64,000 bases of DNA, taken from assembly GCA_000004985.1 (NCBI GenBank), contig GG738881.1; one strand, 5' to 3'. The stretch's first letter is position 1. Every line of letters begins with the position of its first letter. The translations under genes were made by a program, and so were the position numbers. Source of the stretch: Naegleria gruberi. Its lineage: Eukaryota. Under the pieces are notes generated by a model, which was not told where the DNA came from, did no database searches, and saw nothing but the letters and a program-made list of their open reading frames with translations. This document shows, piece after piece, positions 1-64,000 of the stretch.

Positions 1-427
1 CTCCACATGAATATTGTATAAATTATCATTGAAGTCAATTGTCCTATATTAAATCCAAAACTAAGTATATATTCTAAAAAGTCAAAAAGATTGAAACTAT
101 CTGGTGATGGTGTCGGAAATATCAAAGTAAACCAATCGACAGATAATTGAAAACAAATTCCAGGAACCAAGATACCCGATCCCATCAATAAAAACATAAT
201 TCTAGCCATTGAATAAGCATCTCTAGGAATGGTCTTTTCAAACTTTTTAGGATTTTCCTTTCTATGAACTACCTCAGCAAATGAAACACTATATCTTCGT
301 ATTCCATCTCCATCTTGATTATTTTGTGAAATTTGTTGTTGATGTTGTTGGTGTTTATTCACGCTCACCAAACTAACATCCTCATCTTCATCTCCTCCGA
401 TAGCTTCATACTCATGTCTATTCATTT
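1..427 (-). CDS. Partial CDS (N-terminal part; continues beyond window start): polytopic membrane protein, possibly an equilibrative nucleoside transporter (SLC29/ENT-like)
   Basis: ATG at 427..425 on the minus strand, open to the window edge. About 75 aa hydrophilic Q-rich N-terminus, then hydrophobic helices. MARIMFLLMGSGILVPGICFQLSVDWF resembles the ENT TM1 motif FxLLGxGxLLPWNFF. Family call is tentative. Confidence 0.4.
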
Positions 428-693
428 TTTTAAAGCTGTTTGCTTGTAATTTTCAATGCATTTCTTGTTTTGTAGTGATGACTAGATATTTTCTTGATTC
501 TTTTAGAGGAGGTGGTACTGTACTTGTGGTGGTTTCTAGTTTGACTAGTTGAACGTACCCAAATAGTTTGTGCATGACCACAAGTGTGTTGGATGACAAA
601 TTATTGTCTACAGTAGTTAACGAGCAATTACAAAATGCATTTCTTGTCATTTGCATAGCAACAGAGAGTAAATGAATGAAAATAAGATTTATT

Positions 694-1608
694 TTACTTG
701 CCTCTCGACCTTTTACCTGGTCTCTTCTTGGAGATGGCATTATTCTTCTTTTGTTGAGCTCCACCTTTAGAGAATCTTTCCTTTTTATCAGACAATCCTT
801 GTATCTTTTTATATTCTTCAGTAGCCTTATCAACATCAAATTCTTTACCACTTCCTGAATGAGTTCTTCGCCAATGGTCAATAGCATCAATATCAGTCTT
901 CTTTTGATGAATCTTTTCCTTAATTCTTTCAGCTTTTAATTGTTTTCCGATCTTTTGTTGTTCCTTTCTTTGTCTTCTCTTTTCTCTTTCTTCAATGACC
1001 TTTCTAGATTGAACCAATTTGTTTCTAATCTTGGCCATATGTTCATCAGACTTGACCATTTCAGCAAAATAGTCATCTGGTCTGTGAATAGCAATTCCCA
1101 ATGTGTGTAATTGTTTAAAACCTTCCTTAGCACTAGTGACAGCTTGATTATAGAATTGAATTTCTCTATCAATATCATCTTCATGATTTTCAACTTTCAC
1201 AGGTGTAGGTGATGTAAGTTGTAAAGTAAAAACCCAATCCAAATTCTTTGTTTGAATAGGTAATTTGTTCATACAAGCTTTAACAGCATCAACATCAAAA
1301 ACTTCCTTTGTATCTCTCAAAAACATTTGGGAAATTGAAGCCGAGTCTTCACCTTCACCATTTTCCATTTTCTCGATTCTTCTTTGGGCTTCCATCAGGT
1401 TTTTATAGGCTTCCAGTTCGGCTTCTTCTAATTCTACATCATCAATTAATAATTCATCGTTTCTATATTTATCCGCATATGCTGCTAAATATTTATCATC
1501 ATCAACATTATTATATTCAAAGTTAAGTTGTTTGATTTGGTTTTTTGATGATGCTGAGAAATCCCTCTCAATTTCTGCCAGTGTTGCCAAGTTGCTCATT
1601 TTTTTCAA
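694..1608 (-). CDS. EBP2: rRNA-processing protein EBP2 (EBNA1-binding protein 2 homologue)
   Basis: 304-aa single ORF. Acidic N-terminus, conserved Ebp2 core (…IQFYNQAVTSAKEGFKQLHTLGIAIHRPDDYFAEMVKSDEHMAKIRNKL…) and lysine-rich C-terminal tail typical of Ebp2. Confidence 0.65.
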   Translation of the reverse strand: MKKMSNLATLAEIERDFSASSKNQIKQLNFEYNNVDDDKYLAAYADKYRNDELLIDDVELEEAELEAYKNLMEAQRRIEKMENGEGEDSASISQMFLRDTKEVFDVDAVKACMNKLPIQTKNLDWVFTLQLTSPTPVKVENHEDDIDREIQFYNQAVTSAKEGFKQLHTLGIAIHRPDDYFAEMVKSDEHMAKIRNKLVQSRKVIEEREKRRQRKEQQKIGKQLKAERIKEKIHQKKTDIDAIDHWRRTHSGSGKEFDVDKATEEYKKIQGLSDKKERFSKGGAQQKKNNAISKKRPGKRSRGK

Positions 1609-1784
1609 AAATTTGTTCTTCTTTTTATTTTTACCTTCAATTATTTATTGAAGAGAAGAAACTGTGATGATGGTGAAGAGAAATTTATTCTTTAATTCTT
1701 CAATAATGGGAAAGAATATTGGTAAGATAATTTGGATATATTCGGAACTTGTTGTTTAATAATTACAGAAAATAAATAGATTTA

Positions 1785-4119
1785 TTATTGGAAAAAGTTG
1801 GATTGTTTGAGTTCATTGATGAGGAGAGGGATTTTAGGATCTTCATTCGATGTTTCCATTTCTTGAATGACTTTCATAAATTCTTCATCAAGTGAAACAT
1901 TAATGGTCAATTTGTTCATCTTGAAAAGTGTGAATAGACATTTCACAATAATGAATGAAACTTTAACCTTTTCCTTTCTGAGCTTCATCACTTCAACAAG
2001 TTTGGAGGCAAAATCTGGATGAAGAGTTAAGAGTTTGTTGGCATTTTCTTCATTATTAAAGATGAGATTAATCAATGACTCTAATGAGTAGAAGCACACA
2101 ATGAAGTGAATGTCATTGGTAGCTAATTTGTAGAGAGTTGTTAAAATATTATTGTGACGATTGATAATTTCATTTTGATTTTCTCTGGCCTTAGTTAAAT
2201 TGGAGAAGGCAAAGAGAGCATTAACCATCAAACTGATATCAATTTCAGAGTAATCAGTTGCTTCTGCTAACATTTCAAACATTTCTACGAGTGGAATAGT
2301 TGCTCCACTTTCAACAATATATTTACAAGTAACATCTGTAATAAGAGGTTAGAAAATCACCACTTAGCTCAATAATACAAACCTGTAGTTCCCATATTAC
2401 CCAAGGCAATACAACAATTTCTTTGAATGAAATTATTCATTTGAGTAGCGATAGGGCTGGCTTCTTGATATTCTGGAGATAATTGGTTGTGATACAAGAC
2501 GCTTAAGATCTTTGTCAAAGATTGAACTACGCCCTTTTCAATCATCATTGGAAGGTTACGACCTATATCAATAAAGATTCGCAAATTAAGATATTTGCAA
2601 ATAAATTTTGAAACTTACGTTCAAGAGCAAGGAATCCTAAAAGTTTAACAACAAATCTCAAAAGCTTGGAAGAGGAGGCAATTTGCAAGGTACTCAAAAT
2701 AGATTCAATGAGTGTGAGCATTGGGTCAATCAAGTCCAATTCTGTGGCCATATAATATTGGATGTGATCAATTTCTGCAACATTTGAAAGGAACTCAACA
2801 ACACTTTCTTGCATTCTCTTTCTGAATTCTGGAAGTTGAGTATGTGAGTGCACGAATCTCTTCAATGTATTAATAAAATCTTTAGAATCCTTTACCAAAA
2901 CTTCAGCCCACTTATTATTGACCTTAACGAGAGAAACATCCAATAAATGAATAACTTGAGTGACAATTTCTTGGACAGATTCTTCATCCTCATCCTCATT
3001 TTCATCCAATGATTCAGAAATTTGAATATATCTCATTAAAATATTATCCAATGATTGAATAAGATTAGAATGTTCAATTGTGAGCTCATTGAATTCCTCT
3101 AAAGAAATTGTTAATTATTGAATATAATTATTACTGATACTTACTGTGTGATCCGACTAATCCAACCAATTTAATGGCAACACCAAGAATATTTCCTTCA
3201 CATAATGGATTTGCAAGAATTTCATCAATAATAATATCGAGAGCATTCTTTGATTCTACTTGTGATGTCATGATTTGTTCGCAAGCCTCTTGAACTTCAC
3301 AAACATTTTCCAAGGCTCTCAATGAGTGATAAAGTACTCCACTAACCTCATTACTTCTATAAGTGTAAATGAGTTTAATGAGTGAAGTCACACCACCATA
3401 AGAAACAACCTTTCTTCTAACACCATCTGCAAATGTAAGAAATCAATAGTTCAATAATAACAACTTACCATCTGAGTGTGCAAAATTTGCAATACAAGCA
3501 CAAACGCTTCTAATCAAATTAACATCATCATGATCTAAAGCAAATTGGATAAATCCACAAACAATTTGTACAACAGGAACCGACAATCCTTCTTCATCAC
3601 AAATAATCAAAGCATTAACAGAGTGTTCAAAACATAAATTACCCAAAACTCTACACAATTGGAAATAGAGTGGTAATTTATCTGTTTCCAAAGTTGTGGT
3701 ATGTCTACGTAATAATCCACAAATCACAGGCACTCCACCAACTTCTCTAATTGTATCTCTATTAATTACTATTTAATTAATCAGTACACATTTGAAATTT
3801 AAAACTACTACTACTAACATTCTCTGGACAAGTCTCCTAATTTTTGACAAGCATCAGTTAAATCAGAAACATTAGATTCCAAATTTCCGATAAGTGTTAA
3901 CATTAATCTAATATCTCCAATATTAACATTCTCTTCGATCATCTCCAACATGTTCTTCCTTTCTTCAATTTCCTTTGATTGTTCATCGTCGTTTTGTTGA
4001 TGAATATTATTGATTGCTTCGTTTTCAGCAGCTGATGATGATGGAATCATTTTTTTAATGTATTGATGAGTTCTTTCTTCGGTGCAACTTCTCTCCATCA
4101 ATTGCAGCGGGATAATCAA
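1785..4119 (-). CDS. Multi-exon armadillo/HEAT-repeat protein (SmgGDS/Rap1GDS1-like ARM protein, tentative)
   Basis: Six colinear minus-strand ORF fragments: 3814..4119, 3443..3733, 3131..3391, 2563..3051, 2369..2584, 1785..2282. They are separated by short AT-rich gaps with GTAAGT-type donors. Translation is helical-repeat (ARM-like) throughout. Exact exon boundaries not resolved. Confidence 0.55.
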
Positions 4120-4212
4120 ATTATATTCATATCAATACTGTGCAGTTTATGTGATGAACCCTTGCCTATGTAATGTTGTAGGCAAAGCTGATAATTAAAA
4201 AATGGGAAGGAA

Positions 4213-5082
4213 ATGAAACCTACTCATCAAAAAACCAAAAAGAAGAAGAAGGAATTAAAACTTGCTCACTTTACTGAAAGATTGAAGAAAAAGAAATGTT
4301 GTAGTGATGTGGAATCAAGTCATGTTAGTAGTAGTGGAGAAGAGAATCAACAAATCAATGTAATAGAAGCAAATTTGGTGGATGAGTTTTATCAATCTGT
4401 TGAGCCTCATGTTATTCATTCGGAAAACAAGTTGCTCTACTTTGATCATATGTGTGTTGCTTCACAATTTCCTCCACTCTTGAATTTAAAATTATTTCCT
4501 AATGGAAAGGAAGTTTCTGAAAGTTTATCTGCCTATTATTCTGTTAGGGATTATTTGGAATTTAAAAACGACTTGAATATCATATCCAATAGGAACGTTC
4601 AATGTTATGTAATTGCTGATGGAAATGTTCCTAGAACTGCTGCTGTATTTGCTTGTGCTACAAATTGGAGAGTATTTTCCATTGATCCAAGAATGAAACA
4701 AAAGTGGGTCTGTAAATTTAACAATGATGTGGTGTCAATGGATAATGAACAAGGTCAACCAAAAGAACAAGATTTTGTAGAAGGATTAGAATCAACACCA
4801 TCCATTCAGAGATTATATCCCTTCTCAATGACAAGCACTGAATTTCTTCAAACTTCTATTTTCAAAAAGGTAAAATCACTCAAATCAGATTTGAATATCA
4901 TTGTAGCAGTTCATTCACATGCTGATTTATGGGAGTTTTACAATGAAATTCCATCTCCCAAATTATGTTTGGAAATTCCATGTTGTTTCAAGCCAAACAT
5001 TCAAAGAGAACCAATTACTGTCTTTACAGACGAAGCTCTTCACAGTGAAAAGAATACAATTTACATGTGGTATGAAGAATAA
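4213..5082 (+). CDS. Hypothetical protein (lysine-rich N-terminus)
   Basis: 289-aa ORF with amoebozoan codon usage. No recognisable domain. Confidence 0.45.
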   Translation: MKPTHQKTKKKKKELKLAHFTERLKKKKCCSDVESSHVSSSGEENQQINVIEANLVDEFYQSVEPHVIHSENKLLYFDHMCVASQFPPLLNLKLFPNGKEVSESLSAYYSVRDYLEFKNDLNIISNRNVQCYVIADGNVPRTAAVFACATNWRVFSIDPRMKQKWVCKFNNDVVSMDNEQGQPKEQDFVEGLESTPSIQRLYPFSMTSTEFLQTSIFKKVKSLKSDLNIIVAVHSHADLWEFYNEIPSPKLCLEIPCCFKPNIQREPITVFTDEALHSEKNTIYMWYEE

Positions 5083-5187
5083 GAAATACCAAACTCTCAA
5101 TAAACTTTATTCTTGTTGTAATCTCTCTAACATTTCAAATAATTGTTGAATTTGAAAGTGGAGTAAAATAAAAATAACTTTAAAAAA

Positions 5188-5959
5188 ATGCCAAAAGATA
5201 CCAATTACGAGGAAGCCGAAGAAAACTACGAAGAAGAAGAAGAAAATATCAACGATGTAAGTGGAGAGTTGTCGGATCATCGAAATATTGATGGAATTAA
5301 TTTTAAAAAAATTATATTATTTGATGATGATGATTATTAGGAAATTGAAAGTATAAAAAAGCGAGTACAACAAATGCAAGAGGAACACGCCAAGATTAAA
5401 GAAATGCAATCAGAAATTGAAAGGAACTTGAGCACTGTTGCTGAAAATCAAGAAGAAATTGATTCTAGATCTATTTATGTAGGAAATGTTGATTACGGAT
5501 CTGTTGCTGAGGAATTGGAAAACCACTTTAAACAAGCTGGTGATATCATCAGAATCACAATCAAGAGTGACAAGATGGGTAATCCTAAAGGGTATGTTTG
5601 GTTATTATTTAATGGCAATATCAAAATATTTACAACAACAACATTACAAAATATTAATTATACAAACTGTCAATTAATTACATTAATTTTAACCGTCAAT
5701 TATTAACAGTTTTGCTTATATTGAATTTAAAGACAAGAGTTCTGTTGAAAATGCTCTCCAACTCAACGGTTCAACATTTAGAAATAGAGAATTGAAAGTC
5801 TTTGCTAAGAGAACCAATATTCCAGGGTTGAGTACAACAACTAGGGGAAGAGGTAGAGGAAGAGGTGCTCCAAGAGGAGCTCCACGTGGTGGATTTGTCC
5901 CAAGAGGTGGCAGAGGAAGAGGAGGTCGTGGACGTGGTAGAGGTGGTGGTCCATACTAA
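5188..5959 (+). CDS. PABPN1: Nuclear poly(A)-binding protein PABPN1/PABP2; 3 exons join(5188..5256,5341..5591,5710..5959)
   Basis: Acidic N-terminus, coiled coil, and an RRM ([40 protein letters not shown]|[39 protein letters not shown]) near-colinear with human PABPN1. RG-rich C-terminus. Introns GTAAGT..AG and GTATGT..AG keep the frame. Confidence 0.8.
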
Positions 5960-6002
5960 GCTTATTAAACAATTATTTCAAATTTAATACAATTATTAAT
6001 AT

Positions 6003-9000
6003 TTATTTACTTAAATTCTTAACTTGGTCCTTAATTTCTTTAACTTGTTTGCTATCTGTTTGAAGAATCTTTCTACATAATTCGAGAGCTCCTGACTTGT
6101 CAACTTGTGACATGTAATTCTGAGCAATCTTTGAGAAGAGAAGTAAAATACTGACAGCCAATTCGTTATCAGTGAGAATGTATGATTGAACTGCCTTGAC
6201 AATAATCTTCATATCATCAATAGAAAGTTTGATAACATCGTAATGTACACAAATCGAATGTAAAATGTTTGAAATGATAGTGCAAACACTCTTATCGATT
6301 GAAGTGTCTTTGAGTTTCTGCACGAGGGTTGAGATAATCTTTTCTCTCAAATCATAGGTAATCAAATTTTGAACAAGAGCTTGCTCCTCAGTTTCCTTGA
6401 ATTGAGTGAATGGCATAATTTCTAACAAGAGATTCAAAGCCATTGTAAGAGTAGTATTCTTGGATGAATTTTTTGTAACGATATCCAAGAGAGCAACATG
6501 GAAACCAAATGTACTAGCAAATTGGGTACCAGCTGTTTCCTTATTATGATTCAAATGTTTCGTGAACAAGCTCAATACCATTTCTTGTAATTCAGGATCT
6601 CCAAAACCAAATGAAAGAATCAAAACTCTAACATTGGTATAAACATTTCTATCAGCTTGTTCGTCCATTGAAATATCGTTCCATCCCTTGTTTAAACTGT
6701 CTGGGTAATTCTTCTCAATATCGTTCAAGAATTCAACACAATATGACAAGATCCAACCTTCTTCAGGATATTTAGACAAAATGCTAAAGAAGATTGAATT
6801 GAAATCAGAGGCCAGAATTTCAATCAGCTTATCCTTATCATTTCTATTTCTGTAAATTACATTCAAAATAGTTAAAATGTTGGTAACTGTTTCCTTATTC
6901 TTCAAATTCAATTGGAGTAAGTTCTTGAATGATTTCAATACGAGAGGAGAATCAGATAATTCTGAAAAGATTTTTGTAACGTATTGGTTATTTCCACTAC
7001 TGTTTGTTAGTAAACTTGTAACACCTCCTTGAGTTACCATAATCTTTGTCATTTCTGCTTTGGCTGTGCTCTCCTTGGCTGTCAGAGCAACAAATTTAGT
7101 GAATGGAATTAAAATTACATTCAATTCGCAATTCATCATATTCAATTTGAAATCATCAAAGTTGTTTCCAAGTAATAAGAAAGCTTGAGATGGAGCAATA
7201 GAAGTGAATGATAAATGTCCATTTCCATAGAAATATACCAAATACTTGACAATCACATCAAATGCCAACAATCTCTTACTCATATTCTTTAAAGATTCCA
7301 AATTATGCAAGCAAATGTTATTCAATAAATTAAATAAACTTCTGGACAAGTCGAACAAGTACAAGTATTCCTTTTGTGTGTAAAGTGTAGTCATTACTTC
7401 TTCACAATACTTGATGATGAAATCGAGTTGTTTTTGAGAGATTAATTCATTCAATTGTTCATTTGGTCTCTCACACAATAATCCCAATAATTGCAAAGAA
7501 AGTGAAATAACTGTTACATTTTCAAAGTTATTAATTGGAGCATTTGAGTTATTTGGAAGGTTGTTTGCATTGAACAATTTGAATTTCAGGTAATGTTCAT
7601 TGATAATCTTGTGCAATGAATTAACCAAACCAGTTAATCTCATCATTGCCTTGGCTGGTTCATTGTTACCAGACTTAGTTACCAAAATATTGTTACAAAT
7701 TAACAAGCCAATCAGGCAAATAGAGTAGGATCTGGTGTTATCATTCAACATGCAAACACATGCTTGCAAACCTTCATTTGAAACAATATCCTCAACAAGT
7801 GAAGCAGCATCCTTCTTGTAACGTTCATAGAGATATTTGGCAGCATTCAATGCACGTTTGTGACTTTGTGAATTATATTCCAATTCTTCAATGAGTTGTG
7901 AAATATCGTCAATTTTTGGAATTTCGTCATCTTCATCTTCTATTGGTTCATCTTCTTCTCCTCCAGATGGTGGAAGAGGAGAATAATCAAATGAAGGATC
8001 GACCAATGAGTATTCTACTTTCGTTTTCAAGTTTGGTTTAGAGTCTGACTTGGTAAATGATGGTTTCTTTGTTTGAATTTCTTCCTCTTCTTCTTCATCT
8101 GATTCGTCTTTCAGAACTGTCTTTTTACTTCTTGGACCACTTGTTGACGGTTTCTTATTGGTAGCAGATGAAATTACTGGCTCATCTTCATCCTCATCAA
8201 GTTTGAGAGTTTTAGTTGGGGCCTTCTTGTCACTCTTAATTTCCTCTTCTTCATCTGAATCGTCATCTTTGAGAACTGTTGTCTTTTTCTTATTTGGAGG
8301 ACCCCCACTTGCTGTAGCAGTTGGTCTAGGGTTTGATGTAACTTTCTTTGATACAATCTTTCCATCATCATCTGAATCAGAATCATCCTTCAATACACTA
8401 GTTTTAGATTTAACTGGAGCAGTAGAAGTTGGCTTGCTGGTTTTAACAGGAGATGCTTGTTTAACATTCTTATTTGATGCCTTTTTAGTGACAATAATAT
8501 CTTCCTCTTCATCACTATCACTTTCCAAACGTGCTGTTGATGTCAAAAGTGGTGTAACCTTACTAACTTGTTCATCCTTGACATTTCTAACAACTGCACT
8601 TTCTAACTTGATTGGCTCTTCTTCCTCCAATTCTTCAGGTTCCATTTCTGCTTCCAATGGTTCAATTTCAGCAGGTTGAATTTCTTCCAATTCTTCATTC
8701 TTGACCTTTTTAACATCCTCAATTTTTTCTTCCTTCTTTGGAGATGATTTTTCTTCACTCACAACTGAAGATGAAGCCACTGCTGATATTGTTGATGAAG
8801 ATGATTGTATTGTTGCACTTGTTTGTGGTTTAACAGTTTCAACAACATTATCATTTGGTTGTTTAACAGTAATAACCATATTTGAATTGCTAGTATTGGC
8901 ACTTCCCTTGCCAATTAACTTTTTAATACTTTCAATCCATTCCTCTGCTTCCTCCTTTGATGAGCATTCAAATGTCCATTCTTCTTCTTTTTTCTTTCCT

Positions 9001-9365
9001 TCAATGTGTGATTTAACATAGAAACAGAATGGATGTTTCTTTGTAAATTCCAAATTAGTGATAGTATGAGCAGAGTCAAGAATTAAAGTTGATTTTCTTT
9101 CCTTTCCATCGGACGAAAGAATGGAAAGTGAATTTGGATGTGAGTTGAGTGAAATGAGTGTTTTCTTCCATGATAACATGCCACTCTTCTTTACTTCACC
9201 CTGTTTGACTAGTTTGTAATGGATGGGTGTTGTGGCAGCATCAATGGATTGCATCATTTTTTTTCTATGATGTTTTGATTTGTAAACATTTGACAAGTGG
9301 CGAAACCCTTTCTTTAAAAAAACAATTAAATGTTTTCCAAATGTAATTGCATCCAACACTTTCAA
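6003..9365 (-). CDS. Large PH-domain protein with an acidic Ser/Asp/Glu-rich repeat linker and a C-terminal ARM/HEAT-like helical region
   Basis: 1120-aa ORF. N-terminal PH-like domain (IHYKLVKQGEVKKSGMLSWKK…EEWIESIKKL). Central region has three copies of TVLKD(D/E)SD(S/E)…(D/E). Roughly 650-aa helical repeat C-terminus. First Met may be 9365 or the in-frame MMQSID at about 9257. Confidence 0.65.
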   Translation of the reverse strand: MKVLDAITFGKHLIVFLKKGFRHLSNVYKSKHHRKKMMQSIDAATTPIHYKLVKQGEVKKSGMLSWKKTLISLNSHPNSLSILSSDGKERKSTLILDSAHTITNLEFTKKHPFCFYVKSHIEGKKKEEEWTFECSSKEEAEEWIESIKKLIGKGSANTSNSNMVITVKQPNDNVVETVKPQTSATIQSSSSTISAVASSSVVSEEKSSPKKEEKIEDVKKVKNEELEEIQPAEIEPLEAEMEPEELEEEEPIKLESAVVRNVKDEQVSKVTPLLTSTARLESDSDEEEDIIVTKKASNKNVKQASPVKTSKPTSTAPVKSKTSVLKDDSDSDDDGKIVSKKVTSNPRPTATASGGPPNKKKTTVLKDDDSDEEEEIKSDKKAPTKTLKLDEDEDEPVISSATNKKPSTSGPRSKKTVLKDESDEEEEEEIQTKKPSFTKSDSKPNLKTKVEYSLVDPSFDYSPLPPSGGEEDEPIEDEDDEIPKIDDISQLIEELEYNSQSHKRALNAAKYLYERYKKDAASLVEDIVSNEGLQACVCMLNDNTRSYSICLIGLLICNNILVTKSGNNEPAKAMMRLTGLVNSLHKIINEHYLKFKLFNANNLPNNSNAPINNFENVTVISLSLQLLGLLCERPNEQLNELISQKQLDFIIKYCEEVMTTLYTQKEYLYLFDLSRSLFNLLNNICLHNLESLKNMSKRLLAFDVIVKYLVYFYGNGHLSFTSIAPSQAFLLLGNNFDDFKLNMMNCELNVILIPFTKFVALTAKESTAKAEMTKIMVTQGGVTSLLTNSSGNNQYVTKIFSELSDSPLVLKSFKNLLQLNLKNKETVTNILTILNVIYRNRNDKDKLIEILASDFNSIFFSILSKYPEEGWILSYCVEFLNDIEKNYPDSLNKGWNDISMDEQADRNVYTNVRVLILSFGFGDPELQEMVLSLFTKHLNHNKETAGTQFASTFGFHVALLDIVTKNSSKNTTLTMALNLLLEIMPFTQFKETEEQALVQNLITYDLREKIISTLVQKLKDTSIDKSVCTIISNILHSICVHYDVIKLSIDDMKIIVKAVQSYILTDNELAVSILLLFSKIAQNYMSQVDKSGALELCRKILQTDSKQVKEIKDQVKNLSK
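8000..8700 (-). repeat. Coding tandem repeats (acidic TVLKD-D/E-SD-D/E modules) within the PH-ARM protein
   Basis: Three copies of …KKTTVLKDDDSDEEEEIK / …TSVLKDDSDSDDDGKIV / …KKTVLKDESDEEEEEE on the minus strand. Their S-rich mirror produces the spurious plus-strand ORF 8158..8679. Confidence 0.6.
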
Positions 9366-9488
9366 TTATATTATTAATAATATGTTAATGTTATCATTGT
9401 TTGTTGTAAACGTTGTTTTTCATATTAATTCTTTGTTTTTGTAAATTAAACTTTTGAAATAAAATCAAAAGGAAAATAGGAAATAAAA

Positions 9489-10373
9489 ATGTCTTCAAAT
9501 CAACAAGGAGTTGAAAATAATACCAAGCAAAATCTCTCATCGGAACGTTTTGCAGTTAATATTTCTAATCATGTGGGTACTGTCGTATTAAATAGACCAA
9601 AGAAGATGAATGTGATGGACAAACCATTCTTCTCTGAATTTTATCAAGCCATTCATAGATTGAATGAATCAGATGATGTTTATGTTATCGTATTGAAGAG
9701 TACACCTGTTGATCAGTGTCCGCACTTCTCTGCTGGATTGGATTTGAAGAGTGTTGCCTCTGATATTATGCCATCAGCTTCCGATGATGAATCTTCTCCT
9801 GCTGTGGCCAATTTGAAATTATCAAAATTAATTAATGAAATGCAACAAGCTTTTAGAATTTTGGAAACTTGTAAGAAACCAGTGATTGCTGCTATTAATG
9901 GAATGTGTATTGGTGGAGCTATTGATATGATTCTTGCTGCTGATTTTAGAGTTTGTACAAAGGATGCTATTTTCAGTATTAGAGAAACCGCTGTTGGAAT
10001 TACTGCTGATTTGGGTACTTTGAATAGAATTCACAGAGTTGTTGGAAAGGGTTTTGCAAGAGAAATGGCATTCACTGCTGCTGATGTTAAGGCAGATCGT
10101 GCTTATCATTTTGGACTTGTCAATCAAGTATTCGATTCTCAAAAGGAAATGTTTGAAGCTGTTGACAAGATGGCTAAAACTATTGCTTCTCACTCTCCTC
10201 TCATTGTTCAATCTACAAAACATATTATGAATCATGCTGAAGAACATTCAATTGAGGATGGATTGGCCTATGTCAAACTTTGGAATAGTGCTTTCTTGAA
10301 ATCTGATGATTTAACTGAAGCTTTCATGTCATTCATGGAAAAACGTAGACCTAAATTCAAGAATAAATTGTAA
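9489..10373 (+). CDS. ECH1: Enoyl-CoA hydratase/isomerase family protein, ECH1-like delta(3,5)-delta(2,4)-dienoyl-CoA isomerase; C-terminal -NKL (possible PTS1)
   Basis: 294-aa ORF with crotonase fold motifs (…AAINGMCIGGAIDMILAADFRVCTKDAIFSIRETAVGITADLGTLNRI…). The C-terminal third aligns to ECH1. Ends KFKNKL. Confidence 0.75.
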   Translation: MSSNQQGVENNTKQNLSSERFAVNISNHVGTVVLNRPKKMNVMDKPFFSEFYQAIHRLNESDDVYVIVLKSTPVDQCPHFSAGLDLKSVASDIMPSASDDESSPAVANLKLSKLINEMQQAFRILETCKKPVIAAINGMCIGGAIDMILAADFRVCTKDAIFSIRETAVGITADLGTLNRIHRVVGKGFAREMAFTAADVKADRAYHFGLVNQVFDSQKEMFEAVDKMAKTIASHSPLIVQSTKHIMNHAEEHSIEDGLAYVKLWNSAFLKSDDLTEAFMSFMEKRRPKFKNKL

Positions 10374-10374
10374 A

Positions 10375-11121
10375 TTATTTCAATTGACTTTTGATTGTTG
10401 AGGTTAATTCCACTATTATTTTAAACTCCACATTAAAGATATTAAACCAAACTTGTTTCGTTTCACTTGTTGCTTCCTCTTTGGTTAACATTAATTCATT
10501 AATTCCAAGTAATTCAGCTGTCAAGTATATTATCGAAGCTGCAATTTCATTTGGATAATAGGTACAGCAACATTTTGAATCATAAATCTTATCCACTAAT
10601 TTAAAACAAAATTGAATAAAACTATTCTTGATAACCAAATTTCTATAACCATTCAATGAATCACAATATCCCAAAATATATTTATGTGGATGTACCACAG
10701 CAAATTTAAATTTGATACTTCTCATCACTATACTTTCATATCCAATAATACAATCCTTGAAATTATGAAGATCAGTGTCAAGTAATCCATATGGTTCACT
10801 CTCAGGATCCAACACTTTCCGACAAGAATTAATAACATCCCTTGCTCTTCTCACTTGTTCCTCACTTTTACAAGCTAGAAAAACACAAGCACATGAAATA
10901 AGTGTCCAATCACATGACGAATGTTCTATTGTTTTCAAACTTGAATGAAAATAATACAAGGCTGTACATGTTGCTGATTGAGTAACTTCTAACAAGTAAC
11001 ACATCCTCCGAATGAGTCTAACATTTTCTTTGATTTTTTCTTCGTGTGATTGTTGTAGTAAAGGATGTTGTGATTGCAAAGCATATGGACTATGATAATA
11101 GGCTTGATTTGAAGACATCAT
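10375..11121 (-). CDS. CCNQ: Cyclin Q (FAM58A/CCNQ) homologue
   Basis: 248 aa. Cyclin box region LACKSEEQVRRARDVINSCRKVLDPESEPYGLLDTDLHNFKDCIIGYESIVMRSIKFKFAVVHPHKYILGY matches human FAM58A [70 protein letters not shown]. Confidence 0.7.
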   Translation of the reverse strand: MMSSNQAYYHSPYALQSQHPLLQQSHEEKIKENVRLIRRMCYLLEVTQSATCTALYYFHSSLKTIEHSSCDWTLISCACVFLACKSEEQVRRARDVINSCRKVLDPESEPYGLLDTDLHNFKDCIIGYESIVMRSIKFKFAVVHPHKYILGYCDSLNGYRNLVIKNSFIQFCFKLVDKIYDSKCCCTYYPNEIAASIIYLTAELLGINELMLTKEEATSETKQVWFNIFNVEFKIIVELTSTIKSQLK

Positions 11122-11302
11122 TTTTTATAATTCGATTTTTAAATAATTATTAATAATATATATTTATAAATTAATAAATATTCATTGTAAAGTGTTTAAT
11201 AACATTCTCCTAAAAGAAATGATAAACTACAAAATTTCCAAATTAAATCGGAATTAAATAGAATTGGAAGGAAATCAAATAAAAATTAATTAATAATAAA
11301 AA

Positions 11303-13356
11303 ATGTGGGCAAACTCTGTTCTCAAATGGGCAGAACAAACATTGGAAACTGTGGATAGAAGCACAGCAGGAGCATCTAAAAAACTGACAACATTGGGGAA
11401 ATTGGATGATGATTCGGAAAGTAGAATTGATTCTTCGGTTCATGAAGATGAATCAAAGAATGTTGATCACTATAAATCATCGGAAGAAGGTACTGCATTT
11501 GTTACAGCAAATCATACTGCATTAACATCAACAACAAATAGTGTTGCTGTTGAAAATGTTAATTTTGATAAGATCAGAGAAGAGGCGGAGGAGGAATTGA
11601 TGAATGAATTCTTCAAGAAGAGTGAATCGGAAAGATTGGAAGAAGCCTTGCAGTTTGTAAAGGATTGTGCAAATTCATCAATTATTGGAGAAACTACTGT
11701 CCAAGTGGAAGGAGATGAAACTTTGAAGCAAAATCAAGAAATTTCCAATGAGAAATCAATTGTTACTCTCTATGATCAAGTGAAGAAAGTTGAATACTTT
11801 AACAAGAATTTAAAAGAACATTTCGACAAGTTAACTTCTCAATCAAAACATTCACAACGTTATAATGCCGAATCACAGAATGTAAGTACCTCTGGAAATA
11901 GCATGAATATTTAAATATTTGAAGAGATTGGAAGAACAAGTTTCAAGACTTTTGGAAGAGAAAGTTAAAACAGACACAGAGTTAACAAATACACTCAATG
12001 AACGTGATAAACAAGCCCAAAAGTATCAATCGAGGGTTGATGCACTAGTAGAGCAAATGAAATTGAAAGATTTATTGATTTCAGAAATGCAAGGAGAAAA
12101 AGACATGTACGTTTTATTATTATTATTGATTATAAATTAATTTTAATAATAGGATGGCAAATGAGCAATTAAGATATGAAAAATCAACTGCTGAAGAAAT
12201 TACCAAACTGAAACAACAAATTGAAGACCTCCAAAATCAACAAAAGGAAAATAAGAAAGAGGAAAAACAAATCCACAAAAAGATGGAAGAATTGGAACAT
12301 AAACACCAAGAAGCTGTTAAAAAGCTTAAAGAAGAATACTCTGAATTGGAATCTACTCTCAATGAGAAATTGGATGAAATATCTAGATTGGAATCCAATA
12401 TCAAGTTGAAAGAACAAGAATGGCAAGCTAAAAATCAAGAATATTTGGAATACAAGAACAGAGCCGCCAAACTCTTATCTGTGAGAGACAAACAAATCGA
12501 AGAATTAAAAAAGTCTGGAACCGAATCAGGTGATAAAAAGGAAGAAACTGCTACAGATGACGACACTGATTTAATGAATGCCTTGGATAAAGAGGACATG
12601 CTCTTGGATTTGGAAAACTTGAAAGCTGATAATCAAGAACTTCAATCACAAATTGAGCTGATGAAAAAGCAACACGAAGCTGAAATGAATACACTCAGAT
12701 TCAAATTGAAAAATATGGAAAAGAATCTTGAAAAAGAGAAACAGTTGAGCGCTAAATACCAAGAAAATATAACCTCATTGAAACTTAATTTTGATGAAAT
12801 GAAGCATCAATATGAAAATGAAAAGAAGCTCATTAAAGATCAATTGAAGGAGAAGAAGGAAGAAATTAATCAACTTCAAAAGCAACTCAATCAAGCCAAA
12901 TATAATAATTCATCCAATCAAAATGAGCTTGAACTGAGAAATAGAGCCATGGCTGAAAGACTCATTGAGAAACAGTCCCAACTCGAAACTGTAAACAGTG
13001 AAAAAGCAGCCATCCAACTTGATTTGGAAAAATGTCAATTGAAGATTAAGGAACTTCAACTGATAGCTCAGGTTACACCAATTTCTAGAAATTATGCCGA
13101 TGAAGAATCACCATTTGATAATGAAGCACCATCGGTTTCTGTAAAATCAGATAGATTCTTTAGAGATTTATCAAAGAGAGGTTTTGTTGCCAGGCGAGTG
13201 GCTCATGTTATGGCCTTTATTGATTCATTTTCAATTTCAACTGGAAGTATTTTGAGAAGATTACCACTTTTGAGAATTTTACTTGTTATTTATATTATAA
13301 CTCTTCACATATGGGTCTTTTACATTTTATCCCATTTGGCTCATCTCTCTCAGTAA
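11303..13356 (+). CDS. GOLGA5: Golgin-84 (GOLGA5) homologue, tail-anchored coiled-coil golgin; join(11303..11881,11925..12106,12153..13356)
   Basis: Long coiled coil. The C-terminal segment …FIDSFSISTGSILRRLPLLRILLVIYIITLHIWVFYIL… matches the conserved golgin-84 TM/tail region. Two 43- and 46-nt introns (GTAAGT..AG, GTACGT..AG) restore one frame across three ORF-track fragments. Confidence 0.7.
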
Positions 13357-13438
13357 TAACTTAATCTTTGTAAATAAAAACCTTGAACACTACATGATCA
13401 AATAATTATTGAAAAAATCATGTGGAAATAACTAAAAA

Positions 13439-14905
13439 ATGGAAAAAGAACACAACACGGAAGAAACAAGCAATAAAAATTCATCTTGTTTGTCGTCATC
13501 ATTGGAAAGAGTGAAAGCATTCACAGAGCAACATCATCTCATTCCAAAAGAACCCTCACAGAATGATGATTCGGAATCACAACAATCGATAGTAGCATCA
13601 GAATCAAAAAATTTGAAATTTAAAATTGATGATGATGAATTCACTACAAAAAGTCATCGTATCATGTGCATTGATACCTTTCCCAAAATTCCATATTCTG
13701 ATGAAAATAAGAGAAATAGAAATGCACTTCATTGGGGACAACGTAAATTACTTTTATCAGAAATTGAATTTCTTACCGAATATTCACATGATGGAGATGT
13801 CGTGATTTATGCTGGAGCTGCTCCAGGTAGTCATTTAGTTTATTTAGCAGAGGTTTTATTTCCCAATCTCAAATTTATGCTTGTGGATCCAAATAAGTTT
13901 AATAAGGATTTGTATCATGTTAGAAATGTAACAATTATGGAAAGTTATTTCACAGACGAAATTGCAATGGAAATTAAAAAGATTAGGAATATTGAAAGTG
14001 GAAATAATTTACTATTTATTAGTGATATTAGAACTGCTGATCCACTAGTTATGGATCCAGAACAAAATGAAAAATGTATTACGGAAGATTTAACATTACA
14101 AAAAGGATGGTTGGAAATTTTACTCCCTCGATTCAGTATGTTAAAATTCAGACTCCCATTTACAGAAGGTAAAATTAAATACTTTAGAGGTGATATTTAT
14201 TTACCAGTTTGGGGTAGAAAATGGACAACTGAATGCAGACTTGTCATTAAGGAGGAGGATATCAAAGATTCCAATCAAATTGAATATGATAATCTTTCTT
14301 ACTCTGATCAATTATTCTATTTTAATAATATTACAAGATTTGAAAATATTTATCCACATGACATTTGCTCAGATGGGGTGGACAATTGGTAAGTGATCTT
14401 GTTGTTGTATAATTTTTTACTGAACTTGCAACTACGGTAAAGCTATGACTGTAGATCAGAGATTTTAATTTTACAAAACTTTATCAAGAAATTTCCAGAA
14501 AGAAAGAAAGACATCACCTGTAGTGAAGATTATGAAACCATTAATGAGAATGAAATAATTTCACAATGGATGTCTGACATTTCTCATCAAATCTCCACTA
14601 AAAAGAGAACGTTGATTCACATGCCAGACACATCCATATTTAACTTTGGGCCTACAATTCACCTTCACCCTCAACAACAAAATTGCAAAGAGTGGCTTGA
14701 TATGAGAAATATGGTTTTGCAGAGGACAAAACAGTTTTCCCAAAAGGTTCATTCAAAATCATATCATGCATCTAGTTCACAATCTTTTACACCAACAGAG
14801 ATGGAATCAACTACAGTTTCTGAAAGTACACAATTGGATGATGATAATTATGAACAAACAAAGAAGAGGAGACGTAGAAAGAAGAAAAAATCACATGTAC
14901 AATAA
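13439..14905 (+). CDS. Poxvirus VP39-like mRNA cap-specific (nucleoside-2'-O-)-methyltransferase homologue; probable join(13439..14388,14524..14905)
   Basis: HWGQRKLLLSEIEFLTEY…VVIYAGAAPGSHLVYLAEVLFPNLKFMLVDPN…LLFISDIRTADP…SMLKFRLPFTEG…TECRLV is colinear with vaccinia VP39 (YQGQLKLLLGELFFLSKL…TVVYIGSAPGTHIRYL…ILISDVRS…SLKWRCPFP…AEMRLL). It includes the K-D-K-E catalytic tetrad positions. A second exon after a 135-nt GTAAGT..TAG intron is in frame and ends in a basic tail. That exon is less certain. Confidence 0.6.
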
Positions 14906-16268
14906 TTTGAAACCTTTACAAATTTCCAATACCATCCCTAATTGATGATTGCTGAGTATGTAAATGAAAATAGTTTCTTATCAGAATATCGTGTCTATTA
15001 CAAGAGAACAATTTAGGTTTTTCATCAAATGATTTTTGAGCTCTAAACCCAGAAATGAAACTTTGAGAAACGAACTCTATTAATGAATACTATACATCCT
15101 ATCTCATTTAATTTGAGACTTTGTCATTAACCCCAAGTAGTAATATTAATTTTATACAATGGCTGTTTGATGTTTCGTTTCTAATATTATTTCAAAAATC
15201 TAATAATAAGTTTGATCACTAGAAGCGGATCTTCAAATAACATAATTGGTAAACAGTGTTGACAAATGAAATAACGGTTAACATGGTAAATATCTGTGTG
15301 ATATTGAGTAATTTTCTTGCAAAGATCGTAAAATGGATATTTCGAGATCAAAAGTGGTATTCCTAGATTCAGTGATTGGCGCCAAAATCATAACTGATAT
15401 CTTTCCAACATACAAAACACTGATGCATTTGTCAACGTTAAAAATCTCTCAGAATAACTGTTGAAACATTCTGAGAAATTTCTACCCAAAATTGGTTTAC
15501 CTAATAACTGAATTAACTGAATGTTTGTTAAAAAGACACTGCTCAAAGTTGATGTTAAAATCTCTATGAATGTCTATTGATTATGTGAAATTCACAATAG
15601 TCAATTGATTTTGCAAAAGAGGTGATTGTATTTTTCAAAACTGAGTATTACAACGTGTAGTGCACCAAAGATTCCCTCTGAAAGCAGCAATACTTCTGAC
15701 AATCTCCCTCAAAATTATCCACTTTGATTGCATATTCAAATTCCATTGAATGGACAACCTGAGTAGTATGTAATTCCACTTCTTTTGGTTTGAGTTACAA
15801 ATGCTTACTAATATTCTGAAAATAGTGTTAAACTGCTGCAAGGTCAATACGTTGATTGCCAGTGAGAGTATATGGAAAGAGGCTATCTCAATAAATACAA
15901 CTCTTGATGAGCATTGATAAGGTTCTGTAAATCTAAATAATTCAAAGTATCTCTTGGAATCTTGTGTGAAGAGTCTGATTGCAATATGTGTTGAAAGATG
16001 CAATTAGAAATTGCTTGAAGTAATTAGTTGTTTATGATCCTCATATTTAACCATGAAACATACGAAACTGAGAGAAACTCAACTATTTTCATGCAAACAC
16101 ATATTTTGGAAAGTTATAACAATAATACTTGGATGCTTTTATCAATTTATGTTGTAATCTATCCATTGTCTCAGAATACATCAAGTTGAATTTGATAGAA
16201 TTTACGATTTCAACTCCAAGGAGTATACTGCTACAACAACAATAACCATTCAACCATCATCATAAACA

Positions 16269-17219
16269 ATGGGCCAACAAAACAAGCGTTCCAGTCTCAC
16301 ATTGGCTGTCGATACTTTTGATGCTATCATGCCAATCGATACCTCAACAAGACATGTAAATAGAAAATCAAACTCTACTCCAACACCTGTAAATACCATG
16401 GTAGAGAGAAGAAGATCCAAATCAAGTGTGCCTGCTCTTGAAGAACTCAAGAATCTCAAAGAAGAATCAGTCAAAGGCTATATGAAAGGAAGAAGACCAA
16501 GAAAAGAACCAGTTATGACACAACTCCAAGAAGGAGAAGCTGACCAAACCAATGATGATTCACCACAAAGTCCAAAGAAGAATAAGATTGTCTTTACCAA
16601 GATTTTCAAAAAGTCAACTAAATCCTCTTCACCAACAACAAAATCATCACCAGTTGAAGAAACAATAGTCGTTCCAACAGTATTTGTTCCACCAACAACA
16701 ACAGCCTCTGGAAAGAGAGTTAAAATTACTGGTGCCTATGTACATACTCAAAACAATAGAACACTCGCTCAATCATCACCAACAAGCTCACAAATCCAAA
16801 CAACAGATCGTCTCAGAAGTAAATCTTCACCTGTAATGTATTCAAATGAGACAAGTATGGTTGTTGGTGGATATATTCATAAGAGAGCTCAAACTGATCC
16901 AATCCCAGATATGCTTCTCACCTTGACTCCTCCAGCTGAAGAACCAACACTTACAAAGAACAAATATTCCAGTCCATTCTTACCATCAATTGAATTGCCT
17001 GCCTCATCTTCTTCCAAATCATTGGATGAAGAACCATTTTTCATTGTTATTGATGAACACACAACCTATATGGAGATGCCTCTTACAAAGAAGAACGGTA
17101 TCATTATTAAGAAGAAGAAGGAAAAGCTTAAGGAAATGGTACAAGTATACTATTTACAAAAAGACGAATTGGTCAATAGAACCAGAAGAGAAATGGCCAA
17201 GAGCAAGAGAAGAAGATAA
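16269..17219 (+). CDS. Hypothetical Ser/Thr/Pro/Lys-rich low-complexity protein
   Basis: 316-aa ORF. Basic and S/T/P-rich. No domain recognised. Confidence 0.4.
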   Translation: MGQQNKRSSLTLAVDTFDAIMPIDTSTRHVNRKSNSTPTPVNTMVERRRSKSSVPALEELKNLKEESVKGYMKGRRPRKEPVMTQLQEGEADQTNDDSPQSPKKNKIVFTKIFKKSTKSSSPTTKSSPVEETIVVPTVFVPPTTTASGKRVKITGAYVHTQNNRTLAQSSPTSSQIQTTDRLRSKSSPVMYSNETSMVVGGYIHKRAQTDPIPDMLLTLTPPAEEPTLTKNKYSSPFLPSIELPASSSSKSLDEEPFFIVIDEHTTYMEMPLTKKNGIIIKKKKEKLKEMVQVYYLQKDELVNRTRREMAKSKRRR

Positions 17220-17434
17220 ACAATTCTCATCACCATAAGATTCACCAATTGAATCTCAAACTATAGTATACTTCGAGTCCTTCCCTAACCTTCCTAACTG
17301 TTAATAATCCGAGTCCCAATTTTGTATAGTCTTTCTGCGAGCAATAAACCCTTCTATAATTTATTGTAAATTCAATAATTCATTCTCTTGTCTTAATGAA
17401 GTGAATTTCCTAATGTTTTCTTCTTTCAAAAAAA

Positions 17435-19177
17435 ATGACAAGCAAACACCTGGCTAAATTCTTTGCCAATAAATATCAAGTTAGTGATCAACAAGAAAAA
17501 TCAACAAGAACTAGAAATCATCTCGGACCTGAATCAGGGTTGATATTTCAACCAGAGTTTAATGATGTAATCTATGAAATTTATCCATCATCTTTTAATT
17601 GGTTCGGATCAAAGAGACCAAATGTTTATCTATCAAAGAAGAGACAACTTGTTGAATTTAATGATGTCTTTTTATTCAATTTTATTGTTAAGAGTTTGAG
17701 GAAATATGAATTTGCTAATCATACTAATCAGTCATCTGAGGATTTACAATTTATTGAAGGAGTTAAATTATTAATTGATTCTAATCCAGTTAAACCATCA
17801 CAGAAAATTATCAAACTAATAGAATTAATATTTTATCAATGTAATAGTCAAATAGCTTTATTGAAGAGTACACTTCCGAGAATTACTGATGCCGAGTTGA
17901 AATGGCAAATATTTACAGCCAAATCAAGCTTGATTGTCACATCATGTTTGACAATTATTAATATTATTGCAAAATGGAGAATGGGTACAATCAATTCAGA
18001 AGATGAAATCAAAATTCAAGAGTTTAGATTCCTTGCTGAAAATACCATTAGAGAAATTAATACTATTTCCAATTCAGAAACTGTATCACAATCATTTAAA
18101 TTAGTTCAAAATAAGAAACAACCAGCTGTCATTCAAAAAATTGTTAGATTTTTAAAGATTATCATGATAGAAAGAGCTCATCAATATTCATCATTCAATC
18201 AAGCCCTTTTCTTCATTTCAATTTTTGGTAGTAGAATATTCCCAGCATTGTTTAAAAAGCTCTCTGAGAAATTTATTGAAAAACCAGCAACCAATATCAA
18301 TTCAACAGGTAAGAAAAAGCCATTGAAGAAAACTCCAATCACTATGAAAGATGCTCAATTTATTGGATTTGTTGTAGGAACAATGTTTGGAGCTGGAGGA
18401 TGTGCCTCTGTTGTTACCACCTGTTTAGATTACTTGAGAGACAAATCTTTGGGAAGAAGATTAGAAGATACACCACTCAGCTCAATATTTGTTTCTAAAA
18501 GTATTTGGATGACATTTGGTGCATTGATTGGTATTGCAATCAATATTGCAGCTAGACAGTCTATTCACATGGCTGTTGGTAAAATTATTCAATCATATTT
18601 GAATAATCCTCAATTTATTAGAAAGATTGCTGGTAAGCAAAATGAATTGATGGCTAAAATAATGGCAAGAACCTTCTCTAACATGCTCTCTAAGGAGACT
18701 TCCAAAATGTTGTTACCATCCTTTGATAAGAAACCAATTACAACACAAAAGAAGGATTCAGACAAATCGTCAGGATTTGCAACCATGACCAACGACCCTT
18801 TCATCAAATCTCTTTTAAAGGATCAATTATCATTTGTCAATAAGAAGAACAAAATTGCTGGATATTTAGTTGATAATATTCTATTGGGAGAAAGCAATAT
18901 TTTAGAAAAACCTCAACAAGTTTTCAGAAAATTTTCCAATTTGAAATCCAAATATTACAATGCTCTGAATAGAATTATTCCAGCAGAAAATAGCGTATGG
19001 CACTATTGGAGTACAATGACTGCTCTCTTCCTCTCGAATAGATTCTCCAAACAAGTGGCTGACCAATCTTTTGAACAACAAGAGTCTCAACTCTATGAGC
19101 TTAATGCTGAGTTAAGGGAAATTCTCAGTGCTTTCACGCAAAGATTTTCAAACATGGAGAGAACATCAAAGTTGTAA
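17435..19177 (+). CDS. Hypothetical protein (580 aa) with predicted hydrophobic segments
   Basis: Long uninterrupted ORF with consistent codon usage. Includes a GTMFGAGGCASVVTTCL hydrophobic segment. No family recognised. Confidence 0.5.
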   Translation: MTSKHLAKFFANKYQVSDQQEKSTRTRNHLGPESGLIFQPEFNDVIYEIYPSSFNWFGSKRPNVYLSKKRQLVEFNDVFLFNFIVKSLRKYEFANHTNQSSEDLQFIEGVKLLIDSNPVKPSQKIIKLIELIFYQCNSQIALLKSTLPRITDAELKWQIFTAKSSLIVTSCLTIINIIAKWRMGTINSEDEIKIQEFRFLAENTIREINTISNSETVSQSFKLVQNKKQPAVIQKIVRFLKIIMIERAHQYSSFNQALFFISIFGSRIFPALFKKLSEKFIEKPATNINSTGKKKPLKKTPITMKDAQFIGFVVGTMFGAGGCASVVTTCLDYLRDKSLGRRLEDTPLSSIFVSKSIWMTFGALIGIAINIAARQSIHMAVGKIIQSYLNNPQFIRKIAGKQNELMAKIMARTFSNMLSKETSKMLLPSFDKKPITTQKKDSDKSSGFATMTNDPFIKSLLKDQLSFVNKKNKIAGYLVDNILLGESNILEKPQQVFRKFSNLKSKYYNALNRIIPAENSVWHYWSTMTALFLSNRFSKQVADQSFEQQESQLYELNAELREILSAFTQRFSNMERTSKL

Positions 19178-20046
19178 ATGCAACTCTACAGTTCGATTAT
19201 ATGAATACGGAGAAGGATGGAATCCATGATGATACAAATCAAGAAATAATCCCTGCTGAAAAGTACCTCAAGTGTGGGAATACTATGGACTACATTCTCG
19301 AAAGTCCTTACCCCTAAAAAAGAAAAGACGAAACGACATGAATAAAGGACTTGACATAAAAGATTTAGTACAAAACAGTAAGACATTGTTACAAGAATGG
19401 CAAGGTAAATACCGTTCCAAAACTAATCACAGAATCGTATTTGGTAATATGGAAAAACAAAGTGCGTTGTAAATGCAACTCCATTCATAGTGTCAGCATC
19501 AATAACATGTTTTGAAAGTTTTGTAGTTAGAGTTTTTAATCCATCAATACACATATTCCGAGCAATTGCTAAGATGAATAAGAGAATAGAGTTCAAGATG
19601 ATTTTTAAATAATATGTATACTGTTAAATTCATATTTCAATCTGCAGTGTATTATGATTGGTGAATTTCAAATTGTATCCTCTAAGGTTGTTGTGGACGA
19701 ATAGTTTTGGATCCAGAAATGGCACAGAGAATTCGAATAAATCAAAAACAATATAAGTTATTCAATTATAACACAAATCATTCAAATGTTGCACAGAGTC
19801 CTTAAATGCCGAAAAGTGTGGTCTCTCAGGTCGTTATTGATACAAGAGACATTAATAAACTTACACCTTTTATTTCACTATTCTACCAAATCCCGTTCCA
19901 AGTTTTAATACTAGTTGACCCTGTAGTAGAAACTCTTGCAAGGCCACATTTTAGGTAATTCAAATGCCAAGCACCTAAACTCAATATGTCTCCTATCAAC
20001 CGTTTGTGATGAACTTCTTGCCAATAGATAGCAAATAGATAAAAAA

Positions 20047-21734
20047 ATGGTCTTTCAACTATTTGCAACTACTGCAGATAATTTCAATGCAACCAACAAC
20101 CAAACAAGCGCAATATGTGATGCCTCTTTTTTCAATTCAACATGGTCAAGAGAATTTCCTGGACGAGTTGACTATTCACTATGTCCAGATACTTGGGTTG
20201 GTAAGTGATTTCTACAATGATTTATGAACCGATGGTGCATGCGTAAATGGACAATGTTTAGCATTTGGTATGTTTTAATAGTGCTGACATATTTGAATTT
20301 ACATTAATAGCTCTGTGTTTGACATTTCTTCTCATTTACTTGTCAACAATCTTCTCAAGTGGTTTGGGAGTAATTTGGAAGAGAAATAGTGGTCACATTC
20401 AAGCAAGAAGTCCAATCTACTTGTTTTTCACTCTATTTTCTGCCTTTATATTCATCTTTGGAATGACCATGAGATTTATTGTGGGGAGAAAGATATTTCC
20501 ATGTGGATTGGTTACAATTTTCTTCTTTACATTTCCTCAAGCTGTGACATTGCCAACGATTTTTAGATTGATGAGAACTTTTCTCATGCACAAGATTAAT
20601 TTACAAAAAACCAAATTATTTGATGTTGATGTAAATAAGGGACAAGTCAGAGTTGATCAATCTCAATCAGCTCTATCTGAAACTATGAGTAAAACAGAGT
20701 TAAAGTTGGTTGACTCAGATATTAGCAGTGAAATGTCATTGACAAATGTGGAATTGAATGAAGGAAATGAAGATGGAGACGTTTCAAACTCTAAAATCGA
20801 ATTTAAAAACTTGTCAGATGTAAAGAAGGAAATGAGAAAATTGAATATTTACAACTTTTTAATTAGTTACAAATTCATCACTGTTGTGTACATTCTTGCA
20901 TTTGTATTTGGAATTTTACTTTGGGTACTGATTGGAGTGGTGGAAGAGGTTGTTTATCAAAAAGATCCAACTAAGGGGAGAATATTCCTATTAGAAGGAG
21001 GTATTCTATTGTTTGAGCATGGCTGTGGATTGTCAACCAATACTACTATCATTATTGGAGTTGAATCAATTGCCTATATTATTTTAGAGCTGGTCTTTTT
21101 CATCTTGTGTCTGATGGCTGATAGAGATTCATGGGGAATTAAGAAGGAGAGTCTTGCTCTAATATTCTTTCAAATTGTTGCTGCAGTTCTCTTCATTGTA
21201 TGTGGATCCATTAATGTGATTAAGAATCTTGTGGATTACTATGTACCTTATGGATTTCTCATTTGGGGATACATGCTTTTAGAGGTGATTGTTTGTGTTT
21301 CATTACCTGTTCTATACTCTATAGGAAAAGAGAAGAAACATCAAGAATCGGGTGATACTGGGTTTGAAAGATTATTGAAAAACAAAAAGACATTTGATAT
21401 TGTTCTTGATTTTGCTAGAAGAAGCTACTGTACTGAAAGTGTTCTATGTTGGAGAGATATTGAACGATACAAAAAGAGTGGAAAGGGAAATAGAAAGAAG
21501 ATTGCTCTCCATATAGTCGAGGCCTATTTATCACTGGAAGCTCCTTTAGAATTGAACATGCCAAAAATTCAAGAAAGAAAACAAGAATTATCTGCGATTA
21601 TTGAGAATGGAAGTTTAGAGTTGGACCTTTTTAATGGAATTCAAGAACATTGCCTGCATGATATGATAGATTTAATGGATAGATTATCAAGTGCCAATAA
21701 GGAAATTTCTGAAATATTGAGGAATAGCAAATAG
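20047..21734 (+). CDS. Seven-transmembrane protein with a C-terminal RGS domain (7TM-RGS); exon 1 20047..about 20200, main exon about 20282..21734
   Basis: Exon 1 encodes an N-glycosylation-rich ectodomain (NFNATNNQTS…NSTW) ending at a GTAAGT donor. The main ORF has 7 predicted TM helices, then an RGS box (FDIVLDFARRSYCTESVLCWRDIERYKK…SLEAP…) at roughly 21370..21700. The exact splice junction could not be brought into frame by hand (candidate acceptors at 20261 and 20281). Confidence 0.55.
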
Positions 21735-21954
21735 TCATGGTAAAATCAAGTGCATTACTTATTATGACTTTTAATATTATGTTGCAAGAAGAGCTTCAAC
21801 ACCTTTCATTATGAACATTTGGAATGTAATAAACCACAGCTTACTAGCAAATTAAAAAGATTAGATTTACAATATTATTATATTGGAAAGTGAGATTAAT
21901 TGTTTTGGCGTCGTTCGTCGTTGTCTTTATCACTTATGATGAAATCCAATGTAA

Positions 21955-22026
21955 GGCGGCTTAGCACAGTGGTAGTGCATCAGTCTTGTAAACTGAGGGT
22001 CGAGGGTTCAATTCCCTCAGTCGCCT
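21955..22026 (+). tRNA. tRNA-Thr (anticodon UGU)
   Basis: 72-nt cloverleaf: acceptor GGCGGCT/AGTCGCC (one G-U), D-arm GCAC-AGTGGTA-GTGC, anticodon stem TCAGT/ACTGA with loop CTTGTAA, T-arm GAGGG-TTCAATT-CCCTC. Followed by TTTT. Confidence 0.8.
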
Positions 22027-22229
22027 TTTGTTGAATTGTTTTTTTCTATTTTCCATAAAAGAACGAATAATTGGAATAATCTTTAACAGTTAATGAAACA
22101 AACCTTGAGTGATATTTAAATAATTTTAAAATATTAGCTTATTGTAATTATTTTAATATTAAAATAAAGTAATTTTTAATAATTTAATATTTTTTTTATT
22201 ACAAGCAAGGTCTTGATGATGTGATGGAA

Positions 22230-23174
22230 TTACATACCAATGTATTCTTCTTCTTCATCGCCATCAACTTCCTTGTTTTGTTCTCTCAAATTTTCCAAGA
22301 GGACAGTCAAAGAATGGTCATCCTTTTCGTTAACAACTCTTGGAGGAGCTTTAACTGTAACTTCACCGTCATACTTCTTGATAATTTCGGTAATCTTATC
22401 AATAGAAGCTTGTAATGTATCCAAACCCTTTTGTTTATCACTTGTTGTTGTTGCCATAACATAGAGAGGAGGAGCAACAAGGGTAATCTTGATGTCGATT
22501 TCTTCTTCGGTACCAATCTTTTCACCTTCAGATAAAGCTTCTTTCACAGCTTCAATTCCTTCATATGAATAACAAGTTACTTGAATATCGGCTCTCAATT
22601 TAACTGGTTGAGGCTTCAAACGATTTTGTATGATTGAAAGTAATTGTTCTTTGGTATTATTATCAGGGAATTCAATATCTTGGAAAACTTGGTCTGGATT
22701 TGTTAAAGTCATCTTGAAAGCATCAAAAGCATGTCCAAACTTTCTATATAATGGCCATGAAATTAATTTGTTCAATTCTTCCAAGTCTTGGTCAGTTGTT
22801 TCAGCCAAGTGTCTCATGATAGAACTAACAGCCTTGCTCTTGTTATATTTCTCTTCACATTTTGGAATATCTTCAGCAGCAACTTTACTCTTACTCAAGT
22901 CAATATATCCCTTTTCAGGATCAACACGCAAAACAACACAAACTTCATTTCTTCCTAAACGGATTAATTGAGAAATAGAACGAATTCTTTTTCTACTCAA
23001 TTCACTGCTCAAGATAAGACCTTCAATGTTGTTATATTCCAATAAAGAAACATAGGCACCGATATCGGTGATATGCTTGACTTTGACCATCACAAGGTCG
23101 TCGACTTCTGGATGTTGTTGTTCGTAATATCTGCAGCTTTGTTTCTTGGCTTCGCTCATTTTTTTAATTTTCAA
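22230..23174 (-). CDS. EIF2S1: Translation initiation factor eIF2 alpha subunit
   Basis: …SCRYYEQQHPEVDDLVMVKVKHITDIGAYVSLLEYNNIEGLILSSELSRKRIRSI… nearly identical in pattern to human eIF2-alpha, including the Ser51 phosphorylation-site context (LSELSRRRIRS). True start may be the MSEAKK Met at about 23159. Confidence 0.9.
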   Translation of the reverse strand: MKIKKMSEAKKQSCRYYEQQHPEVDDLVMVKVKHITDIGAYVSLLEYNNIEGLILSSELSRKRIRSISQLIRLGRNEVCVVLRVDPEKGYIDLSKSKVAAEDIPKCEEKYNKSKAVSSIMRHLAETTDQDLEELNKLISWPLYRKFGHAFDAFKMTLTNPDQVFQDIEFPDNNTKEQLLSIIQNRLKPQPVKLRADIQVTCYSYEGIEAVKEALSEGEKIGTEEEIDIKITLVAPPLYVMATTTSDKQKGLDTLQASIDKITEIIKKYDGEVTVKAPPRVVNEKDDHSLTVLLENLREQNKEVDGDEEEEYIGM

Positions 23175-23614
23175 TTTTAAAAAAATTTAATTTTAGCTCT
23201 TTTTTAAATGTAAATTAGTACTGCAAGGAGATGAGCCAAAGCTGATAATTGGACCAATTATCATCAGATGGAAGAAGAATATTCTAGCAGGATTATGAAG
23301 GCTTTTTACAATTAGAAATCCTATGAAATTTTATTGGTTGATTTTATAAAAATAAAAAGCATTTCGGAATGTACTTTCATCTTGTTAATGAAAATGATTT
23401 AAAATTCAAAAAGATTTTAACGAGATGAATTTGAAATCAAATAGGAATATGAAGAAGAAACTGATTTATCAAGATTTGGAATATGAATTGAACTTGTTTT
23501 GATTGAGTGGAGCAAGTGAAAAGCCTCCATTACGATCAATCAAAAAAAAATAAGCTCAAATCCCTAGGAGAATTCACCCTCTTGTTTTGAATTAGAATTA
23601 ACATCATCAATAAT

Positions 23615-26366
23615 ATGAAACGATTGGTTTTTAGAGCAGTAAAGGGAGGAAGAGATTCAAGTCTCTTGAAGCCTTGTATCAAGAAGGAACATCAACAATC
23701 AATTATCATGATGAATGGGTCGAATAGTAAAAGAACATTTTTTGATTTTTCGGAGGATGATTTGAAAAAGATGAACAAAGCAACCAACAAACCAGAAGTG
23801 AAGGGTGATGAATTGAAGAAACCAGACGAACATCCAACTTCTTTAAATTCATCTCATTTAGCTCACTCGGAAGGAAGCGAATCAAAGATGGTTGTTCCTA
23901 AAAAGAGATCAATGGCCGTCAACCCTCATGAACCTCTCTATGGTGAATGCCTCAATTTTAAAGCTCAAAATAATTTAATTGATTTTAGTGGAGAAAGACG
24001 AGAGGATGTTAACAAAGTTATGAATATTCTTTCAAATGTTGAAAGTCACAATAATATTATTTTAGGTTAGTTTAATTTTGGATCAACATATATTTTTACA
24101 CATTCAAATAGTTGGTGAAAATGGTGTTGGAAGAAGATCAATTATTGAATCATTGGCCTATAAGATTACTAAAAATCCAGAAAATGTTCCAGAACGTTTG
24201 AGGAACACAAAAATAATTGAGCTCTCTGTTGATAACTTGTATGGATGCAATGTTACAAATAATATTTGCACAACCTTCTTCAATGCATTGAAATCACTCA
24301 AGGTTTATGATGCCTTTAATTATGATTTGCCTCCAAATCCAAAATTAATGTCGATTGAGGAAAAGAAAGCGCATCTATACGGAAATAATCCGCCTCCAAC
24401 AGCTCATGATGAGGATGTCGAAAGATTGTTCAACGAAATGGTTGAATCTGTACAATTATATAGAGAAAATAGAGAAAAAACTAATCAACCTAAGATTTTA
24501 TTTATTCATCAATTTTATAATATGGTAGATGATTATTCATACTCTTTCTATGATAGTGTATCATCAGTTTTGCAACCTTTATTGGAAAAGAAGAGGCTTA
24601 AATTAGTAACATGTATGACACCATCTGAGTATGCCAAATTCACAAAGAATCCACTTGCTTCTCATTTTGAAGTTATCAAAGTTGGTGAGCCAAACTTTGC
24701 CACTACATTGGATATTGTAACAAAGAAGAAGGAATATTTGGAAGCATCTCATGGAGTTTTTATTGATAATGATATCGTTGAAGAGGCTCTCTTACTCTCT
24801 AATAGATATATCCCACTCAAGGCAAATCCAATGAAATGTATTTCAGTTCTAGATGAGTTGGCATCAATTGTTGAAAAGAGAGGTTGTTCAATTCCTATTA
24901 ATGTATTGGAGTTAGAGGATAAGATTAAGAAGGTGTCAATTGATATTGACAAAAAGAGTGATGATGATATTGATACTTCTTCATTAATGAAAAAATTGGA
25001 AAAGCTTAAGGAATCATACGCAACAAAATATTCTGCTTGGAAGGCTGAGTACCAAGCTCTTCAGTCTTACAGAGAAAATAGAGTTAGATTAATAGGGTTG
25101 AAGAAGGAACTTGGTGATTGTATTGCATCTATTACCAGTCCTGACTGCGAGTCTGCCAAGAGGGCATCAAAAATAATTGAAGATGATATTCCAGAAGTGA
25201 AGGCAAGTTTGAAAATCTTTGAAAAACAGTCTGCCAAAAACAAATATGTCAACAATAGAGCTACTTTGGATGACTTGTCTGTAGTGATTTCTAGAATGTC
25301 TGGAATTCCTCAAAAGGATTTGTATTTCACAACTCAAAAGAATCATTCTCTTAATAATATGGAGTCTATCTTGGAAGAACAGGTAATTGGACAAAAACAA
25401 GCAATTTCTTCCATTTCAAAAACAATACGAGTTGCCAAGCTAGGTCTCAGAGATGCTAACAAACCTCAAGCTTCACTCCTATTTTGTGGATTTTCAGGGG
25501 TTGGTAAAACTGAGCTTGCTAAACAAATAGCTAAAGTTGTTTATGGAAATGAAAATTCTGTATCTGTAATTGACATGACAAAGTATAATACTGAGTTCTC
25601 TGTATCCGGATTGATAGGCACATCGGCTGGCTATGTAGGTTACGATGATGGTGGCGAGCTAACCAACACAATCAAGAAGAATCCATTCCAAGTAATTATT
25701 TTTGATGAAATTGAAAAGGCACACAGTAGAGTTTGGAATATTTTATTACCAGTTTTTGAGGAAGGTGTTTGTCAGAATAATTATGGTGAAAGTGTTTCTC
25801 TGAAAGATACAATTATCATTCTTACATCTAATGTGGGTACAAAACGATTGTTCCAACACAAGGAAGAGGACAAGGATTTGACACAACAAGAAATCTTCCA
25901 TGAAGAAATCAAGGAAACTTTTGCTCCTGAATTCCTCAATAGATTAGATGATATCGTCATTTTCAATGAGCTTTCCATGCATGATTTGGATAAGATTTTG
26001 TCAATTCAATTGAGAAAGTTAGAAGAAAGACTTTCAAAGAAGAGAGAAATCAAGATTGAACTCTCTACTGAAGCTAGACAATTCTTAATTTTTAACTCAT
26101 TTGATATTCAGTTGGGTGCTCGTCCAATTAAGAGAAATATTCAAAACTACTTATCGGCACCAATTTCAGACCTCTTCTATCAAGGAAAATTGGACAAGCA
26201 TTGTACTTTGAAGGTAGATGTTGATGAGAAGAAATTGAAAGTGGAAGTGATAGTAGATGAGAAGAAGGAAAGTCAAGAAAAGAGGAAACGAAACAATGAT
26301 TATGATGACTTATTAGAACTCGATCACAAACTTAAGAATGCTATCAAATCATCAAATGTAGAATAA
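23615..26366 (+). CDS. ClpB/Hsp104/Hsp78-type AAA+ disaggregase homologue with degenerate NBD1; join(23615..24065,24112..26366)
   Basis: 46-nt intron (GTTAGT..AG) joins …NNIILG to VGENGVGRRS…. NBD1 Walker A is GENGVGRRS (canonical GEPGVGKT). NBD1 Walker B is ILFIHQFY (canonical ILFIDELH). A coiled-coil middle domain is present. NBD2 is intact: GFSGVGKTELAK, VIIFDEIEKAH, sensor and C-terminal small domain. The N-terminus is basic, possibly an organellar presequence, and there is no ClpN domain. Confidence 0.7.
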
Positions 26367-26388
26367 ATGAATACTTCTTATTTATTTA

Positions 26389-26850
26389 TTAATAACCACC
26401 TCTCAATCTCAATACCAAATGGACAGTTGAATCCTTTTGAAGATTGTAATCTGAGATAGTTCTACCATCTTCCAATTGTTTACCAGCATAAATCAAACGT
26501 TGTTGATCCGATGGAATTCCTTCCTTATCAAAAATCTTTTGTTTCATATTCTCAATAGTGTCATTCGATTCCGTTTCAATAGTAATGGTCTTTCCTGTCA
26601 ATGTTTTCACAAAAAGTTGCATTCCTCCTCTCAATCTCAACACCAAATGAAGAGTGGAGTCTTTTTGAATGTTATAATCATTGAAAGTTCTGCCATCTTC
26701 CAATTGTTTACCTGCGTAGATGAGCCTTTGTTGTTCTGGTGGAACTCCTTCCTTATCTTGAACCTTTCTTTTAACATTTTCAATTGAATCGTTTGATTCA
26801 ACTTCCAATGTGATAGTTTTACCAGTGAGTGTCTTGACAAATAATTGCAT
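26389..26850 (-). CDS. Di-ubiquitin-like protein (two divergent ubiquitin-fold repeats, each ending LRLRGG, plus terminal Tyr)
   Basis: Repeat 1 [76 protein letters not shown]. Repeat 2 [77 protein letters not shown]. About 80% identity to canonical ubiquitin. K48 and K63 are retained. Confidence 0.8.
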
Positions 26851-27262
26851 GATTGGTTTGAATTGTTTTTTTCTTATTGTTGAAATTCAAACCTAAATCT
26901 TCCCACTATTTATGTGAATCTGCGGTTTTTGTGTATTTTTAGATAAAAGTTCTTTGAAAGAGCTAGTTGAGCTTTGAACTAGTTTTGTTTCTCTACACAA
27001 ATTTTGGAACTTGGGATATATTGTAATTTAAAAGCACAAAAGGTGAAAATTAGCATGTTAATATCGAATAACTAATTAGATTGTATTTTTTTCATATTTT
27101 TTCACTTTGAAATGTTTGTGGGTGTAATCATTGCTGATTGTCTTGATATATACTTGATAAATGTATTCAAATTTTTTACCATATCAACTAGACATTTTGG
27201 AGTGCCTTTTGTGGCTTTCATGTGTCTTAATAAAAAGAGCTCAAGTAAAAAGAGACAAAAGC

Positions 27263-27343
27263 TGCAGAAGGTGGGATTTGAACCCACGAAGCTTGCGCAG
27301 TAGAACTTGAGTCTACCCCCTTTGACCACTCGGGAACCCCTGC
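27263..27343 (-). tRNA. tRNA-Leu (anticodon CAA), class II with long variable arm
   Basis: Minus-strand sequence GCAGGGG-TT-CCC-GAGTGGTCAAA-GGG-G-GTAGA-CTCAAGT-TCTAC-TGCGCAAGCTTC-GTGGG-TTCAAAT-CCCAC-CTTCTGC-A. Acceptor stem has two G-U pairs. Anticodon loop is CTCAAGT. Confidence 0.75.
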
Positions 27344-29074
27344 TTCACATTCATTCACATTCATTCTTTATCACACTGAAATAGAATTCTATTTTCTAAA
27401 GTACACAACTACACTGAAGGTCCTTCTTACTTTCGTATTATCATCTTTATTCACCAAGAAAGCCTGACTGGTAGCCTTATTCTTTCAAATATTTTCTTGA
27501 ATCTGTTATTGAATTTTTTCCCAATTTTTTAACCATAACTTTTCTGCATAACAATTTACACTTTCAGAACCAATATAACATCATTGAGGATGCAAGATTG
27601 ATAAAACCATTGACTGTACTTCTACAGGATCTTTTCTGTAGGAATACATAAACTCGACTTTTTTGAGTCAATCTGACCTTTGAGGTTAACCAAGATGAAG
27701 ACTCTGTAGTCACATATCTTGAGCATGATATCGAACTGGAAACATGCTTCGCTGTAGGTTTCCTCGTTCATAGATGATTGCTGCATTCCTTACCAGCCAT
27801 GGTTTGTGAATGGGGGATTTGTGAACATGCAGATTGGTACCTTAAACTTTTTATCAATTAATAGAAAATTAATACCCTAGCTGCCAATAAACTAAAATTA
27901 AATTCTATCAAGATCGGAATATCAACACTTTCCTTTAATTTACTTTAATCAACATGGTTAAATGTAGATTGTGTATTCAAAGCTAATCTTGAGCTCACAA
28001 TTCTTCTGAATGAACATCAACTAAATGTTTAGTTATCTTCATTGCACTGTATTGGAGTTAGACAAGTGTTGTTCTAAAGATTTGACATTTGTCATGGAAA
28101 TTAACACTTGCTAGGTATGTGTTTAATCCTCTTCAAAGAAGTCTAATACTATACTATTGTTTTTGAAAAAGTAAAAGCAAATATTTGAAGACTCAAATCC
28201 GTAAATTGATCTTTTATTGATCAACCACAAGTATCTCTTTCTAAATGATAAAATTCAAAGGTGATATATAGATGGTCACGTAGCAAGCTTTTCTAAATAA
28301 CAAACTTACTGAACCAACAATCAATAGATTCGTTGCCTTCACTGTTCATACAGTCAAAGACTGTAGCGGGATAGTCGCCATATTCCTGGCAGGCTTCCCG
28401 TCTAATTTAACAATTGAAATTTAAATAATACAATAATATGTTCCTCACAGTAGTAAGGGCAGTAAATTGATTATCAATCAAAAAAAATGAAATATTTAAT
28501 ATGGCCGTATATTAGTTCACAATATTCTCATTTAACACTCATATTGATTTTGTAAAAATGTAGTTACTTGGAACGATGATTCAAAATGGAAAAGTTCCAA
28601 TATTGCTTTTCAAAGATTGAGAAGATTGATATTTGAGCAAAATGTTAGAATTGAATACTTTAAGTTTTATTTACAATGATCGCCTAGGTTTACAAAATTG
28701 TGAGTTGTGGAGATTACCACATTTTGAATTGTTTGTTTCTCATTTCTAAAGTATTATGTGATTGAGATTTAGAAGTTTTACTTGTTTCATTTCCGAAATT
28801 TCCTTGGATAACATTATTGGTGAAGTGTTATTGGAGGAATTATACATATTTCTTCTTGTTGAGACCATTTTCTTATTATTATTTTGTTATTTTCTTTTGT
28901 AGATTTTCATTAAATTTCCTTCATCAAAATATTAATAGAAAAATTCAAACTTCTTGTTAAAAATCGGAATCACAAAATTAGTGGAAATCATCTTGGAAGT
29001 AAATAGATAACTGATCGGATGATGATATTTCCACAACAAAACAAAATAACTAAATAACAAACACTAAGAGCAAA

Positions 29075-29425
29075 ATGCCAGCTAGAAATACTTCATCACA
29101 TTCTTCCAAAGATAAAATTCCAACAAAAACAGAATGGACAAGATCTAAACCAATTGATTTATCTAAAAGATTACCATTATTTGATATTGATACTTCAAAT
29201 ATTATAAGTGGAACTAGACATCGTAATAATATTGATTATCATCATGCAAATTTAAATGGTAAACAAATTTCAGTGAAAAGATCTTCGAAAAATTCAATTG
29301 AAAAGAGAACTAAATGTAAATATCCTAAATTTGTAAATAAAAAAAGAAGAGAATTAAATACCCAGAAGAATCAGATCTTATTATTGTTCATAACTGAAGT
29401 TGCCCTACTGTGTTTGAGGCAGTAG
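29075..29425 (+). CDS. Hypothetical small basic protein (weak call)
   Basis: 116-aa ORF in a gene-poor region. Lys/Arg-rich. Could be spurious. Confidence 0.2.
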   Translation: MPARNTSSHSSKDKIPTKTEWTRSKPIDLSKRLPLFDIDTSNIISGTRHRNNIDYHHANLNGKQISVKRSSKNSIEKRTKCKYPKFVNKKRRELNTQKNQILLLFITEVALLCLRQ

Positions 29426-29945
29426 TTCATTTAGTAAATTACTTTGATTTATGAGAAGAGTTTAATATTGTGTGAATTGTACAACAGAGATTTATTTAAA
29501 ACTGAAATGATTCAATCTGCTATCATATAATTGTGGTTTTGTTCTTGATATTAGGAGTGCTGTGGATTTGATGAATTCTGCAAATACTAAGTGAGAGAAA
29601 TAATTGTCAGCCCTCTTGAACTCTATTCTCAACTATTAATTGATTAGGAAAAGTACAAGAGGGCTCAATGAATCTATAATCATAATAGCTATAGTATTCA
29701 TTGCAGTAGGTTTCTTTTTTTTTTAATTGAACAAGAGACAATTTCACTCATTCAACCCACTTGCTATCTATTTATATTTTTGGAAAATGTAACTTTCATA
29801 TTTTGAAGCTCACATCCATGCATTTACTTGTCATAAGCAATGCTCAATTTCATTGTTGTACAGGACATGTGTTTCTGTTGAACAAATATTTCAGGATTCA
29901 AATTAATGACTACCGGTACAATTATATTTCACAATTTGAGGAAGT

Positions 29946-30067
29946 GTATGGCTACGGCCATATCACGATGAATGCACCTCATCCCGTCCGATTTGAGAAG
30001 TTAAGCATCGTCGAGCCACATCAGTACTGAGGTTGGAGACAACTTGGGAACCTGTGGTGCTGTAGTC
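29946..30067 (+). rRNA. 5S ribosomal RNA gene (dispersed copy)
   Basis: GTATGGCTACGGCCATATCACG…CATCCCGTCCGATTTGAGAAGTTAAGC…GTACTGAGGTTGGAGACAACTTGGGAACCTGTGGTGCTGTAGTC matches conserved 5S helices and loops (CCGATCTG/AAGTTAAGC, GGGAGACC-like, TGCTGTA 3' end). It is followed immediately by TTTTT, a Pol III terminator. About 122 nt. Confidence 0.8.
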
Positions 30068-30309
30068 TTTTTGATTGCAATAGGAAAATCTATCCTAATA
30101 TATGGTTATTCATGGATTAAAAGCATCTTTTGTAATGCAATGTTTGAGAGTGGTGCATCTTTCTGTGATATTAAGGACGATGTACCCTCTAGACAAAATT
30201 ATTCGAACCATCACATTCACTTGTTCAATTAGATAATTGCTAAATACTTTATTTTACATTTCGATATGTACCTTGTAAAGTGCAGGGAAGTTTTGATGAG
30301 GAATTTGAG

Positions 30310-30582
30310 TCATCCTCCTAAAACAATCATTTCTCCAAGTGCCTTTTGAAATTTCTCAACAGATTCCCAATGAGCATAATTAATATATTGATATTGAGAT
30401 TTTTCCATATCGAGTGCCTTATGAAGTGAAGTATGAATGAAACCATCTTGTTTTTTAAAGAATTCTGCGCAAACAGTCCAACCCAATTCAAATTCCTTCT
30501 CATCTTTCACATCAATGTGAAATGGATTCATGAGAACAACGTAATTGGTTTTCATTGATTTAACAGGACAAGTATTGGACAT
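30310..30582 (-). CDS. ABM (antibiotic biosynthesis monooxygenase-like) / Dabb ferredoxin-fold domain protein
   Basis: 90 aa. …FIHTSLHKALDMEKSQYQYINYAHWESVEKFQKAL… resembles the ABM signature (ERWESxEAFxAH). Confidence 0.45.
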   Translation of the reverse strand: MSNTCPVKSMKTNYVVLMNPFHIDVKDEKEFELGWTVCAEFFKKQDGFIHTSLHKALDMEKSQYQYINYAHWESVEKFQKALGEMIVLGG

Positions 30583-31096
30583 GTTTTGATGGAGGTATTA
30601 ATGATTTTGTTTTTTTTTGATTTGATTTTGTGACTTTTCCTTATTGGGAGTGTTTCTTAAAAAATCCGCTAACAAAATTGCTCAACTCCTCAGTAGAGGA
30701 CAATTGAATACTTGGATTTGAGGACAATTTTTCTAGTTTGAACTTAAATGAGCTCACATTATAATGAGAAGAAACAAATGGGGTCGAAGCTGTGTCTCTT
30801 TCTAGATGGATATTGTGTTTGGAACTGATGATTAAGTAAATTTTGTAGGAATTACAGTCTGTTATTAGTGATAAAGATCTATAAATTCGAAGAGCAAAGA
30901 TAATAAAGTAACGAGTGGGTGACAGGCAATTGAGTCCATCCTGACCTTGGAAAAAAATTAGGTCAAAACTGTGGGCATTATCTCGATCATTAGTATATTT
31001 AAAGAAGATATTTTTGAGATAATTGTAGCCCTACATGTCTAGTTTATGGGGTAAAAAATTGGAAGTTGTACTCTTTGTAGATAAGGCAAAAATTGA

Positions 31097-31168
31097 CAAT
31101 CTTGAGATGCGTCGACCGGGAATTGAACCCGGGTCACGGCGATGGCAACGCCGTATTCTACCACTAAA
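31097..31168 (-). tRNA. tRNA-Gly (anticodon GCC)
   Basis: Minus strand GCGTCGA-TG-GTTT-AGTGGTA-GAAT-A-CGGCG-TTGCCAT-CGCCG-TGAC-CCGGG-TTCAATT-CCCGG-TCGACGC-A. Close to the eukaryotic tRNA-Gly-GCC consensus. Confidence 0.85.
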
Positions 31169-31284
31169 CCATCGACGCTTCTTGTTCAAATGACTTGTTA
31201 CCTATTTGTAAAATTAAATATGAATGCTTATGTTAAAGCAAACGATTTTAGGAATTGTACGCGTCCTTTTGAAAGTTAAAAAAA

Positions 31285-33084
31285 ATGATCAAGAAACCAG
31301 AACTCTTTTCCGACGATATTTGTTTTGAAATTCTTTCCCATTTGGCAAATGATTGGAAATTTATTTTCACAACTTGTTCATTAATTTCTCAACAATGGCT
31401 AAATGTTATTAAACACAATTCATCATTGTTGAATCTTTCCATTTATTTTAATCAAAAACTAAATGATGAACAGAAAAATCAAATGTCAAAATGTGAATTA
31501 TTAACATGTTTATCCAATGTGAAAGTTTATTCAAAGATTGCGAAATGGTTTTGTACAAATATTGGAATATTCATGAAAGGAATGATTAGATTAGAAATTA
31601 GCTATTGTCGTTTGGAAGCAGAAGATGTCAATTTTATTGGTGAAATGAAGCAATTAACTGAACTTGATATTAGTTTAAATAATATTAATTGTAAAGGAGC
31701 TATTACTATCAGTCAATTGAGTAAATTAACTAAACTCAATGTTTATCAAACCAAAATGGGTGTTGAAGGTGCTAAAGAACTAAGTAAATTGAAAGAACTA
31801 ACATCCCTCGAAATAGGAGACAATCATTTAAAATCTGAAGGAGCAGCTCACATTGCCCAAATGAGAAAATTAACATTCCTTGATATTAATACCAATATGA
31901 TTGGAAATGAAGGTATTGAGCTGATAAGTAGAATGGAACAATTAACTGATTTAGATGTTATGGATAATAATATTCGATCAGAAGGTGTTAAATCACTCTG
32001 TAAAATGAAACATCTTACTAATCTAAATATTGGAAACAATCCAATTGAAGATGAAGGGGCTATATTATTAGGTGAAATGAAACAATTGAAAAATCTCATT
32101 ACAGCTTGCAACAATATTGGGATGAAAGGATTTAGCTCACTTAGCACATTACTCAATTTGGAATCACTTGTTATACTTGGATTAGATGGTAAATCTACTG
32201 ATTTCATTCGTGAAATGAATCAATTAACTCGTCTTGAATTTTATGGTTCTAACCTTGAGCCAAAAGGTTTCGATCCAATTAGTCACCTGTCCAATTTAAC
32301 ATTTCTAACTATAAGGGGTCGAAATATTGCTGATGGTGACTTGGAATGTATTGGTCAATTTAAAAAGCTGACCACACTTAATGTACCATCATGCAATATT
32401 AATCAAGGATTTAAATCAATTTGTGGGTTGAAGAATTTAACATTCCTTGACTTGAGCTATAACAAAATTGAAAGTGTTGAATCAATTACTAATTTGAAGA
32501 GTTTGACACAACTTGACATCAATGGGAATCGAATTGGACATGAAGGAGCAAAATCTATCAGTCAATTAGACAATTTAACTAATCTCCAAATCGGTCATAA
32601 TTTAATACAAGATGAGGGAATCAAGTATTTAAGTACTATGCAGTGTTTAACTACTCTGGGTGTGGCTGAAAATCAAATAAGCATTGAGGGTGCCAAGTTC
32701 ATAAGCAAATCTCATCAATTGACTTCACTTGATCTCACAAACAACGTTATCGAAACTGAAGGAGCCAAAATTTTGAGTGAGCTCAATAATTTGACAGGGT
32801 TATTTGTTTATGGAAACAGAATTAGAGATGAAGGAGCCAAATATATCAGTACTATGCAACAATTAACAATTCTTGATATTGCCTATAATGAAATAACAGA
32901 TGAAGGAGCAAAAGCAATAAGTAATCTCGATCAACTATCGACACTTTATATTTATTCAAATGAAATTTGTGATGAAGGAGCAAAATCCATTTGTGGAATG
33001 AAACAATTGACCATTCTTGATATTGACTATAATGTACTTAGTGAAGAAGTATCCAATCAATTAAGAATGGAATACCACAACTAA
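31285..33084 (+). CDS. F-box-like / leucine-rich repeat protein (ribonuclease-inhibitor/NLR-type LRRs)
   Basis: N-terminal F-box-like segment (ELFSDDICFEILSHLANDWKFIFTTCSLISQQW). Then about 18 tandem 28-29-aa LRRs with the L..L.L..N.IGDEGAK.L… pattern. Confidence 0.75.
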   Translation: MIKKPELFSDDICFEILSHLANDWKFIFTTCSLISQQWLNVIKHNSSLLNLSIYFNQKLNDEQKNQMSKCELLTCLSNVKVYSKIAKWFCTNIGIFMKGMIRLEISYCRLEAEDVNFIGEMKQLTELDISLNNINCKGAITISQLSKLTKLNVYQTKMGVEGAKELSKLKELTSLEIGDNHLKSEGAAHIAQMRKLTFLDINTNMIGNEGIELISRMEQLTDLDVMDNNIRSEGVKSLCKMKHLTNLNIGNNPIEDEGAILLGEMKQLKNLITACNNIGMKGFSSLSTLLNLESLVILGLDGKSTDFIREMNQLTRLEFYGSNLEPKGFDPISHLSNLTFLTIRGRNIADGDLECIGQFKKLTTLNVPSCNINQGFKSICGLKNLTFLDLSYNKIESVESITNLKSLTQLDINGNRIGHEGAKSISQLDNLTNLQIGHNLIQDEGIKYLSTMQCLTTLGVAENQISIEGAKFISKSHQLTSLDLTNNVIETEGAKILSELNNLTGLFVYGNRIRDEGAKYISTMQQLTILDIAYNEITDEGAKAISNLDQLSTLYIYSNEICDEGAKSICGMKQLTILDIDYNVLSEEVSNQLRMEYHN

Positions 33085-33286
33085 TTCATATCCTAGATGT
33101 TGCTATGGTTTGAACGTAGCTATGGCTGATGTGGAAGGAATCAAAGGGAGAACTCTCCTCCTAGCGGTATGACAATGTCCAAAGGAATGAATCAACACTT
33201 GAAGGCGTAAAATCATTTAGAGATATCATTAAGTTCGTTGCATATTTTTGATTATTCTCATATAATTATAATATAATGGTTCGACT

Positions 33287-35807
33287 TTAAATGGTCATAC
33301 AGAAAGAGACAACGTCATCCAATACTTCAGTAACTCTTGAATACTGAACTGCACTCATTTTCTTAATACAATTAGAGATTGGAATAATGTTGTATTCTTC
33401 AAAATGAATGTCATTACAAATCTCTTCACAAACCCTGGAATAGTTTGCCATTATCTTTTTAATAACCACAGACAGTGCAAATATATCATGTTTTACCGTG
33501 AATCTGATATTCGGATCTTGAGGTGTGTAATCATCTTTGTAATTCAATATACTTTGTTGATTGGAATTCAAGCATTTAGAGTTATTGAAATCTATTAAAA
33601 CAGCATCAAAATCGTAACTGGTTTTCATTCTAAACATAATGTTATGAACACTGACATCACAATGAACAATGCCCTTATTATGAATGCATTTAAGAGCATG
33701 TAAACACCCTATCAATGTCTTCAGTATGATTGTTCTTATAATGGAATTTCCTTGATACTCTTGATTACTTTGCATCTTTTTTATCAGCTCATCATAGTTT
33801 AATAATTTTTCTTGAACTGTAATATTTAATTGGCTATTTACAGGTCCATAATAGAAAATATTGCAAATATTAGGGTCTCTAATTTCTTTCATCAATTTCA
33901 TTACAAACACATTGTCGATTTCTCTATTTGTAATCTTGAAATAAGATTCCTTATTCTTATATTGTATGGTTCCTAGAATTGATTTTTGTTCTAACTTTTC
34001 CATTTGCAAGTTGCTAAAGTCTAATCCTAAATCAAGATCATGAATACTTTGGGAAAGTTTAAAAAGAGAAGTATTGTTGTTATCGTTATGATCAATGTTA
34101 TTGTCTACGGTACAATCGTCTTTCCTTTCATTTTCATCCTCAAAATCTTCTTGATCGTTCCCATCTTCAATTCTAGAATATATATATTCAATTGTTCTCA
34201 TTGAAACTTTAAGAAACCAATACCTATAAGTAAACTTCTCACCTTCAGTATTGAAAAATAATTGAATTTCATTCATAGGATGGGGACACAATTGTCCCCT
34301 TGGATAAATATTCAATTCGTAAGGTTTTTCCTTAGTAAAAAATAGTAAGGTTCTGCCTTTTTGGTTCAGAAAAGTTTTGTGACAAGAGCTTTTGAGTTCT
34401 TTTTGGATTTCTTCTTCAACAGGTAGTGGATATCGTAGTATTTGAGAAAAATGTTTAATGGCTTCATCGGGCGTTTTGAATTCATATAACATTCGTTGAG
34501 GGAAAAATTGATGTATCATAATTGACTGATTCGTTATATCAAAAAGTCCTGGATCTGTATTGGACTTTGAAGTTGTTGGTGTATCAGATATGTTCCTCAC
34601 CTTTTTTTGGGCTTCATTATTGAAACTCTTGTTCAAACAGTTTTTTCCAATTTGAAGAAGTATTGATACAGCTTTAGCTCTTCCGTTCGATGTGTTAATA
34701 TCATACCATTCCGAACTGAATAATCTAAAACTATAACTAAAAATTGTAGTATTACTACTCTTTGGAACAAGATAAAGTCTTAAAAAGCAAATTTTGGTCC
34801 CACCTGAGAGCGATCCAAAGGTGTCCAATTCAGTATCTGAATTAAGTAAATCATTTGAGAACAAGTTATTCATCAATTCTTTTAAAGATCCTCTCATTAG
34901 AAACACAATTTTCTTAAAGTCTGGATGGTCGTAAATAGAATCCACTTCAACTGGTTTCCATTCTCCAAAAAAGCACCTCCAATCATGGTCTTGAATAATA
35001 TTTCTGCGAGTCAGTATTTTATCAGGTAAGAAATATTTGGTTGTGAAATATTGTGCCAATCTTGTTTGATTTTCCAGTGATTGTTGCCTGGAATTTAAAA
35101 GAATTGATTTTCGAGTGATTGTTGTCTCAATTCCAGAATTTAAAAGAATTGATTACATACCCAGTAGAGGTCAATTTTCCCTGTGAAATACTAATAAGAA
35201 AGGCAAACAGAATGGAAAGAGTTTCCTGATAGTTCATTTCTGATTCCTGTTCAAAATGTAAGTTCTGCAATGCATAGAGTGGTGAGAGTAATGGAGTTGG
35301 ATTGTTGTTCTTGTAGGAGAAGAACAGTTTTTTGGAGAACTCAATAGGACAATCAACATTTTCAATTTTGTCTCGATCAAACACACGCTCCATATCTTCT
35401 TCAACTTTTAACATGTCTCTATTATCATCAAACACAATGCCTGTTGGTTTAAGAGAAATCAAGCCTTTTGCAAGAAAAGATTTTGTACTTATTGACAAGC
35501 TAGGAGCAACTTCATTGTTCTCTGCCTCTATTCTATCAATAACAGTCTTTTCTTGTTTTTCAAAAAAGTGTTTCATTATCAATTCCTCTTTTGTATTATT
35601 AAACGCTAATTCCAAAGCACTCTTCCAAGAACTTTGAAGATAATCAGGTACTTTGGTCATGAATACATCTGAATCACATAATTTAAAATCAAGGACCGAT
35701 AACACCTCATAATCACCTAAATCATCGGCATTCAAAATAGTTGCCTTGTGATTCTTCTTATCATATAAACCAGGCCAATTTAACATTCCAAATGGTCCAT
35801 ATATCAA
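33287..35807 (-). CDS. Protein kinase-like domain protein (atypical: HCD catalytic-loop and DFN activation motifs); join(35161..35807,33287..35087)
   Basis: A 73-nt intron (GTATGT..TTCCAG) joins …GKLTSTG to QQSLENQTRLAQYFTT… in frame. The C-terminal region has LHALKCIHNKGIVHCDVSVHNIMF…AVLIDFNNSK (kinase subdomains VIb/VII). The first in-frame Met is at 35807; an upstream exon is possible. Confidence 0.55.
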
Positions 35808-36216
35808 GACCCAAACACCTTCTTCATCCTCAAACTCTTCCGAAGCGCAATCTATTTTACGTTTCTTCTCTCCCCTTAAACATTTTCAGTTCTATTTAAT
35901 AATAAGGTAGCGACAACACTTACTTAAAAAATGTGCTAAGGGAGATTTCTTTTCTCATTTTTTTTGTTTGGTAGTGAAGATGATGATATGGCGAACTTAC
36001 AAAGTTTACGGTTAGTAAGGCGCCATAATGAAATAATATTCAACTTTAAAAAAGTAATTCTTTTGTGATCATTTCGATGCGGAAACCATTGGTCAATTAA
36101 TTATTGATCCATTTTCCAAACCAGATTATTATTCTATTTACTCATTCGATATTTCTCAGAATTTATTGAGTTTTGGTGTGAAATCTTCGAGAGAATTACA
36201 ATTCAAATGTGATAAG

Positions 36217-36266
36217 NNNNNNNNNNNNNNNNNNNNNNNNNNNNNNNNNNNNNNNNNNNNNNNNNN
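36217..36266. other. Assembly gap (50 N)
   Basis: Run of 50 N characters. Scaffold gap, not biology. Confidence 1.
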
Positions 36267-36287
36267 TCTCCAGAAAAGGCCACATTT

Positions 36288-37121
36288 ATGGATGGTTTTT
36301 TCCATTTGAATTGTCAAGAAAATGTGATGGTCAACTCGTATCAGCTCTATCTTGTAGCCAAGAAGATTTTCATTCCAATTCCTCCTAATCCAACTCCATC
36401 AATTCCACCAGAACCTTCCATTGCTCCGCCAAAACCTGAACCAACTCTTATTCCTCCTAAACCATCTCTGCCAACACCAATTCCAAGTTATTCGAAAGGT
36501 CCTGCTCCACCTCAACCAGTTCCATCTCCTCAACCAATAACTTCATTCGAAAGAGAAAATGGAATTCCACTTATTAAAGATTCAACAATTTCCAAGAAAA
36601 TTCAAGCAGGAGAATCATCTCTCTATCGAATAACCATTCCATCCCATTCAAGATTGTCTCTTTCATGTTCCACCTTATCTGGAAAAGATATTCTTGTGTT
36701 GGTTGGTGAAAATTTCAAACCAACAAATCAACACTATTCCTTAAGAATGTTTTCAAATCACATTCAATCATTGGATAATCCTTCATCAAATTCTCAAATT
36801 TATTTCATTGTAATTGAGGGTCCTAGTGAAGGTTTCTCCCAATTTACACTTTTACCATCTGTTGCTCAATTGAATGTACGATCGGCATCATCTTCATCTC
36901 AACATTTAATTGGTCAAAGTGTCACTGGATTTATTGTAACTATTGTACTATTGACATTATCCTTAATTGGAGCTTTAATTGTAATTCTTTCTTGTGGAAT
37001 TTATTGGAAAAAGAAAAGCAATAGCGAACTATACTCCCTAGAGACAACTGGATTAGTAAGAAGAGGAAATGCGAATTCATTACAAGTAGAAGCAAGTTAT
37101 TATAGTGAGAATAATTTATAA
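36288..37121 (+). CDS. Type I membrane protein with Pro-rich extracellular region and single C-terminal TM helix (5' end possibly lost in the gap)
   Basis: 277-aa ORF starting right after the N-gap. PxP-rich segment, Ser-rich stretch, TM helix GFIVTIVLLTLSLIGALIVILSCGIYW, short cytoplasmic tail. Confidence 0.4.
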   Translation: MDGFFHLNCQENVMVNSYQLYLVAKKIFIPIPPNPTPSIPPEPSIAPPKPEPTLIPPKPSLPTPIPSYSKGPAPPQPVPSPQPITSFERENGIPLIKDSTISKKIQAGESSLYRITIPSHSRLSLSCSTLSGKDILVLVGENFKPTNQHYSLRMFSNHIQSLDNPSSNSQIYFIVIEGPSEGFSQFTLLPSVAQLNVRSASSSSQHLIGQSVTGFIVTIVLLTLSLIGALIVILSCGIYWKKKSNSELYSLETTGLVRRGNANSLQVEASYYSENNL

Positions 37122-37178
37122 TAAATAACAATTTCTATTTGAATATCAATCTATTGTAATACTATTTCATTACAAATG

Positions 37179-37907
37179 TTAATAATTACAAGTATCTGGT
37201 CCCTTATTATTGAAATACAAATAGAAACAATACCAATTCATTTCATTAATATTCCACTTTGGCATTGGTTGATACTTCTTATGAATCAATGAATTGTAAA
37301 GCAAAGTCTTACTCCAAGTCCATCCAAAATTAGCCAAATAATAAGCTCCACTAATTTCACCAGTTTGATCAACTCCATTATCATCATGAATAAAGAAAAC
37401 AATATTTGATTGATGATGTGATTTTAAATTATTGATTGAGGTCTTGTTGTGAACCCAATGTGTTAATTGGTCAACTCTTCCAATAAGTTGATCTTCCAAA
37501 TTCCAAACACCTTGACCTTCTACAACTAAACTTGCTTGTAACCATTCTGGAAGTCCTGAAATATTTGCTGGATTTCCAACAAGTGGCCAATGAATAAATT
37601 CACCTTCTTTGGAATGCATGGCGAAGTATGCTTCTTCTTGAACAACAGAATCAACTTTTAACACTGAAATATCGACCAAATAAAAGTCATCTACGTTTTG
37701 ATTGGTTTTACTCTTGATTTCTGCTTGAATTGCTGTTTGGAGAGTTTTCATGTCCAAGTTTAGTCCAATCACTGGTGAATCTCCTCTCAAAAGATATCTT
37801 TGAAGAGTCGGATTAGAGTCTATTAAATTTACTTGTACACATTCTGTCAACACAACAGTAAATGTGATGAGAAGTAAAAGTATAATGCCAGTTGTCAATT
37901 TTACCAT
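37179..37907 (-). CDS. Secreted protein with N-terminal signal peptide (hypothetical)
   Basis: 242 aa. MVKLTTGIILLLLITFTVVLTEC signal sequence. N-glyc sites. No family recognised. Confidence 0.45.
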   Translation of the reverse strand: MVKLTTGIILLLLITFTVVLTECVQVNLIDSNPTLQRYLLRGDSPVIGLNLDMKTLQTAIQAEIKSKTNQNVDDFYLVDISVLKVDSVVQEEAYFAMHSKEGEFIHWPLVGNPANISGLPEWLQASLVVEGQGVWNLEDQLIGRVDQLTHWVHNKTSINNLKSHHQSNIVFFIHDDNGVDQTGEISGAYYLANFGWTWSKTLLYNSLIHKKYQPMPKWNINEMNWYCFYLYFNNKGPDTCNY

Positions 37908-38133
37908 TTTTTTTTATGTTTGGAACAAGAATGAATATCTCCAAAAGTTCTTTAATTGTCTCATGGAGTAACACCTCAAACTACACTTCCTAAACTCCCA
38001 CAATTTGACTAGTTGTTTAGGAAGTGCACAGTTTTTAGGGAAACATTTCAAAAGCGCAGGAAAAAATTCTCAAGTTGGAAGCTGGTTGATTATTTCTTGG
38101 AATTAGGAGTTGTACTGAAGCCGAATATTAAAG

Positions 38134-38910
38134 TTGAACGCAGCTAATTTCGAGCAGAACTTTGATATTGCTATTTCTAATTGTTTCGACATATTCATTG
38201 TAGTTGGTGGATCATCATTGATGATTTTCGATAAATCAAAAGCTGTCACCTCTGAAAATTCCCTTTTATTTAACATCAAGTATTGGGAATTTTCGTTTCA
38301 TTGCTTGCGATTGGTGACTGAGAATTCAGAGGAATTTATTTATGCAAGTAAAAGTGGAGGAATTATTAAAATTAGAGTGAAGGATTTGATGGAAGGAAAG
38401 GAAGGAATTGTGTGGGAATGTAAAAAATCAAACATGAATATTTGGGGATTAGATTTGATGGGAAATCAAGTGTTTTTTCTAGATTACAATAGATCAGTAA
38501 TTTGTAAAGCAAATAAGGAAACAGGAAAGGATGAAGGTGAAGATGTTATTCATTTATTTAATGGATATGGAATTGAATTTTTATCTGAAAGTGAAATATT
38601 GACATCCAATCAACAATCTTTAGAAATTTTCAAAAAACAAGAAAATAATTGGATTTCTAAAAGAAGAGTGGTTATTCCCAAGTGTTCTACTGCCTATTCA
38701 ATATTTTATGAGAAGGAATCTGGATTAGTTTACTTATCTGATACTGAAAATCATCGAATTTTTGTCATTAGATTGTTTGATTTCTCAATTGTTAAAACAT
38801 TTGAAGATTCTAATGCCATTTCAAGAAATTTCGGATTGTTTGTTGATAAGCGAACTGGTTTACTCTATGTTGTTAATAACAAATCCAAAGAAATTTCTAT
38901 TTTTCAATAA
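38134..38910 (+). CDS. Hypothetical protein, possibly NHL/beta-propeller-like
   Basis: 258-aa ORF. Repeated …LVYLSD.ENHRIFV… / …LLYVVNNKSKEISIF… strands reminiscent of NHL repeats. Weak call. Confidence 0.35.
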   Translation: MNAANFEQNFDIAISNCFDIFIVVGGSSLMIFDKSKAVTSENSLLFNIKYWEFSFHCLRLVTENSEEFIYASKSGGIIKIRVKDLMEGKEGIVWECKKSNMNIWGLDLMGNQVFFLDYNRSVICKANKETGKDEGEDVIHLFNGYGIEFLSESEILTSNQQSLEIFKKQENNWISKRRVVIPKCSTAYSIFYEKESGLVYLSDTENHRIFVIRLFDFSIVKTFEDSNAISRNFGLFVDKRTGLLYVVNNKSKEISIFQ

Positions 38911-39132
38911 TACTTTCGAAATGTGTCAGTTGACCAAATGGTGATTTTCAACAATTCGCGCTAGGTCCACTGGTTATCATCTATGGACGATGAAGAAGAA
39001 AACTCTGAAACAAAAGATGAAGAGGAGGAAGGAGAACAAGAAAGAATTTAAACTTGATCAATTTTTAATATTTTAAATAATTTGTACTTTTAAAAAAATG
39101 TCTCACATTGACGATGAACTATCCTGCTGCTG

Positions 39133-40230
39133 TTGTTGCATTCTCATCAACCCTCCAACAATGTGTATTACCATAAATTGAGAGAAAAATTTAATGAACA
39201 ACGTAAAGGCTATACTAAATGGTTACAAGCTCAAGTAAATTTCATTCAATTACAGAGATTGCGTAGAAGATCCGAATCAATTGCAGCATCACACACTTAT
39301 CAGCATCTTCCTATTGAATTTTTATTTGATGATTATTTGGTAATTATGGCAATGAAGAATTTTCCATTGAATTATTCACACATTGTAAAACAATTACCAT
39401 TTGTTTTGAATAGGAAATCATTATTTAGACTTGCGTTTAAGAATTGTTATTCAGATCTGTTGTTTCAAGCCTCAGAAACAGCTAGGAAAGATCCAGAAAT
39501 TGCACAAATGATTGTACACTTTAAAGGAACAGAATTGGAATTTCTCTCTGACGAATGTAAAGCCAATAGGAATGTGGTGTTATCTGCTGTTGGAAGTAAT
39601 GGGTCAATGATTGAATTTGCGAGTGAAGAGTTGAGAAATGATGAGGAAATTATTTTGGCTGCTGTTAAAAATGGTTACGTCAACTTTCCCGAATCAATAT
39701 TCGAAAGATATCCTCAAGTAGCTGTGGAATGTATGGTTTTATATTGGAATTCTAGAGCGAGTGAATTGCCTGAATTTATTTGGACATGTAGAGAACTTGT
39801 GTTGTCAGCTATCCAAAGAAATGTCAATATTTATTCTGTTAAATTATTGGCACCACATTTGAAATTAGATAGAGAGATTGTATTGATTGTTGCATTAGAA
39901 AATATTACACTTCTAGATGAGGATTTGAAAAATTTGGATAGTTTCAAAGATCGAGAATTTTGCTTACAATTTGTCAAGAATAATTACTTGGGATTTAAAT
40001 TTATTCCAGAAATAATGAGACAAGATAAGGAAATAATGATGGCATGCTTGAGAAATGATCCATCAATGATTGAATTTACAGAATTGGTCAAAGACAAGGA
40101 GTTTTTATTGATGGCTCTCAATGAAGGATGTAAAATTTTACCATATCTACCAAATGATTTACTGAATGAGGAGGAATTTTTACCATTCAAAGAGTCAACA
40201 ATCATTACAATAGATCAAGATTCAATTTAG
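39133..40230 (+). CDS. DUF4116 repeat protein
   Basis: At least 7 copies of a roughly 35-40-aa repeat: D(E/K/R)E(I/F)(V/I/M)L.A(V/L)..n…(I/L)(E/P)(F/Y)…L.nD.EF. This matches the DUF4116 repeat motif. Confidence 0.55.
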   Translation: MLHSHQPSNNVYYHKLREKFNEQRKGYTKWLQAQVNFIQLQRLRRRSESIAASHTYQHLPIEFLFDDYLVIMAMKNFPLNYSHIVKQLPFVLNRKSLFRLAFKNCYSDLLFQASETARKDPEIAQMIVHFKGTELEFLSDECKANRNVVLSAVGSNGSMIEFASEELRNDEEIILAAVKNGYVNFPESIFERYPQVAVECMVLYWNSRASELPEFIWTCRELVLSAIQRNVNIYSVKLLAPHLKLDREIVLIVALENITLLDEDLKNLDSFKDREFCLQFVKNNYLGFKFIPEIMRQDKEIMMACLRNDPSMIEFTELVKDKEFLLMALNEGCKILPYLPNDLLNEEEFLPFKESTIITIDQDSI

Positions 40231-40244
40231 ATGATAATTTTCCA

Positions 40245-40856
40245 ATGTTTATGGAGGAGTATGATGAAATTGATAATAGTCGAACCAAAATTTCTCTGGA
40301 TGAAAGTTTATTCATCCAAAATGATAGAAGTGTAATTCTTAGTGCTGTTCGATTGAATCCGTCTTTGTTGGTATTTGCTACAGAGAAGTTGTTGAATGAT
40401 TCAGAGTTTGCTTTGCAATGTGTCAATGGTAATGCACTATGCATTGAGTATTTACCCAACTTTAGAACTGATAAGGAATTTATTTTGCAAGCCATTGAAT
40501 TGAAACCAGATAATATATGTATTGGTGATTTGTTTTCTAATGATATAGATTTTAAGGAAAGGCTCACAAATTTAATTTTGGAAAGAAGGGTTGCCTTTAG
40601 TATTGTTCCTCCATATTTGAAAGAGAATGAGGATGTTTTGCTGACATGTATGCAAATCAAACAATACGATTTTTGGTACAACCAAATTCCAACTCATCTA
40701 TTAGACAGTAAGGATTTTGTTTTGAGAGCAATCAAAGCCTCTCCTTATACTTACTGGACTCTCTTTAGTAATGATACAAACTCAGAATATGAAATGCTAC
40801 AATTGAAATACCATGGAATGTACATATTTTCAAATATCAAAACACGACGATTTTAA
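40245..40856 (+). CDS. DUF4116 repeat protein (tandem paralogue, or 3' part of the preceding gene)
   Basis: Same repeat family (DRSVILSAVRLNPSLLVFATEKLLNDSEFALQCV…DKEFILQAIELKPDNI…). Separated from the upstream ORF by a TAG stop and 14 nt. Confidence 0.5.
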   Translation: MFMEEYDEIDNSRTKISLDESLFIQNDRSVILSAVRLNPSLLVFATEKLLNDSEFALQCVNGNALCIEYLPNFRTDKEFILQAIELKPDNICIGDLFSNDIDFKERLTNLILERRVAFSIVPPYLKENEDVLLTCMQIKQYDFWYNQIPTHLLDSKDFVLRAIKASPYTYWTLFSNDTNSEYEMLQLKYHGMYIFSNIKTRRF

Positions 40857-41191
40857 TATTTTACTTAGAGAGAGAATGAATTTTGCCTATGATGGGTTAG
40901 TAGATACAAGCTGGTGCAAAATGGCTGAATTGACTTAGTAAATTTTTCATTATTAAGAATCTGGGAGAATCGAAAAATCAGCTGGATTTCACATGTGCCA
41001 AAAAGTATTAAATTGCAACAGAACAAAGCTCTTTGATTATTTACAGATCCATCTTAGTTTTATTAAAATTGATTTACTAGAGTCCCGAGGTGGCCTAAGC
41101 TCAATATCTTATGATATGACCCCCCGTTTAAACCGGGTTATTTAATAAAGCATCAATAGAGCTGCTTTTTTTTCTAATTTTTTTAAATAAT

Positions 41192-42178
41192 TTAGAAAAG
41201 ACCACCGAAGCCCATTTCTTCTTCTTCCTCTTCTTCTTCCTTCTTGTCTTCAACAACAGCAGCAGTGGTGTTAGCAGTAGCAACTGGAGCAGAGGAAGCG
41301 AACTTGCTTGGATCAGCAAGGTATTCCTTAACCTTTTCAGCTTGTGGGAATGAGAATTCAGTACCAGCAGCAATAGCCAACAAGTTCTTGAAGGTGTTAG
41401 CAACAGAGTGAGGAATAGAAGCTTCATTAGGCATATCCAAAGCCAAACCGAGAGCAGCAACATTGTTGACAGCATCTCTGACCTTTGATTCCATAACTTC
41501 GTCAGTCAAAGAAAGGACAGTTGGTGAGTAAACAGCACCGTTGTCATAAATGTTAACCAAAACCAAACCATATTCGAAAGGCTTAATGTTCAACAATTGC
41601 AACAAAGCAGCTTCTGAGGAACCGACCTTATCACCTGGGTTCAAGAGAATGTGTTCCTTGATAATTTCGACGGTACCCTTGGTAATCTTGGTGTTAATGT
41701 TAAGGGCTTGGAAGAAAGAAGTCTTGGTTGGTTCAAGACCAGTGTTAGCTGGTTGAATGACGACCTTGACTGGGGAGATGGCACCTTGCTTAGCTGGAGC
41801 ACCAACCTTGTATGAGAGAATAACGTCCTTGACTTCGTTCAAATCATTGTTAGTGAAGACCAAACCAACGTTACCCTTGAGGAGATCAGCAATCTTGGCA
41901 ATGTTAGCAGCTTGAGCAGCCAATGACTTGTACTTTTCTGGAGCAGAAGTCAAAACCTTGATAGCCTTCTTCATCAAAGTGTTCTTACCCATGAGCAATT
42001 CACCCTTTCCTCTCAAACCGACTCTGATGTCAGCCATTTGCTTGGATCTAACGTTGTTAGCTTCAACGAAGATAATCTTGGTGTACTTGTCCAACATGTT
42101 AATGAAGGATTCAACGTATTGTTCCTTCAACTTTTGCTTTTCGTCCTTTGACAATTGTCTCTTTGCTCTTTTGACCAT
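41192..42178 (-). CDS. RPLP0: 60S acidic ribosomal protein P0 (uL10)
   Basis: …NVRSKQMADIRVGLRGKGELLMGKNTLMKKAI…VGAPAKQGAISP…TKTSFFQALNINTKITKGTVEI…IPHSVANTFKNLLAIA… plus the acidic tail EEEEEEEMGFGGLF. Start taken at MVKRAKR; an in-frame upstream Met at 42241 is possible. Confidence 0.85.
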   Translation of the reverse strand: MVKRAKRQLSKDEKQKLKEQYVESFINMLDKYTKIIFVEANNVRSKQMADIRVGLRGKGELLMGKNTLMKKAIKVLTSAPEKYKSLAAQAANIAKIADLLKGNVGLVFTNNDLNEVKDVILSYKVGAPAKQGAISPVKVVIQPANTGLEPTKTSFFQALNINTKITKGTVEIIKEHILLNPGDKVGSSEAALLQLLNIKPFEYGLVLVNIYDNGAVYSPTVLSLTDEVMESKVRDAVNNVAALGLALDMPNEASIPHSVANTFKNLLAIAAGTEFSFPQAEKVKEYLADPSKFASSAPVATANTTAAVVEDKKEEEEEEEEMGFGGLF

Positions 42179-42771
42179 TTTTGTGGGTAGACCTCTAGTT
42201 TGTTTTTTTTCAACAGAAAAATTTAAAACTTGTGCGGACAACTGGCTAAAAAATATTTTACAATCAAATTTTAATGAAAAAACTTGTTGAAGCAGCCGCC
42301 TTCATTTTCTGATTTGATGTTTGCACAAGTTATGTAATTAAGATAAACCATTTACATTATTCCAAGTATTGTTACCTCATTCTCTGAATTGTAGATGAAA
42401 ACCACATGGTTAAACATTGAATGAAAGAATTCAAAAACGATTCAAAAGACTACTCTTCCAATCTTAATGAATAGATCTGTCTGATGCTGTACTTATGAGA
42501 TTGGGTTCCATTCAAACACTACGTGGTAATGAAATTCTGGAAGATTAATGAACGATTTGAATTGGATTTGAAATCAATGGTTGAAATCAATTTTCTAAAT
42601 TACTATCATGATTTAATTAACAACAAAATCACATTTAATAATGTAAAAAACAATAATTAACAGTGGTAACATTCGGAATTAATTTTTTGTTTTTATAAGA
42701 GTGAGAAGTTGTGTCATTTCGTCGGGTTAAATTATATAAATTGATGTTGGTGATGATGGAGAAAATCTTCT

Positions 42772-43107
42772 TTACATTTGATATCCACCCATTTGTTGTT
42801 GTTGGGCTTGTTGTTGCATTTGGAAGGTTTGTTCAAGTTGGTCAAGAGGAGCCATTGGAATTGGGAGAGGAAGGAAGGCTAACAAGCTATATAATTTAGT
42901 AGAGAATGAAAGTGGAGCATGTCCGTATGGTGTATAATTAACGCCAATCAAAAAGAAGATTGGGAACAAGGCCCAATGGAATTGTACTAAATTACCACCA
43001 ATTTGTTTAACTAAATGTTGCATCTTTTCTATCATCGACAGCTTGCTCCAATCAACTTTTTGTGTTGGTTGTTGTGCAAAACGAAATCCTCCACCTAGTG
43101 TATTCAT
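42772..43107 (-). CDS. Small membrane protein (hypothetical; Q-rich C-terminus)
   Basis: 111 aa with one or two hydrophobic helices (FHWALFPIFFLIGVNY…LYSLLAFLPLPI). Not assigned. Confidence 0.35.
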   Translation of the reverse strand: MNTLGGGFRFAQQPTQKVDWSKLSMIEKMQHLVKQIGGNLVQFHWALFPIFFLIGVNYTPYGHAPLSFSTKLYSLLAFLPLPIPMAPLDQLEQTFQMQQQAQQQQMGGYQM

Positions 43108-43417
43108 TTTTTAATTTACTTCATTTTTAAAAAAATTTAAAATTGATTGAATTGCAATGGTTATCCACAAAATGATTTGAAGCCTTTAAAAAGATTAAGA
43201 TTTTGAATTAATTGACCACAATCTATTTTAAATATAATTTTAATTAATAACGGATTGGTGACAGTTGTACTACTTTCGATTAAAAATGTTTCAATTTAAA
43301 AGAAGGGTTATAATAATCCAATAGTAAATAATCAAGAACATGAAGAGAACATTACGATTACACGCCAAAGTACCTGTTGTAACATGATTGATTTAATAAT
43401 TAGAATAATTAAAAAAA

Positions 43418-44539
43418 ATGGTCAACAATACAAGAATGATTCCTCAGATTGCCAATGTGCCAATAGAGGTGATTCGAATTATTTGTTCTTTCATGAGCAA
43501 TTTGGAGAACATGTTTGTGAGTGGAAATGTTTCATTGACATGGAGAAGAGAAATTGCCTTTCCAATTTTACTAGATAATTTAAAGAGAATTCATTCCGAT
43601 CCTATTGATGATGAGATCACTGATTACAATTATTTCAAAACGGTGAAAATTGGAAGAAATTTTATTAGAATGGAATTGAGAAGATTTCTTTATGAATTTT
43701 CATTGAAATTATATGATTTTCAAAATTTAAATCAGAATTCTAAACCTCCTCTTGCTTCTATCGATTGTAATGAGTACTTGTTGGAAGAATTTGAACAAAT
43801 TCAATTTTATTTTTCACATTTTTCAATTCCAAAGTTAAATTTGATCGAAAAGAAGACTGAAAAGACTGGACTCTTTAAAATGATTTCGAGTTTATTCTCA
43901 AAACAACCAAAAAAACAGGAAAAGACGAATGACGAACCAATCATTGTTGATATTAACAAGAATAGGGTTGTGGAGAAAGAACCAGTGACTGAAATTGTTT
44001 GTAAAATAGCTCTCGATGGCTATCGTGCAACTGGAAGGACATCGTTTCTGAATGCTTCGTTAAGAGATGACGCTATTGTGAATAAGGACTATTATCCTTC
44101 AATTGGAATTGATTTTGCTGCGAGAATCTTTTCATTTCCAGAAGTGTTGACCAACATATACAAAGTTCAAGTATGGGATTCCCCTTATTCCCAACTACAA
44201 CCTGCATATGTGAATAATACTACAATGATTATGGAAGTTTTTGATTTGACAAAAAGAGAAACATTAGTCCATTTAATTAATGAAAATATTCCACAAATCA
44301 AACGATTAAGGCAAACTCCCCTCGAACTTGTATTTATTGGAACAAAACAAGATGTCATTCAGGAGAATCCTCAAACCAGAAACATTCCACCCAAAGACAT
44401 TCAAACATGTTGTCTCAATAATTTTGGAGGAGCCCTCTGTGTTGAACTTTCTCTAACAGAACTCAAACAAGCTCAATCATTAATATGGTACAGTGTTCTT
44501 CTTCAAGATATTTGCTATCCAAAAAATCTCAAAGAATGA
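43418..44539 (+). CDS. F-box-like N-terminus fused to a degenerate Rab/Ras-like small GTPase domain (pseudo-GTPase)
   Basis: KIALDGYRATGRTSFL (G1 lacks GKS/T). YPSIGIDF (Rab switch I-like TIGIDF). VQVWDSPYSQ in place of DTAGQE (no catalytic Gln). FIGTKQD is an NKxD-like G4. N-terminus IPQIANVPIEVIRIICSFM is F-box-like. Confidence 0.55.
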   Translation: MVNNTRMIPQIANVPIEVIRIICSFMSNLENMFVSGNVSLTWRREIAFPILLDNLKRIHSDPIDDEITDYNYFKTVKIGRNFIRMELRRFLYEFSLKLYDFQNLNQNSKPPLASIDCNEYLLEEFEQIQFYFSHFSIPKLNLIEKKTEKTGLFKMISSLFSKQPKKQEKTNDEPIIVDINKNRVVEKEPVTEIVCKIALDGYRATGRTSFLNASLRDDAIVNKDYYPSIGIDFAARIFSFPEVLTNIYKVQVWDSPYSQLQPAYVNNTTMIMEVFDLTKRETLVHLINENIPQIKRLRQTPLELVFIGTKQDVIQENPQTRNIPPKDIQTCCLNNFGGALCVELSLTELKQAQSLIWYSVLLQDICYPKNLKE

Positions 44540-44802
44540 ACGATCAATGGGTTAGACTGAAACAGCTTACACGTGCCATTCAGCCGACTTTAATTCATCG
44601 TAATTGGTAGAGGAAGCAATTCACGGGCTACGCCATGTACTTTCAGTACAAGATAGCACTAATAGGAATCGAACCATATACGTGATACCTTCCAACACTC
44701 AATTTTAATGCTTACAATTTGAGAGTAAATTACTTTTTTCAATTATTGTGGTTTTGGCATTTTTTATTATTTTTAAATTTTGTTAAATTGTGTTATTGTT
44801 AA

Positions 44803-46178
44803 TTAAATGTTATTTGCAGAGATGTTATTCTCTGATGGAATGACCAATACTTCAGTGGAGAATGAAATTGCTGAGGGGGTTGTTGGAGACATGTCACCAC
44901 ATGAGCTGCTCGAAGGTAGAGAAAGGAAATTATTTTCACTTCCACTCATAGAATGATCCTTCAATGTTGTTGAGGATGATGAACCATTTTGAAGGGGAAC
45001 TTGTAAGTGAGAAACCTTATGGAGTTTCTTTTGAGAGAGAGTTTCCTTTCTCTTTTCAATTTCTTTCATTGCAATTTCCATATCTCTAAATAGTGGATAA
45101 AACAAGAAGAGAATCAAAATACCAAATATCAAGACTCCAGTACAATTGAGGAATTGCCAAATTACAGAGTAGTTGGCCAATTCTGAGGCTCCTGCAGCAA
45201 TGGCTATGGCAACAAGTTGTAGAGCCATACATAGCAACAAACCAATCAATAATCCGAAAGTAATTTTGAATGGAGATTGAACTCTCTTCTCAAACGAAAC
45301 CTTATCAAATGAAGTTCTTGAACTGGAATTTTGACTCTCTGTAGCACTCATTTTACTCTCTGATTTGTGATGTTCAGAAACTGCTTTAGTGACATTCTTG
45401 GATGTTTTCTGAATAGTTCTCACAACAATTATTCCAGAGGCAATTAACATACACCCAACGAATACTATAACACATCCTCCAACTACAAATGATACAACTT
45501 GAATGGCAGTTGCATATTCTTTTGGAATGAAATCAAATCTCTTAATACCAGACATGATACCAATTAGGAGAATGATCAAAATGGCCAACATGACAAATAA
45601 TGTGGCAATAATGGTCATTGAGGTTCGAATAATTTTGGAGGTTTCCTTAGTGATGGCTCTCATCAGTGTAGCTGTACTCCAACTAGTATTTGTGTGTTAA
45701 AATATTTTGGAAATTCGAATACTTACAACATGTTTTGAACGAAAACAATGATTGAAAACAGTGTCAAGAAATTACTTGTCATTGTAAAACTGTTCAGACC
45801 AAGAAATACTTGCATGGCAATAAATAATTTCCATTCAATTAATTGTCCTGCTTCAATCTTTTCTCTGATGACTAATTGTAAGGTTTCGTTTACAACTCTT
45901 ACAAGTAAACTAAATATTTGAACTGTTACATAAATACCAGTCATAATGAACAGTATCGTTTGGTTTCTCTTTAGTTTCAGTTTTCTTGTAACTCTAATGA
46001 TGAATCCAATAAGAACGAAAATGTAAACTGAAAAGAGAATGAGAAATATTATTGTATTCGAAAGTACTAAACCACTGGCCCAAATAGGTTTCATTTGATC
46101 CAAGGTAACATTCGTATAACCTTCACCATTTACAATTACTGATGATGAATCTAATAGTGCAAATAAACGTTCTGACAT
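44803..46178 (-). CDS. Seven-transmembrane receptor-like protein (GPCR candidate); join(45723..46178,44803..45663) with a short intron
   Basis: Exon 1 has an N-glyc ectodomain (NVTL) and 3 TM helices. Exon 2 has 4 more TM helices and a Ser-rich cytoplasmic tail. Donor GTAAGT at 45722, acceptor about 45670; junction ambiguous by 6 nt. Confidence 0.5.
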
Positions 46179-46417
46179 TTTTTGTATGATTATTTGTACA
46201 TGTTGGTTATTGTGTTGTTCTTGAAAATGGGTATCGATGCTAGATCATAGATTCGAATATCTTCTCTTTTTAGAGAAGGTAAAATAATCATGACTATTTG
46301 AAATCAAATTAGTAGAAATGAAAACATGATTGGAAGGAAGCTATCAATTCTATATTTATTCGAATCTATTTATTAGGACGAGCCAAAAAAGTACAAGTCG
46401 AAAGGTCATACACATCT

Positions 46418-49400
46418 TTATATTATAGATTTAGCACTATTGATAAGTGTACTACCAACATTTCCAATAACTGAACTAACCATTGAGAATGGATTCAAAG
46501 TTTCATTTTGATTTCTTCTAATCTTTGATCTCAATAAATTGTAAAGAGAATCAAACTCAAGTTTGCTTTGAATAATTGGTAATTCAAATGTTAATCCATG
46601 ACTAGTTAAAATTGAAAGTGTTCCTAAAATTGGAGATTCTTGATTGTCTACATTTTGTAATTTTTTCACAGATTTGATTGAGGTAAATGGAATGACAGTA
46701 TCTTTCTTTTGAGGTTTCATCCATTCGAAACAAAAATATTGTTCTCCAATAAAGGCAATACCAGTTGGTTCTTGTGAATTCGTGGAAAGAAGGAAATAGG
46801 TAATTAACTTTTCTCTTGAACAAATCTTATCAATTTGGAATCTTTGGAAGAAGTATGTTTGAGCTTCTTCTTGTGTCAACATATTTGAAATATTATCATT
46901 CTTTGGTTCTTGACGTTTGAGAGAGGCCTTTGAGTGTTTGTATTGATCAAGGAATGTTTCACAATTTTCCTTTTCAATATCACAAACTTCAATCTCTCCG
47001 TAATCTTTAATGGAGATTTTCAAAGTGTTGGAAGTTTGCACAATGTTCTCAATTCTATTCCATGTGAATTTTTCATAGAAGGTTGCTTGAACAGCATAGA
47101 AACAGAAACTACTTGTAAATACAAATATGGAAGATTTGAAAGAGTTTTCATCTTGTCTAACATTGGATGAGAAGAATGTAATGCATTGTTCCTCTAATGG
47201 AATATCAAACTTTCTCTTGATGATATCTTCTCTATTTTCCTCATCTTCTGGACCTTTACTAGCTAATGAATCAGAAGATTCAGATGCAGCTGATATGAAT
47301 CCCTTTGTTTGTTCAGATGATGGTTTTGATCCAAATTTAAACAAGTTCATCAATTTGCTTGGTGTATTGGTGCTTTGTGTTGGGGTGGCCTTGTTCTTTG
47401 ATATTTCCACATTATTTCCAAGATTTTTGAATTGAGTTTGTAAACATTCAATGAAAGCACTTCTTGAAGATTCATCAGAAAAGAAAAACTTGACTCTATT
47501 CTTTGGATTGTTACTTGAGGAGCCAACATAGATAGAAGTGTTGGCAGATATTTTGAAATGAATAGAAACTCCCTTTCTCATAAAACCTTCTGTTAAATGA
47601 ATCTTTTCAACATCGCGTAATGAAATTCTGTGATAAACATTTGAGAATCTAAATTCAAATAATAAAAATTCACCACCAATGTGAATAGTTCCTGGAGCAA
47701 TCTTTGAAGAATCATAACAGGTCGACGTTAAATAGACAGTTAATTTGTCTGTTCCTTCAACAATGGAATATCTAGCATAAATATTGAATTTGATAATTAA
47801 TCTTTGAACCTTTGCAGTTTCCTTATATTTAGAATAAATTTTTCTAGCTTTTTCATCATTCTTCTTTCTAGTAAAAAGTATGGAAACTATGTGATAGGCC
47901 TTAACAGGATATTTCTCTGCAAATTTAGTATTTGAAGCAAGTTTTTGTAAGTGAGCTTCCAGCTTTTCTGTTTGGGTATTGTAAAGTTTACAAAGCTTGA
48001 CTAAAAGTTTACTCTTAGTTCTGGCAAAATCATGTGAAAGAGCAGTTTCTTCCTCTTCGTCATCTGTCTTCTCAGCAGATCCACAAAAGTAAATAATAAA
48101 TAACTCTAAAATAGATTCCAATACATATGCCTTTTTTTAAATATTAGTTTTTAACTAAATTGTGAGATGATACTTACTTGTTGGGCAGTCAAAAAAACTC
48201 TATCTTGAGGTTTCCTAGTAAAATTAGCAGGATCCAACAGGAAAGTACTCAATTCCTCTACTACTATCAAGAATAATCTTTCCAAAATCTTCTTGAATAA
48301 ATCCTTATAACAATTTTGACTCAAAATTTCCAAAGCAGGTGTTAAAATTGGGATGAAGAGTGATGAATCTAGAAGTGCATCAGATTTGCTCTGGAAGAGA
48401 TTTTTAACTTCAACTCTTGTAGAATTCTTCATCTTGGCAAGATCTTTTTTAGCATTTTGTAAAACGTAATTAATAGCATTTCTTATTGGAGCTTGGAAAA
48501 TGTTAGCAGTTGCTAATGTCAAATCGAACAAAACTTCATTGAATTGTTTTGTGAATTTTTGAATTGACATGTTAGACTTTTTGGAATATTCATTTTCAAT
48601 CTGTTTAGATTTTTGATTCGATTTCTTTTCAACTTCATCAAAATCAATATCATCTCTATCATAATCTTCAAATCCAGTTTCTTCCGTAGTTTCTTCATAT
48701 TCAGCCCATGAAGAAGTATCAAATATATTCTTTACAACAGATTGAAGCTCTTGTCTACATGCTTCAATGTCATTCAATCTAATCACAAAATGTTTGGTGA
48801 TTGCAACAGGTAAAATATGAGTATCCTTCAAATCTTTAAATACAGACTTTGGAACAATCATATTAAAGAGAAGGTTACTTTGTTTTTGTTTTGAATCAAC
48901 ATTTTGGTTGGAGAGACTGTTGACATCCTCCAAACATTGATCTGAGACTTTCTTTGCATATTCTGTTGCGGTAATTCTAATAACAAGCTCTGCAAATCTT
49001 ACATACAAATTGGAATCAGAAAATTCCAATTTTTGTAACAATTCAAATATTTGATTTACAGAGGTAAAATAATCTACCACTGAGGTACTATGCATACAAC
49101 TATCATTGATAGGTTCAAAAGTATCAATTGCAATACTTTGTTTGATCCATTTGGATAACATTTCACTTAATTCTGTCATATATCTTTCAGAATAACCCTC
49201 ACTAATAGATTTAGCATCAATAAATTTGAAATTAGAAAGTTCCTTAGATGAAAAATCGTGTCTAATTTCCTCATGGAGAGGTTTCAACTTGTTACAAAGA
49301 GTGAGCATATAAAATCCATTAATGTTATCATTCTTCTTAGCGTATTGGATATAGTTGTCCAAATTAGAGTAATAAAACGTCAGTGCCTCCATTTCAAAAT

Positions 49401-51505
49401 TGTCGATAGAGAAAATTCCTGAAAAATAGAAAATCTCATCAATAACTTTCACTAATTCTGAGCACAGCTCTACAAGAATAGGTCCGTTCATATCTTTAAA
49501 TCCAAGACTATTTTGAATCTCCTCAATAATTCCATCTAGATGTGTTTGAAAAGCTCCATTAATAATCTTCTTCAATCTCTTACTGTACTCCTTTTCAACA
49601 ATTCTGTTATTATATTTACAACACAAGAGTTTGTGTACAAAAACGAAGGATTTTAGGGCTCCTTGTGGTTCGTTCTTAGGAAACATGGTAATATATTGTT
49701 TCATAGCTTTCTCAATCTTTTTCAAAAGTGTTTCTGTCAAGTCAAAATATCTGTTTCTTTCAGTTTGTGTCATTGGGAAATATTTGCTTTGTAAATTGTT
49801 ATCAAGCAATTCCAAACACTTTTGTAAATCATCAGAAAATGTGATTGCCAACTTAATATTGGATGCAAACACTTCCAAATATAACAATCTCTTATATGTC
49901 TCTGTGATACCATATCTCTTCTCAAAATCATTTAAAATCCAACCTTGACTAGGACACATAAAATCTTCACAGTCAGAATCTTGTAACTTCTCTCGATTTT
50001 TAACTAAAGATTTCAATGTAAATTTGTACAATTTAATCCAATCAATTCTACTCTCCTTAGAAAAATCAGTAATTACATCGACCTTACATGGATATCTTCT
50101 AAAAGTAGCTTTCATGCATACTGAAATACATCCTATAACTTCATTTTCATTCTTAGAATCACGAGGATGTGGATGTAAATCAATAGTTTCAGAAATTTGG
50201 GCACTTCCCCAAACACCACTTGAGGTATAAGCTTGTGTCATTATAGAGGAAATTCGTAGCTTTGTAGTACCAAAATGAATCTTCTTCAATCCTCCAAGCT
50301 GGAAATAATAAAATTCTATAGACATATCTTGATCCTCGCATGATGTCGAAATGGTATGAGAAAGAGTCTCTGGAATTTCAATATCGATTGCATTCTTAAT
50401 GTTCATAGCAAATTTACTACAATCAATTTTTTCAGATTCTATAATGGTCTGTTGTGTACTCTTTGAATCTTTCAGATAGCATATTTTGTAACAAATTACT
50501 TGATTTGTGGTGATCTCTGTGAATATGTGTTAGTTTCCAATAAAATAATAAGGTGAACTTACTTTTAAAAGCCTTTTGCAAATCAATAGTAACCATATTA
50601 AACTTGAAATTCAAAGTTCCCAAAAATGGAACAGCTCTCTGTTGGTCTATAGAATTTAAAATTAAAGAAATTTGATTGAGTTCATCTTTTTTCCAAGACT
50701 GATATTCAGTTTCTTTTGAGAAAATTTTCTTATAATACATTGGGTTTAAATCATTTTCAGCCATATATTTTCTGAATAATATTACATTCTTTACCAAATC
50801 ACTTCCATTGGTATTTCTCATAATTTTACTTCGTTGAGGAAAATATTGAGTATCAACTGTTTTCCAAATCTTATCAAATTCACTATTCGAAACTGTATTA
50901 GCAAATGAAATTTTCAAAGTATTTTTCAATAATTCCAAATCTATATCATTCGATATTTCCAACTTGTCAGTCTTACTATTTACATTAATTTGTGGAAATA
51001 AAGGCATATAAATACATTGAACGCACATTCTAAGTGCTTCCATCATTTCAAATTTTGTAAATTCTTCAAATGAATCATCTTTATCCAAATTATCCAATTG
51101 TTTCAAAAAATCTCCCAAATTGATTGTATCAATAGCAATTTCAGATTCTTGATTATCATTTGATTTTGCACTTGTTGTTGCACTTTTAGTAGGTGGTTTC
51201 CTAAAGCTAAGCCACTCCGAGAAGGAAATTCCCTGCTTTTGATTATTTACATCTCTCTTCTCCTTCTTTCTACGTGGCGTAATTTCTCTAATTTCATTCC
51301 CGATAGCTGATGTAATATTCTTCGGATTTGGAATGGCAGACAACAAGCCAGAGAAGAATTTTGTTGAAGTTGAATTAAAAGCCGTCACTGGTTTAATCCG
51401 TTGATGACTATTATTCATACTAAGAGTGCTACTATTATTTAGATCGGTAGTGCCACTACCAACATTAGAAGCCAAAGAAGAGGAAGAAGGCTTGGTTTTG
51501 AGCAT
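46418..51505 (-). CDS. Large (about 1650 aa) multi-domain protein, possibly with a Munc13-homology/MUN-like helical region and C-terminal GRAM/PH-like domains; join(50563..51505,48178..50516,46418..48103)
   Basis: Three ORF-track pieces join via a 46-nt intron 50517..50562 (GTAAGT..CACAG) and a 74-nt intron 48104..48177 (GTAAGT..TTTTAG). Both restore a single frame. Domain assignment is tentative. Confidence 0.55.
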
Positions 51506-52303
51506 TTTTTTTTGAATTGGAAATTGTTGTAAAAAAAGGTGTTGATTTTTTGATTGTCAACGTCTAATTTTAATCATAAGAAAGGAATGAAGTTAGATGA
51601 GTTGTCGGATGAACGATTTACAGGAAATCCATGTAATTTTGACAAAATTCTTTAAAATAATTTAGATAATTCAAATATTTCTTATATGAATAATTAAATA
51701 GTGGGCTTATCTTCTCGTCAAAATTTCAAAAATAGTTCAAAACTATTCTTATCAGCCCTTAATTGCATAAATTTTGGAGCAAGTAGTTAGTTAATACTGG
51801 AATTGATGAAACACCAACGACAAAAGAGACACGGTCCTATCTTGGAAGAATATTTATTGAATTCTGATAGTCACAGAAGAGAATTGTTGAAACAAAACGG
51901 TGTTTTGGATGAATTGCTCGATATTGCCATTAAGATCAAACATGAACATGGCTATTGGTGGCAGATACAATGATAATACAGTCTATTAGAATGTCTCTTT
52001 AAAAAAGAAAATGAATATAACATGGTTAAGAAATATGATGGACATGAAGTATTTGACTTTAGATTTTCAAATACTGGGAATTTTACTCTAGCCTATTTAA
52101 TTACCTACAAATTTTGTAAATAATAAATTTTTTACAAAATATTAAGCTTACTGGAAAAATTGTATAATCTACCAGTATCCATTGTTATCCTATCCATTCA
52201 ATAATAATAAGGATAATACAATATTTGATATTAAATTGTGAAATCCATATGTTGTATTTGTGTTTGTAACGGCTTTCCAATAAATGTTTAAAAATAAAAA
52301 AAA

Positions 52304-52794
52304 ATGAGTTCATCAACTAGTGCTGAATCATCCGCTGTTGCTGATGTTGCTAAGATTGAATCTATGAGCGCAGCTGAAAGATTGGAACAAAGAAAGAAGA
52401 GATTTGCTAATGTTAGTATTTTATATTATGATGATGGAAATTCTCATCAAGAATTTTTAAAAAATTAATTTGATCATGTTTTGTCATCATCAAATCTTAA
52501 CATCAATTAACACCATGATAGGCCGCAGCCACAACTGGTGAATCAACAACAACTAGTGAAGCCACCACAAGTGAATTAACTGAAGAAGAAAAGATCAAGA
52601 AACGTAAAGAAAGATTTGCTTCTTCCGATTTGGAAAGAATGACCAATCAAGCCCTAGGAACTGAAGGAGTTGAAAAGAAGAAGAAAGGTAGAGGAATTCA
52701 TAAACAAAACAAGACTGGAGGTCGTGGAGGTAAATCAAATCGTGGAAGAGGTGGAAAGAGAGGTGGTCGTGGTCGTGGAGGTAAAAAGAACTAA
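52304..52794 (+). CDS. SARNP/Tho1/MOS11-like mRNA export factor (Tho1_MOS11_C motif, duplicated); join(52304..52411,52522..52794)
   Basis: Exon 1 ends …SAAERLEQRKKRFAN at a GTTAGT donor. Exon 2 carries a second EEKIKKRKERFA motif and an RGG-rich C-terminus. 110-nt intron. Confidence 0.55.
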
Positions 52795-52945
52795 GTCCTA
52801 AGCAATTTAATATTAAATAAAAGAATTTATAAGTTTCCAATGTGTTTGAGTAAAAGCCCATTCATGGTAGAACTCGAATGTACAAATGATGATGACATTT
52901 CGAAAAATTGAGTGTATATTATGTGTGTTAAAATTATTACTAGAA

Positions 52946-53574
52946 TTACTTTTGAGTGGCAGCATTCAATTCCTTTTCAGATTCCAAAAGACCAGTACCC
53001 TTGAAGTGACGAAGTTGGGCATTGTATACTGGATATTGGAAACGAGTTGTAGAATTGTAGAACTTTTCATAAGCATTGAATTCAGGTTCTCCCTTCATCA
53101 ATTCCTCAACCTTCTTTAAGAAGGCTCTTCTTTGTAAAGTAAAAGCAATATCATGTTCGGCTTGTAAGAAAGGTGTCATAGCTAATTCGAGAACTTCTCT
53201 TTCCTTCTTCAATTCACTATTTAAATATATTATCATCATAAATTTTCCAATTAATTTCCATTCAATATATCTACAATTACTATTAATAATAACACTTACT
53301 CTCTCTTCTTGATCCATTTATAATAACGATACCAACCGTAAGCCATCACTGCTGTGGAGATGAAGAGGAAAGTTCCTATGGACCAAAACTTGTTTGGAGA
53401 GTTTCTTCTAACTCTTACAGCTGGGAAACCACCTTGTGGAGCAACATCTTGGTTCAATTCAAGTGGGTTTTGAACAAGAGGACCCATATTTGCAATTTTG
53501 CTGTTGTTTCCATCAACAGCAGCACGTTTTGGCAAGAGGGAAGAAGCACCTCGAATAACTCTTCTACTCATCAT
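52946..53574 (-). CDS. NDUFA13: NADH dehydrogenase [ubiquinone] 1 alpha subcomplex subunit 13 (NDUFA13/GRIM-19); join(53300..53574,52946..53216)
   Basis: APQGGFPAVRVRRNSPNK…FLFISTAVMAYGWYRYYKWIKKR|DELKKEREVLELAMTPFLQAEHD…EPEFNAYEKFYNSTTRFQYPV is colinear with human GRIM-19 (PPPGGYGPIDYKRNLPRRG…[45 protein letters not shown]…VGESVFHTTRWVPP). 83-nt GTAAGT..AG intron. About 40-aa N-terminal extension. Confidence 0.75.
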
Positions 53575-53973
53575 TTTTTATTTTAAATGAAAAAAATTTA
53601 TTCCAATAGAAAATAATAGTAATAATATTAATAATAAATACCAATACTATTGAACAAATGTAATTGTTATAATCGTGTTATATGAATATGGAATGATTAA
53701 AGTAAATTCTTATTTGTATGATTTGAATATTATTATCTTTTAAAAGATTCAATGCCTGCAAAAATAAAAATTTTCAATGATGTTTTGAATATTTTCCAAT
53801 GACCTTGAATCTCCAACAATAAAATCATATCCAAATTAATTACATTCTCTAAAGTATGGAAGCATCTTGTATTTGAAGATAATCTTCCTCTATAATATTA
53901 ATAATAGAATCAAAGGCTTTGTTGAGTTTTTCTTTGCTGGCTTGTGGTGTGTTGTAAAATTGAAGAACAAAAA

Positions 53974-55208
53974 ATGAGCCAAAAGCTAAGCGCTGCCAAC
54001 ACAATTTCTCAACAACAACAACAACAAGATGTTGTTCCTGTCCAAGAATTTGGAAAGGACTTTATCGAAAAGATGGAAAATGCTCCACCTGTTACTGAAG
54101 TTTCCATCGATGCTATGGTATTGTTGAAAATGATTAATCACTGTACCGAAAAAGTTCCAATTCAAGTCACCGGACAACTCTTAGGTTTGGATAATGAAGG
54201 CGTTTTGGAAGTTACAAATTGTTTCCCATTCCCATCATCATCATCATATAACGAAAGTATGTTTTATTAATTATAAGAATATAGAATATTCTAAACAAAT
54301 TTGAACCTTTAACAAAAACAACAGGTATTTCTGAAGAAGAAAGAAACGATCAAGATGATAAATATCAAATTGATATGTTACAATGTCTTACGGATGTTAA
54401 TGTTGATAACAATACTGTTGGTTGGTACCAATCTACTTACATGGATAGTTTTATGAATGCTACAACTATTGCTAATCAATACCAATATCAAAGAACTCTC
54501 GGAAATAAGCGATGCATTCACTTAGTTTTTGATCCATTGAGAACTAGACGTGGTGAATTATTTGTTAAAGCTTATCGTCTTTCTGATAAATTCATTGAAG
54601 CTGTTAAAATTTCATACTTACAACAAACTGAACTTTCAAGTATGAAAAAGAAATACGATTTAAAGAATAAGAATAAGAAAGAAGATATTGAAGTACTTAC
54701 TGAAAAGGAAAAATTACCAGAATCAATTGAAAAAATTCAAATCACACAAGAAATTTTGGCTACATTGAACCTCTCTGATAAGGATATTTTCGATGAATTA
54801 CCAATTCAAATCCATAACTATGCCTTGGTTCAAGCTTTCCTCTTAGATTTTGAAAATGATGAACCATCTCATCTCTTGGCTGGTTATGATAGCTTGGATA
54901 TGGCTAATACTCAATTCTTGACACGTGGATTGGAAAGTCTTATTGAATATGCTGATAGCTTATCAGTCCAACAACATCGTTACCAATTATATCAAAAGAA
55001 ATTGGCTCAACAAAAACAAAACGCCAAGAAGAAGGATAAGACACAAGAAGAACAAGAATTTATGTTAAAGTCTGTTCAACAACCAGATCAACTTGATTAT
55101 TTGATGATTGCCAACCAATTAGGAAATGCTTGCGACCAAATGACTTCGTTCTCCTCTCAATCTATCAACTTGAGCAAAATTGCTGAGCTCGGAATGAAAA
55201 AGGAATAA
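53974..55208 (+). CDS. EIF3H: Translation initiation factor eIF3 subunit H; join(53974..54256,54325..55208)
   Basis: MPN/JAB domain ([18 protein letters not shown]…[23 protein letters not shown]). …[20 protein letters not shown]… matches human eIF3h [20 protein letters not shown]. 68-nt GTATGT..AG intron. An in-frame upstream ATG at 53944 is also possible. Confidence 0.8.
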
Positions 55209-55300
55209 ATTCCATACAATAATTTATTAAGATTTTGTATTTTATAAATTAAACTTTAATTTGATTTCGTCTATTGGATCCATAGAAATATGTTCCACAT

Positions 55301-56295
55301 CTATCTCTTCTTGAACTTCATCCTCTGCAATAATTTCATCAACAGGGAAGGAGAATTCGCTTGTTTGAATTGGCTTTTCGTGGAGATACTCTTCGTCTTC
55401 ATCTTCAGCTTCCTCGAACATGTTGCTGGAACTGACTGATTTACAGCTGAGCACAACTTGTCATAATTTAACAATGATTTTCCTTCTTCTTTCTTTCTTC
55501 TTTCTTCTTGGATTGTGTGTGAGATTTTCACACCAATTAAAAAACTACCAACTAGAGTTATGGTGATTATTTGGAGAAAATTAGATGAAACTGAAATAAT
55601 AGAAAATAAATGAGCACCATTTGCAACCTCATCAATTACTACACAAGAAACCTCTTTTGCTACAAGGAATACACCATAAATAGTCCATCCAAGCCTAATT
55701 AATAGGAATAATATTGAAGTAAAAATCATTCTTTTGAAATTATAATGAATCAACTGAAAAACTCAAACTCACTTTTTTCCCTTAACAAACAGAACTACAG
55801 AACAGCAAACAAACGAGGCACAAGCATTGACTAACAACCATGACCAAATAGGTTGGTCACATTTAGAACATTCCTTATAGTACACAACCAACAGTACTAT
55901 CGAAGTGAGTAGGAACAGTAAATCCCATACAAATATTATAATGTTCGTTCTATGTTATTGGTTATTCAATTAATCCAAAACAAAACATACAATCCAGCTT
56001 TCACTCTTTTCTTTATACTATCCTTAATTTTTGTATACTTCGGAGGTGAAAGTAATTGAGGGTTAAAATCTTGCAGTTCAGGTCTTCCATATTGAATTTT
56101 TTCTTCTTCCTCGGAATCGCTATCATCCGATCTATTATCCAAATCAATCTTGTTATTTTGATTTGAAGGATCATCCCCTCTATCTTGTAATTCCAATATT
56201 ATTTCTTCTGAGGGTGGTATTGATTGACTTCTGAGGGTATCCTGAATCATTTTTTTTTTTGATTGAAAAATTGTACTTTTTTTAGGCGGGATCAA
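55301..56295 (-). CDS. Hypothetical four-TM membrane protein with acidic N-terminal region; exons 56295..55991, 55949..55773, 55730..about 55301 (3' end unresolved)
   Basis: 41-nt intron (GTATGT..ATAG) and 42-nt intron (GTGAGT..CAAAAG) link three ORF fragments in frame. TM helices flank an ECSKCDQP loop. An alternative acidic C-terminal frame (55242..55454) may be a further exon. Confidence 0.4.
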
Positions 56296-56306
56296 GATTA
56301 AAAAAA

Positions 56307-57212
56307 ATGCTCACACATCAAACTTCTCTCTTCCGAAGTGTTGTCAGAAGAAGCTTTTGTTCGTCATCATCACTGCTGTTATTAACAAGGAGAAATTTTA
56401 CCACAACAATAATTTTAAATAATAATCAGGAAAAAACAAGAGTTAGACCGTTGACAGAGAAGGACAAACTTAAACAGAGACAAATTAATTTCGAGAAGAG
56501 GCTGAAGGAATTGGATGACTCTGCTATCGATCTAGGTAATAATGAAACTTTGAATCAACCACCAAAAAGTTTTGAACAGAGATTGAAGGAATTAGAAAGA
56601 AATGCAACTACAACAAAATCCAAAGTTCCGAAATGGCTTAAAGAACATCATACAAGACATCCAACACCATATTCGATATATGTGAAACAGTGTTGGAAAA
56701 ATGCAATTGAACATTATGAAAACAACAAGGAACATTTTGATAATTTATTTCCAAATTTCGAGAAACGAAAGAATTTGATGATTTCAAAAATATTAGCACT
56801 TCAGTGGAAAACATTGAAAGAAGAGGATAAAAAAATATATTACGATACTCATGAGGAGATTAAAAAAGCAAATCCTTTACCAATCGTGGATGATAAACCA
56901 GAGTGGAAGAAAATTAAAAGACCAAGAACAGCTTTCCTACATTTCAAGATGGATATTTTCCAGAGTGTGAAATCTCAATTTGCAAGCTACAACATCCAAC
57001 AATTGAATTTTATTATTTCTGAAATGTATAAAAAATTACCAGAGGATAAGTTGGAATATTACAGAGGACTTTGCTCTAAAGAAAGAAGCCAGTATTATAA
57101 ACTAAAAGAAGAAACGATAAATAAGCATAAGAAGCCAACAGAGGAAATCAAACAGGAGGATTATGAAAATGAGGAAGAGGATGATGAATACGAAAGTGAT
57201 GAATTTTATTAA
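56307..57212 (+). CDS. HMG-box protein with N-terminal mitochondrial-presequence-like region (TFAM/Abf2-like, tentative)
   Basis: 301 aa. Basic, Ser-rich N-terminus. HMG-box-like segments (…KRPRTAFLHFKMDIFQSVKSQF…). Acidic C-terminal tail. Confidence 0.5.
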   Translation: MLTHQTSLFRSVVRRSFCSSSSLLLLTRRNFTTTIILNNNQEKTRVRPLTEKDKLKQRQINFEKRLKELDDSAIDLGNNETLNQPPKSFEQRLKELERNATTTKSKVPKWLKEHHTRHPTPYSIYVKQCWKNAIEHYENNKEHFDNLFPNFEKRKNLMISKILALQWKTLKEEDKKIYYDTHEEIKKANPLPIVDDKPEWKKIKRPRTAFLHFKMDIFQSVKSQFASYNIQQLNFIISEMYKKLPEDKLEYYRGLCSKERSQYYKLKEETINKHKKPTEEIKQEDYENEEEDDEYESDEFY

Positions 57213-57253
57213 ACTCTTAGGTTTTAAAACAAAGACTATTTATTTGTATTCGA

Positions 57254-60200
57254 TTATTGGAGTGAATAGGTAATTAAATACTTTGGATAAGCTTGTGAAT
57301 TTTTGTAAACAATGAAAATATCACTTCCACCAGTATTTCCCTTCACACTGTCATATCTTACAGCAGAGTTTGGCTTGAGAGGAGGAATTCTAATATTACT
57401 ATTTGAACTACAACTGTGAAAATCACCTGTTAACACTTCAGCAAGGAAAAATTTTCTGTAATTAGTACCTGGAACGGGAAAAGCATAGCCATTAGAATAA
57501 CTTGCATTGACAGCAAAATAACATCCAATTCCCCACATTCCAGTATTTGAAAATCTCATGTCAAATCCTTCATGACCATCATAGATAATGCTTGGATCTG
57601 TACTTCTTGTTCCATGGAACAATAATTGAGGATCGGTTGAATATTGTCCATTTGAATCAATCTTAATCTTGTTGATTCTATCTTGTTCAGTTTTATAACT
57701 TTGATAAACCAATTGATTTTGAACTTTTTCAATATTTTGAATCACTGCATTTGGAATGGTCAATTTAATTCTATCATTGATCATTTTCCATTCATTACTT
57801 GATTGAGATAAATTGATGAGAATTACATTTGAAGTTTGAAGCTGCCAATCTTGAGGATAACTGAATTTACTCAACAATTCAGGTTTATCAGCAATGGTCA
57901 AGAGAGCATATTCCTTAAATTTGTCAACTGTATACTTGAATCCAGTAATTGTAAATGGTGATACGTTCATATCAATCTTTAACATTCCATTATCAAATTT
58001 TGCTTTCATTGATGCATGTTCTGATAGAATGTGATCAATTACAAACTTGTTACATGATTTTGTTAAGGACTCGGTAATGTAGCTTTCTTTGATATTATTT
58101 CTAAAATTAAGCTCGAATGATTGAACATCTGAAGCTTCTCCATAAAGTCTGAATGAATAAACAGATTCAGTTACGCTTGCATATTTAGTTTTGCTAACTG
58201 ATTTAACAATTTGAATGGGAACAGTATCAGTAATTAGTATTCTGTTATGAGCAGATCCACTCACAAATGTGTAATGATTGTCATCTTGATCATAAACATA
58301 CAAGATGGAATTCTTATTCAAATCTGATGCAACATCAATGTTACACTTCACAATTTTTTGAATTGGTATCCTCTTAACTCTTCTTACATATTGAGTTTGT
58401 GAGTTGACTTGAACGTGCTCTTCTTTAAGGTAATCGAATTTCACAAAATATTTGATATCTTCAGAGGTATACTTTTCATTAGTCATCAGTACATTACATT
58501 CAGTATTTCTTTCATTATAGCTCCTTTCAATTTCTTTCATTTGATTTTCTCTATAAGGATTCCATGTCTTGTTATCATCAGCCAACCATAGCCATAAAGC
58601 AGTCAAATGTTCAGTATCCATTGTTGGAACATAAATAATCTTTCTCTTAAATTTAGAAGAATTTTCAATTTGTTCCATCTTGTCAAAGTCAATTTGGTAC
58701 TTTTTACCTTGTTCCGCATTCAAAATGAAAGTTGACTTGGGATCTTTTTCATATTCTTGACATAATTTACGATTATCATTCACTGTGAATGGCAAATACA
58801 TCTTTTTGATATCATCAAAATATTTGAAACATCCAACATATTCATCTTGTTCAATTTCAATAAATGAGGAATCATTCTTTGTATCTAATGTATAGACTAG
58901 ATCTGTTTGTAATAAGTTGATAGATTTTGAGAATGATTCAGTAACTGTATTAATATCACCAATCAGTATAATTTCCCTCAAACATGATAATTGTGGTGCA
59001 TATTTGTAAATTGTTCTGACAATGATATCAGTTGATTGATCAAGTGGGAATCCAAATATTCCAGATGAAAGTGCAGGAATAATGATTGAACAATATCCAT
59101 CCTTTTCTGCTTGAGTCAAAATATTCACAACTGTTTGTTCAAGTAAACTACATGAGTTAAGATGATTATTTGAATCATACATTGGAGGAATGGCATTATA
59201 AATCTTTGAGAGGTAACTGAGATTTCCAGCAGTTGTTGGAACTACATCACCTGGTTTGAGTTTAAGAGAGGTGGTAATATTTTTACATTCTTGATCAAAT
59301 TGTTTTCCACATTTCTCTAAACATTGAGCAGCAATTCCTCCACCATGTGCCAATTGGTCATTTGCACTGTTAACAAGTACTTGAGCTTTCCATTTCTTAT
59401 CAAACATGTCACCTTGACAAATGTAAATAAATGAATTCTCAATTTTGTGAACTTCCTTGATTCCACTGTCAAGTTTCTTTTCCAAAACAACCTTACCCTT
59501 TGTCTCAATATTCTTTTCTGAAAAGAATTTGAATTCATCATGTTGCATTCTAATAAAGTCAACCAATACTTTCTTTCTCACTTCCATCATTACTCTGTGA
59601 TAGGAATTGTCAATGAATTTGTACATATCTTGAGATGGTGCAACTAATGTAATTGATAGTCCTTGTTCTAAAATCTTTACATTATTTTGTTGAACTGACT
59701 TGAGAAGTGGTAATGCAAGATTCTTTTCAATAATATTATTAAAAGTCAATTTGATTCTCTTTTCTTTTGATTGCAAAAGTTCAGATTCAATTCTTGATTT
59801 CACTTCCTTCACATCTTCATCTCTTAATCCCTTGATATAAAAAGTCTTCTTATTTGAATCAAAATCAACATTAATTGATGAAATATCCTTCTTGAACTTG
59901 TCAATCTTGGTTTTAACAGTTACCTTTTTCAGTAAATGTTCATTGACTTGTTTTGCTTGAACAATATCAGAGCTTCCTTTCAACAATTCACTCAATTCAT
60001 TTCTAATCTTCATTTCATTTTCTTGATTTTCAACAATAGCAAATAAAATAATAATGTTCTTTGACTTTTCAGGTGCCAAAACTGTTGAGGCAGTTTGAAT
60101 TTCTGTTAATTGCTCAAAATATTTCTCACCTTCCTTTTTAACATCTTCTTTCAAAGAGGCATGGATAAATTGTAATTCCAATTTAACACTTTTAATTTTC

Positions 60201-61604
60201 TTAAGCTCTGCTTGCAATAATTGTCTTGCCTTTTTAGGTACATTTAATACGATCATCTTACTGGCATCCTTTTCGTCTCTCTTGCATTTGAATTCAATTT
60301 GGCCACTCTTTAATAAGTGAGAGCTGAACTTTCTCAAGAACTTATATTGTGTAGTTTCTATAGTTACTGGATTCTTTGTATCACCCTTCTTAATCTTGTT
60401 AAAAACTTTGTATTCACTTTCACTCTTCAAAGTACATTCAATTTGAAAGTTTTCATTTTGTTTGGTATATTTAAATTGAATATTTTTGTTAAACAATTCC
60501 TTTTTTGTAGCATCAAAATCATCCTTTGGAATTGAAAACTTAATTTTGAACAAATCAATAATTAATTGATTGTTATATATATCACTCAATGAAGTTAAGT
60601 GCCAAGTAGTGAAATTTTTCTTGGATTCTTCAATATATAAATATACACCTGGTGGCAATTTCTTTTGAACTTGGTCTTTCTTTTCATTGCTATTTTCATA
60701 ATAAAATTCGACGAATCTTGCAGGTTGCAATAACTTGATAACAAGATTTTGTAAATATTGTTGAACATTTTGAATATTTGGTTGTGTTGGTTGAATTTTG
60801 AAAGTAATTGTCTTATCTTTGATCTCAAATGAATTGTTTGTACCACCAGACATTTGTGATAACTCTCTTCTCAAGTCATCACTGAAGAATTTATCCAAGG
60901 CAACTGCTTTGATTCCAGTTGGAATTTCAATAGAATAAACTCCAGCAACAGTTTTCTTTGGCTTATTGTCAATGGTAATTTCAAGTGGTTCATTATAATA
61001 CTTGATGGAAGAACATTTTTCTTTGATTATCTTGGCAATACCATATGTTGAAATATTGACCCAAATAAGTTGTTTCTTCTTATTGGTAGTGAGTACAGGT
61101 TTAACTTTTTCTTCATTAAGAATGTTTCCAACTAATTCTGGAACAGTCAACTTGATATTGAAGAGTACATCATTAAAATCAACACCAAGAGGGAATACAA
61201 TACGAACAGCTTCAGTTACAACGGCACTAGATGTTGAATCAAACGAAGTGGAAGAACTAGGTGATACTTCTCTATCACTAAAGTTATCAATTGGTGTTTG
61301 AGGAGTTGAACTAATTCTTTGATTCATTCTCAAAGGATCAATTTGAATGTTAGTCATTTGTTGATTCATCATTTGACTATTATTCATAGTGTTATAATAG
61401 GTATTGTTGTTTGGATTACCATAATTATTATTGGTATTCATAGGTTGGTTATAATTCATAGAAATTTGATTAGTATTGCCATAATTATGCATACTACTAC
61501 CAGTACTATTATAATTCAAAAGCAATTGTTGATTACCACCACCCATTGTATTACTAATAGGATGAACCATGGTTTGATCATAAGGATTGTTCATACCATA
61601 ACCA

Positions 61605-61635
<31 letters not shown>

Positions 61636-61954
61636 AATTAGCATTAAAATCATATTGATTCATATTGGTATGATTATTAAGTAACAATCCATTTGAACCA
61701 TATTGATTGTTACTTAATGAATTGATAGGTTGTTGTTGTTGTTGGCCATTCATTGCTGAAGAATTAGTGTACATGTTGCTTTGAATGGGATCATTAAACA
61801 TTTGGTTATTATTACCACCATAACCTTGATAGAATTGACCACCATTATTGTACATATTTTGTCGGTGATTTTGCTCTTGGTTTGGTTGTTGGTTATAACC
61901 TTGTGTTTGATTTTGTGGAGTTAGCATATTTCTGGTTTGTTGAATAAAACCCAT
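57254..61954 (-). CDS. Macro-domain / WWE / PARP catalytic domain protein (PARP14-like mono-ADP-ribosyltransferase architecture) with a roughly 215-aa Q/N-rich prion-like N-terminus
   Basis: 1566-aa single ORF. Macro domain (…KAQVLVNSANDQLAHGGGIAAQCLEKCGKQF…). WWE-like segment (…HLTALWLWLADDNKTWNPYRENQMKEIERSY…). C-terminal PARP fold: LLFHGTRSTDPSIIYDGHEGFDMRF…GMWGIGCYFAVNASYS…SDIFIVYKNSQAYPKYLITY, with an H-Y-I triad (I in place of PARP1 Glu988). N-terminus is N/Q/G/Y-rich with an (ATT)n-encoded poly-Asn. Confidence 0.8.
61608..61632 (-). repeat. (ATT)n microsatellite encoding poly-Asn inside the PARP N-terminal prion-like domain
   Basis: attattattattattattattatta on the plus strand = (AAT)n on the coding strand = NNNNNNNNN. 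Confidence 0.8.
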
Positions 61955-62308
61955 ACTAAACTTATCAAGTTATTCTTTTGATATTTGTTTTTAAGTTTGT
62001 TTTGAAAAAGTGTTTACAAGAATTAACTATTTGAACAATGGAGAACAAGAGTGAAAAACCTTTTCTGATTTAAAAAGCCAGATTAGAATTTGAGTTGGTG
62101 ATGTATTTCATGTGGAATGGGTTTGTACTACTTGATCAGTCAATGATGCGTGACAAACTCAAGTCATCAAACGTTTGTGAATTCAGATTTGATGAGAACA
62201 TTAGTATTAACTTGTGCGTGAGTTGGGAATTCTGAATAATAAGGTATTGTTCAGATATTTTATGGATGCTGAATGAATTCCAAAGTCCACATTTAGCAAT
62301 CTTCATTT

Positions 62309-64000
62309 TTAGAAAAGGCCGTGATCTCTCAAAGTCTTTTGTAAAATAATATCCTTAATATCATCCATAACCATCAAAGAAGCATCTTCACGTATCAAAT
62401 CAACAAAATGAGTGTATAAACACCGTTGTCTAATTGTTGGATCAACATTAATAAATTTCTCAGCAACAAAACTAGTGTAGAGGAATACATGATCACCAGA
62501 ATAATCAAAGTCTGGAAAACACATTCGAAGAGGAACAGATTTGATTCTTTTACGGAATATATCTAATTTTGTAAATACTAAAATGATTGGTGTATCTTTG
62601 TAAAAGCTTAAGATTTCTTTGAACATTGAAAGTGAATTATGCATATGGGAAACCAATATTTGGTTTTGAGTTGGAGGAACAAAATTTAGAGGGTCAACAA
62701 TTGGTGGGCTTTGAGGATTTTTAGTTGGACTAAAGTCAAGTAAGCTTAAAGAATATTCACAATATTCACTTAAAGAAACCATGAAAACAATTGCAGAAAC
62801 TGAATCTCTATCAAAATGAGAAGTCATCCACTTTCTTCTTTCATTTCTTTGTCCAGTAATATCTACAAACTCACATGGGAACGGAAAATTTAACTGACAT
62901 GTTTCAATAGATGTAGAAGGAAAATATGTAGTTAAAATATCTCTTGATGTTGGTGTATATCTTAGTGATGCTATTCTGTCAATATTATCAAAAAAGTATC
63001 TTGCATTGTAAAGTATTGAGTTATTTAAAGATAACTTGTCAAATGTGTGTTTTACGTATTTATCCTTCCATAAACTCTTAAATAATTCAACTGCTTCTGG
63101 ATTTAAGAAATTTTGAGTAATCTTATTAGATTCCTCTGATTGAGTATCATATTGTGATGGTTGTTTGTGGAATTGTTTTGAATCATTTTTAAAATTACTT
63201 AATCTTTGGTGAAGAACGTTTAAACTTTCATCCAATGATGATGAAACTCTTAAAGGAGATTTGTTCTTTGGAGTTATAGGTATGGATTGGCTTGTATTAT
63301 TACTAGCAGCACTATCACTATTGCATTCATTTTGTGTATTTAAAGTTTGATTAAACCTCCAAAGTTGAAGTAATTGAGCTCTTCTCCTTAAATTTTCTCT
63401 AAATTCTGTTTCCGTGACATTCTTAATTAAATATTTTGCATTATTCAATACAAATTTCAATATTTTACATTTAAATAATTCTACAACTTGTTCATTCGAA
63501 TAATCACCCTCTAATAATTTGATTTTTCTAATGAGGGTACTTTTTCCTGATTTACCAGATCCAAGAGTTAAAATTCTAACTTTTTTAGGTTTTTTAGAAT
63601 CCAACTCGATTTGCCTTTGGATTCTACGATCATTTTCATTGTTATCAACATCAGATGAAACTCTTTGAATGTTTGATGCTGATCGATCTAAACTATTGAA
63701 AGATGCTCTTCTACGAGGTGTTGTGGTTTTCTTTGAAGGTAAAGCATCATCACTTGGTGAATTACTTGTAGGAGATGGTGAACCAAAAACCATTTGATCA
63801 TCATTTTCTATTGCTAATTCAATCATGGCATGAGAAGATGATGATCCATTAACGTCTTCATCCTGAATTAGACTTGATGTAAAATCATTGATTGAACTCA
63901 AGTCAGCAGTTGATTGTCTAAGAATATTAGAATGTTCTCTATGATGATGCTCCCTATTCTGAGTTGATGATGATGATGGTATTTCATTATTCTCCAAAGA
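62309..64000 (-). CDS. Heterotrimeric G-protein alpha subunit-like protein, divergent; partial (N-terminus lies beyond the window end)
   Basis: G1 KVRILTLGSGKSGKST. Switch I DILTTYFPSTSIET (Tyr where the catalytic Arg sits). G3 DITGQRNERRKW. G4 FTKLD. C-terminal …YTHFVDLIRED…DHGLF lacks the TCAT (G5) box. More than 145 aa of S/N-rich sequence precede the G1 box, and there is an S/N-rich insertion in the helical domain. The ORF-track 'M' at 63997 is a TTG. Confidence 0.7.
   Translation of the reverse strand, partial: SLENNEIPSSSSTQNREHHHREHSNILRQSTADLSSINDFTSSLIQDEDVNGSSSSHAMIELAIENDDQMVFGSPSPTSNSPSDDALPSKKTTTPRRRASFNSLDRSASNIQRVSSDVDNNENDRRIQRQIELDSKKPKKVRILTLGSGKSGKSTLIRKIKLLEGDYSNEQVVELFKCKILKFVLNNAKYLIKNVTETEFRENLRRRAQLLQLWRFNQTLNTQNECNSDSAASNNTSQSIPITPKNKSPLRVSSSLDESLNVLHQRLSNFKNDSKQFHKQPSQYDTQSEESNKITQNFLNPEAVELFKSLWKDKYVKHTFDKLSLNNSILYNARYFFDNIDRIASLRYTPTSRDILTTYFPSTSIETCQLNFPFPCEFVDITGQRNERRKWMTSHFDRDSVSAIVFMVSLSEYCEYSLSLLDFSPTKNPQSPPIVDPLNFVPPTQNQILVSHMHNSLSMFKEILSFYKDTPIILVFTKLDIFRKRIKSVPLRMCFPDFDYSGDHVFLYTSFVAEKFINVDPTIRQRCLYTHFVDLIREDASLMVMDDIKDIILQKTLRDHGLF

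What the first reader, a model, noticed from the sequence alone, without database searches (positions are those of the whole stretch)
13439..14905. Cellular homologue of the poxvirus VP39 cap 2'-O-methyltransferase with an intact K-D-K-E tetrad
The protein is colinear with vaccinia VP39 over the whole Rossmann core. The SAM-binding motif (VVIYAGAAPGSHLVYL vs VVYIGSAPGTHIRYL) and the four catalytic positions are conserved: K in RKLLL, D in ISDIR, K in LKFR, E in TECRL. Canonical eukaryotic cap1 formation uses the unrelated CMTR1 architecture. VP39-type enzymes are otherwise known from poxviruses, other NCLDVs and kinetoplastid cap-4 enzymes. In an amoebozoan genome this is a candidate for virus-to-host transfer, or the reverse, or a lineage-specific cap2-type activity. 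The flanking genes (golgin-84 upstream, a host-like low-complexity protein downstream) and the host-like codon usage and intron argue it is a bona fide nuclear gene rather than a viral insertion.
Basis: partly seen in the sequence, partly recalled or inferred. Interest (0 to 1): 0.7.

Follow-up and report, generated by a model that had tools for sequence, protein, structure and literature searches.

The report
Naegleria VP39-family mRNA cap 2'-O-methyltransferase gene
This is an ordinary nuclear gene of the amoeboflagellate Naegleria gruberi for an RNA-cap ribose methyltransferase of the poxvirus-VP39 / trypanosome-MTr2 family, a family already reported in this species and widespread in protists and giant viruses.

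Summary
Window 13439..14905 (+) encodes a protein that matches only Pfam PF01358 (VP39), at E 2e-32. The K-D-K-E tetrad (K103, D196, K236, E265) and the SAM motif are intact. Solved VP39 structures are by far the best structural matches.

The interpretation needs four corrections.
- **Organism.** The window is Naegleria gruberi NEG-M (Heterolobosea, Discoba), not an amoebozoan.
- **Intron.** The donor is right, but the acceptor is at 14442, not 14523. The intron is 54 nt and the protein 470 aa.
- **Novelty.** Werner et al. 2011 already placed N. gruberi, Paramecium, Perkinsus and Monosiga proteins in the TbMTr2 branch of the VP39 group. I found relatives in Amoebozoa, choanoflagellates, apusomonads, dinoflagellates, centrohelids and many giant-virus MAGs.

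The "resident nuclear gene" claim is well supported. N. lovaniensis has the same gene order and the same intron position and phase. N. fowleri has an ortholog. Composition and codon usage match the host. Naegleria has at least three paralogs of this family. Which cap-adjacent nucleotide this one methylates cannot be read from sequence. The direction of any virus-host transfer is unresolved. Interest is low.

The parts
13439..14388 (+). Exon 1: codons 1-316 plus the first two bases of codon 317. It covers a disordered N-terminus (about 1-75) and most of the methyltransferase domain.
   Evidence: ORF listing and translation. PF01358 match to residues 85-321. AF2 model pLDDT 83.
14389..14442 (+). 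Spliceosomal intron, 54 nt, phase 2, GTAAGT...AAAG.
   Evidence: Joining 14388 to 14443 gives ...GVDN-C-YDCRSEILILQNFIKKFP, which matches N. lovaniensis ...GVDNCYDCRSEIHILTMFLNKFP. The DNA alignment shows the annotated 69-nt N. lovaniensis intron at the identical position and phase, with conserved exon flanks and a diverged interior. P0002 and P0003 end in GVDNW, which is the same intron read through.
14443..14905 (+). Exon 2: the last base of codon 317 through the stop codon (TAA 14903..14905). It covers the C-terminal helices of the VP39 fold, a Ser/Thr-rich tail and a basic cluster.
   Evidence: Translation. BLASTP colinearity with N. fowleri and N. lovaniensis orthologs to residue about 421. 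The equivalent helices in the ortholog model have pLDDT 90-96.
14443..14523 (+).
   Evidence: C317 and C320 are each Cys in 113/121 family members, and D319 and E323 are >=90% conserved. The segment forms helix 321-336 in the N. lovaniensis ortholog model.
13802..13828 (+). SAM-binding motif I, VIYAGAAPG (residues 122-130).
   Evidence: Aligned to VP39 VVYIGSAPG. Y124 and G126 are invariant; A125, A127, A128, P129 and G130 are >=90% conserved.
13745..13747 (+). Catalytic K103 (VP39 K41).
   Evidence: 121/121 K.
14024..14026 (+). Catalytic D196 (VP39 D138).
   Evidence: 121/121 D.
14144..14146 (+). Catalytic K236 (VP39 K175).
   Evidence: 120/121 K.
14231..14233 (+). Catalytic E265 (VP39 E207).
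   Evidence: 120/121 E.
13694..13696 (+). Y86, inferred equivalent of VP39 Y22 (one face of the m7G stacking sandwich).
   Evidence: Y in 117/121 and F in 3/121 family members. The correspondence to Y22 is by spacing to K41, because the HMMER alignment starts at VP39 residue 28.
14159..14161 (+). F241, equivalent of VP39 F180 (the other face of the m7G sandwich).
   Evidence: Aligned LKFRLPF / LKWRCPF. The column is always aromatic: W 84, Y 33, F 4.
14861..14890 (+). Basic cluster KKRRRRKKKK (residues 457-466), a putative nuclear localisation signal.
   Evidence: Read directly from the sequence. A similar cluster, KRKKRRKHKKRNKK, is in the N. lovaniensis ortholog. The NLS function is inferred, not tested.

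Best explanation
The locus is a resident two-exon nuclear gene of Naegleria gruberi. It encodes a 470-aa enzyme of the VP39/TbMTr2 family (Pfam PF01358): SAM-dependent, cap-dependent RNA ribose 2'-O-methyltransferases.

Shown here:
- Family membership and the VP39 fold.
- An intact SAM motif and an intact K-D-K-E tetrad.
- A conserved aromatic pair at the positions that sandwich m7G in VP39.
- Orthologs with conserved synteny and intron position in other Naegleria species.

Inferred from the VP39 and TbMTr2 literature:
- The enzyme binds the m7G cap between Y86 and F241.
- It positions a cap-proximal ribose at the K103-D196-K236-E265 site.
- It transfers the methyl group of SAM to the 2'-OH, probably in the nucleus, given the C-terminal basic cluster.

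Which nucleotide is methylated (N1, N2 or N3) is not determinable from sequence. Family members with cap1 (VP39), cap2 (TbMTr2) and cap3 (TbMTr3, medusavirus Cap3MTase) specificity are all known. Naegleria carries at least three paralogs.
For: - **Pfam.** PF01358 is the only hit, at 112.5 and 110 bits for the two gene models against a cutoff of 25.4.
- **PDB sequence search.** It finds only VP39, and the tetrad aligns.
- **Column conservation** of the catalytic, SAM and aromatic cap-pocket residues.
- **Organism identity** from exact protein matches.
- **Synteny.** N. lovaniensis has ECH(+), cyclin(-), Golgin_A5(+), PARP_regulatory(+), the same order as window 9489..14905.
- **Intron.** Identical position and phase in N. 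lovaniensis.
- **Orthologs.** N. fowleri FDP41_007673. The orthogroup has bootstrap 1.00.
- **Composition.** GC 0.32, GC3 0.24, and RSCU correlation 0.90 with neighbouring genes, whose own range is 0.70-0.96.
- **Literature.** N. gruberi members of the TbMTr2 branch (PMC3113572). Variable positional specificity within the family (PMC13393146; PMC9479742).
Against: - There is no transcript or protein evidence for this locus. The only extra contig found, ENA k127_162750, is unspliced genomic DNA.
- No enzymatic data exist for any Naegleria member.
- The residue equivalent to VP39 E233, which contacts m7G, is Ser289 here and Ala in N. lovaniensis and N. fowleri. 109 of 121 relatives keep Glu. Cap recognition may therefore differ in detail.
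- No N. gruberi protein model for this locus was returned from the protein collection. Existing annotation therefore gives no independent support for the gene model.
Confidence: 0.85

Rival explanations
1. A recent giant-virus (NCLDV) insertion or a fragment of an endogenised viral genome in the N. gruberi assembly, rather than a long-standing host gene.
For: Giant-virus MAGs encode relatives as similar to the window protein (up to 46-47% identity) as the other Naegleria paralogs (40-46%). The family is described as horizontally mobile (PMC3113572).
Against: Orthologs sit in the same gene order in N. lovaniensis and are present in N. fowleri. The spliceosomal intron is conserved in position and phase. 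The flanking genes are ordinary eukaryotic genes: enoyl-CoA hydratase, cyclin, golgin-84, PH-domain and RGS proteins. There is no compositional or codon-usage anomaly.
Confidence: 0.03
2. The gene specifically encodes the cap1 (first-nucleotide) methyltransferase of Naegleria, standing in for a missing CMTR1.
For: Werner et al. mention N. gruberi only in the TbMTr2/VP39 branch and not among hMTr1 or hMTr2 orthologs. VP39 itself is a cap1 enzyme. Monosiga is described there as lacking any known cap1 enzyme while having a TbMTr2-type one.
Against: The absence of CMTR1/2 in Naegleria was not tested here. Three paralogs exist and nothing singles out this one. TbMTr2, TbMTr3 and the medusavirus enzyme act on N2 or N3.
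Confidence: 0.3
3. A catalytically active methyltransferase whose substrate is not the mRNA cap, for example snRNA, snoRNA or internal RNA sites, or a protein that has taken on a non-catalytic role like VP39's poly(A)-polymerase processivity function.
For: The E233-equivalent cap contact is replaced by Ser or Ala in this orthogroup. The orthogroup has long lineage-specific N- and C-terminal extensions.
Against: The aromatic cap sandwich is kept and the catalytic tetrad is under strict conservation. An adjacent acidic residue (D290) is retained. 12 of 121 relatives also lack Glu at this column. To my knowledge VP55-type poly(A) polymerase is restricted to poxviruses and their relatives.
Confidence: 0.08

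Closest known systems
Trypanosoma brucei TbMTr2 (TbCom1/TbMT48), cap2 2'-O-methyltransferase
   Same: Both are cellular, nuclear-genome-encoded members of the VP39 group in a discoban eukaryote with K-D-K-E. Werner et al. 2011 place N. gruberi proteins in the TbMTr2 branch.
   Different: No TbMTr2 sequence was available to me, so orthology of this particular paralog was not tested. TbMTr2 acts on the spliced-leader RNA as part of cap 4. Naegleria is not known (to my knowledge) to trans-splice or to have cap 4.
Vaccinia / monkeypox virus VP39 (cap1 2'-O-methyltransferase and poly(A) polymerase processivity subunit)
   Different: Identity is only about 30% over 214 residues. E233 is replaced by Ser289. 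The Naegleria protein has a roughly 75-aa N-terminal and roughly 110-aa C-terminal extension. It is intron-containing and chromosomal. No partner equivalent to VP55 is known.
Acanthamoeba castellanii medusavirus Cap3MTase and T. brucei TbMTr3
   Same: Same family. Both show that the scaffold can be tuned to the third nucleotide (PMC13393146).
   Different: The medusavirus enzyme is viral. Specificity of the Naegleria enzyme is unknown.
Human CMTR1 (PDB 4N48) and the FtsJ/RrmJ family
   Different: Much more distant than VP39. There is no Pfam FtsJ hit even at E<=10. The cap-binding mode differs according to PMC9479742.

Membership tests
VP39 / TbMTr2 cap 2'-O-methyltransferase family (Pfam PF01358) | Profile match above the curated Pfam threshold, better than any other methyltransferase family. 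| tested here: met
   110-112.5 bits against a cutoff of 25.4. It is the only family at E<=10.
VP39 / TbMTr2 cap 2'-O-methyltransferase family (Pfam PF01358) | K-D-K-E catalytic tetrad at the VP39 K41/D138/K175/E207 positions. | tested here: met
   K103, D196, K236 and E265 align. The columns are invariant or nearly so in 121 relatives.
VP39 / TbMTr2 cap 2'-O-methyltransferase family (Pfam PF01358) | SAM-binding motif I, and the acidic residue at the end of strand 2. | tested here: met
   VIYAGAAPG aligns with VVYIGSAPG. G126 and D150 are invariant. The role of D150 is inferred from its position.
VP39 / TbMTr2 cap 2'-O-methyltransferase family (Pfam PF01358) | VP39-type fold, including the C-terminal helices that pack on the Rossmann core. 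| tested here: met
VP39 / TbMTr2 cap 2'-O-methyltransferase family (Pfam PF01358) | m7G pocket: two stacking aromatics (Y22, F180) plus an acidic contact (E233). PMC13393146 calls this the 'Y-Y-E motif'. | tested here: inconclusive
   Y86 and F241 are present. The E233 position is Ser289 here, and Ala in N. lovaniensis and N. fowleri, while 109/121 relatives have Glu. The neighbouring D290 is retained.
VP39 / TbMTr2 cap 2'-O-methyltransferase family (Pfam PF01358) | Cap-dependent 2'-O-methyl transfer to a defined cap-proximal nucleotide. | not testable with these tools
   Needs a recombinant enzyme assay.
CMTR1/CMTR2 (FtsJ-type RFM domain) | FtsJ/RrmJ-type profile match, and closest structural similarity to CMTR1. 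| tested here: not met
Recent NCLDV-derived insertion | Viral neighbouring genes, atypical composition, no introns, and absence from sister species. | tested here: not met
   The neighbours are host genes. Synteny and the intron are conserved in N. lovaniensis. Composition and codon usage are host-like.

The most novel reading that the evidence does not exclude
Naegleria is a discoban, like the kinetoplastids. It uses its three VP39-family paralogs (possibly without any CMTR1/2) to build multiply ribose-methylated caps (cap2 to cap3/4-like) on its RNAs. In that case a kinetoplastid-style hypermethylated-cap toolkit would predate trans-splicing kinetoplastids within Discoba. This paralog, with its altered E233 position, would be one position-specific step.
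Probability: 0.15. Interest if true: 0.55.

Novelty: new member of a known kind. Interest (0 to 1): 0.2.

Why it matters
The finding matters little beyond curation. It gives a corrected gene model for an N. gruberi paralog that seems to be missing from the protein sets I could query. It also adds to the picture that VP39/TbMTr2-type cap methyltransferases are common in protists and intermixed with giant-virus homologs. The biological question it points to is what cap structures Naegleria mRNAs carry and which of the three paralogs makes which methylation. That question is open and experimentally tractable. It was already implied by Werner et al. 2011.

Tried and rejected
It is in frame but removes a conserved helix, so I rejected it in favour of 14389..14442.
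- **Ciliate-type reading of the in-frame TAA.** I rejected this because the neighbouring ORFs and this gene end on TAA and use CAA for Gln.
- **Transcript evidence.** The only other contig carrying the exon-2 ORF (ENA k127_162750, 795 nt) is 100% identical genomic DNA that starts inside the intron. It gives no splice information.
- **N. gruberi annotation around the locus.** The look-up of encoding contigs had no record for two N. gruberi neighbours. Exact look-ups of both gene models found nothing.
- **Structure prediction of the spliced window protein.** I used exon 1 and the N. lovaniensis ortholog instead.
- **afdb50 fold search.** It was meant to reach named TbMTr2/TbMTr3 models, but the library was not available.
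- **Supplement of Werner et al.** I wanted to see which N. gruberi protein they used and to obtain TbMTr2/3 sequences. The supplement is not held.
- **NJ phylogeny.** 165 sequences, 263 columns, 200 bootstraps. It resolves only the Naegleria orthogroup. The question of viral versus cellular origin stays open.
- **Downstream intergenic region 14906..16268.** No conserved element against N. lovaniensis by blastn or tblastx.

Full report
**What is at the coordinates.** Window 13439..14392 (+) is a 317-codon ORF that ends at a TAA overlapping a GTAAGT. A second ORF in the same frame runs to the TAA at 14903..14905.

**Family assignment.**
- hmmscan against Pfam-A returns a single family, PF01358 (PARP_regulatory, the VP39 family). 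The score is E 2.4e-32 and 112.5 bits against a gathering score of 25.4. Nothing else appears even at E<=10.
- phmmer against all PDB chains returns only vaccinia and monkeypox VP39, at about 1e-17. The printed alignment puts K103, D196, K236 and E265 on VP39 K41, D138, K175 and E207. It puts VIYAGAAPG on VVYIGSAPG.
Neither is met.

**Organism.** Five other window ORFs are exact matches to Naegleria gruberi strain NEG-M proteins from one 379,849-bp scaffold: EFC42149, EFC42152, EFC42153, EFC42161 and EFC42249. The genome is therefore heterolobosean (Discoba), not amoebozoan.

**Gene model.** The best homologs are listed below.

| Homolog | Length | BLASTP identity to the window protein |
|---|---|---|
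| N. lovaniensis C9374_007180 | 576 aa | about 50% over 462 residues |
| N. fowleri FDP41_007673 | 566 aa | 51% over 443 residues |
| Metagenomic protein P0002 | 311 aa | 59% over 311 residues |

- The N. lovaniensis protein reads ...GVDNCYDCRSEIHILTMFLNKFP....
- In the window, splicing 14388 to 14443 gives ...GVDNCYDCRSEILILQNFIKKFP.... That is a 54-nt intron, GTAAGT...AAAG, phase 2.
- A DNA alignment with the N. lovaniensis gene shows its annotated 69-nt intron at exactly the same position and phase. The exon flanks are highly conserved and the interior has diverged.
- P0002 and P0003 were called by a prokaryote-style gene finder and stop at GVDNW. That is the same intron read through.
- In a 121-sequence alignment, C317 and C320 are each Cys in 113/121 sequences. 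D319 and E323 are >=90% conserved.
- In an AF2 model of the N. lovaniensis ortholog this segment is a confident helix, with pLDDT 90-96.
- The corrected product is 470 aa.

**Structure.**
I therefore modelled exon 1 (316 aa, pLDDT 83.3, pTM 0.82) and the full-length N. lovaniensis ortholog.
- Foldseek of the exon-1 model against PDB lists VP39 entries as hits 1-21, at 7e-17 to 3e-14. The next hit is rice dwarf virus P5 at 5e-7, and FtsJ scores 1e-5.
- CMTR1 is therefore a distant relative in the same fold class, not unrelated. Werner et al. likewise place all of these in one superfamily tree.

**Cap pocket.**
- VP39 stacks m7G between Y22 and F180, with acidic contacts from D182 and E233. This is established from the VP39 crystal structures, and PMC13393146 calls it the Y-Y-E motif.
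- The window protein has Y86, which is Y in 117/121 relatives. It has F241, in a column that is always aromatic. It has E243 at the D182 position.
- At the E233 position it has Ser289. The N. lovaniensis and N. fowleri orthologs have Ala and P0002 has Ser, whereas 109/121 relatives keep Glu.
- An acidic residue follows directly (D290). I treat this as a lineage-specific variation of uncertain consequence, not as evidence against cap binding.

**Resident gene or viral insertion?**
- In N. lovaniensis the called genes around the ortholog are ECH_1(+), Cyclin_N(-), Golgin_A5(+) and PARP_regulatory(+).
- The window has the same order: ECH at 9489..10373(+), Cyclin_N at 10375..11121(-), Golgin_A5 at 12154..13356(+), then the target.
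- GC is 0.30-0.33 across the gene and its neighbours.
- The gene's RSCU correlates 0.90 with pooled window genes, and individual neighbours range from 0.70 to 0.96. GC3 is 0.24.
- Together with the conserved intron, this shows the gene was already in place in the common ancestor of these Naegleria species.
- N. lovaniensis has two further paralogs, P0016 and P0033. N. gruberi has at least the ortholog of P0033, namely P0095.

**Distribution and origin.**
- One search found 1665 relatives at E<=1e-3.
- Named eukaryotic sources are Thecamonas, Polarella, Brachionus, Ceratiomyxa, Flabellula, Soliformovum, Didymoeca, Gymnodinium and Pterocystis.
- IMG/VR holds 53 loci, many from giant-virus MAGs, at 29-47% identity. 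That is as close to the window protein as the other Naegleria paralogs are.
- An NJ tree (165 sequences, 263 columns, 200 bootstraps) supports the Naegleria orthogroup at 1.00. No deeper node exceeds 0.15.
- The direction of any virus-host transfer is therefore unresolved.

**What is already known.**
- Werner et al. 2011 (PMC3113572) state that the branch with trypanosome TbMTr2, inside the VP39 group, contains members from N. gruberi, Paramecium tetraurelia, Perkinsus marinus and Monosiga brevicollis. They describe the family as horizontally mobile.
- Positional specificity varies within the family: VP39 mainly N1, TbMTr2 N2, TbMTr3 N3/N4, and medusavirus Cap3MTase N3 in vitro.
- The target nucleotide of this paralog therefore cannot be inferred from family membership.
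- No N. gruberi protein for this locus came back from the protein collection, although its neighbours are there. The locus may be unannotated, but I could not check GenBank directly.

**Verdict.** The 'bona fide nuclear gene' inference is well supported. The taxon, the intron acceptor and the novelty claim are wrong. This is a further member of a known and widely distributed family, with low surprise value. The open and testable questions are which cap-proximal position each of the three Naegleria paralogs methylates, and whether Naegleria has any CMTR1/2-type enzyme.

Noticed in passing
window 29950..30068 (+), 27610..27838 (+), 21954..22027 (+), 27263..27343 (-), 31108..31178 (-): A small non-coding RNA gene cluster: 5S rRNA (105 bits), U3 snoRNA (76 bits), tRNA-Thr(TGT), tRNA-Leu(CAA) and tRNA-Gly(GCC).
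   Followed up: no
window 13439..14905: No N. gruberi protein model for this locus was returned from the 5.8-billion-protein collection, although five other N. gruberi proteins encoded in the window (among them EFC42149, EFC42152, EFC42153) are present. The gene may be missing from, or mis-modelled in, the NEG-M annotation.
   Followed up: partly
window 14303..14305 (codon 289): The Naegleria orthogroup has Ser or Ala where VP39 has the m7G-contacting E233 and where 109/121 relatives have Glu.
   Followed up: partly
homologs P0009, P0031, P0046, P0074, P0044, P0077, P0087, P0020: Some family members carry extra domains. WW (Ceratiomyxa) and G-patch recall the accessory domains of CMTR1. Others have ankyrin repeats or an Rpb5 C-terminal domain.
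   Followed up: no
loci L034-L037, L041, L047, L052, L053: In several giant-virus contigs the VP39-like domain lies inside very long ORFs (about 800-1900 aa). This suggests fusions with other functions.
   Followed up: no
homologs P0010 and P0012: One relative is labelled as from a Nitrososphaerota archaeon MAG and one as from the rotifer Brachionus calyciflorus. These could be mis-binned giant-virus DNA, contamination or horizontal transfer; none of this was tested.
   Followed up: no
locus L002 (ENA ERZ929261, contig k127_162750) = window 14425..15219: A 795-nt contig from a 'metagenome' assembly is 100% identical to this N. gruberi region. NEG-M-like DNA is therefore present in that sample.
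   Followed up: no
window 14906..16268: A 1.36-kb stretch without a convincing ORF lies between the target and the next gene. The gap at the same place in N. lovaniensis is about 2 kb and shows no detectable sequence conservation with it.
   Followed up: partly

What the first reader, a model, noticed from the sequence alone, without database searches (positions are those of the whole stretch)
20047..21734. 7TM-RGS fusion protein (receptor-like seven-helix domain with C-terminal RGS box)
Exon 1 encodes a glycosylated ectodomain. Seven hydrophobic helices follow, then an RGS domain (FDIVLDFARRSYCTESVLCWRDIERYKK…). This is the same architecture as plant AtRGS1, a self-activating G-alpha GAP regulated by endocytosis. 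It is rarely discussed outside plants. In the same window there is another 7TM receptor-like gene (44803..46178) and a divergent G-alpha whose catalytic Arg is missing (62309..end). A GAP-bearing receptor alongside a GTPase-impaired G-alpha is a thought-provoking combination, but these are not clustered or co-regulated in any demonstrable way.
Basis: partly seen in the sequence, partly recalled or inferred. Interest (0 to 1): 0.55.

Follow-up and report, generated by a model that had tools for sequence, protein, structure and literature searches.

The report
Naegleria seven-helix receptor fused to RGS
This is a real two-exon gene of the amoeboflagellate Naegleria gruberi that encodes a seven-helix membrane protein ending in a G-protein "off-switch" (RGS) domain, and it is one ordinary member of a large protein family already described and biochemically tested in Naegleria.

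Summary
The window is Naegleria gruberi (Heterolobosea), not an amoebozoan. Joining exon 1 (20047-20200) to exon 2 (20311-21734) across a 110-nt phase-1 GTAAGT...TAG intron gives a 525-aa protein. It is 100% identical to the deposited N. gruberi 'predicted protein'.

The protein has:
- a 50-aa N-terminal ectodomain with three N-glycosylation sequons and two conserved cysteines;
- seven helices whose predicted fold is that of a GPCR;
- a disordered loop of about 95 aa between helices 3 and 4;
- a C-terminal RGS domain above Pfam's cut-off, with an RGS fold and four of six RGS4-type G-alpha contact residues conserved.

The predicted topology (N-terminus out, C-terminus in) puts the RGS domain in the cytoplasm.

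The architecture is not novel. N. fowleri has 28 published 7TM RGS proteins, and three of four tested RGS domains accelerate GTP hydrolysis on Naegleria G-alpha subunits.

One modestly new point is that the seven-helix module looks class-C-like (7tm_3). The sequence family spans Heterolobosea and Anaeramoeba, always with the RGS domain at the C-terminus.

The divergent G-alpha in the window does lack the catalytic Arg. It also carries the natural Gly-to-Ser 'RGS-insensitive' change in switch I, so it is an unlikely substrate. Interest is low.

The parts
20047..20200 (+). Exon 1. Residues 1-51 plus the first base of codon 52. It encodes the N-terminal ectodomain, with sequons N14, N18 and N30 and conserved cysteines C24 and C46 in the family motif C..S....SRE...G...Y..CPDT.
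   Evidence: Exon 1 alone scores 42.2 bits (E 1.7e-14) against a family HMM built without this gene.
20201..20310 (+). Intron of 110 nt, phase 1, GTAAGT...TAATAG.
   Evidence: The spliced product is identical to the deposited 525-aa protein.
20311..21734 (+). Exon 2. Residues 52-525 and the TAG stop. It encodes all seven helices, the long loop and the RGS domain.
20197..21320 (+). Seven-helix (GPCR-fold) region, residues 51-388; this span includes the intron. The helices are roughly 51-74, 86-108, 116-137, 236-262, 297-319, 332-354 and 366-388. C116 (nearly invariant) and C290 (invariant) sit where the GPCR helix 3 to extracellular loop 2 disulfide lies. The cytoplasmic end of helix 7 carries P384-x-x-Y387.
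20568..20861 (+). Long cytoplasmic loop between helices 3 and 4 (residues 138-235). It is variable in length among paralogues, Ser/Thr- and acid-rich, and predicted disordered (pLDDT below 50 for residues 158-217).
21363..21728 (+). RGS domain (residues 403-524). The residues at the RGS4 contact positions are E427 (E87), N467 (N128), D505 (D163) and R509 (R167), all conserved. C425 replaces S85 and S428 replaces N88. The final RGS helix runs to residue 524 of 525, so there is no tail after the domain.

Best explanation
The locus is a two-exon Naegleria gruberi gene for a 525-aa plasma-membrane 7TM-RGS protein.

Anatomy. A short, probably N-glycosylated and disulfide-bonded ectodomain leads into a GPCR-fold seven-helix bundle. 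The bundle is most similar to class C transmembrane domains. A linker of about 14 residues joins it to a cytoplasmic RGS domain.

Most likely mechanism. The RGS domain is held at the inner face of the membrane. There it binds the transition state of one or more of the many Naegleria G-alpha subunits and accelerates their GTP hydrolysis. This keeps fast-exchanging ('self-activating') G-alpha subunits switched off. An extracellular or membrane cue sensed by the seven-helix module, or removal or modification of the protein, would then relieve that brake.

Shown here: the gene model, the domain architecture, the topology prediction, the RGS fold, conservation of the contact residues, and family-wide conservation of the fusion.

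Inferred from published work on N. fowleri paralogues and AtRGS1: GAP activity and its regulation. The ligand and the partner G-alpha are unknown.
For: Gene model:
- The spliced product is identical to the deposited protein.
- It is the best of five junctions against an independent family HMM.

RGS domain:
- Pfam PF00615 above the gathering score.
- Foldseek hits to RGS1, RGS17, RGS8 and RGS4 with target TM-score about 0.7 and probability 1.0.
- Profile search against the PDB finds only RGS domains.
- Residues equivalent to RGS4 E87, N128, D163 and R167 are invariant or nearly invariant in the family.

Seven-helix fold and topology:
- AlphaFold2 gives seven helices with pLDDT of about 70-85 across most of the helical stretches.
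- Positive-inside count is 16 to 7.

Fusion is selected, not accidental:
- An exhaustive HMM search with a transmembrane-only profile finds 182 clusters.
- In 101 of 101 representatives that carry both domains, the RGS domain is C-terminal, with a median linker of 10 aa.
- 62-66 of 75 members of at least 450 aa hit Pfam RGS.

Function by analogy:
- The RGS domains of N. fowleri 7TM RGS2, RGS3 and RGS4 are selective GAPs for Nf G-alpha 2, 3, 5 and 7.
- They bind only the GDP-AlF4 form of G-alpha.
- The switch-I Gly-to-Ser mutation blocks their action (PMC9283941).
Against: - No experiment has been done on this protein or its direct orthologue.
- The four characterised N. fowleri proteins have large EGF, lectin or GPS ectodomains. 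This protein has only 50 aa outside and no Pfam ectodomain, so it belongs to a different subgroup.
- Two of the six RGS4 contact positions differ (S85 to Cys, N88 to Ser), so specificity or potency cannot be predicted.
- The structural model is only moderately confident (mean pLDDT 66, built from 13 sequences).
- The protein itself has no Pfam seven-helix hit, even at E<=1.
- There is no transcript evidence for the splice junction.
- There is no C-terminal tail like the one that I recall mediating AtRGS1 endocytosis.
Confidence: 0.8

Rival explanations
1. Dual-function receptor. The class-C-like seven-helix bundle is itself a working GPCR (a GEF for slow-exchanging G-alpha subunits), and the RGS domain fused in cis is a built-in timer that sharpens or terminates the receptor's own signal. 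On this reading it is not a pure 'receptor GAP' of the AtRGS1 type.
For: - The fold is a GPCR fold with top matches to G-protein-coupling class C receptors.
- The loop between helices 5 and 6 and the cytoplasmic helix ends are highly conserved: D324, W326, I328, K329 and E331 are invariant among close paralogues.
- Helix 7 carries a P-x-x-Y motif.
- Naegleria has both slow- and fast-exchanging G-alpha subunits, and both types engage 7TM RGS proteins (PMC9283941).
Against: - GEF activity has never been shown for any 7TM-RGS protein.
- There is no recognisable ligand-binding domain.
- The similarity to class C is remote (about 10% identity).
Confidence: 0.12
2. Non-catalytic RGS domain. The domain binds G-alpha (or another partner) as an anchor, scaffold or effector interface without accelerating GTP hydrolysis, as in GRK or axin-type RGS-homology domains.
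For: - Positions S85 and N88 of RGS4 are replaced by Cys and Ser.
- The Pfam score is modest (33.7 bits).
- De Mendoza 2014 notes that some RGS domains have lost GAP activity.
Against: - The residues most closely tied to G-alpha binding and GAP function (E87, N128, D163 and R167 equivalents) are conserved across the family.
- To my knowledge RGS2, a working GAP, also has Cys at the S85 position.
- The closest structural matches are catalytic R4/RZ-type RGS domains, not the GRK or RhoGEF type.
Confidence: 0.06
3. Functional pair with the Arg-less G-alpha at 62309-63997. The receptor-GAP would supply in trans the catalytic help that the impaired G-alpha lacks.
For: - Both genes lie in the same 64-kb window.
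- The G-alpha is a true family member (Pfam G-alpha, E 1.1e-69).
- It lacks the catalytic Arg: R178 is Tyr.
Against: - The genes are about 40 kb apart on opposite strands. Genes of unrelated function lie between them, for example a Ras-family GTPase and a macro/WWE/PARP protein.
- RGS domains do not supply an arginine finger (established knowledge of RGS4-Gi-alpha-1).
- The G-alpha has Ser at the Gly183 position. This is the 'RGS-insensitivity' substitution that abolished GAP action on Nf G-alpha 2 and 3.
- Its NKxD motif reads TKLD.
- N. gruberi has more than 30 G-alpha subunits and 229 RGS proteins, so co-occurrence in one window is expected by chance.
Confidence: 0.02

Closest known systems
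Naegleria fowleri 7TM RGS protein family (28 members; Nf 7TM RGS1-4 studied; Bosch, Jeck and Siderovski 2022, PMC9283941)
   Same: - Same genus, and the same domain order: seven helices followed by a C-terminal RGS domain.
- N. fowleri proteins FDP41_012977 and FDP41_001330 are direct sequence relatives of the seven-helix module (E 1.3e-96 and 7.5e-93).
- The G-alpha contact residues are canonical.
   Different: - The four characterised members have large ectodomains with EGF-like repeats, lectin domains and GPS motifs. This protein has a 50-aa ectodomain with no Pfam domain.
- Its RGS domain has not been tested.
Arabidopsis AtRGS1 (plant 7TM-RGS receptor GAP)
   Same: - Domain order and predicted topology are the same.
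- The presumed role is the same: a membrane-tethered GAP for self-activating G-alpha.
- The Glu corresponding to RGS4 E87 is conserved. To my knowledge this is the position of the AtRGS1 E320K loss-of-function mutation.
   Different: - No sequence link between the two seven-helix modules was seen. All 15 family members whose source organism could be identified come from Heterolobosea or Anaeramoeba. A direct comparison was not possible.
- Here the seven-helix module looks class-C-like.
- There is no post-RGS tail; in AtRGS1, as I recall, that tail is phosphorylated to trigger endocytosis. Instead there is a disordered loop of about 95 aa between helices 3 and 4.
- Plants have one copy. N. gruberi has a large paralogous family.
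Class C GPCR transmembrane domains (7tm_3: mGlu, GABA-B, GPR156, GPR158, TAS1R)
   Same: - 7tm_3 is the only GPCR Pfam family hit by any family member.
- The Pharyngomonas member P0155 passes the 7tm_3 gathering score (41.1 bits against 33.5). It aligns with this subfamily at 96% hhalign probability.
- GPR158 recruits RGS7-G-beta-5 in trans, a functional parallel to the fusion seen here.
   Different: - There is no Venus-flytrap or cysteine-rich domain.
- Identity is about 10%.
- The protein itself has no 7tm_3 hit, even at E<=1.
- The RGS domain is covalently fused rather than recruited.
Trichomonas vaginalis and other protist or fungal 7TM-RGS proteins (cited from Bradford 2013 and de Mendoza 2014)
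   Same: - Same architecture.
- A family member exists in Anaeramoeba flamelloides, which I understand to be a metamonad, the supergroup that also includes Trichomonas.
   Different: I did not test whether the Trichomonas proteins belong to the same seven-helix sequence family. The primary paper was not available.

Membership tests
RGS domain (Pfam PF00615) | Profile match above the curated gathering score | tested here: met
   E 5.3e-8, 33.7 bits against a cut-off of 23.9, covering profile positions 2-100 of 117. 62-66 of 75 family members also match.
RGS domain (Pfam PF00615) | All-helical RGS fold | tested here: met
   Foldseek against the PDB finds RGS1, RGS17, RGS8, RGS4 and RGS16 with target TM-score 0.65-0.73 and probability 1.0. 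The model's pLDDT is about 70-85 in this region.
RGS domain (Pfam PF00615) | G-alpha switch-region contact residues (RGS4 S85, E87, N88, N128, D163, R167) | tested here: inconclusive
   E427, N467, D505 and R509 are conserved; S85 is Cys and N88 is Ser. That is four of six. It is compatible with GAP function but does not prove it.
RGS domain (Pfam PF00615) | GTPase-accelerating activity on a G-alpha | not testable with these tools
   This needs a biochemical assay. It has been shown for three N. fowleri paralogues only.
7TM-RGS architecture (AtRGS1 type / Naegleria 7TM RGS) | Seven transmembrane helices N-terminal to an RGS domain in one polypeptide | tested here: met
   The single-polypeptide gene model is supported. 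The N. lovaniensis relative P0002 encodes the whole protein in one exon.
7TM-RGS architecture (AtRGS1 type / Naegleria 7TM RGS) | Topology that places the RGS domain in the cytoplasm | tested here: met
   An odd number of helices, a K+R count of 16 inside to 7 outside, and four sequons on the predicted outside. This is a prediction only.
7TM-RGS architecture (AtRGS1 type / Naegleria 7TM RGS) | Sequence relatives among the Naegleria fowleri RGS-domain membrane proteins | tested here: met
   P0014 (FDP41_012977, 'RGS domain-containing protein', E 1.3e-96) and P0017 (FDP41_001330, E 7.5e-93).
AtRGS1 orthologue group (plants) | Sequence homology of the seven-helix module to AtRGS1 | not tested
   No AtRGS1 sequence was available and the AlphaFold database library was offline. 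Indirect evidence: the 15 hits of the exhaustive transmembrane-profile search that could be traced to a named organism are all Heterolobosea or Anaeramoeba.
AtRGS1 orthologue group (plants) | C-terminal tail after the RGS domain carrying the phosphorylation sites that drive endocytosis (from my knowledge of Urano 2012, Nat Cell Biol) | tested here: not met
   The last RGS helix runs to residue 524 of 525, so there is no tail.
Class C GPCR (Pfam 7tm_3) | Profile match of the seven-helix region to PF00003 | tested here: not met
   This protein has no hit even at E<=1. Only 5 of 75 family members hit at E<=0.1. One of them (P0155) is above the gathering score.
Class C GPCR (Pfam 7tm_3) | Structural similarity of the transmembrane bundle that is higher than to other GPCR classes | tested here: met
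   [not shown]
Class C GPCR (Pfam 7tm_3) | Extracellular Venus-flytrap and/or cysteine-rich domain | tested here: not met
   The ectodomain is 50 aa with no Pfam hit. Some class C receptors (GPR156, GPRC5) also lack these domains.

The most novel reading that the evidence does not exclude
The heterolobosean/Anaeramoeba 7TM-RGS family, including this gene, is built on a divergent class-C-type (7tm_3) transmembrane domain and arose independently of plant AtRGS1. If so, 'receptor-GAP' fusions are polyphyletic. The class C plus RGS partnership seen in trans in animals (GPR158/GPR179 with RGS7) would then have an ancient counterpart fused in cis.
Probability: 0.35. Interest if true: 0.4.

Novelty: new member of a known kind. 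Interest (0 to 1): 0.2.

Why it matters
It matters little as a discovery. The gene is already in the N. gruberi annotation, though unnamed, and the protein class has been described and assayed in its sister species.

It has some use as a clean, small example: a 50-aa ectodomain and a single intron. That makes it a convenient construct for asking how a seven-helix module controls a fused GAP.

The class-C-like nature of the helix bundle and the family's spread to Anaeramoeba bear on whether 7TM-RGS proteins are ancestral to eukaryotes or arose more than once.

Tried and rejected
With the canonical GTAAGT donor at 20201 neither is in frame. They work only with weak donors (GTTGGT, GTTGAC or GTGATT) and score lower against the family HMM.
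- Pfam on exon 1 alone, and on the seven-helix region of this protein: no family.
- Profile of the close paralogues' seven-helix region against PDB sequences: no hit, even at E<=10.
- phmmer of the 7tm_3-positive relative P0155 against the PDB: RGS hits only.
- Foldseek against the AlphaFold database, to look for AtRGS1: library unavailable.
- Synteny with N. lovaniensis. The best hit, P0002, lies next to another RGS gene and not next to eIF2-alpha, so it is a paralogue and not a positional orthologue.
- Genomic loci of P0001, P0004 and P0005, to compare intron positions: not on record.
A transmembrane-only alignment of exact sequences was used instead.
- Anantharaman 2011 and Bradford 2013 could not be read.
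- Clustering or co-regulation with the G-alpha or with the second multi-pass membrane gene: rejected on distance, strand and the intervening genes of unrelated function.

Full report
**1. Observation**

The region 20047-21734 on the plus strand contains an ATG-initiated short ORF that ends at a GTAAGT donor (20201), and a 489-codon open frame from 20265 to the TAG at 21732-21734.

I enumerated every GT/AG pair that yields an uninterrupted reading frame and found five models. The only one that uses the canonical GTAAGT donor pairs it with the AG at 20309-20310. That gives a 110-nt, phase-1 intron and a 525-aa protein.

This product is 100% identical over its full length to the deposited 'predicted protein [Naegleria gruberi]'. 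That result also identifies the window as Naegleria gruberi, a heterolobosean, not an amoebozoan.

As an independent check I built a family HMM from seven relatives, excluding this gene, and scored the five junctions to a fixed genomic endpoint. The GTAAGT/20310 model scores best (233.7 bits; the next are 227.6 and 214.8). Exon 1 alone scores 42.2 bits (E 1.7e-14). Exon 1 therefore encodes the family's conserved N-terminal module (C..S....SRE...G...Y..CPDT) and belongs to this gene. In the N. lovaniensis relative P0002 the whole protein is encoded in a single exon. No transcript data were available.

**2. Anatomy**

- *Helices.* Hydropathy analysis gives seven hydrophobic segments. An AlphaFold2 model built on 13 family sequences has mean pLDDT 66 and pTM 0.53, with about 70-85 across most of the helical stretches. 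It gives seven long helices at 47-74, 86-109, 116-156, 238-269, 294-319, 323-351 and 367-397, followed by a helical domain at 402-524.
- *Long loop.* Between helices 3 and 4 lies a loop of about 95 residues that is Ser/Thr- and acid-rich, predicted disordered (pLDDT below 50 for residues 158-217), and variable in length among paralogues.
- *Topology.* The N-out/C-in orientation is supported by the positive-inside rule (K+R within 15 residues of the membrane: 16 inside, 7 outside). It is also supported by the position of four N-X-S/T sequons (N14, N18, N30, N295) on predicted outside segments.
- *Cysteines and helix 7 motif.* Across 75 family members, C290 (second extracellular loop) is invariant and C116 (start of helix 3) nearly so. 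This is the position of the canonical GPCR disulfide. P384 in a P-x-x-Y motif at the cytoplasmic end of helix 7 is also nearly invariant. The structural meaning of both is inferred from established GPCR knowledge.

**3. The RGS domain**

- Pfam PF00615 matches at E 5.3e-8, 33.7 bits, above the 23.9-bit gathering score.
- Foldseek of the model against the PDB returns RGS1, RGS17, RGS8, RGS4 and RGS16, with target TM-score about 0.65-0.73 and probability 1.0.
- A profile of ten family RGS domains finds only RGS proteins in the PDB.
- From the printed alignments to RGS17 and RGS10, and the known RGS4 numbering, the contact residues map as follows: E87 to E427, N128 to N467, D163 to D505 and R167 to R509. 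All four are invariant or nearly invariant in the family. S85 is replaced by Cys and N88 by Ser.
- To my knowledge RGS2, an active GAP, also has Cys at the S85 position.

The domain therefore looks competent to bind G-alpha. Catalysis cannot be shown computationally.

**4. The seven-helix module**

Three results at the sequence level point the same way:
- Among 75 long family members, 7tm_3 is the only GPCR Pfam family hit (5 members at E<=0.1).
- One member, P0155 from Pharyngomonas kirbyi, passes the 7tm_3 gathering score (E 2.2e-10, 41.1 bits against 33.5) and also carries an RGS domain.
- The profile of this gene's close paralogues aligns to P0155 over 236 columns with 96% hhalign probability (E 3.6e-9).

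**5. Family and distribution**

Word-indexed searches found 13, then 11, relatives. All are from Naegleria species or unnamed assemblies.

An exhaustive HMMER search of 1.84 billion representatives with a transmembrane-only profile found 182 clusters at E<=1e-3 and 70 at E<=1e-30. Members whose source organism could be identified come from N. gruberi, N. lovaniensis, N. fowleri, Willaertia magna, Acrasis kona and Pharyngomonas kirbyi (all Heterolobosea), and from Anaeramoeba flamelloides.

In 101 of 101 representatives that carry both modules, the RGS domain is C-terminal to the helices, with a median linker of 10 residues. The fusion is thus an old and stable architecture, and N. gruberi carries many paralogues.

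**6. What is already known**

- De Mendoza et al. 2014 (PMC3971589) count 229 RGS proteins in N. gruberi. They report 7TM-RGS architectures in many bikonts and in chytrids, filastereans and ichthyosporeans.
- Bosch, Jeck and Siderovski 2022 (PMC9283941) describe 28 7TM RGS proteins in N. fowleri.
- The same paper shows that the RGS domains of Nf 7TM RGS2, 3 and 4 are selective GAPs for Nf G-alpha 2, 3, 5 and 7, and bind only the GDP-AlF4 form.
- It also shows that the switch-I Gly-to-Ser 'RGS-insensitivity' mutation blocks their action, and that Nf G-alpha 5 and 7 are self-activating.

The architecture, and its likely mechanism in this genus, are therefore published. This gene differs from the four assayed proteins in having a minimal ectodomain, without EGF, lectin or GPS modules.

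**7. Mechanism**

The best-supported model is a membrane-tethered GAP. The cytoplasmic RGS domain, held about 14 residues from helix 7, accelerates GTP hydrolysis on one or more Naegleria G-alpha subunits. A cue acting on the seven-helix module, or modification of the long disordered loop, would modulate that brake.

- *Shown here:* gene structure, domain architecture, fold, predicted topology, conserved contact residues, and conservation of the fusion.
- *Inferred:* GAP activity (by homology to the assayed paralogues), regulation (by analogy to AtRGS1), and the identity of partner and ligand (unknown).

Unlike AtRGS1, the protein ends at the last RGS helix, so an AtRGS1-style C-terminal phospho-tail is absent. 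If phosphorylation controls it, the loop between helices 3 and 4 is the obvious candidate. That is speculation.

Rivals:
- a true GPCR/GEF with a built-in RGS timer (not excluded);
- a non-catalytic RGS scaffold (disfavoured by residue conservation);
- a functional pair with the G-alpha in the window (disfavoured, see section 8).

**8.

*The G-alpha.* It lies on the minus strand (62309-63997) and is a clear family member (Pfam G-alpha, E 1.1e-69). Aligned to Gi-alpha-1, its switch I reads DILTTYFPSTSIE against DVLRTRV(K/P)TTGIV. R178 is therefore Tyr, which confirms that the catalytic Arg is missing. T181 is Ser and G183 is Ser. Q204 is kept, and NKxD reads TKLD. The Ser at G183 is exactly the RGS-insensitivity change, so this G-alpha is a poor candidate substrate for any canonical RGS domain. 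It lies about 40 kb from the RGS gene. The genes between them that were examined are unrelated in function: a Ras-family GTPase, the seven-segment membrane gene, a weak GRAM-domain protein and a macro/WWE/PARP protein.

*The 'other 7TM gene'.* It lies at 44803-46178, also on the minus strand. It has seven hydrophobic segments once a short GTAAGT intron is removed, but no Pfam family and no RGS domain. Whether it is a receptor is open.

**9. Verdict**

The thing itself is an ordinary, already-annotated member of a published protein class. The small additions made here are the resolved splice junction, the class-C-like nature of the helix bundle, and the family's range across Heterolobosea plus Anaeramoeba.

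- Novelty: new member of a known kind.
- Interest: 0.2.

Noticed in passing
window 62309-63997 (minus strand): A divergent G-alpha (Pfam E 1.1e-69). Against Gi-alpha-1 it has R178 as Tyr, T181 as Ser and G183 as Ser (the natural 'RGS-insensitive' switch I). Q204 is kept, NKxD reads TKLD, and the P-loop reads GSGKSGKS. It also has an insert of about 100 aa in the helical-domain region and a long low-complexity N-terminus. It is probably a GTPase-impaired, RGS-uncoupled G-alpha.
   Followed up: partly
window 44803-46178 (minus strand): A two-exon gene (GTAAGT donor at 45726) for a protein of about 435-443 aa. It has seven hydrophobic segments and a Ser-rich C-terminal tail. It has no Pfam family and no RGS domain. 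Whether it is a GPCR is unresolved.
   Followed up: partly
window 13439-14392 (plus strand): A 317-aa ORF that matches PF01358 PARP_regulatory, the poxvirus VP39-type poly(A) polymerase regulatory subunit / cap 2'-O-methyltransferase (E 5e-32). This family is unusual in a cellular eukaryote. It could be a virus-derived or cap-methyltransferase gene.
   Followed up: no
window 57254-61954 (minus strand): A 1566-aa protein with macro, WWE and PARP catalytic domains and a long Asn/Gln-rich N-terminus. This is a macro-PARP-type ADP-ribosylation protein.
   Followed up: no
window 21954-22027 (plus strand); also 27263-27343 and 31108-31178 (minus strand): tRNA-Thr(TGT) lies 220 bp downstream of the RGS gene's stop codon. 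tRNA-Leu(CAA) and tRNA-Gly(GCC) lie further on.
   Followed up: no
window 22230-23174 (minus strand), 24078-26366 (plus strand), 26389-26850 (minus strand): The immediate downstream neighbours are housekeeping genes: eIF2-alpha (S1 and EIF_2_alpha domains), a ClpB/Hsp104-type AAA+ protein and a di-ubiquitin. There is no clustering of G-protein signalling genes around the 7TM-RGS gene.
   Followed up: partly
window 43418-44539 (plus strand): A 373-aa protein with a Ras/Roc-type small-GTPase domain in its C-terminal half (Pfam Ras, E 1.2e-10) and an unassigned N-terminal half.
   Followed up: no
L001 6001-10855 (N. lovaniensis PYSW02000004.1): Two RGS-domain genes lie in tandem: P0002 (796 aa, intronless) and a 714-aa neighbour. 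This points to local tandem duplication as one route by which the family expanded.
   Followed up: no

Follow-up and report, generated by a model that had tools for sequence, protein, structure and literature searches.

The product of Naegleria gruberi NAEGRDRAFT_50682, a class-I Clp/Hsp100 protein of 901 amino acids, most probably represents a mitochondrial unfoldase or disaggregase of the ClpB/Hsp78 branch in which only the NBD2 ring acts as a motor and NBD1 persists as a structural pseudo-ATPase, encoded by a maintained nuclear gene. A probability of about 0.6 is assigned to this reading. The locus lies on the plus strand, as do all of its features given here, at positions 23615-26366 of the analysed window, a stretch of 64,000 nucleotides from contig GG738881.1. 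A preliminary description, made from the letters alone, had placed the protein in the ClpB/Hsp104 class with a catalytically degenerate NBD1, and this core reading is supported by sequence, profile and predicted structure.

The coding sequence runs from the ATG at 23615, the first start codon past an upstream stop, to the TAA at 26364-26366. Removal of a 46-nt intron joins two frames into a 2706-nt open reading frame (ORF) for 901 amino acids. Exon 1 (23615..24065) holds codons 1-150 and the first base of codon 151, and exon 2 (24112..26366) holds the rest of residue 151, the residues up to 901 and the stop codon. The intron between them (24066..24111, GTTAGT...AAATAG) contains an in-frame TAG at 24068, and its excision restores both the frame and the conserved NNIILVGENG strand and P-loop. 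Residues 109-151 of exon 1 align with residues 156-200 of T. thermophilus ClpB and also with the orthologues. The intron had already been proposed in the preliminary description, and it is borne out by the N. lovaniensis orthologue and the metagenomic one, P0051, which are intron-free at this point and encode the same stretch in single uninterrupted ORFs. The junction had, however, been spelled ILGVGENG, with one G too many; it reads ...HNNIILVGENGVGRRSIIESLAYKI, i.e. ILVGENG, the split codon G|TT giving V151. No RNA genes were found within the locus by Rfam and tRNA scans, and every ORF on the opposite strand is shorter than 80 amino acids. The public NCBI/JGI model, XP_002674899.1, assumes an intron of 169 nt (23943-24111), at the cost of 41 conserved residues; the GT donor of this intron is GC in a second isolate, owing to a single nucleotide polymorphism (SNP) at 23944. 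This model is wrong in both the start codon and the intron, omits the presequence together with 41 NBD1 residues, and needs correction.

Run exhaustively against 1.84 billion representative sequences, phmmer yielded three relatives (367, 243 and 202 bits; next match, 114 bits), which come from N. lovaniensis (XP_044555531), Willaertia magna (KAL9649036) and an uncultured eukaryote. These orthologues were missed by word-index homology searches, including one with a four-member alignment as the query, whose only matches were distantly related bacterial Clp proteins and the identical ORF from ENA. The N. lovaniensis gene shares synteny with eIF2alpha as well as being an intron-free ORF. All four family members carry a GxxGxGR[RD]S loop, lack the Walker B DE pair and the Arg fingers of NBD1, contain an insertion in NBD1 and retain an intact NBD2, so the cross-species comparison suggested in the preliminary description shows both the Lys to Arg change and the loss of DE to be common to the family. 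That description had spoken of amoebozoan genomes for this purpose; N. gruberi is a heterolobosean (Heterolobosea, Discoba). The gene is under purifying selection and has been kept across at least two genera. Amino acid identity between species is only 38-48%, and synonymous sites between species are therefore saturated; between two isolates of N. gruberi, all 8 coding SNPs are synonymous (8/8), an outcome with a neutral chance of about 3e-6. The pathogen N. fowleri is likely to have a copy, because N. lovaniensis has an orthologue. The family is absent from humans. Literature searches on the accessions and on natural NBD1-degenerate ClpB proteins found nothing relevant.

Since the database model errs in its start codon and intron, the unusual motifs might be suspected of being artefacts of sequencing, assembly or splice modelling, or marks of a decaying pseudogene, an explanation to which a negligible probability is given. 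The second isolate, assembled independently (ENA contig L001, 99.3% identical), differs by synonymous coding SNPs only and encodes an identical protein (P0001), which rules out sequencing error. Alternative splicing that would restore canonical motifs is likewise ruled out, as the NBD1 motifs all lie in exon 2 and the intron-free orthologous ORFs share the substitutions. Ten mass-spectrometry peptides, discussed below, also speak against an artefact.

The best match in the Protein Data Bank is T. thermophilus ClpB (1qvr, 2.4e-105), which aligns through NBD1, the M-domain and NBD2. Scores against solved structures are 1e-91 to 1e-105 for bacterial ClpB and about 1e-80 for Hsp104. The best NCBIfam model is TIGR03346 (ClpB), at 452.5 bits against an equivalog cut-off of 1232.1, a threshold that the protein does not reach. 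Two tandem AAA+ modules with Clp-type lids, the class-I Clp/Hsp100 arrangement, are recognized by Pfam, by the 1qvr alignment and by AF2 with Foldseek. AF2 was applied to the exon-2 product (residues 152-901) and to the full-length N. lovaniensis orthologue; the model of the exon-2 product has a pLDDT of 87.9 and TM scores of 0.67-0.69 to ClpB/Hsp104 (Foldseek), values to be read with the bias towards ClpB of an input alignment composed mostly of canonical ClpBs. ClpA/ClpC, ClpV, ClpG and ClpK were considered and rejected on the basis of scores below ClpB, the lack of a ClpP loop and the full-length M-domain. Among the sequences compared, the nearest canonical NBD2 is alphaproteobacterial, and the published best BLAST match of XP_002674899.1 is an alphaproteobacterial ClpB (PMC8134430).

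The large subdomain of NBD1 (23930..24698; residues 106-346, interrupted by the intron) was delimited by HMMER alignment to ClpB 1qvr, and Pfam gives no significant AAA match to it. In the former Walker A motif, GENGVGRRS (24114..24140; G152-S160), the Lys is replaced by R158, as the preliminary description had noted, and the Thr by R159, which it had not mentioned. The former Walker B motif, ILFIHQFY (24495..24518; I279-Y286), has H283 and Q284 where ClpB has D and E, again as described; these two positions are PG, PN and PN in the three orthologues. The degeneracy extends further than had been stated, to the Arg fingers, pore loop-1 and the DPVIGR loop. The former arginine-finger site reads LASHF (24654..24668; residues 332-336) where ClpB has LERRF, and none of the four sequences has an Arg at either finger position, the one of P0051 lying a residue upstream. 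A lineage-specific insertion of 59 amino acids (24237..24413; residues 193-251) stands, in the alignment, where ClpB has the pore loop-1 motif KYRGEFE. It has no residue aligned with the pore tyrosine, contains the conserved blocks LYGCNxTNN and PPHP and is modelled as a helix-loop-helix (pLDDT 66-86 in both AF2 models). The adenine loop reads DFSGER where ClpB has DPVIGR. ClpB, Hsp104 and Hsp78 have working Walker A and B motifs, a pore-loop Tyr and Arg fingers in both rings; here NBD1 has GENGVGRR, ILFIHQ and ASHF for ERRF, and only NBD2 keeps its pore loop (GYVGY) and its finger (R761). The AAA+ fold itself appears to have survived, with a five-stranded core predicted for NBD1 (AF2, N. lovaniensis model) and a small lid subdomain (24699..24893; residues 347-411) matched by Pfam AAA_lid_9 (347-437, E = 3e-17). 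Identity over NBD1 is 37-44% within the family versus 22-26% to canonical ClpB NBD1. Judged from its motifs, NBD1 is probably dead, with neither ATP binding nor hydrolysis.

Parts of NBD1 are nevertheless strictly kept. G152, G155, G157, R158 and S160 of the former Walker A, and V289-D290-D291 just past the old Walker B strand, are invariant in the four species while neighbouring positions vary. Walker A Lys to Arg mutants of other ATPases often retain nucleotide binding and, with the P-loop glycines, R158 and S160 invariant, NBD1 may still bind a ligand. The site could thus have been re-wired, the GxxGxGR-x-S loop and V289-D290-D291 binding a nucleotide or anionic ligand at a structural or allosteric site, comparable to the cofactor site of the NSF D2 ring, or even supporting slow hydrolysis, and the fold retained in the AF2 models would allow for this. 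Such re-wiring is considered unlikely. In place of the Mg-coordinating Thr there is Arg or Asp, the adenine loop differs from one family member to the next (DFSGER, LHDGRS, PIYERE and QTLHRE), sensor-1 is not invariant across the four members, both Arg fingers are missing in all of them, and AF2 secondary structure places the VDD in a loop after helix 286-289, not at the end of a strand.

The M-domain and NBD2 are intact, in agreement with the preliminary description. The M-domain coiled coil (24894..25244; about residues 412-528) aligns along the whole 1qvr M-domain, and its long helices (413-431, 437-489 and 497-524 in AF2) give it the full length of the ClpB type, an insert of about 115-125 amino acids within the small subdomain of NBD1. 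E507 aligns with Y503 of E. coli ClpB, a position at which the family has E, Q, T and T (1qvr and family alignments); cooperation with Hsp70 is uncertain because the M-domain lacks an equivalent of this Tyr. The NBD2 large subdomain (25338..25964; residues 560-768) is matched by Pfam AAA_2 (601-765, E = 2.9e-50). Its Walker A, GFSGVGKT (25488-25511; residues 610-617, with K616 and T617), and Walker B, IIFDEIEKAH (25695-25724; residues 679-688, with D682 and E683), are canonical, and the pore loop GYVGY with Y658 (25626-25643), sensor-1 N724 (25821-25832) and the Arg finger R761 (25932-25949) are retained. The small subdomain (25965..26225; residues 769-855) is matched by Pfam ClpB_D2-small (771-852, E = 1.9e-17), and in the sensor-2 motif GARPIKR (26115-26135) G819, A820 and R821 are invariant. 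The motifs of NBD2 are all invariant in the four species, and this domain is the best-conserved part of the protein (48-64% identity). As in the ClpB subfamily, a regular-expression search for a ClpP-docking loop, [ILMV]-G-[FLM], between sensor-1 and the Arg finger of NBD2 found none. A C-terminal extension (26226..26363; residues 856-901) contains a conserved acidic helix, D[ED][LI]LEL[EDK][YH].

At the other end of the protein, residues 1-41 (23615..23737) form a basic, presequence-like N-terminus with 10 K/R against 2 D/E and a net charge of +8, as had been anticipated. The N-termini of all four family members are basic and acid-poor and vary in length from 41 to 80 amino acids. The motif R-x-FFD[FLI][SG][ED]D[DE][LI][KR] follows (23732..23770; residues 40-52), in which F42, F43 and D44 are invariant and which may represent an R-2 site for cleavage by MPP or else serve in docking. 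A low-complexity linker, predicted to be disordered (23771..23929; residues 53-105), stands where a Clp_N domain would be; the corresponding region has a pLDDT below 50 in the N. lovaniensis AF2 model and only 26-32% identity among orthologues. In all, the N-terminal 105-150 residues are predicted to be disordered. Pfam finds no Clp_N match (PF02861) in the protein or its three relatives, so the N-domain of ClpB and Hsp104 is missing, as the preliminary description had it.

The FFD box and the acidic C-terminal helix are new conserved motifs which, along with the decay of NBD1, suggest new partners. They would fit a protein that has ceased to thread substrates and serves instead as a repressor or adaptor on a ClpB-like chassis, like plant SMAX1/D53. 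This is very improbable, for the Walker A and B motifs, pore Tyr, sensor-1, sensor-2 and Arg finger of NBD2 are invariant, and their conservation within a domain of 48-64% identity is typical of an active motor.

The organellar location suggested by the preliminary description is supported by the published mitochondrial proteome of N. gruberi, in which XP_002674899.1 belongs to the 946-protein mitochondrial cluster, assigned by co-fractionation, with 10 unique peptides (PMC8134430 Suppl. Data 2). Its signal is highest in the densest, mitochondria-richest fraction; the intensities are low, mtHsp70 exceeding them by about 2^10, with values missing in many replicates (PMC8134430). TargetP gave the database model, which lacks the correct N-terminus, a mitochondrial score of 13 (PMC8134430). 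Predictors call XP_002674899.1 non-mitochondrial because the model is without the presequence and 41 NBD1 residues. The basic N-terminus of the corrected protein probably directs it to mitochondria, and it would be expected to reside in the matrix after cleavage of the presequence. With its place in the mitochondrial cluster, a basic N-terminus and no N-domain, the protein corresponds in these respects to Hsp78.

The mode of action proposed under the preferred reading, with NBD2 as sole motor, is as follows. After import by way of the basic presequence, the protein would assemble into a ClpB-like hexamer. The NBD2 ring alone would hydrolyse ATP and use its Tyr658 pore loops to pull polypeptides through. 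The NBD1 ring, keeping the AAA+ fold and carrying the M-domain, would be a passive scaffold for assembly and regulation and a platform for substrate entry. Disaggregase activity of this kind is consistent with the view of NBD2 as the principal motor of ClpB (cf. PDB entry 6qs4). In canonical ClpB and Hsp104, mutation of NBD1 removes most function, so that a ClpB that retains its M-domain yet runs on one motor cannot be taken for granted.

That canonical ClpB needs NBD1 also favours a different role, in which the protein is a regulatory partner that forms mixed hexamers with, or caps, a canonical mitochondrial ClpB/Hsp78 paralogue and tunes its activity or substrate choice, as may be likened to Pex1/Pex6 or to inactive subunits in other AAA+ rings. 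The low abundance of the protein would suit such a role. Further Hsp100 genes exist in N. gruberi, reported as 12 JGI IDs that do not include 50682, and one Naegleria sequence groups with mitochondrial Hsp78 (PMC12283024). However, XP_002674899.1 is the only Clp-annotated entry among the mitochondrial entries listed from PMC8134430, and no other ClpB, Hsp78 or Hsp104-like protein is found among those listed. NBD2 moreover has every motif of an autonomous motor, including the Arg finger that acts in trans. A partner role is therefore thought rather improbable, and a protein driven by its own NBD2 ring remains the preferred reading.

Among known systems, Hsp78, which serves fungi, plants and protists as their mitochondrial ClpB, is similarly nuclear-encoded, with a presequence, no Clp_N, two AAA+ modules, a ClpB-type M-domain, no ClpP loop and a bacterial-type sequence, a likeness of features and match scores. 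Hsp78 differs in having two active NBDs and an NBD1 pore Tyr, whereas the Naegleria NBD1 lacks catalytic motifs and has the 59-amino-acid insertion; the Naegleria protein also has extra conserved motifs at both termini. Bacterial ClpB (1qvr; E. coli 4ciu) shares the fold (TM 0.67-0.69), the full-length M-domain, the NBD2 motifs and the best profile, TIGR03346, but the Naegleria protein falls far below the equivalog cut-off, has no N-domain, has a pseudo-ATPase NBD1 and has replaced the Tyr at the Y503 position. Hsp104 has the same class-I architecture and M-domain and likewise extends beyond NBD2 at its C-terminus; it is more distantly related, resides in the cytosol and has an N-domain and two active rings. 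In Pex1/Pex6 (D1) and NSF (D2), which are type-II AAA+ proteins, one ring is structural and non-hydrolysing and the other is the motor. These proteins, of the classical AAA clade, share no family-level homology with the Naegleria protein and are without an M-domain. SMAX1/D53 are built on a ClpB-derived chassis with degenerate ATPase features, and PDB 9kkx is a weak match to NBD2 (4e-09). SMAX1 is a nuclear, degradation-targeted repressor with a double Clp_N, whereas the Naegleria NBD2 is fully intact. Two bacterial proteins, P0016 and P0042, have independently lost the Walker B DE and the Arg fingers of NBD1 and have an intact NBD2. The Walker A Lys is present in both; P0042 contains membrane segments and no M-domain, and P0016 has Clp_N. 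Descent from them was rejected, as they are not close relatives (in NBD1 BLAST, P0042 has E = 8e-4 and P0016 is absent among the matches listed).

[quoted passage not shown] It matched the Naegleria NBD2 at about 1e-42. In Skd3, which resides in the intermembrane space, ankyrin repeats replace NBD1 and the M-domain, whereas in the Naegleria protein both the coiled coil and a folded NBD1 shell have been retained, and Pfam finds no Ank match in it. The Naegleria family bridges canonical Hsp78 and the NBD2-only Skd3/CLPB.

The textbook examples of a two-ring disaggregase are ClpB, Hsp104 and Hsp78. The division of work between NBD1 and NBD2, and control through NBD1 by the M-domain and Hsp70, have been studied mostly with engineered Walker mutants, which are usually crippling. 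The Naegleria family is a natural test of whether ClpB-type machines can run on one motor ring. The catalytic elements of NBD1 are gone, the fold, M-domain and NBD2 are kept under purifying selection and the protein is made, so the family is useful as a model of a single-motor ClpB and offers a candidate optimized by evolution for biochemistry and cryo-EM. A bolder proposal, advanced only tentatively and held to be possible rather than probable, is that the working mitochondrial disaggregase of the Naegleriidae is an obligate single-motor ClpB. Its NBD1 ring would have become a platform for ligand sensing and substrate docking, made up of the GxxGxGR-x-S loop, the VDD motif and the 59-amino-acid insertion at the pore-loop position, and would operate without the canonical Tyr for Hsp70 docking. 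If this were true, the two-ring design and the control circuit of NBD1, M-domain and Hsp70 would be dispensable and could be rebuilt differently.

The product of NAEGRDRAFT_50682 (23615-26366, plus strand) is a 901-residue protein that, judged from its sequence, descends from the ClpB/Hsp78 family and would work like its members, although several features that define the family are missing: an active first nucleotide-binding domain (NBD1), the NBD1 pore tyrosine, the NBD1 arginine fingers and a ClpB equivalog score. The closest solved structure is T. thermophilus ClpB (1qvr, 2.4e-105), with an alignment spanning NBD1, the entire M-domain and NBD2 to its end; the same search against solved structures gave ~1e-91 for E. 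coli ClpB and ~1e-80 for yeast Hsp104. The top NCBIfam model is ClpB TIGR03346, whose 452 bits lie far under the equivalog cut-off of 1232. ClpV, ClpA, ClpG and ClpK were rejected as identities, all scoring below TIGR03346. A Pfam scan of the protein matched AAA_lid_9 (residues 347-437), AAA_2 (residues 601-765) and ClpB_D2-small (residues 771-852), with neither Clp_N nor a significant AAA match on NBD1. The ClpP-docking [IL]G[FL] loop was looked for in the protein and was not found.

Alignment with canonical ClpBs confirmed the two NBD1 substitutions that had been noticed first. Walker A reads GENGVGRR (R158, R159) in place of GxxGVGKT, and Walker B reads ILFIHQ (H283, Q284) in place of ILFIDE. 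The arginine fingers (ASHF for ERRF, with S334 and H335) and the adenine loop (DFSGER for DPVIGR) are also lost, and pore loop 1 (KYRGEFE) is replaced by a 59-aa insertion (193-251); the sensor-1 threonine (T320) is retained. NBD2 is intact, as had been stated, with the canonical residues of Walker A (GK[ST]; K616, T617), the pore loop (Tyr, Y658), Walker B (DE; D682, E683), sensor-1 (Asn, N724), the arginine finger (R761) and sensor-2 (Arg, R821).

Orthologues were not found by word-index homology searches. An exhaustive phmmer search with NBD1 plus the M-domain against 1.84 billion cluster representatives returned three relatives with full query coverage (367, 243 and 202 bits); the next match scored 114 bits, and the remaining list, where sampled, consisted of ordinary Clp/ClpB-type proteins. 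The relatives are N. lovaniensis XP_044555531.1, Willaertia magna KAL9649036.1 and P0051, a protein from a eukaryotic metagenome whose gene adjoins a eukaryotic ribosomal P0 gene. Naegleriidae includes both Naegleria and Willaertia. In N. lovaniensis, as in N. gruberi, eIF2alpha adjoins the gene and is divergently transcribed.

The degenerate state of NBD1 is kept across species. Arginine replaces the Walker A lysine in all four family members (GxxGxGR[R/D]S), the Walker B DE is replaced in each (HQ, PG, PN and PN), arginine stands at neither finger position, and every member carries the insertion, with conserved blocks LYGCNxTNN and PPHP. The NBD2 motif set is complete in all four. Family members are pairwise 37-44% identical in NBD1 and 48-64% identical in NBD2, versus 22-26% and 38-43%, respectively, between the N. 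gruberi protein and canonical ClpB. The low NBD1 identity to ClpB and the higher identity within the family indicate fast divergence from ClpB followed by constraint. A rival reading is that NBD1 has retained ligand binding through its invariant glycine-rich loop.

AlphaFold2 (AF2) models were built for the N. gruberi exon-2 product (residues 152-901; mean pLDDT 87.9, pTM 0.73) and for the full-length N. lovaniensis orthologue (mean pLDDT 80.5). Both contain two AAA+ modules, three long M-domain helices (413-431, 437-489 and 497-524 in N. gruberi) and, at the C-terminal end, a long helix. The insertion is modelled in both as a helix-loop-helix (pLDDT 66-86). In the sequences of the family, an acidic helix at the C-terminus, D[ED][LI]LEL[EDK][YH], is conserved. 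With the 1qvr alignment along the entire M-domain, the M-domain helices bear out the earlier view that the M-domain is intact. Foldseek against the PDB returned ClpB, ClpC and Hsp104 (TM 0.67-0.69 to 4ciu, 1qvr and 5zui), the input alignment being mostly canonical ClpB, which favours a ClpB fold in the models. In the N. lovaniensis protein, disorder is predicted for residues 1 to ~150, which leaves no hidden N-domain there and, with the absence of Clp_N, agrees with the preliminary description.

The gene lies between ORFs that match N. gruberi eIF2alpha (XP_002674990) and polyubiquitin (XP_002674991) exactly, in a window of 32% G+C. An amoebozoan host had been implied, but Naegleria belongs to the Heterolobosea (Discoba). 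Exon 1 (23615-24065) and exon 2 (24112-26366) flank a 46-nt intron (24066-24111; GTTAGT...TAG) with an in-frame stop inside; as first proposed, its removal joins the ATG at 23615 to the TAA at 26366 in a 2706-nt ORF. The junction reads NNIILVGENGVGRRS, whereas the earlier rendering, ILGVGENG, had one G in excess. The public model (XP_002674899.1; UniProt D2VM27, annotated 'predicted protein') is mis-built, with a wrong start, a wrong intron and no presequence-like leader. Its 828 residues begin at Met33, and its 169-nt intron (23943-24111) cuts out 41 conserved NBD1 residues (110-150). The shorter intron is preferred because these residues align to ClpB residues 156-200, include eight orthologue-invariant positions (G110, C112, L113, N114, R128, I138, N147 and L150) and are matched in the single unbroken ORFs of N. 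lovaniensis and P0051, and because a SNP at 23944 in a second N. gruberi isolate changes the GT donor of the public model to GC. Under the 46-nt model this SNP is synonymous (GGT to GGC).

The polyubiquitin gene is a di-ubiquitin ORF (26389-26850, minus strand) ending RLRGGY, with repeats just ~76% identical in DNA. Just downstream of it lie a tRNA-Leu(CAA) gene (27263-27343, minus strand) and a U3 snoRNA gene (27610-27838, plus strand; Rfam RF00012, 76 bits). Signalling genes are numerous in the neighbourhood, encoding an RGS-domain protein (20265-21734, plus strand), a 599-aa LRR_6 repeat protein (31285-33084, plus strand) and a G-protein alpha subunit (62309-63997, minus strand). A 1566-aa protein (57254-61954, minus strand) has Macro, WWE and PARP catalytic domains and a long Asn/Gln-rich N-terminus. 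An assembly gap of 50 N occupies 36217-36266. A Ras-family ORF (43418-44539, plus strand; Pfam Ras 1.2e-10) is a second candidate pseudo-NTPase, since arginine replaces the Walker A lysine in its P-loop, DGYRATGRTS.

An independent assembly of the locus, contig L001 (ENA ERZ929261, PRJEB11402), is 99.3% identical to 22180-27145, with no indel inside the CDS. All eight differences in the CDS are synonymous third-position changes (probability ~3e-6 under neutrality, given 20% synonymous sites). L001 is filed as a 'metagenome' contig and, by its identity to the locus, comes from another isolate or haplotype of N. gruberi in the sample. Sequencing error is thus ruled out, and the reading of the gene as an artefact is refuted by L001, its synonymous-only differences, the unbroken orthologue ORFs and 10 unique peptides.

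These peptides (15.8% coverage) come from fractionated N. gruberi organelles, in which 946 of 4198 detected proteins were assigned as putatively mitochondrial from their co-fractionation with a set of 376 markers (Horvathova et al., 2021; PMC8134430). XP_002674899.1 is in the mitochondrial list, among chaperone and assembly proteins, which upholds the organellar location suggested earlier. Its signal climbs toward the densest, mitochondria-richest fraction, at an intensity ~2^10 lower than mtHsp70. The TargetP and PSORT scores in that study are poor, probably because they were computed on the truncated, mis-built model without the leader. Residues 1-41 hold 10 K/R and 2 D/E, and the orthologue leaders (53-80 residues) are likewise basic and acid-poor. 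In all four members a conserved block, R-x-FFD[FLI][SG][ED]D[DE][LI][KR], closes the leader, and a low-complexity linker follows in place of Clp_N. Mitochondrial processing peptidase follows an R-2 rule, and the Arg two residues ahead of the first Phe fits it, suggesting cleavage there.

The evidence best fits a mitochondrial AAA+ unfoldase or disaggregase resembling Hsp78. The NBD2 ring would be its only motor, NBD1 would be a pseudo-ATPase supplying the upper ring and the M-domain mount, and the insertion may form a new entry surface. This reading has two precedents. In ClpB, NBD2 is considered the principal motor. In humans, Skd3/CLPB disaggregates by one NBD2-type ring (PMC7343390). A rival reading, a regulatory partner in mixed rings with a canonical paralogue, is favoured by other Hsp100 genes in N. 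gruberi: PMC12283024 lists 12 JGI IDs, 50682 not among them, and places one Naegleria sequence near mitochondrial Hsp78. Among the entries listed from the mitochondrial table of PMC8134430, XP_002674899.1 is the sole 'Clp'-annotated protein, and none like Hsp78, Hsp104 or Hsp101 was found. A non-motor scaffold is a further rival, to be set beside the complete NBD2 of every member. Canonical Hsp70 control of the putative unfoldase is doubtful, since the M-domain residue aligned to E. coli ClpB Y503 is E507, and the other three family members have Q, T and T there; PDB entry 4d2x lists Y503D as 'hyperactive'.

Two bacterial or metagenomic ClpB-like proteins, rejected as relatives because they are not close in sequence comparison, have also lost NBD1 Walker B and arginine fingers: P0016 (GVGKR, ILFVQS, LLRSF) and P0042 (GVGKE, LYLPQF, IKENF), the latter without an M-domain and with N-terminal membrane segments. 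Their losses are independent, so NBD1 degeneration arose more than once. Literature searches found no description of a natural NBD1-dead ClpB, and on the N. gruberi protein nothing except its proteome-table entry. The protein would give mechanistic studies a useful, naturally occurring single-motor ClpB, rather than being a new kind of system.

Follow-up and report, generated by a model that had tools for sequence, protein, structure and literature searches.

A PARP14-like multidomain protein of Naegleria gruberi with a predicted mono-ADP-ribosyltransferase domain and a Q/N-rich N-terminus

The stretch of Naegleria gruberi contig GG738881.1 analyzed here (the window, 64,000 nucleotides) carries a gene for a PARP14-like protein, the features of which are collected in Table 1. 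The gene was described in an earlier note as a single 1566-aa ORF, and the ORF list contains it exactly as given. The product is 100% identical to a public protein (XP_002674999.1/EFC42255.1/D2VM45), the model of which begins at M10; for this reason a look-up of the exact 1566-aa form found no record. M1 is the favoured candidate for the true start since the N. fowleri orthologue, which begins MGYIG, aligns to MGFIQ of N. gruberi. A separate upstream gene or exon for the N-terminus is rejected, as the ORF is uninterrupted, the NCBI model, whose sequence is contained exactly within it, includes the region, and the orthologue has a counterpart. XP_002674999.1 is named "PARP family member 14-like" in the database. 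The gene is already catalogued under the right name, though unstudied, and contradicts no established rule.

Table 1. Features of the N. gruberi PARP14-like gene (positions are those of the window; aa, residues of the 1566-aa product)
Feature	Residues (aa)	Position	Strand	Basis
Complete single-exon CDS	1566 aa + TAA stop	57254..61954	(-)	ORF list
Q/N/G/Y/M-rich low-complexity, low-charge N-terminal region	1-215	61310..61954	(-)	Composition
(AAT)~12 microsatellite (ATT on + strand), poly-Asn	109-117	61604..61640	(-)	Tandem Repeats Finder: period 3, 12.3 copies, 88% matches
RRM-like domain	~248-330	60965..61213	(-)	
Array of small alpha/beta modules (~500 aa), probably KH-type	336-840	59435..60949	(-)	
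Macrodomain, PARP14-MD1/PARP9-MD1/MacroD type	844-1013	58916..59425	(-)	Pfam Macro, solved-structure matches
WWE domain 1, divergent, FKYF replacing WxW	~1038-1110	58625..58843	(-)	Second Pfam WWE stretch
WWE domain 2, canonical W-x-W...W..Y start	1120-1195	58370..58597	(-)	Pfam WWE, profile positions 2-67 of 67
Region X, between WWE2 and ART	1196-1363	57866..58369	(-)	
Candidate 'strand-G-helix' unit + KH-like module, long helix into ART	~1262-1356	57887-58171	(-)	C-terminal part of region X
PARP-type ADP-ribosyltransferase (ART) catalytic domain	1364-1566	57257..57865	(-)	Pfam, solved-structure matches
Catalytic triad	H1447, Y1479, I1546	57614-57616, 57518-57520, 57317-57319	(-)	HMMER alignment to PARP15, codons verified

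The Macro-WWE-PARP architecture proposed for this ORF is upheld by Pfam, in which every one of the three profiles scores above its cut-off. The Macro profile (PF01661) matches aa 861-978 (E=4.6e-24, 85.1 bits, cut-off 22) and the PARP catalytic profile (PF00644) matches aa 1387-1564 (E=1.3e-17, 64.4 bits, cut-off 26.7). The WWE profile (PF02825) matches two stretches, with the second domain scoring best (E=3.2e-16, 59.9 bits, cut-off 21.1), and again two when the segment is searched in isolation (66.6 bits). The WWE-like module of the earlier note is thus above the cut-off, but consists of two domains and not one. WWE domain 1 has additional sub-threshold WWE_5/WWE_2 matches at aa 1050-1108. 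Pairwise alignment to solved WWE domains, aimed at the ligand-contact residues, gave nothing significant (best TRIP12, E=0.033).

Among solved structures the ART domain matches PARP15 best (E=1.7e-25 over aa 1364-1564). By score the human enzymes rank as PARP15, then PARP12 (E 1e-19) and PARP14 at about the same level, then PARP10, with the tankyrases next. Foldseek with a poor AF2 model returned the ARTs of PARP12, PARP15 and PARP14 (E 1e-5). The His and Tyr of the triad are present and Ile occupies the position of the elongation Glu. The H-Y-I triad and these matches support the activity originally predicted for the domain, that of a PARP14/15-like mono-ADP-ribosyltransferase.

The N. fowleri orthologue is 34% identical and keeps the whole layout. 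The best-conserved domain between the two is the ART (55%), in which the third triad position is Val in N. fowleri, and the two WWE domains together are 48% identical.

The N-terminal region has the extreme N/Q/G/Y-rich composition initially noticed (N 27.4%, Q 14.4%, G 8.4%, Y 7.4%; N+Q 42%), with only 9 charged residues in 215 and no Pfam match. It contains a Q5 run at aa 71-75, an N9 run encoded by the microsatellite, and nine [GSNQ]Y[GSNQ] motifs, which resemble known self-associating low-complexity domains. The published definition of a Q/N-rich region is at least 30 Q+N per 80-residue window with low charge; the best 80 residues of the N. gruberi ORF hold 38. Only 1 of the 36 ORFs of at least 150 aa in the window reaches this level, the next best holding 21, and the composition is therefore not simply the background of an AT-rich genome. 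The region is like the yeast Q/N-rich prion domains of Sup35 and Ure2 and like FUS-like domains in exceeding this threshold, in its very low charge and in its interspersed Tyr and Gly. It differs from them in that its prion-like character is one of composition, in being partly a simple (AAT)n repeat, and in having no Q/N-rich equivalent in the sister species. The N. fowleri region is P/Q/S-rich (P 13%, Q 13%, S 11%, N 8%), spans 121 aa and holds at most 20 Q+N per 80 aa, so the "prion-like" character claimed for the N-terminus is specific to N. gruberi.

It is quite possible, though we lean somewhat the other way, that the Q/N-rich region is a functionally neutral expansion driven by slippage, neither prion-like nor condensate-forming. 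The microsatellite within it and the shorter, differently composed N. fowleri counterpart would both be expected from this, and the alignment of the two N-terminal regions (24% over 107 aligned positions) is essentially meaningless. However, an uncharged, disordered region of more than 120 aa containing Tyr, Met and Gly, with an MG[FY]I start, is kept at the same place in both species, and neither the Tyr motifs nor the unique standing of the ORF in the window is what neutral expansion would suggest. Association of ADP-ribosylation with condensates or stress granules, as was first suggested, is speculation.

The initial description passed over about 800 aa (216-843 and 1196-1363), which probably hold RRM and KH-type modules. 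Pfam scans of these segments gave only noise (E>0.02), self-BLAST found no internal repeats, and profiles covering the RRM region, aa 600-845 or region X had no meaningful match among PDB sequences. Sequence homologues of the middle region (the RRM/KH array) were not detected outside Naegleria, nor was similarity to the RRM/KH region of human PARP14. Both AF2 models are of low confidence (mean pLDDT 47.5 and 39.5), and the assignment of RRM and KH-type modules to aa 248-840 is therefore tentative. The model of the C-terminal half (pLDDT 39.5) rested on a three-sequence alignment, so apart from a hint of secondary structure no fold of the WWE domains or region X is claimed from it. The hint is a b-a-a-b-b-a order at aa ~1292-1356 (pLDDT 52-72).

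Region X alone has no match in Pfam or PDB searches. When the equivalents of 16 relatives were aligned with the two Naegleria sequences, 13 of 15 PDB matches were type I KH domains (E 0.02-1.5). The pre-ART alignment of the same relatives matches the KH_PARP14_8 segment of a mollusc protein (hhalign 78.7%, E 1.7e-5). The similarity of Naegleria's own segment to the KH-like module of the relatives is not significant, and profiles of two or three Naegleria sequences, compared with the mollusc KH8 segment and with each other, aligned the expected module ends without significance (E 0.17-0.18). In PARP14 a split KH domain has the macrodomain(s) inserted and is followed by a final KH domain with a long helix (PMC10450202). 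A joined-halves hhalign search for such a split KH in Naegleria gave E=0.24 in a test of low power, the positive control itself reaching just E=0.045. A KH-like module before the Naegleria ART is a probable but tentative assignment.

The protein shares with human PARP14 (ARTD8/BAL2) a C-terminal predicted mono-ART domain whose triad is His-Tyr-aliphatic, a macrodomain of MD1 type that carries the hydrolase-signature residues, and a WWE domain. The tentatively assigned N-terminal RRM, the KH-type array and the KH-like module close to the ART would probably be further common features. It differs in having one macrodomain where PARP14 has three; Pfam found a single Macro stretch and segment scans gave no extra macro signal, so equivalents of the MD2 and MD3 readers were not found. 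PARP14 has one WWE, placed directly before the ART and after KH8, whereas the two WWEs of Naegleria lie before the last KH-like module and about 170 aa (168) from the ART. The third triad residue is Ile in Naegleria and Leu in PARP14, and the 215-aa Q/N-rich tail is found in Naegleria only. Human PARP10 and PARP12 have a triad identical to that of Naegleria. PARP12 carries WWE domains before its ART, and PARP10 combines RRM and KH domains, the last KH preceding the ART (PMC10450202). Unlike the Naegleria protein both lack a macrodomain, and Pfam found neither the CCCH zinc fingers of PARP12 nor the UIMs of PARP10 in it. The Dictyostelium pART family, suggested earlier as the comparison set, is off target as the organism is Naegleria; the exact N. 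gruberi match leads to rejection of an origin in Dictyostelium.

The productive homology search used a short query of region X plus ART; word-indexed searches with long queries gave 2 and 5 matches. The nearest ARTs by score (40-48% identity) come from the ciliates Stylonychia lemnae and Halteria grandinella and from environmental eukaryotes (e.g. P0024, P0040, P0015), with the mollusc PARP14-like protein at 26%. Some of these protist 'PARP14-like' proteins have Macro-WWE-[KH-like]-ART or WWE-WWE-[KH-like]-ART arrangements with the same two-part pre-ART module. They are far shorter (220-660 aa), many being fragments from short contigs, and none is known to carry an equivalent of the extended RRM/KH array or of the Q/N-rich N-terminus.

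One survey did not find a clade-3 PARP in Naegleria (PMC2964712), and the macro-PARP ancestor has been placed 'early in Unikonts' (PMC4245714). The Naegleria protein might be no true relative of PARP14, its macro, WWE and ART domains having been shuffled together independently in protists and its name reflecting shared domains only. Perina et al. argued for multiple origins of macro-PARP fusions (PMC4245714), and the number and order of domains unlike those of PARP14, the varied architectures of the nearest, non-animal relatives (RRM-ART, WWE-ART, Macro-WWE-ART) and a middle region without homologues outside the genus all fit such convergent assembly. We nevertheless find it doubtful. The macrodomain specifically resembles MD1 of PARP14 and of PARP9, the protist relatives and the mollusc protein have in common a KH8-like module that immediately precedes the ART, and the combination of RRM, KH, macro, WWE and ART is unusual enough that its repeated invention is less parsimonious. 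On the predicted domains, Naegleria and the similar ciliate and environmental proteins carry the layout far beyond animals and amoebozoans, which shows the animal "antiviral PARP" layout in distant protists too. A bolder proposal, to which we give little weight, is that the RRM-KH-MD1 hydrolase-WWE-KH-mono-ART layout is not a unikont or animal invention. It would instead be of ancient eukaryotic origin, found in Discoba as well as ciliates and possibly going back to LECA, and would serve RNA- or virus-directed ADP-ribosylation in protists, which a prion-like tail additionally gained by N. gruberi could link to condensates.

The macro region aligns best among solved structures with PARP14 macrodomain 1 (69.8 bits), followed by PARP9 MD1, E. 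coli YmdB and MacroD-type hydrolases. Hydrolase activity of macrodomains is predicted from an Asn and a Gly flanking loop 1 and from a hydrophobic and an aromatic residue in loop 2 (PMC10221186). All four residues are present (N865, G873, I966 and F967; Gly loop G871-G873), so that the single domain is more likely an ADP-ribosylhydrolase, or eraser, than a reader. The macrodomain reported earlier is therefore present, while its role as a "reader" is not the one indicated. A domain that does no more than bind ADP-ribose, and so brings the enzyme to proteins already carrying the mark, is unlikely. Macrodomains generically bind ADP-ribose, a Pfam match alone cannot tell binding from hydrolysis, and PARP14 MD2 aligns too (30.7 bits), but the best matches are all hydrolase-type and score well over MD2, and the activity-predicting residues form a full set. 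The glycine-rich loop, HGGG in N. gruberi, is altered to HDAG in N. fowleri, where the change might weaken ADP-ribose handling; this counts in favour of the reader view.

We consider it likely that the gene encodes a clade-3 PARP14-like multidomain mono-ADP-ribosyltransferase that works by coupling writer and eraser. From N to C terminus, a disordered tail rich in Q and N would be followed by an RRM-like domain, a probable KH-type array, the MD1-type macrodomain, the pair of WWE domains, then a probable KH-like module, and finally the H-Y-I ART. Every activity and cellular role that follows is predicted from these domains. The ART would attach single ADP-ribose units from NAD+ to itself and to targets, as PARP10 and PARP12 do with the same triad. 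An ART that has lost catalysis, in a scaffold acting by binding alone as PARP9 or PARP13 does, is very improbable: the activity here is a prediction and clade-3 PARPs have repeatedly lost it (PMC10221186, PMC2964712), yet the NAD+-binding His and Tyr are intact, the Ile at the third position is also that of PARP10 and PARP12, both of which are active (N. fowleri has Val), and the ART is the best-conserved domain. In the writer-eraser mechanism the macrodomain would chiefly be a hydrolase and take the marks off in cis or in trans. Writer and eraser would then reside in one large multidomain polypeptide, as has been experimentally shown for human PARP14 (PMC10499325, PMC10470015). The WWE pair may sense an ADP-ribose-derived ligand, as family knowledge suggests, and the tentatively assigned RRM/KH modules may tether the enzyme to RNA or partner proteins. 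The uncharged N-terminal disordered region would promote self-association, and the extreme abundance of Q and N that it shows in N. gruberi may be a recent, microsatellite-driven elaboration.

Interferon induces human PARP14 and its relatives, a group of antiviral enzymes whose writer/eraser/RNA-binding logic was elucidated only recently. The Naegleria protein offers a simple version with a single macrodomain, useful for dissecting the coupling of writer and eraser in cis. Naegleria hosts giant viruses (PMC11043551), and an immune-type role of the PARP14-like protein is therefore testable.

The PARP14-like gene is, as had been claimed, a single 1566-aa ORF (ATG to TAA); it is uncharacterised but already catalogued under a fitting name. 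The ORF product has 100% identity to the N. gruberi protein XP_002674999.1 (EFC42255.1, UniProt D2VM45; 1557 aa), named "poly ADP-ribose polymerase family, member 14-like protein", which is contained in it as an exact substring beginning at M10. Because the public model is exactly contained in the ORF, the gene has a single exon, and the Q/N-rich region, already present in the model, belongs to the same gene. An upstream in-frame ATG (M1, MGFIQQTRN-M...) extends the ORF beyond M10. The N-terminus of the N. fowleri orthologue (MGYIG...) aligns with MGFIQ..., which suggests that M1 is the true start and that the annotated start may be 9 codons too short.

Features of the window and regions of the PARP14-like protein, with identity between the two Naegleria orthologues
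Feature	Position	Strand	Identity	Remarks
PARP14-like ORF	57254-61954	-	34% overall	
M1 to M10	61927-61954	-		aa 1-10
(AAT)~12 microsatellite	61604-61640			encodes N9 run
N-terminal tail	aa 1-215		essentially unalignable	
RRM region			32%	
Middle			22-28%	
Macro	aa 844-1013		41%	
WWE pair	aa ~1038-1110, 1120-1195		48%	
Region X	aa 1196-1363		30%	between WWE2 and ART
ART (PARP-type catalytic domain)	aa 1364-1566		55%	
HMG-box protein, 301 aa	56307-57212	+		two HMG-box stretches
G-protein alpha subunit gene	62309-63997	-		Pfam G-alpha E 1.1e-69
ClpB/Hsp104-type AAA+ disaggregase	24078-26366	+		AAA_2, ClpB_D2-small, AAA_lid_9
Long ORF, 580 aa	17435-19177	+		no Pfam family at E 0.001 or below
Long ORF, 567 aa	46418-48121	-		no Pfam family at E 0.001 or below
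Ile-rich ORF, 121 aa	61319-61684	+		rejected as a gene

The full-length N. fowleri orthologue (P0008, 1494 aa) comes from a Logan assembly. NCBI models break it into pieces, one of which is an "RRM domain-containing protein" in UniProt. The NCBI assembly has two loci with two gene models each: P0004/P0006 (FDP41_000608/000609, 250+1066 aa) and P0005/P0007 (FDP41_007328/007329, 1008+318 aa). Either splits made in annotation or assembly or a recent duplication would explain this.

Against Pfam, the full-length protein matches three families, each well past its curated cut-off: Macro (aa 861-978, E 4.6e-24), WWE (E 3.2e-16) and the PARP catalytic domain (aa 1387-1564, E 1.3e-17). The earlier note had named all three, with one WWE-like module. 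WWE is present, but as a tandem pair: the scan returned two stretches (best 1120-1195), and when aa 1000-1210 were scanned alone the match rose to E 2.6e-18 and sub-threshold WWE_5/WWE_2 matches appeared at aa 1050-1108. The proposed H-Y-I triad is borne out by a HMMER alignment of the ART with the human PARP15 catalytic domain (E 1.7e-25), in which LLFHGT, GCYFAV and DIFIVY align with the PARP15 His, Tyr and Leu and give H1447, Y1479 and I1546.

The macrodomain had been taken for an ADP-ribose reader. Among solved structures it matches human PARP14 macrodomain 1 best, at 69.8 bits; macrodomain 2 of that chain scores 30.7 bits. Next come PARP9 macrodomain 1, E. coli YmdB and MacroD-type enzymes, and these best matches are all ADP-ribosylhydrolases. 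Searching a database with the protein's C-terminal half also brought up PARP9 proteins, matched through the macrodomain at 33-38% identity. In the scheme of Delgado-Rodriguez et al. (PMC10221186), activity is expected where loop 1 has an Asn or Ser and a Gly on its flanks and loop 2 contains a hydrophobic residue with an aromatic one after it. All four features are found in N. gruberi: N865, G871-G873 (HGGGIA) and I966-F967 (SSGIFGFP). HGGGIA sits opposite the PARP14 loop HYGGLA, in which G832E abolishes activity (PMC10499325). The N. fowleri loop reads HDAGVA, with the last Gly and the Ile-Phe kept. Because the best matches are of hydrolase type and the signature is complete, the macrodomain is probably a mono-ADP-ribosylhydrolase, an eraser and not a reader. 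The protein would then combine writer and eraser like PARP14 (PMC10470015). Reader macrodomains of the PARP14 MD2 or MD3 type are absent from the protein.

Between the tail and the macrodomain, aa 216-843 matched no Pfam family. Together with region X, this stretch makes up ~800 residues that the earlier note did not describe. When it was compared with all 1.84 billion proteins of a representative set, the matches were its own protein, the N. fowleri orthologue and an environmental fragment of 184 aa (75% identity), and nothing else. From an alignment of three sequences, AlphaFold2 produced a weak model (mean pLDDT 47.5). In it, aa ~248-330 form a confident b-a-b-b-a-b unit (pLDDT 70-86), aa ~730-795 are modelled with moderate confidence, and a b-a-a-b-b-a pattern of secondary structure recurs between the two. 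The model matches RRMs (IMP3 RRM12, 2.4 A over 77 residues; UPF3, TRMT2A, TIA-1) and type I KH domains (SF1; MEX3C KH1, 2.9 A/83 residues; KSRP KH3, 1.8 A/64; vigilin, FBP, NOVA-2, PNO1, IGF2BP3 KH12). An RRM and KH pattern was found by AlphaFold at the PARP14 N-terminus (Suskiewicz et al., PMC10450202). Because of the low model quality, we regard a PARP14-like RRM/KH pattern in aa 216-843 only as likely.

Region X may hold a further KH-like element. In the AlphaFold2 model of the C-terminal half (pLDDT 39.5) aa ~1292-1356 reach 52-72, in a low-confidence b-a-a-b-b-a order with a long helix at the end. A homology search with aa 1179-1566 returned 140 proteins, whose architectures include Macro-WWE-X-ART, WWE-WWE-X-ART and RRM-ART. 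About 30 of them carry a two-part pre-ART module, a strand-G-helix unit followed by a b-a-a-b-[IL]x[IL]xG-helix unit. An 18-sequence profile of the module matched type I KH domains in 13 of 15 PDB hits, each weak (E 0.02-1.5), and a mollusc PARP14-like segment (KH_PARP14_8 per Pfam) with an hhalign probability of 78.7% (E 1.7e-5, 75 columns). Two relatives have a sub-threshold Pfam KH match at this position. The strand-G-helix unit is a candidate for the missing half of a KH domain split by the macro and WWE insertion, as in PARP9/PARP14. Only position and pattern place the Naegleria segment in this family; once the ART is excluded, the segment has no significant similarity to the relatives (BLASTP E 4.3; HMM E at least 0.075; hhalign E 0.045). 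The top-scoring relative, an environmental protein of 543 aa (P0014), has an unusual tandem of two PARP catalytic domains, seen as two Pfam PARP stretches and two YP..W...HGT...YLITY units.

The protein resembles PARP14 in its predicted mono-ART, probable MD1-type eraser, WWE and probable RRM/KH. However, PARP14 has three macrodomains and a single WWE that abuts the ART in KH8-then-WWE order, whereas the Naegleria protein has one macrodomain and neither of the latter arrangements. It is filed as a clade-3 macro-PARP, "PARP14-like", and not as a PARP14 orthologue. A survey that took in N. gruberi found clade 3 only in animals, Dictyostelium and Tetrahymena (Citarelli et al., PMC2964712). Perina et al. 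placed the macro-PARP ancestor early in Unikonts, counting a Paramecium macro-PARP as a second invention (PMC4245714). The most similar ARTs, at 40-48% identity, belong to environmental eukaryotes and ciliates (Stylonychia "PARP 14-like", Halteria), with sponge and Limulus proteins lower in the match list. The Naegleria gene and these ciliate and environmental relatives argue for a wider, possibly older distribution of macro-PARPs. Convergent domain shuffling is a serious rival explanation.

The tail is rich in Asn (27.4%), Gln (14.4%), Gly (8.4%), Met (8.4%) and Tyr (7.4%), with nine charged residues and a Q5 run besides the N9. Its best 80-residue window holds 38 Q+N (published threshold 30). 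The other 35 ORFs of at least 150 aa in the window reach at most 21, so the richness is not mere AT-rich background (GC ~0.31). The tail described previously as prion-like is so in composition only. The Q/N richness is not kept in N. fowleri, whose 121-aa tail is P/Q/S/G-rich and nearly uncharged, and in which no 80-aa window has more than 20 Q+N. It has a single [GSNQ]Y[GSNQ] motif where N. gruberi has nine. Both species keep an uncharged, disordered N-terminus; the extreme Asn richness is an elaboration specific to one lineage, driven in part by microsatellite expansion. A self-association role is plausible because human PARP14-dependent ADP-ribosylation is enriched in p62 bodies, a condensate (PMC12084362).

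The genes flanking the PARP ORF are ordinary eukaryotic genes. The HMG-box gene, whose product has an N-terminus resembling an organellar targeting sequence, is convergent with the PARP gene; with just 41 bp from one stop codon to the other, their 3' UTRs are likely to overlap. The distance from the PARP start to the upstream G-alpha gene is 354 bp. This gene has a Ser/Asn-rich N-terminal extension of ~120 aa, and the TTG listed as its start is probably not genuine. The Ile-rich ORF is an antisense reading of AAT/CAA-rich codons opposite the Q/N-rich region. The window also encodes the ClpB/Hsp104-type disaggregase; Hsp104-type proteins propagate Q/N-rich prions in yeast.

Follow-up and report, generated by a model that had tools for sequence, protein, structure and literature searches.

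An oversized G-alpha protein from Naegleria gruberi with tyrosine at the arginine-finger position may be a slow GTPase

We propose that NAEGRDRAFT_70007 from Naegleria gruberi encodes an oversized heterotrimeric G-alpha protein that probably stays switched on for far longer than normal G-alphas. Judging from its sequence, the gene is real and strongly conserved. The intrinsic arginine finger (Arg178 in Gi1) is replaced by tyrosine in all three Naegleria orthologues, including that of N. fowleri, the brain-eating pathogen. G-alpha-s and G-alpha-i become oncogenic or toxin-locked through the loss of their cis arginine finger. In the Naegleria protein, this loss appears to be a fixed and selected state in an otherwise intact nucleotide site, which would be a natural experiment in how a G-alpha cycle runs, or is parked on, without Arg178. 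For the proposal as a whole (a functional, Naegleria-restricted, extra-long G-alpha that retains GTP), we consider the chances to be about even.

The gene lies at the end of the window, by which we mean the entire 64,000-nucleotide stretch of contig GG738881.1 that we analysed. An open reading frame on the minus strand (62309..64000) encodes 563 amino acids and a stop codon (62309..62311), with no internal stop, and matches the C-terminal 563 amino acids of XP_002675000 (NAEGRDRAFT_70007; 667 amino acids) with 100% identity. The translation, the Pfam match, and the protein match identify it as the single-exon 3' part of this gene (codons 105-667). Codons 1-104 are outside the window, past its end; the original prediction had called for this missing N-terminus, and we obtained it as part of the full 667-amino-acid protein from the protein database. 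The gene is annotated as "predicted protein", and a literature search with its accession and locus tag gave no match. We also looked for a second G-alpha in the window and found none. All of the features described below are on the minus strand.

The Pfam model for G-alpha (PF00503) matches this protein with E = 1.1e-69 and 235.6 bits (the cut-off is 48.8 bits), across positions 2-333 of the 333 in the profile. The four other Pfam matches are each under their curated cut-offs, and we found no other credible domain. When we used an AlphaFold model of the protein (pLDDT of 80, or 89-95 in the switch I blocks, and pTM of 0.74) as a Foldseek query, it matched chains of Gi1, Gt, and G13, with E around 1e-18 and TM around 0.8. 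The model indicates that the two-domain G-alpha architecture is present, with a Ras-like domain and an all-helical domain that is inserted between G1 and switch I. Compared to the Gi type (human GNAI1; PDB 1GIA/1AGR), the protein shares the fold (TM of about 0.8), the GKST of the P-loop, DxxGQR, the RxERRKW motif of switch II, the alpha-N helix, and a C-terminal tail ending in GLF. It differs from the Gi type by having tyrosine instead of the cis arginine finger, by other changes in the site (from E43K through TCAT->VDLI), by a 225-amino-acid extension with neither Gly2 nor Cys, and by insertions in the helical domain and in switch III.

The replacement of Arg178 by tyrosine was the central claim of the original prediction, and it depends on the register of the alignment across switch I (DILTTYFPSTSIET, 62900..62941). 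We aligned this region in three ways: with phmmer against Gi1 chains from PDB, with MAFFT and 189 homologues, and with a profile HMM that was built from canonical G-alphas only. All three place Tyr463 (codon at 62924..62926) at the position of Arg178, which bears out the claim. In the canonical-only HMM, tyrosine aligns to Arg178 with the top posterior probability, and there are no gaps between the anchors PTxxDIL and IE. A shift of register that would bring an arginine to this position is ruled out, as the three methods give the same ungapped alignment. The sole nearby arginine aligns with Gln172 of Gi1 and is lysine in the orthologues. Among 185 other G-alphas, position 178 is arginine in 179, lysine in four, threonine in one, asparagine in one, and tyrosine in none. 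We also checked if the change is conserved, and both N. fowleri and N. lovaniensis have the tyrosine. Further along switch I, Ser466 aligns with the Mg ligand Thr181 (11 of the 185 other G-alphas also have serine there), and Ser468 aligns with Gly183. The other two species have alanine at the Gly183 position (they have Asn/Ala at 182/183), and Pro465 of N. gruberi is alanine in them. The order of residues in the N. gruberi motif is Y-F-P-S, as compared to Y-D-P-T in Ras.

The alignments indicate an intact site for phosphate and Mg2+, with GxGxSGKST in the P-loop, a serine ligand from switch I, and DxxGQ with the catalytic glutamine. As originally described, the G1, G3, and G4 boxes are recognisable. 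MAFFT places the G1 motif (GSGKSGKST) at 63536..63562; the G3 motif at the start of switch II (DITGQR, 62846..62863) keeps Asp, Gly, and the catalytic Gln488; and the G4 motif aligns at 62561..62572. The retained residues are K46, S47, T48, D200, G203, Q204, R205, R208, K270, and D272 (Gi1 numbering). The elements that recognise guanine appear to be rewritten: G4 is TKLD rather than NKxD, and the TCAT box of G5 is indeed replaced, by VDL(I/V) (VDLI at 62393..62404 in N. gruberi, from phmmer and the alignment). This puts Leu639 at the position of Ala326.

By the same comparison, the charged network that closes over the nucleotide (Glu43, Asp150, Arg178, Glu236, Arg242, and Glu245) is rewritten as well. 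Lys254 (63551..63553) is at the position of Glu43; it is conserved in the orthologues and is unique among the 189 aligned sequences. Tyr435-Asn436 (63005..63010) replace Asp150-Ser151, which are the residues of the helical domain that close over the nucleotide. Thr486 (62855..62857) replaces Gly202, which corresponds to position 59 of Ras. Glu236->Ser is just upstream of an insertion in switch III, and Arg242->His and Glu245->Asn are in the SHMHNS that follows it. These sites vary little in the 185 other G-alphas: Glu43 is E or D in 149, Asp150 is D or E in 173, Gly202 is G in 180 (and T in none), Glu236 is E in 182, Arg242 is R in 169, Asn269 is N in 183, and Ala326 is A in 165. Yet E43K, D150Y, G202T, E236S, R242H/N, E245N, N269T, and TCAT->VDL(I/V) are found in all three Naegleria species. 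The replacement residue is the same in all three except at R242, which is histidine in N. gruberi and asparagine in the other two. The change of the Mg ligand from Thr181 to Ser, and several more of these near-invariant changes, are additions to the first description of this gene.

More than 145 amino acids of low-complexity sequence had been noted before the G1 box, and there are 146 in the window and 250 in the full protein. The N-terminal extension itself is 225 amino acids (23% Ser, 11% Asn, and no Cys) and is predicted to be disordered; the part within the window is at 63641..64000. The full N-terminus (MPFNPFKYSKRKRR, beginning MPFNPFKY) has no Gly2, and the absence of Cys from the first 225 residues agrees with the expectation that the usual N-terminal myristoylation or palmitoylation is unlikely, provided that the gene models are correct. 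The N. fowleri gene model also starts with MPF. A KRKRR cluster in the extension is found in N. gruberi only. The original prediction described long S/N-rich extensions in the plural; this holds for the N-terminus, but there is none at the C-terminus, and the remaining S/N-rich stretches are insertions within the protein. One of them, a low-complexity stretch of 78 amino acids, follows helix alpha-A in the helical domain (63110..63343; pLDDT of 40-60) and has 72 amino acids in N. lovaniensis and 115 in N. fowleri. The other is in the remodelled switch III (62633..62749; pLDDT of 54-64), where the S/N-rich insertion of about 30 amino acids is at 62657..62749. Comparison of the orthologues indicates that switch II, the alpha-N helix (NENDRRIQRQIELDSKKPKKVR, 63575..63640), which is the usual region of contact with G-beta-gamma, and the Gi-like alpha-5 tail (ILQKTLRDHGLF, 62312..62347) are conserved. 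The tail has the same sequence in all three species and in the fragment P0042.

Intact reading frames of 667-723 amino acids are present in three Naegleria species (the orthologues are FDP41_007699 from N. fowleri and C9374_007155 from N. lovaniensis), and a fourth sequence is a fragment. For the core, comparison of N. lovaniensis with N. fowleri gives dN of 0.017 and dS of 0.51 (which is not saturated), or dN/dS of 0.034; in the N-terminal extension, dN/dS is 0.31. A GT-AG intron is conserved in these two species. An ENA protein (P0003) seemed to have a divergent C-terminus, which we rejected as a real variant because it is unspliced intron. The annotations as predicted or hypothetical proteins and the long low-complexity stretches might raise the concern that we are looking at a pseudogene, or at an artefact of annotation or alignment. 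We consider this very improbable: the low dN/dS of the core implies strong purifying selection and so argues that the gene is not a pseudogene, as do the intact reading frames, and neither the conserved intron nor the agreement of three alignment methods would be expected from an artefact. Outside of Naegleria, a full scan of 1.84 billion representative sequences found no relatives above 135 bits. The next nameable matches, after the Naegleria orthologues, are generic Gi-type or chytrid G-alphas, so we did not find a sister group.

How might this protein work? The retained motifs suggest that it would still bind guanine nucleotide and Mg2+. Because Arg178 is replaced by tyrosine, the on state would probably be long-lasting. 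R178C is GTPase-deficient and G183S abolishes binding by RGS proteins (PMC10996109), and Ser or Thr at position 59 of Ras slows hydrolysis and speeds up exchange (bioRxiv 10.1101/2021.06.23.449327). Slow hydrolysis together with altered handling of the nucleotide is plausible and is consistent with these mutant data. The loss of Arg178 and the presence of Thr at Ras-59 would make hydrolysis of GTP very slow, and the loosened contacts between the domains and with the base would allow fast release of the nucleotide. A change at Ala326, such as the leucine here, has been predicted to be unfavourable for the binding of nucleotide. Given slow hydrolysis and fast exchange, the protein would be mostly GTP-bound and would take to an extreme the self-activation that was measured for G-alphas of N. 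fowleri (G-alpha5 and G-alpha7 activate themselves, and hydrolysis by G-alpha1 is tuned by P-loop variation; PMC9283941). The sequence changes point towards exchange that is faster than hydrolysis, but the self-activating class itself is defined by kinetics. If the protein is switched off at all, this would require a partner in trans. Ser at Gly183 in the N. gruberi protein is the classic change that blocks RGS proteins and may do so here, but N. fowleri and N. lovaniensis have alanine there, so insensitivity to RGS proteins would not be predicted for all three species. To judge from the conservation of the alpha-N helix, switch II, and the C-terminal tail, pairing with G-beta-gamma and with a 7TM partner may well be retained, and attachment to the membrane would have to do without N-terminal myristate or palmitate.

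Alternatively, the protein might not depend on nucleotide at all, and might instead serve constitutively as a scaffold or decoy that engages G-beta-gamma, RGS proteins, or other partners, like the plant XLG proteins. Like XLG1-3, it is oversized, carries a long extension at its N-terminus, and lacks a lipidation site there, and a review (PMC8584482) places the deviant Naegleria proteins together with the XLGs. Arabidopsis XLG2, whose binding of nucleotide is very weak, also lacks the arginine finger and has lysine at Glu43 and a bulky residue at Ala326. The Naegleria protein has lost G5 (Ala326->Leu) and the Asp150-Lys270 latch between the domains, and it has Thr at N269; Ala326->Leu and Asn269->Thr could reduce affinity so much that the protein carries no nucleotide in vivo, a state that has been argued for XLG2. 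Nevertheless, we think that this alternative is unlikely. XLG2 has lost the P-loop Gly and Lys (G42E and K46A), the DxxG (DVGG->RLNP), and the catalytic Gln (Q204R), whereas the Naegleria protein keeps all of the phosphate and Mg2+ ligands and the catalytic Gln, in three species and at a dN/dS of 0.034. In Rho-family GTPases, TKxD functions as a G4 motif. Also, XLG2 has a Cys-rich N-terminal domain, while the Naegleria extension is low-complexity, Ser/Asn-rich, and Cys-free in N. gruberi, has no credible domain in Pfam, and lacks the combination of a Cys-rich region and an NLS that marks the XLGs. Among the best nameable matches, we saw no specific sequence affinity to the XLGs. We therefore rejected membership in the XLGs (no Cys-rich region, and the nucleotide-site residues are retained), and the original likening to pseudo-G-alphas stands only in a loose sense: by these comparisons, the Naegleria protein is less degenerate than the XLGs and is intermediate between them and canonical G-alphas.

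The retained site could also support a cycle with normal switching in the style of the small GTPases. Position 178 precedes the Mg-ligand Thr/Ser by three residues, exactly the distance from Tyr32 to Thr35 in Ras, so Tyr463 is positionally equivalent to Tyr32 of Ras and Rap and to Tyr39 of Ran. Tyr463 might close over the gamma-phosphate, with hydrolysis driven by a GAP in trans (an arginine-finger or an Asn-thumb RGS protein) or by Lys254 as a lysine finger in cis. GBP1 and atlastin use the P-loop position that is equivalent to Lys254 for their cis fingers, and Lys254 is, as mentioned above, conserved and unique. The GAPs for Rap and Ran use the tyrosine without an arginine finger, and Y32A is 25-fold slower (PMC2265111); RGS proteins are still able to switch off the R178C mutant (PMC10996109); and N. 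fowleri encodes over 100 proteins with RGS domains. Tyr463 or Lys254 might make up in part for the lost arginine, so slow hydrolysis is not obligatory. On the other hand, Pro465 is not conserved, and both Ser468 of N. gruberi and the Asn/Ala at 182/183 in the other species alter the surface that contacts RGS proteins. Thr at Ras-59 impaired GAP-stimulated hydrolysis in K-Ras (bioRxiv 10.1101/2021.06.23.449327). Overall, we doubt that the protein switches normally in this way.

More broadly, the small GTPases (Ras/Rap/Ran, v-Ras A59T, RND, DIRAS, RASD, and ARL6) share with the Naegleria protein a Tyr three residues before the Mg-ligand Thr/Ser, a Thr two residues after the Asp of DxxG, a TKxD G4, and the lack of a cis arginine; but the Naegleria protein, as a G-alpha that has a helical domain, does not belong to these families, and it is equivalent to them in position only. 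Thr at Ras-59 is the autophosphorylation motif of v-Ras, RND, and DIRAS. That the catalytic centre as a whole was converted to a small-GTPase design (Tyr at Ras-32, Thr at Ras-59, and Lys in the P-loop) seems to us less probable still. If it were true, no heterotrimeric-type G-alpha before this one would have been switched off by a finger-type GAP in trans or regulated through autophosphorylation of its active site, and such regulation would replace the canonical mechanism of cis arginine and RGS protein.

Our preferred reading, of slow hydrolysis and retained GTP, has precedents within the genus (Bosch et al. 2022, PMC9283941). In N. fowleri G-alpha1, the P-loop (TAQ) deviates at the Glu43 position and slows hydrolysis; in G-alpha5 and G-alpha7, exchange is faster than hydrolysis; and G-alpha6 has a low-complexity insertion before switch I. 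A 2021 review, in a passage that cites Anantharaman 2011, states that some of the roughly 44 G-alphas of N. gruberi depart from the usual catalytic motifs and have no lipidation site, so as far as that passage goes, NAEGRDRAFT_70007 would be an uncharacterised member of a class that was already flagged. As comparative genomics had already noted these deviant G-alphas, the value of this finding is moderate. The published N. fowleri proteins are described as having a conserved arginine finger and a universal switch II Trp, while FDP41_007699 has Tyr and Phe at these sites. It may therefore be absent from the published list of 13 and may be an additional G-alpha of this pathogen.

The last 1.7 kb of the N. 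gruberi window (GC content around 32%) contains, on the minus strand, an open frame of 563 codons that has no stop and continues past the window's end. Its translation matches, at 100% identity, the last 563 residues of a 667-amino-acid protein (XP_002675000 / EFC42256 / UniProt D2VM46 / NAEGRDRAFT_70007) whose sole annotation is "predicted protein". By profile and fold, NAEGRDRAFT_70007 belongs to the G-alpha family. The Pfam G-alpha model matches it from end to end (235.6 bits, E = 1.1e-69, profile positions 2-333 of 333); the closest solved structures, by phmmer against PDB sequences, are Gi alpha-1 chains; and the AlphaFold model of the G-alpha part (mean pLDDT 80, pTM 0.74) superposes on Gi1, Gt, and G13 chains (E of about 1e-18, target TM of about 0.8). 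The protein is therefore a G-alpha in which the Ras-like domain and the helical domain are both present. We found no second G-alpha in the 64-kb window. Three usual features of G-alphas are missing from this protein: the cis arginine finger, the NKxD and TCAT motifs, and N-terminal lipidation.

All of the motifs quoted in the original prediction lie where it placed them, on the minus strand: G1 (GSGKSGKST, 63536..63562), switch I (DILTTYFPSTSIET, 62900..62941), G3 (DITGQR, 62846..62863), G4 (TKLD, 62561..62572), and VDLI at the site expected for TCAT (62393..62404). That a Tyr takes the place of Gi1's Arg178 was agreed by phmmer against PDB, by a MAFFT alignment of GNAI1 and 189 homologues, and by a profile HMM built from canonical sequences only. 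All three methods aligned the stretch flanked by the anchors Y-x-P-[TS]-x-x-D-[IV]-L and I-E without a gap and with top posterior probability, which rules out a shift in register that would put an Arg at 178. The nearest Arg pairs with Gi1 Gln172, and the orthologues have Lys there. Among 185 non-orthologous G-alphas, residue 178 is R in 179, K in four, T in one, and N in one; Tyr is limited to the Naegleria orthologues.

There are three full-length orthologues, from N. gruberi, N. lovaniensis (C9374_007155, 680 amino acids), and N. fowleri (FDP41_007699, 723 amino acids), and all of them have the Tyr. This is a genuine gene under constraint. The divergence between N. lovaniensis and N. fowleri is small enough to leave synonymous sites unsaturated, and across 314 core codons we obtained dS = 0.51, dN = 0.017, and dN/dS = 0.034. 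For the N-terminal extension and the helical insertion, dN/dS was 0.31 and 0.22. Of 1.84 billion cluster representatives scanned, high scores (583 and 287 bits) came only from Naegleria; the next match was at 134 bits, and the few next matches that carry a name were generic G-alphas of Gi type or from chytrids. The orthogroup is thus, on present data, restricted to Naegleria. N. lovaniensis (85 nt, 7892..7976 of locus L001) and N. fowleri (102 nt, 3020..3121 of locus L002) have a phase-1 GT-AG intron at ...SFIA|DKF... that is absent from N. gruberi (window ~62450..62460), so an intron gain or loss took place within Naegleria. We rejected the divergent C-terminus of the ENA version of the N. 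fowleri protein (L002 1000..3099; GKLLKHECCVV...) as this intron read through. The NCBI model (P0190, 723 amino acids) is correctly spliced and equals our spliced reconstruction.

The three orthologues share replacements at otherwise nearly invariant sites, beyond those in the original prediction. Counting over the 185 other G-alphas, these are: Glu43 to Lys (E or D in 149, K in none); Asp150-Ser151, helical-domain residues that face the nucleotide, to Tyr-Asn (D or E in 173); Gly202 to Thr (G in 180, T in none); Glu236 to Ser (E in 182); Arg242 to His in N. gruberi and Asn in the other two (R in 169); and Glu245 to Asn (E or D in 184). Asn269 is Thr (N in 183), and Thr324-Cys-Ala326-Thr327 is Val-Asp-Leu-Ile/Val (Ala326 in 165). 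TKLD and VDLI also occur in a fourth, partial sequence from Naegleria (P0042). Thr181 to Ser is conservative and is seen in 11 of the 185. None of the 185 matches the overall pattern. Gly40, Gly42, Gly45, Lys46, Ser47, Thr48, Asp200, Gly203, the catalytic Gln204, Arg205, Glu207, Arg208, Lys210, Lys270, and Asp272 are kept, as is the alpha-N helix, and the Gi-like C-terminal tail (ILQKTLRDHGLF) is identical across all species. Read together, these residues form a consistent picture: phosphate and Mg2+ chemistry has been preserved, and what has been rewritten is the arginine finger with its salt-bridge partners (a Glu43/Arg178/Arg242-type network, as described for AtGPA1), the acidic residues of switch II and switch III, and the base-recognition elements.

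Strong constraint on the catalytic Gln and on the ligands of phosphate and Mg makes it probable that nucleotide binding is retained. Several lines suggest that GTP hydrolysis would be slow and exchange fast. Removal of Arg178 is the classic GTPase-deficient state, and R178C serves as a constitutively active form of Gi1 (PMC10996109). Gly202 is the counterpart of Ras Ala59 by motif match (D57-T-A-G-Q61 in Ras, D200-V-G-G-Q204 in Gi1). Thr or Ser at Ras 59 makes up the motif for autophosphorylation in v-Ras, RND, DIRAS, RASD, and ARL6; it accelerates exchange and causes a severe loss of hydrolysis, both intrinsic and GAP-stimulated (bioRxiv 10.1101/2021.06.23.449327). Nucleotide should also be held less tightly once the Asp150-Lys270-type interdomain latch, the Glu43/Arg178/Arg242 lid, and the G5 residue Ala326 are gone, following the reasoning put forward for AtGPA1 and XLG2. 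P-loop changes at the Glu43 site are known to tune hydrolysis in Nf G-alpha1, and self-activation is known for Nf G-alpha5 and 7 (PMC9283941). Our best model, in which we have middling confidence, is a nucleotide-binding G-alpha with slow hydrolysis and fast exchange that would be mostly GTP-bound. The sequence facts behind the original prediction were right, and its functional reading is plausible. Gly183 is Ser in N. gruberi, the textbook RGS-uncoupling change (PMC10996109), but N. lovaniensis and N. fowleri carry Ala at this site and Asn at Thr182, so insensitivity to RGS is not a prediction that holds across the three species.

Normal switching by a small-GTPase-style cycle is a less probable alternative. 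Position 178 is three residues ahead of the Mg-ligand Thr/Ser, which is the site of Tyr32 in Ras/Rap and Tyr39 in Ran; Lys254 is at the P-loop position that supplies a cis finger in GBP1 and atlastin; and Naegleria has over 100 RGS proteins. The Tyr of Rap and Ran closes on the gamma-phosphate, with GAPs that lack an Arg finger, and Y32A is 25-fold slower (PMC2265111). R178C is still switched off by RGS proteins (PMC10996109). We also think it unlikely that the protein is a nucleotide-independent scaffold similar to plant XLGs. The altered G4 and G5 motifs, the length of the extension, and the replacement of Glu43 by Lys, which XLG2 shares, support this, but XLG2 has lost the P-loop Gly and Lys, the DxxG, and the Gln, and the Naegleria protein retains all of them, so we reject membership in the XLGs. 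The original prediction had allowed for a pseudogene; given the core dN/dS of 0.034 between N. lovaniensis and N. fowleri, a pseudogene or artefact is highly improbable.

In the full protein, 250 residues precede the P-loop, and about 225 of these make up an extension that is rich in Ser and Asn and lacks both Cys and Gly2, so the usual N-terminal lipid anchors are absent, as had been guessed. The protein starts with MPFNPF... in N. gruberi and MPFKNF... in the N. fowleri model, which have MPF in common. Long S/N-rich extensions had been proposed: the N-terminal one is there, but there is none at the C-terminus, and the other low-complexity stretches are insertions, both of low confidence in the AlphaFold model. 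One lies after helix alpha-A in the helical domain (63110..63343, minus strand; 78 amino acids, 72 in N. lovaniensis and 115 in N. fowleri) and the other is at switch III (62657..62749, minus strand; about 30 amino acids). An insertion before switch I is likewise known from Nf G-alpha6 (PMC9283941). Beyond the window's end, a KRKRR cluster (residues 10-14 in N. gruberi, not conserved in N. fowleri) could be a polybasic membrane or nuclear targeting signal. The fast-evolving extension may also have a conserved candidate site for a basophilic-type kinase: PRRRASFNSLD in N. gruberi (residues 199-209, window ~63686..63718), where R-R-R-A-S-F-N-S-L-D was matched by eye only to R-S-R-S-Y-D-H-L-E in the other two species, as MAFFT left these stretches unaligned.

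The switch II Trp is a fluorescence reporter of activation. At the Gi1 Trp211 site, N. gruberi has Trp495 (62828..62830), and the N. lovaniensis and N. fowleri orthologues have Phe. Bosch et al. 2022 (PMC9283941) described this Trp as universally conserved in 13 N. fowleri G-alphas, so the N. fowleri orthologue may be a fourteenth that is missing from their list. A 2021 review (PMC8584482) gives N. gruberi about 44 G-alphas and mentions Naegleria G-alphas with deviant catalytic motifs and no lipidation sites, citing Anantharaman et al. 2011. The gene and protein accession numbers were not mentioned in searchable literature text. The class was already flagged, and NAEGRDRAFT_70007 belongs to it as an uncharacterised gene whose main interest would lie in the biochemistry of the N. 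fowleri or N. gruberi protein.

Directly downstream in N. gruberi (57254..61954, minus strand) is a 1566-amino-acid ORF for a macro-PARP-type ADP-ribosyltransferase, in which the N-terminus is N/Q-rich and precedes a Macro domain, two WWE matches, and a PARP catalytic domain. In N. lovaniensis and N. fowleri, the downstream neighbour is instead an HMG-box protein on the opposite strand (L001 8218..9210 and L002 3431..4165), so the local gene order is not conserved.
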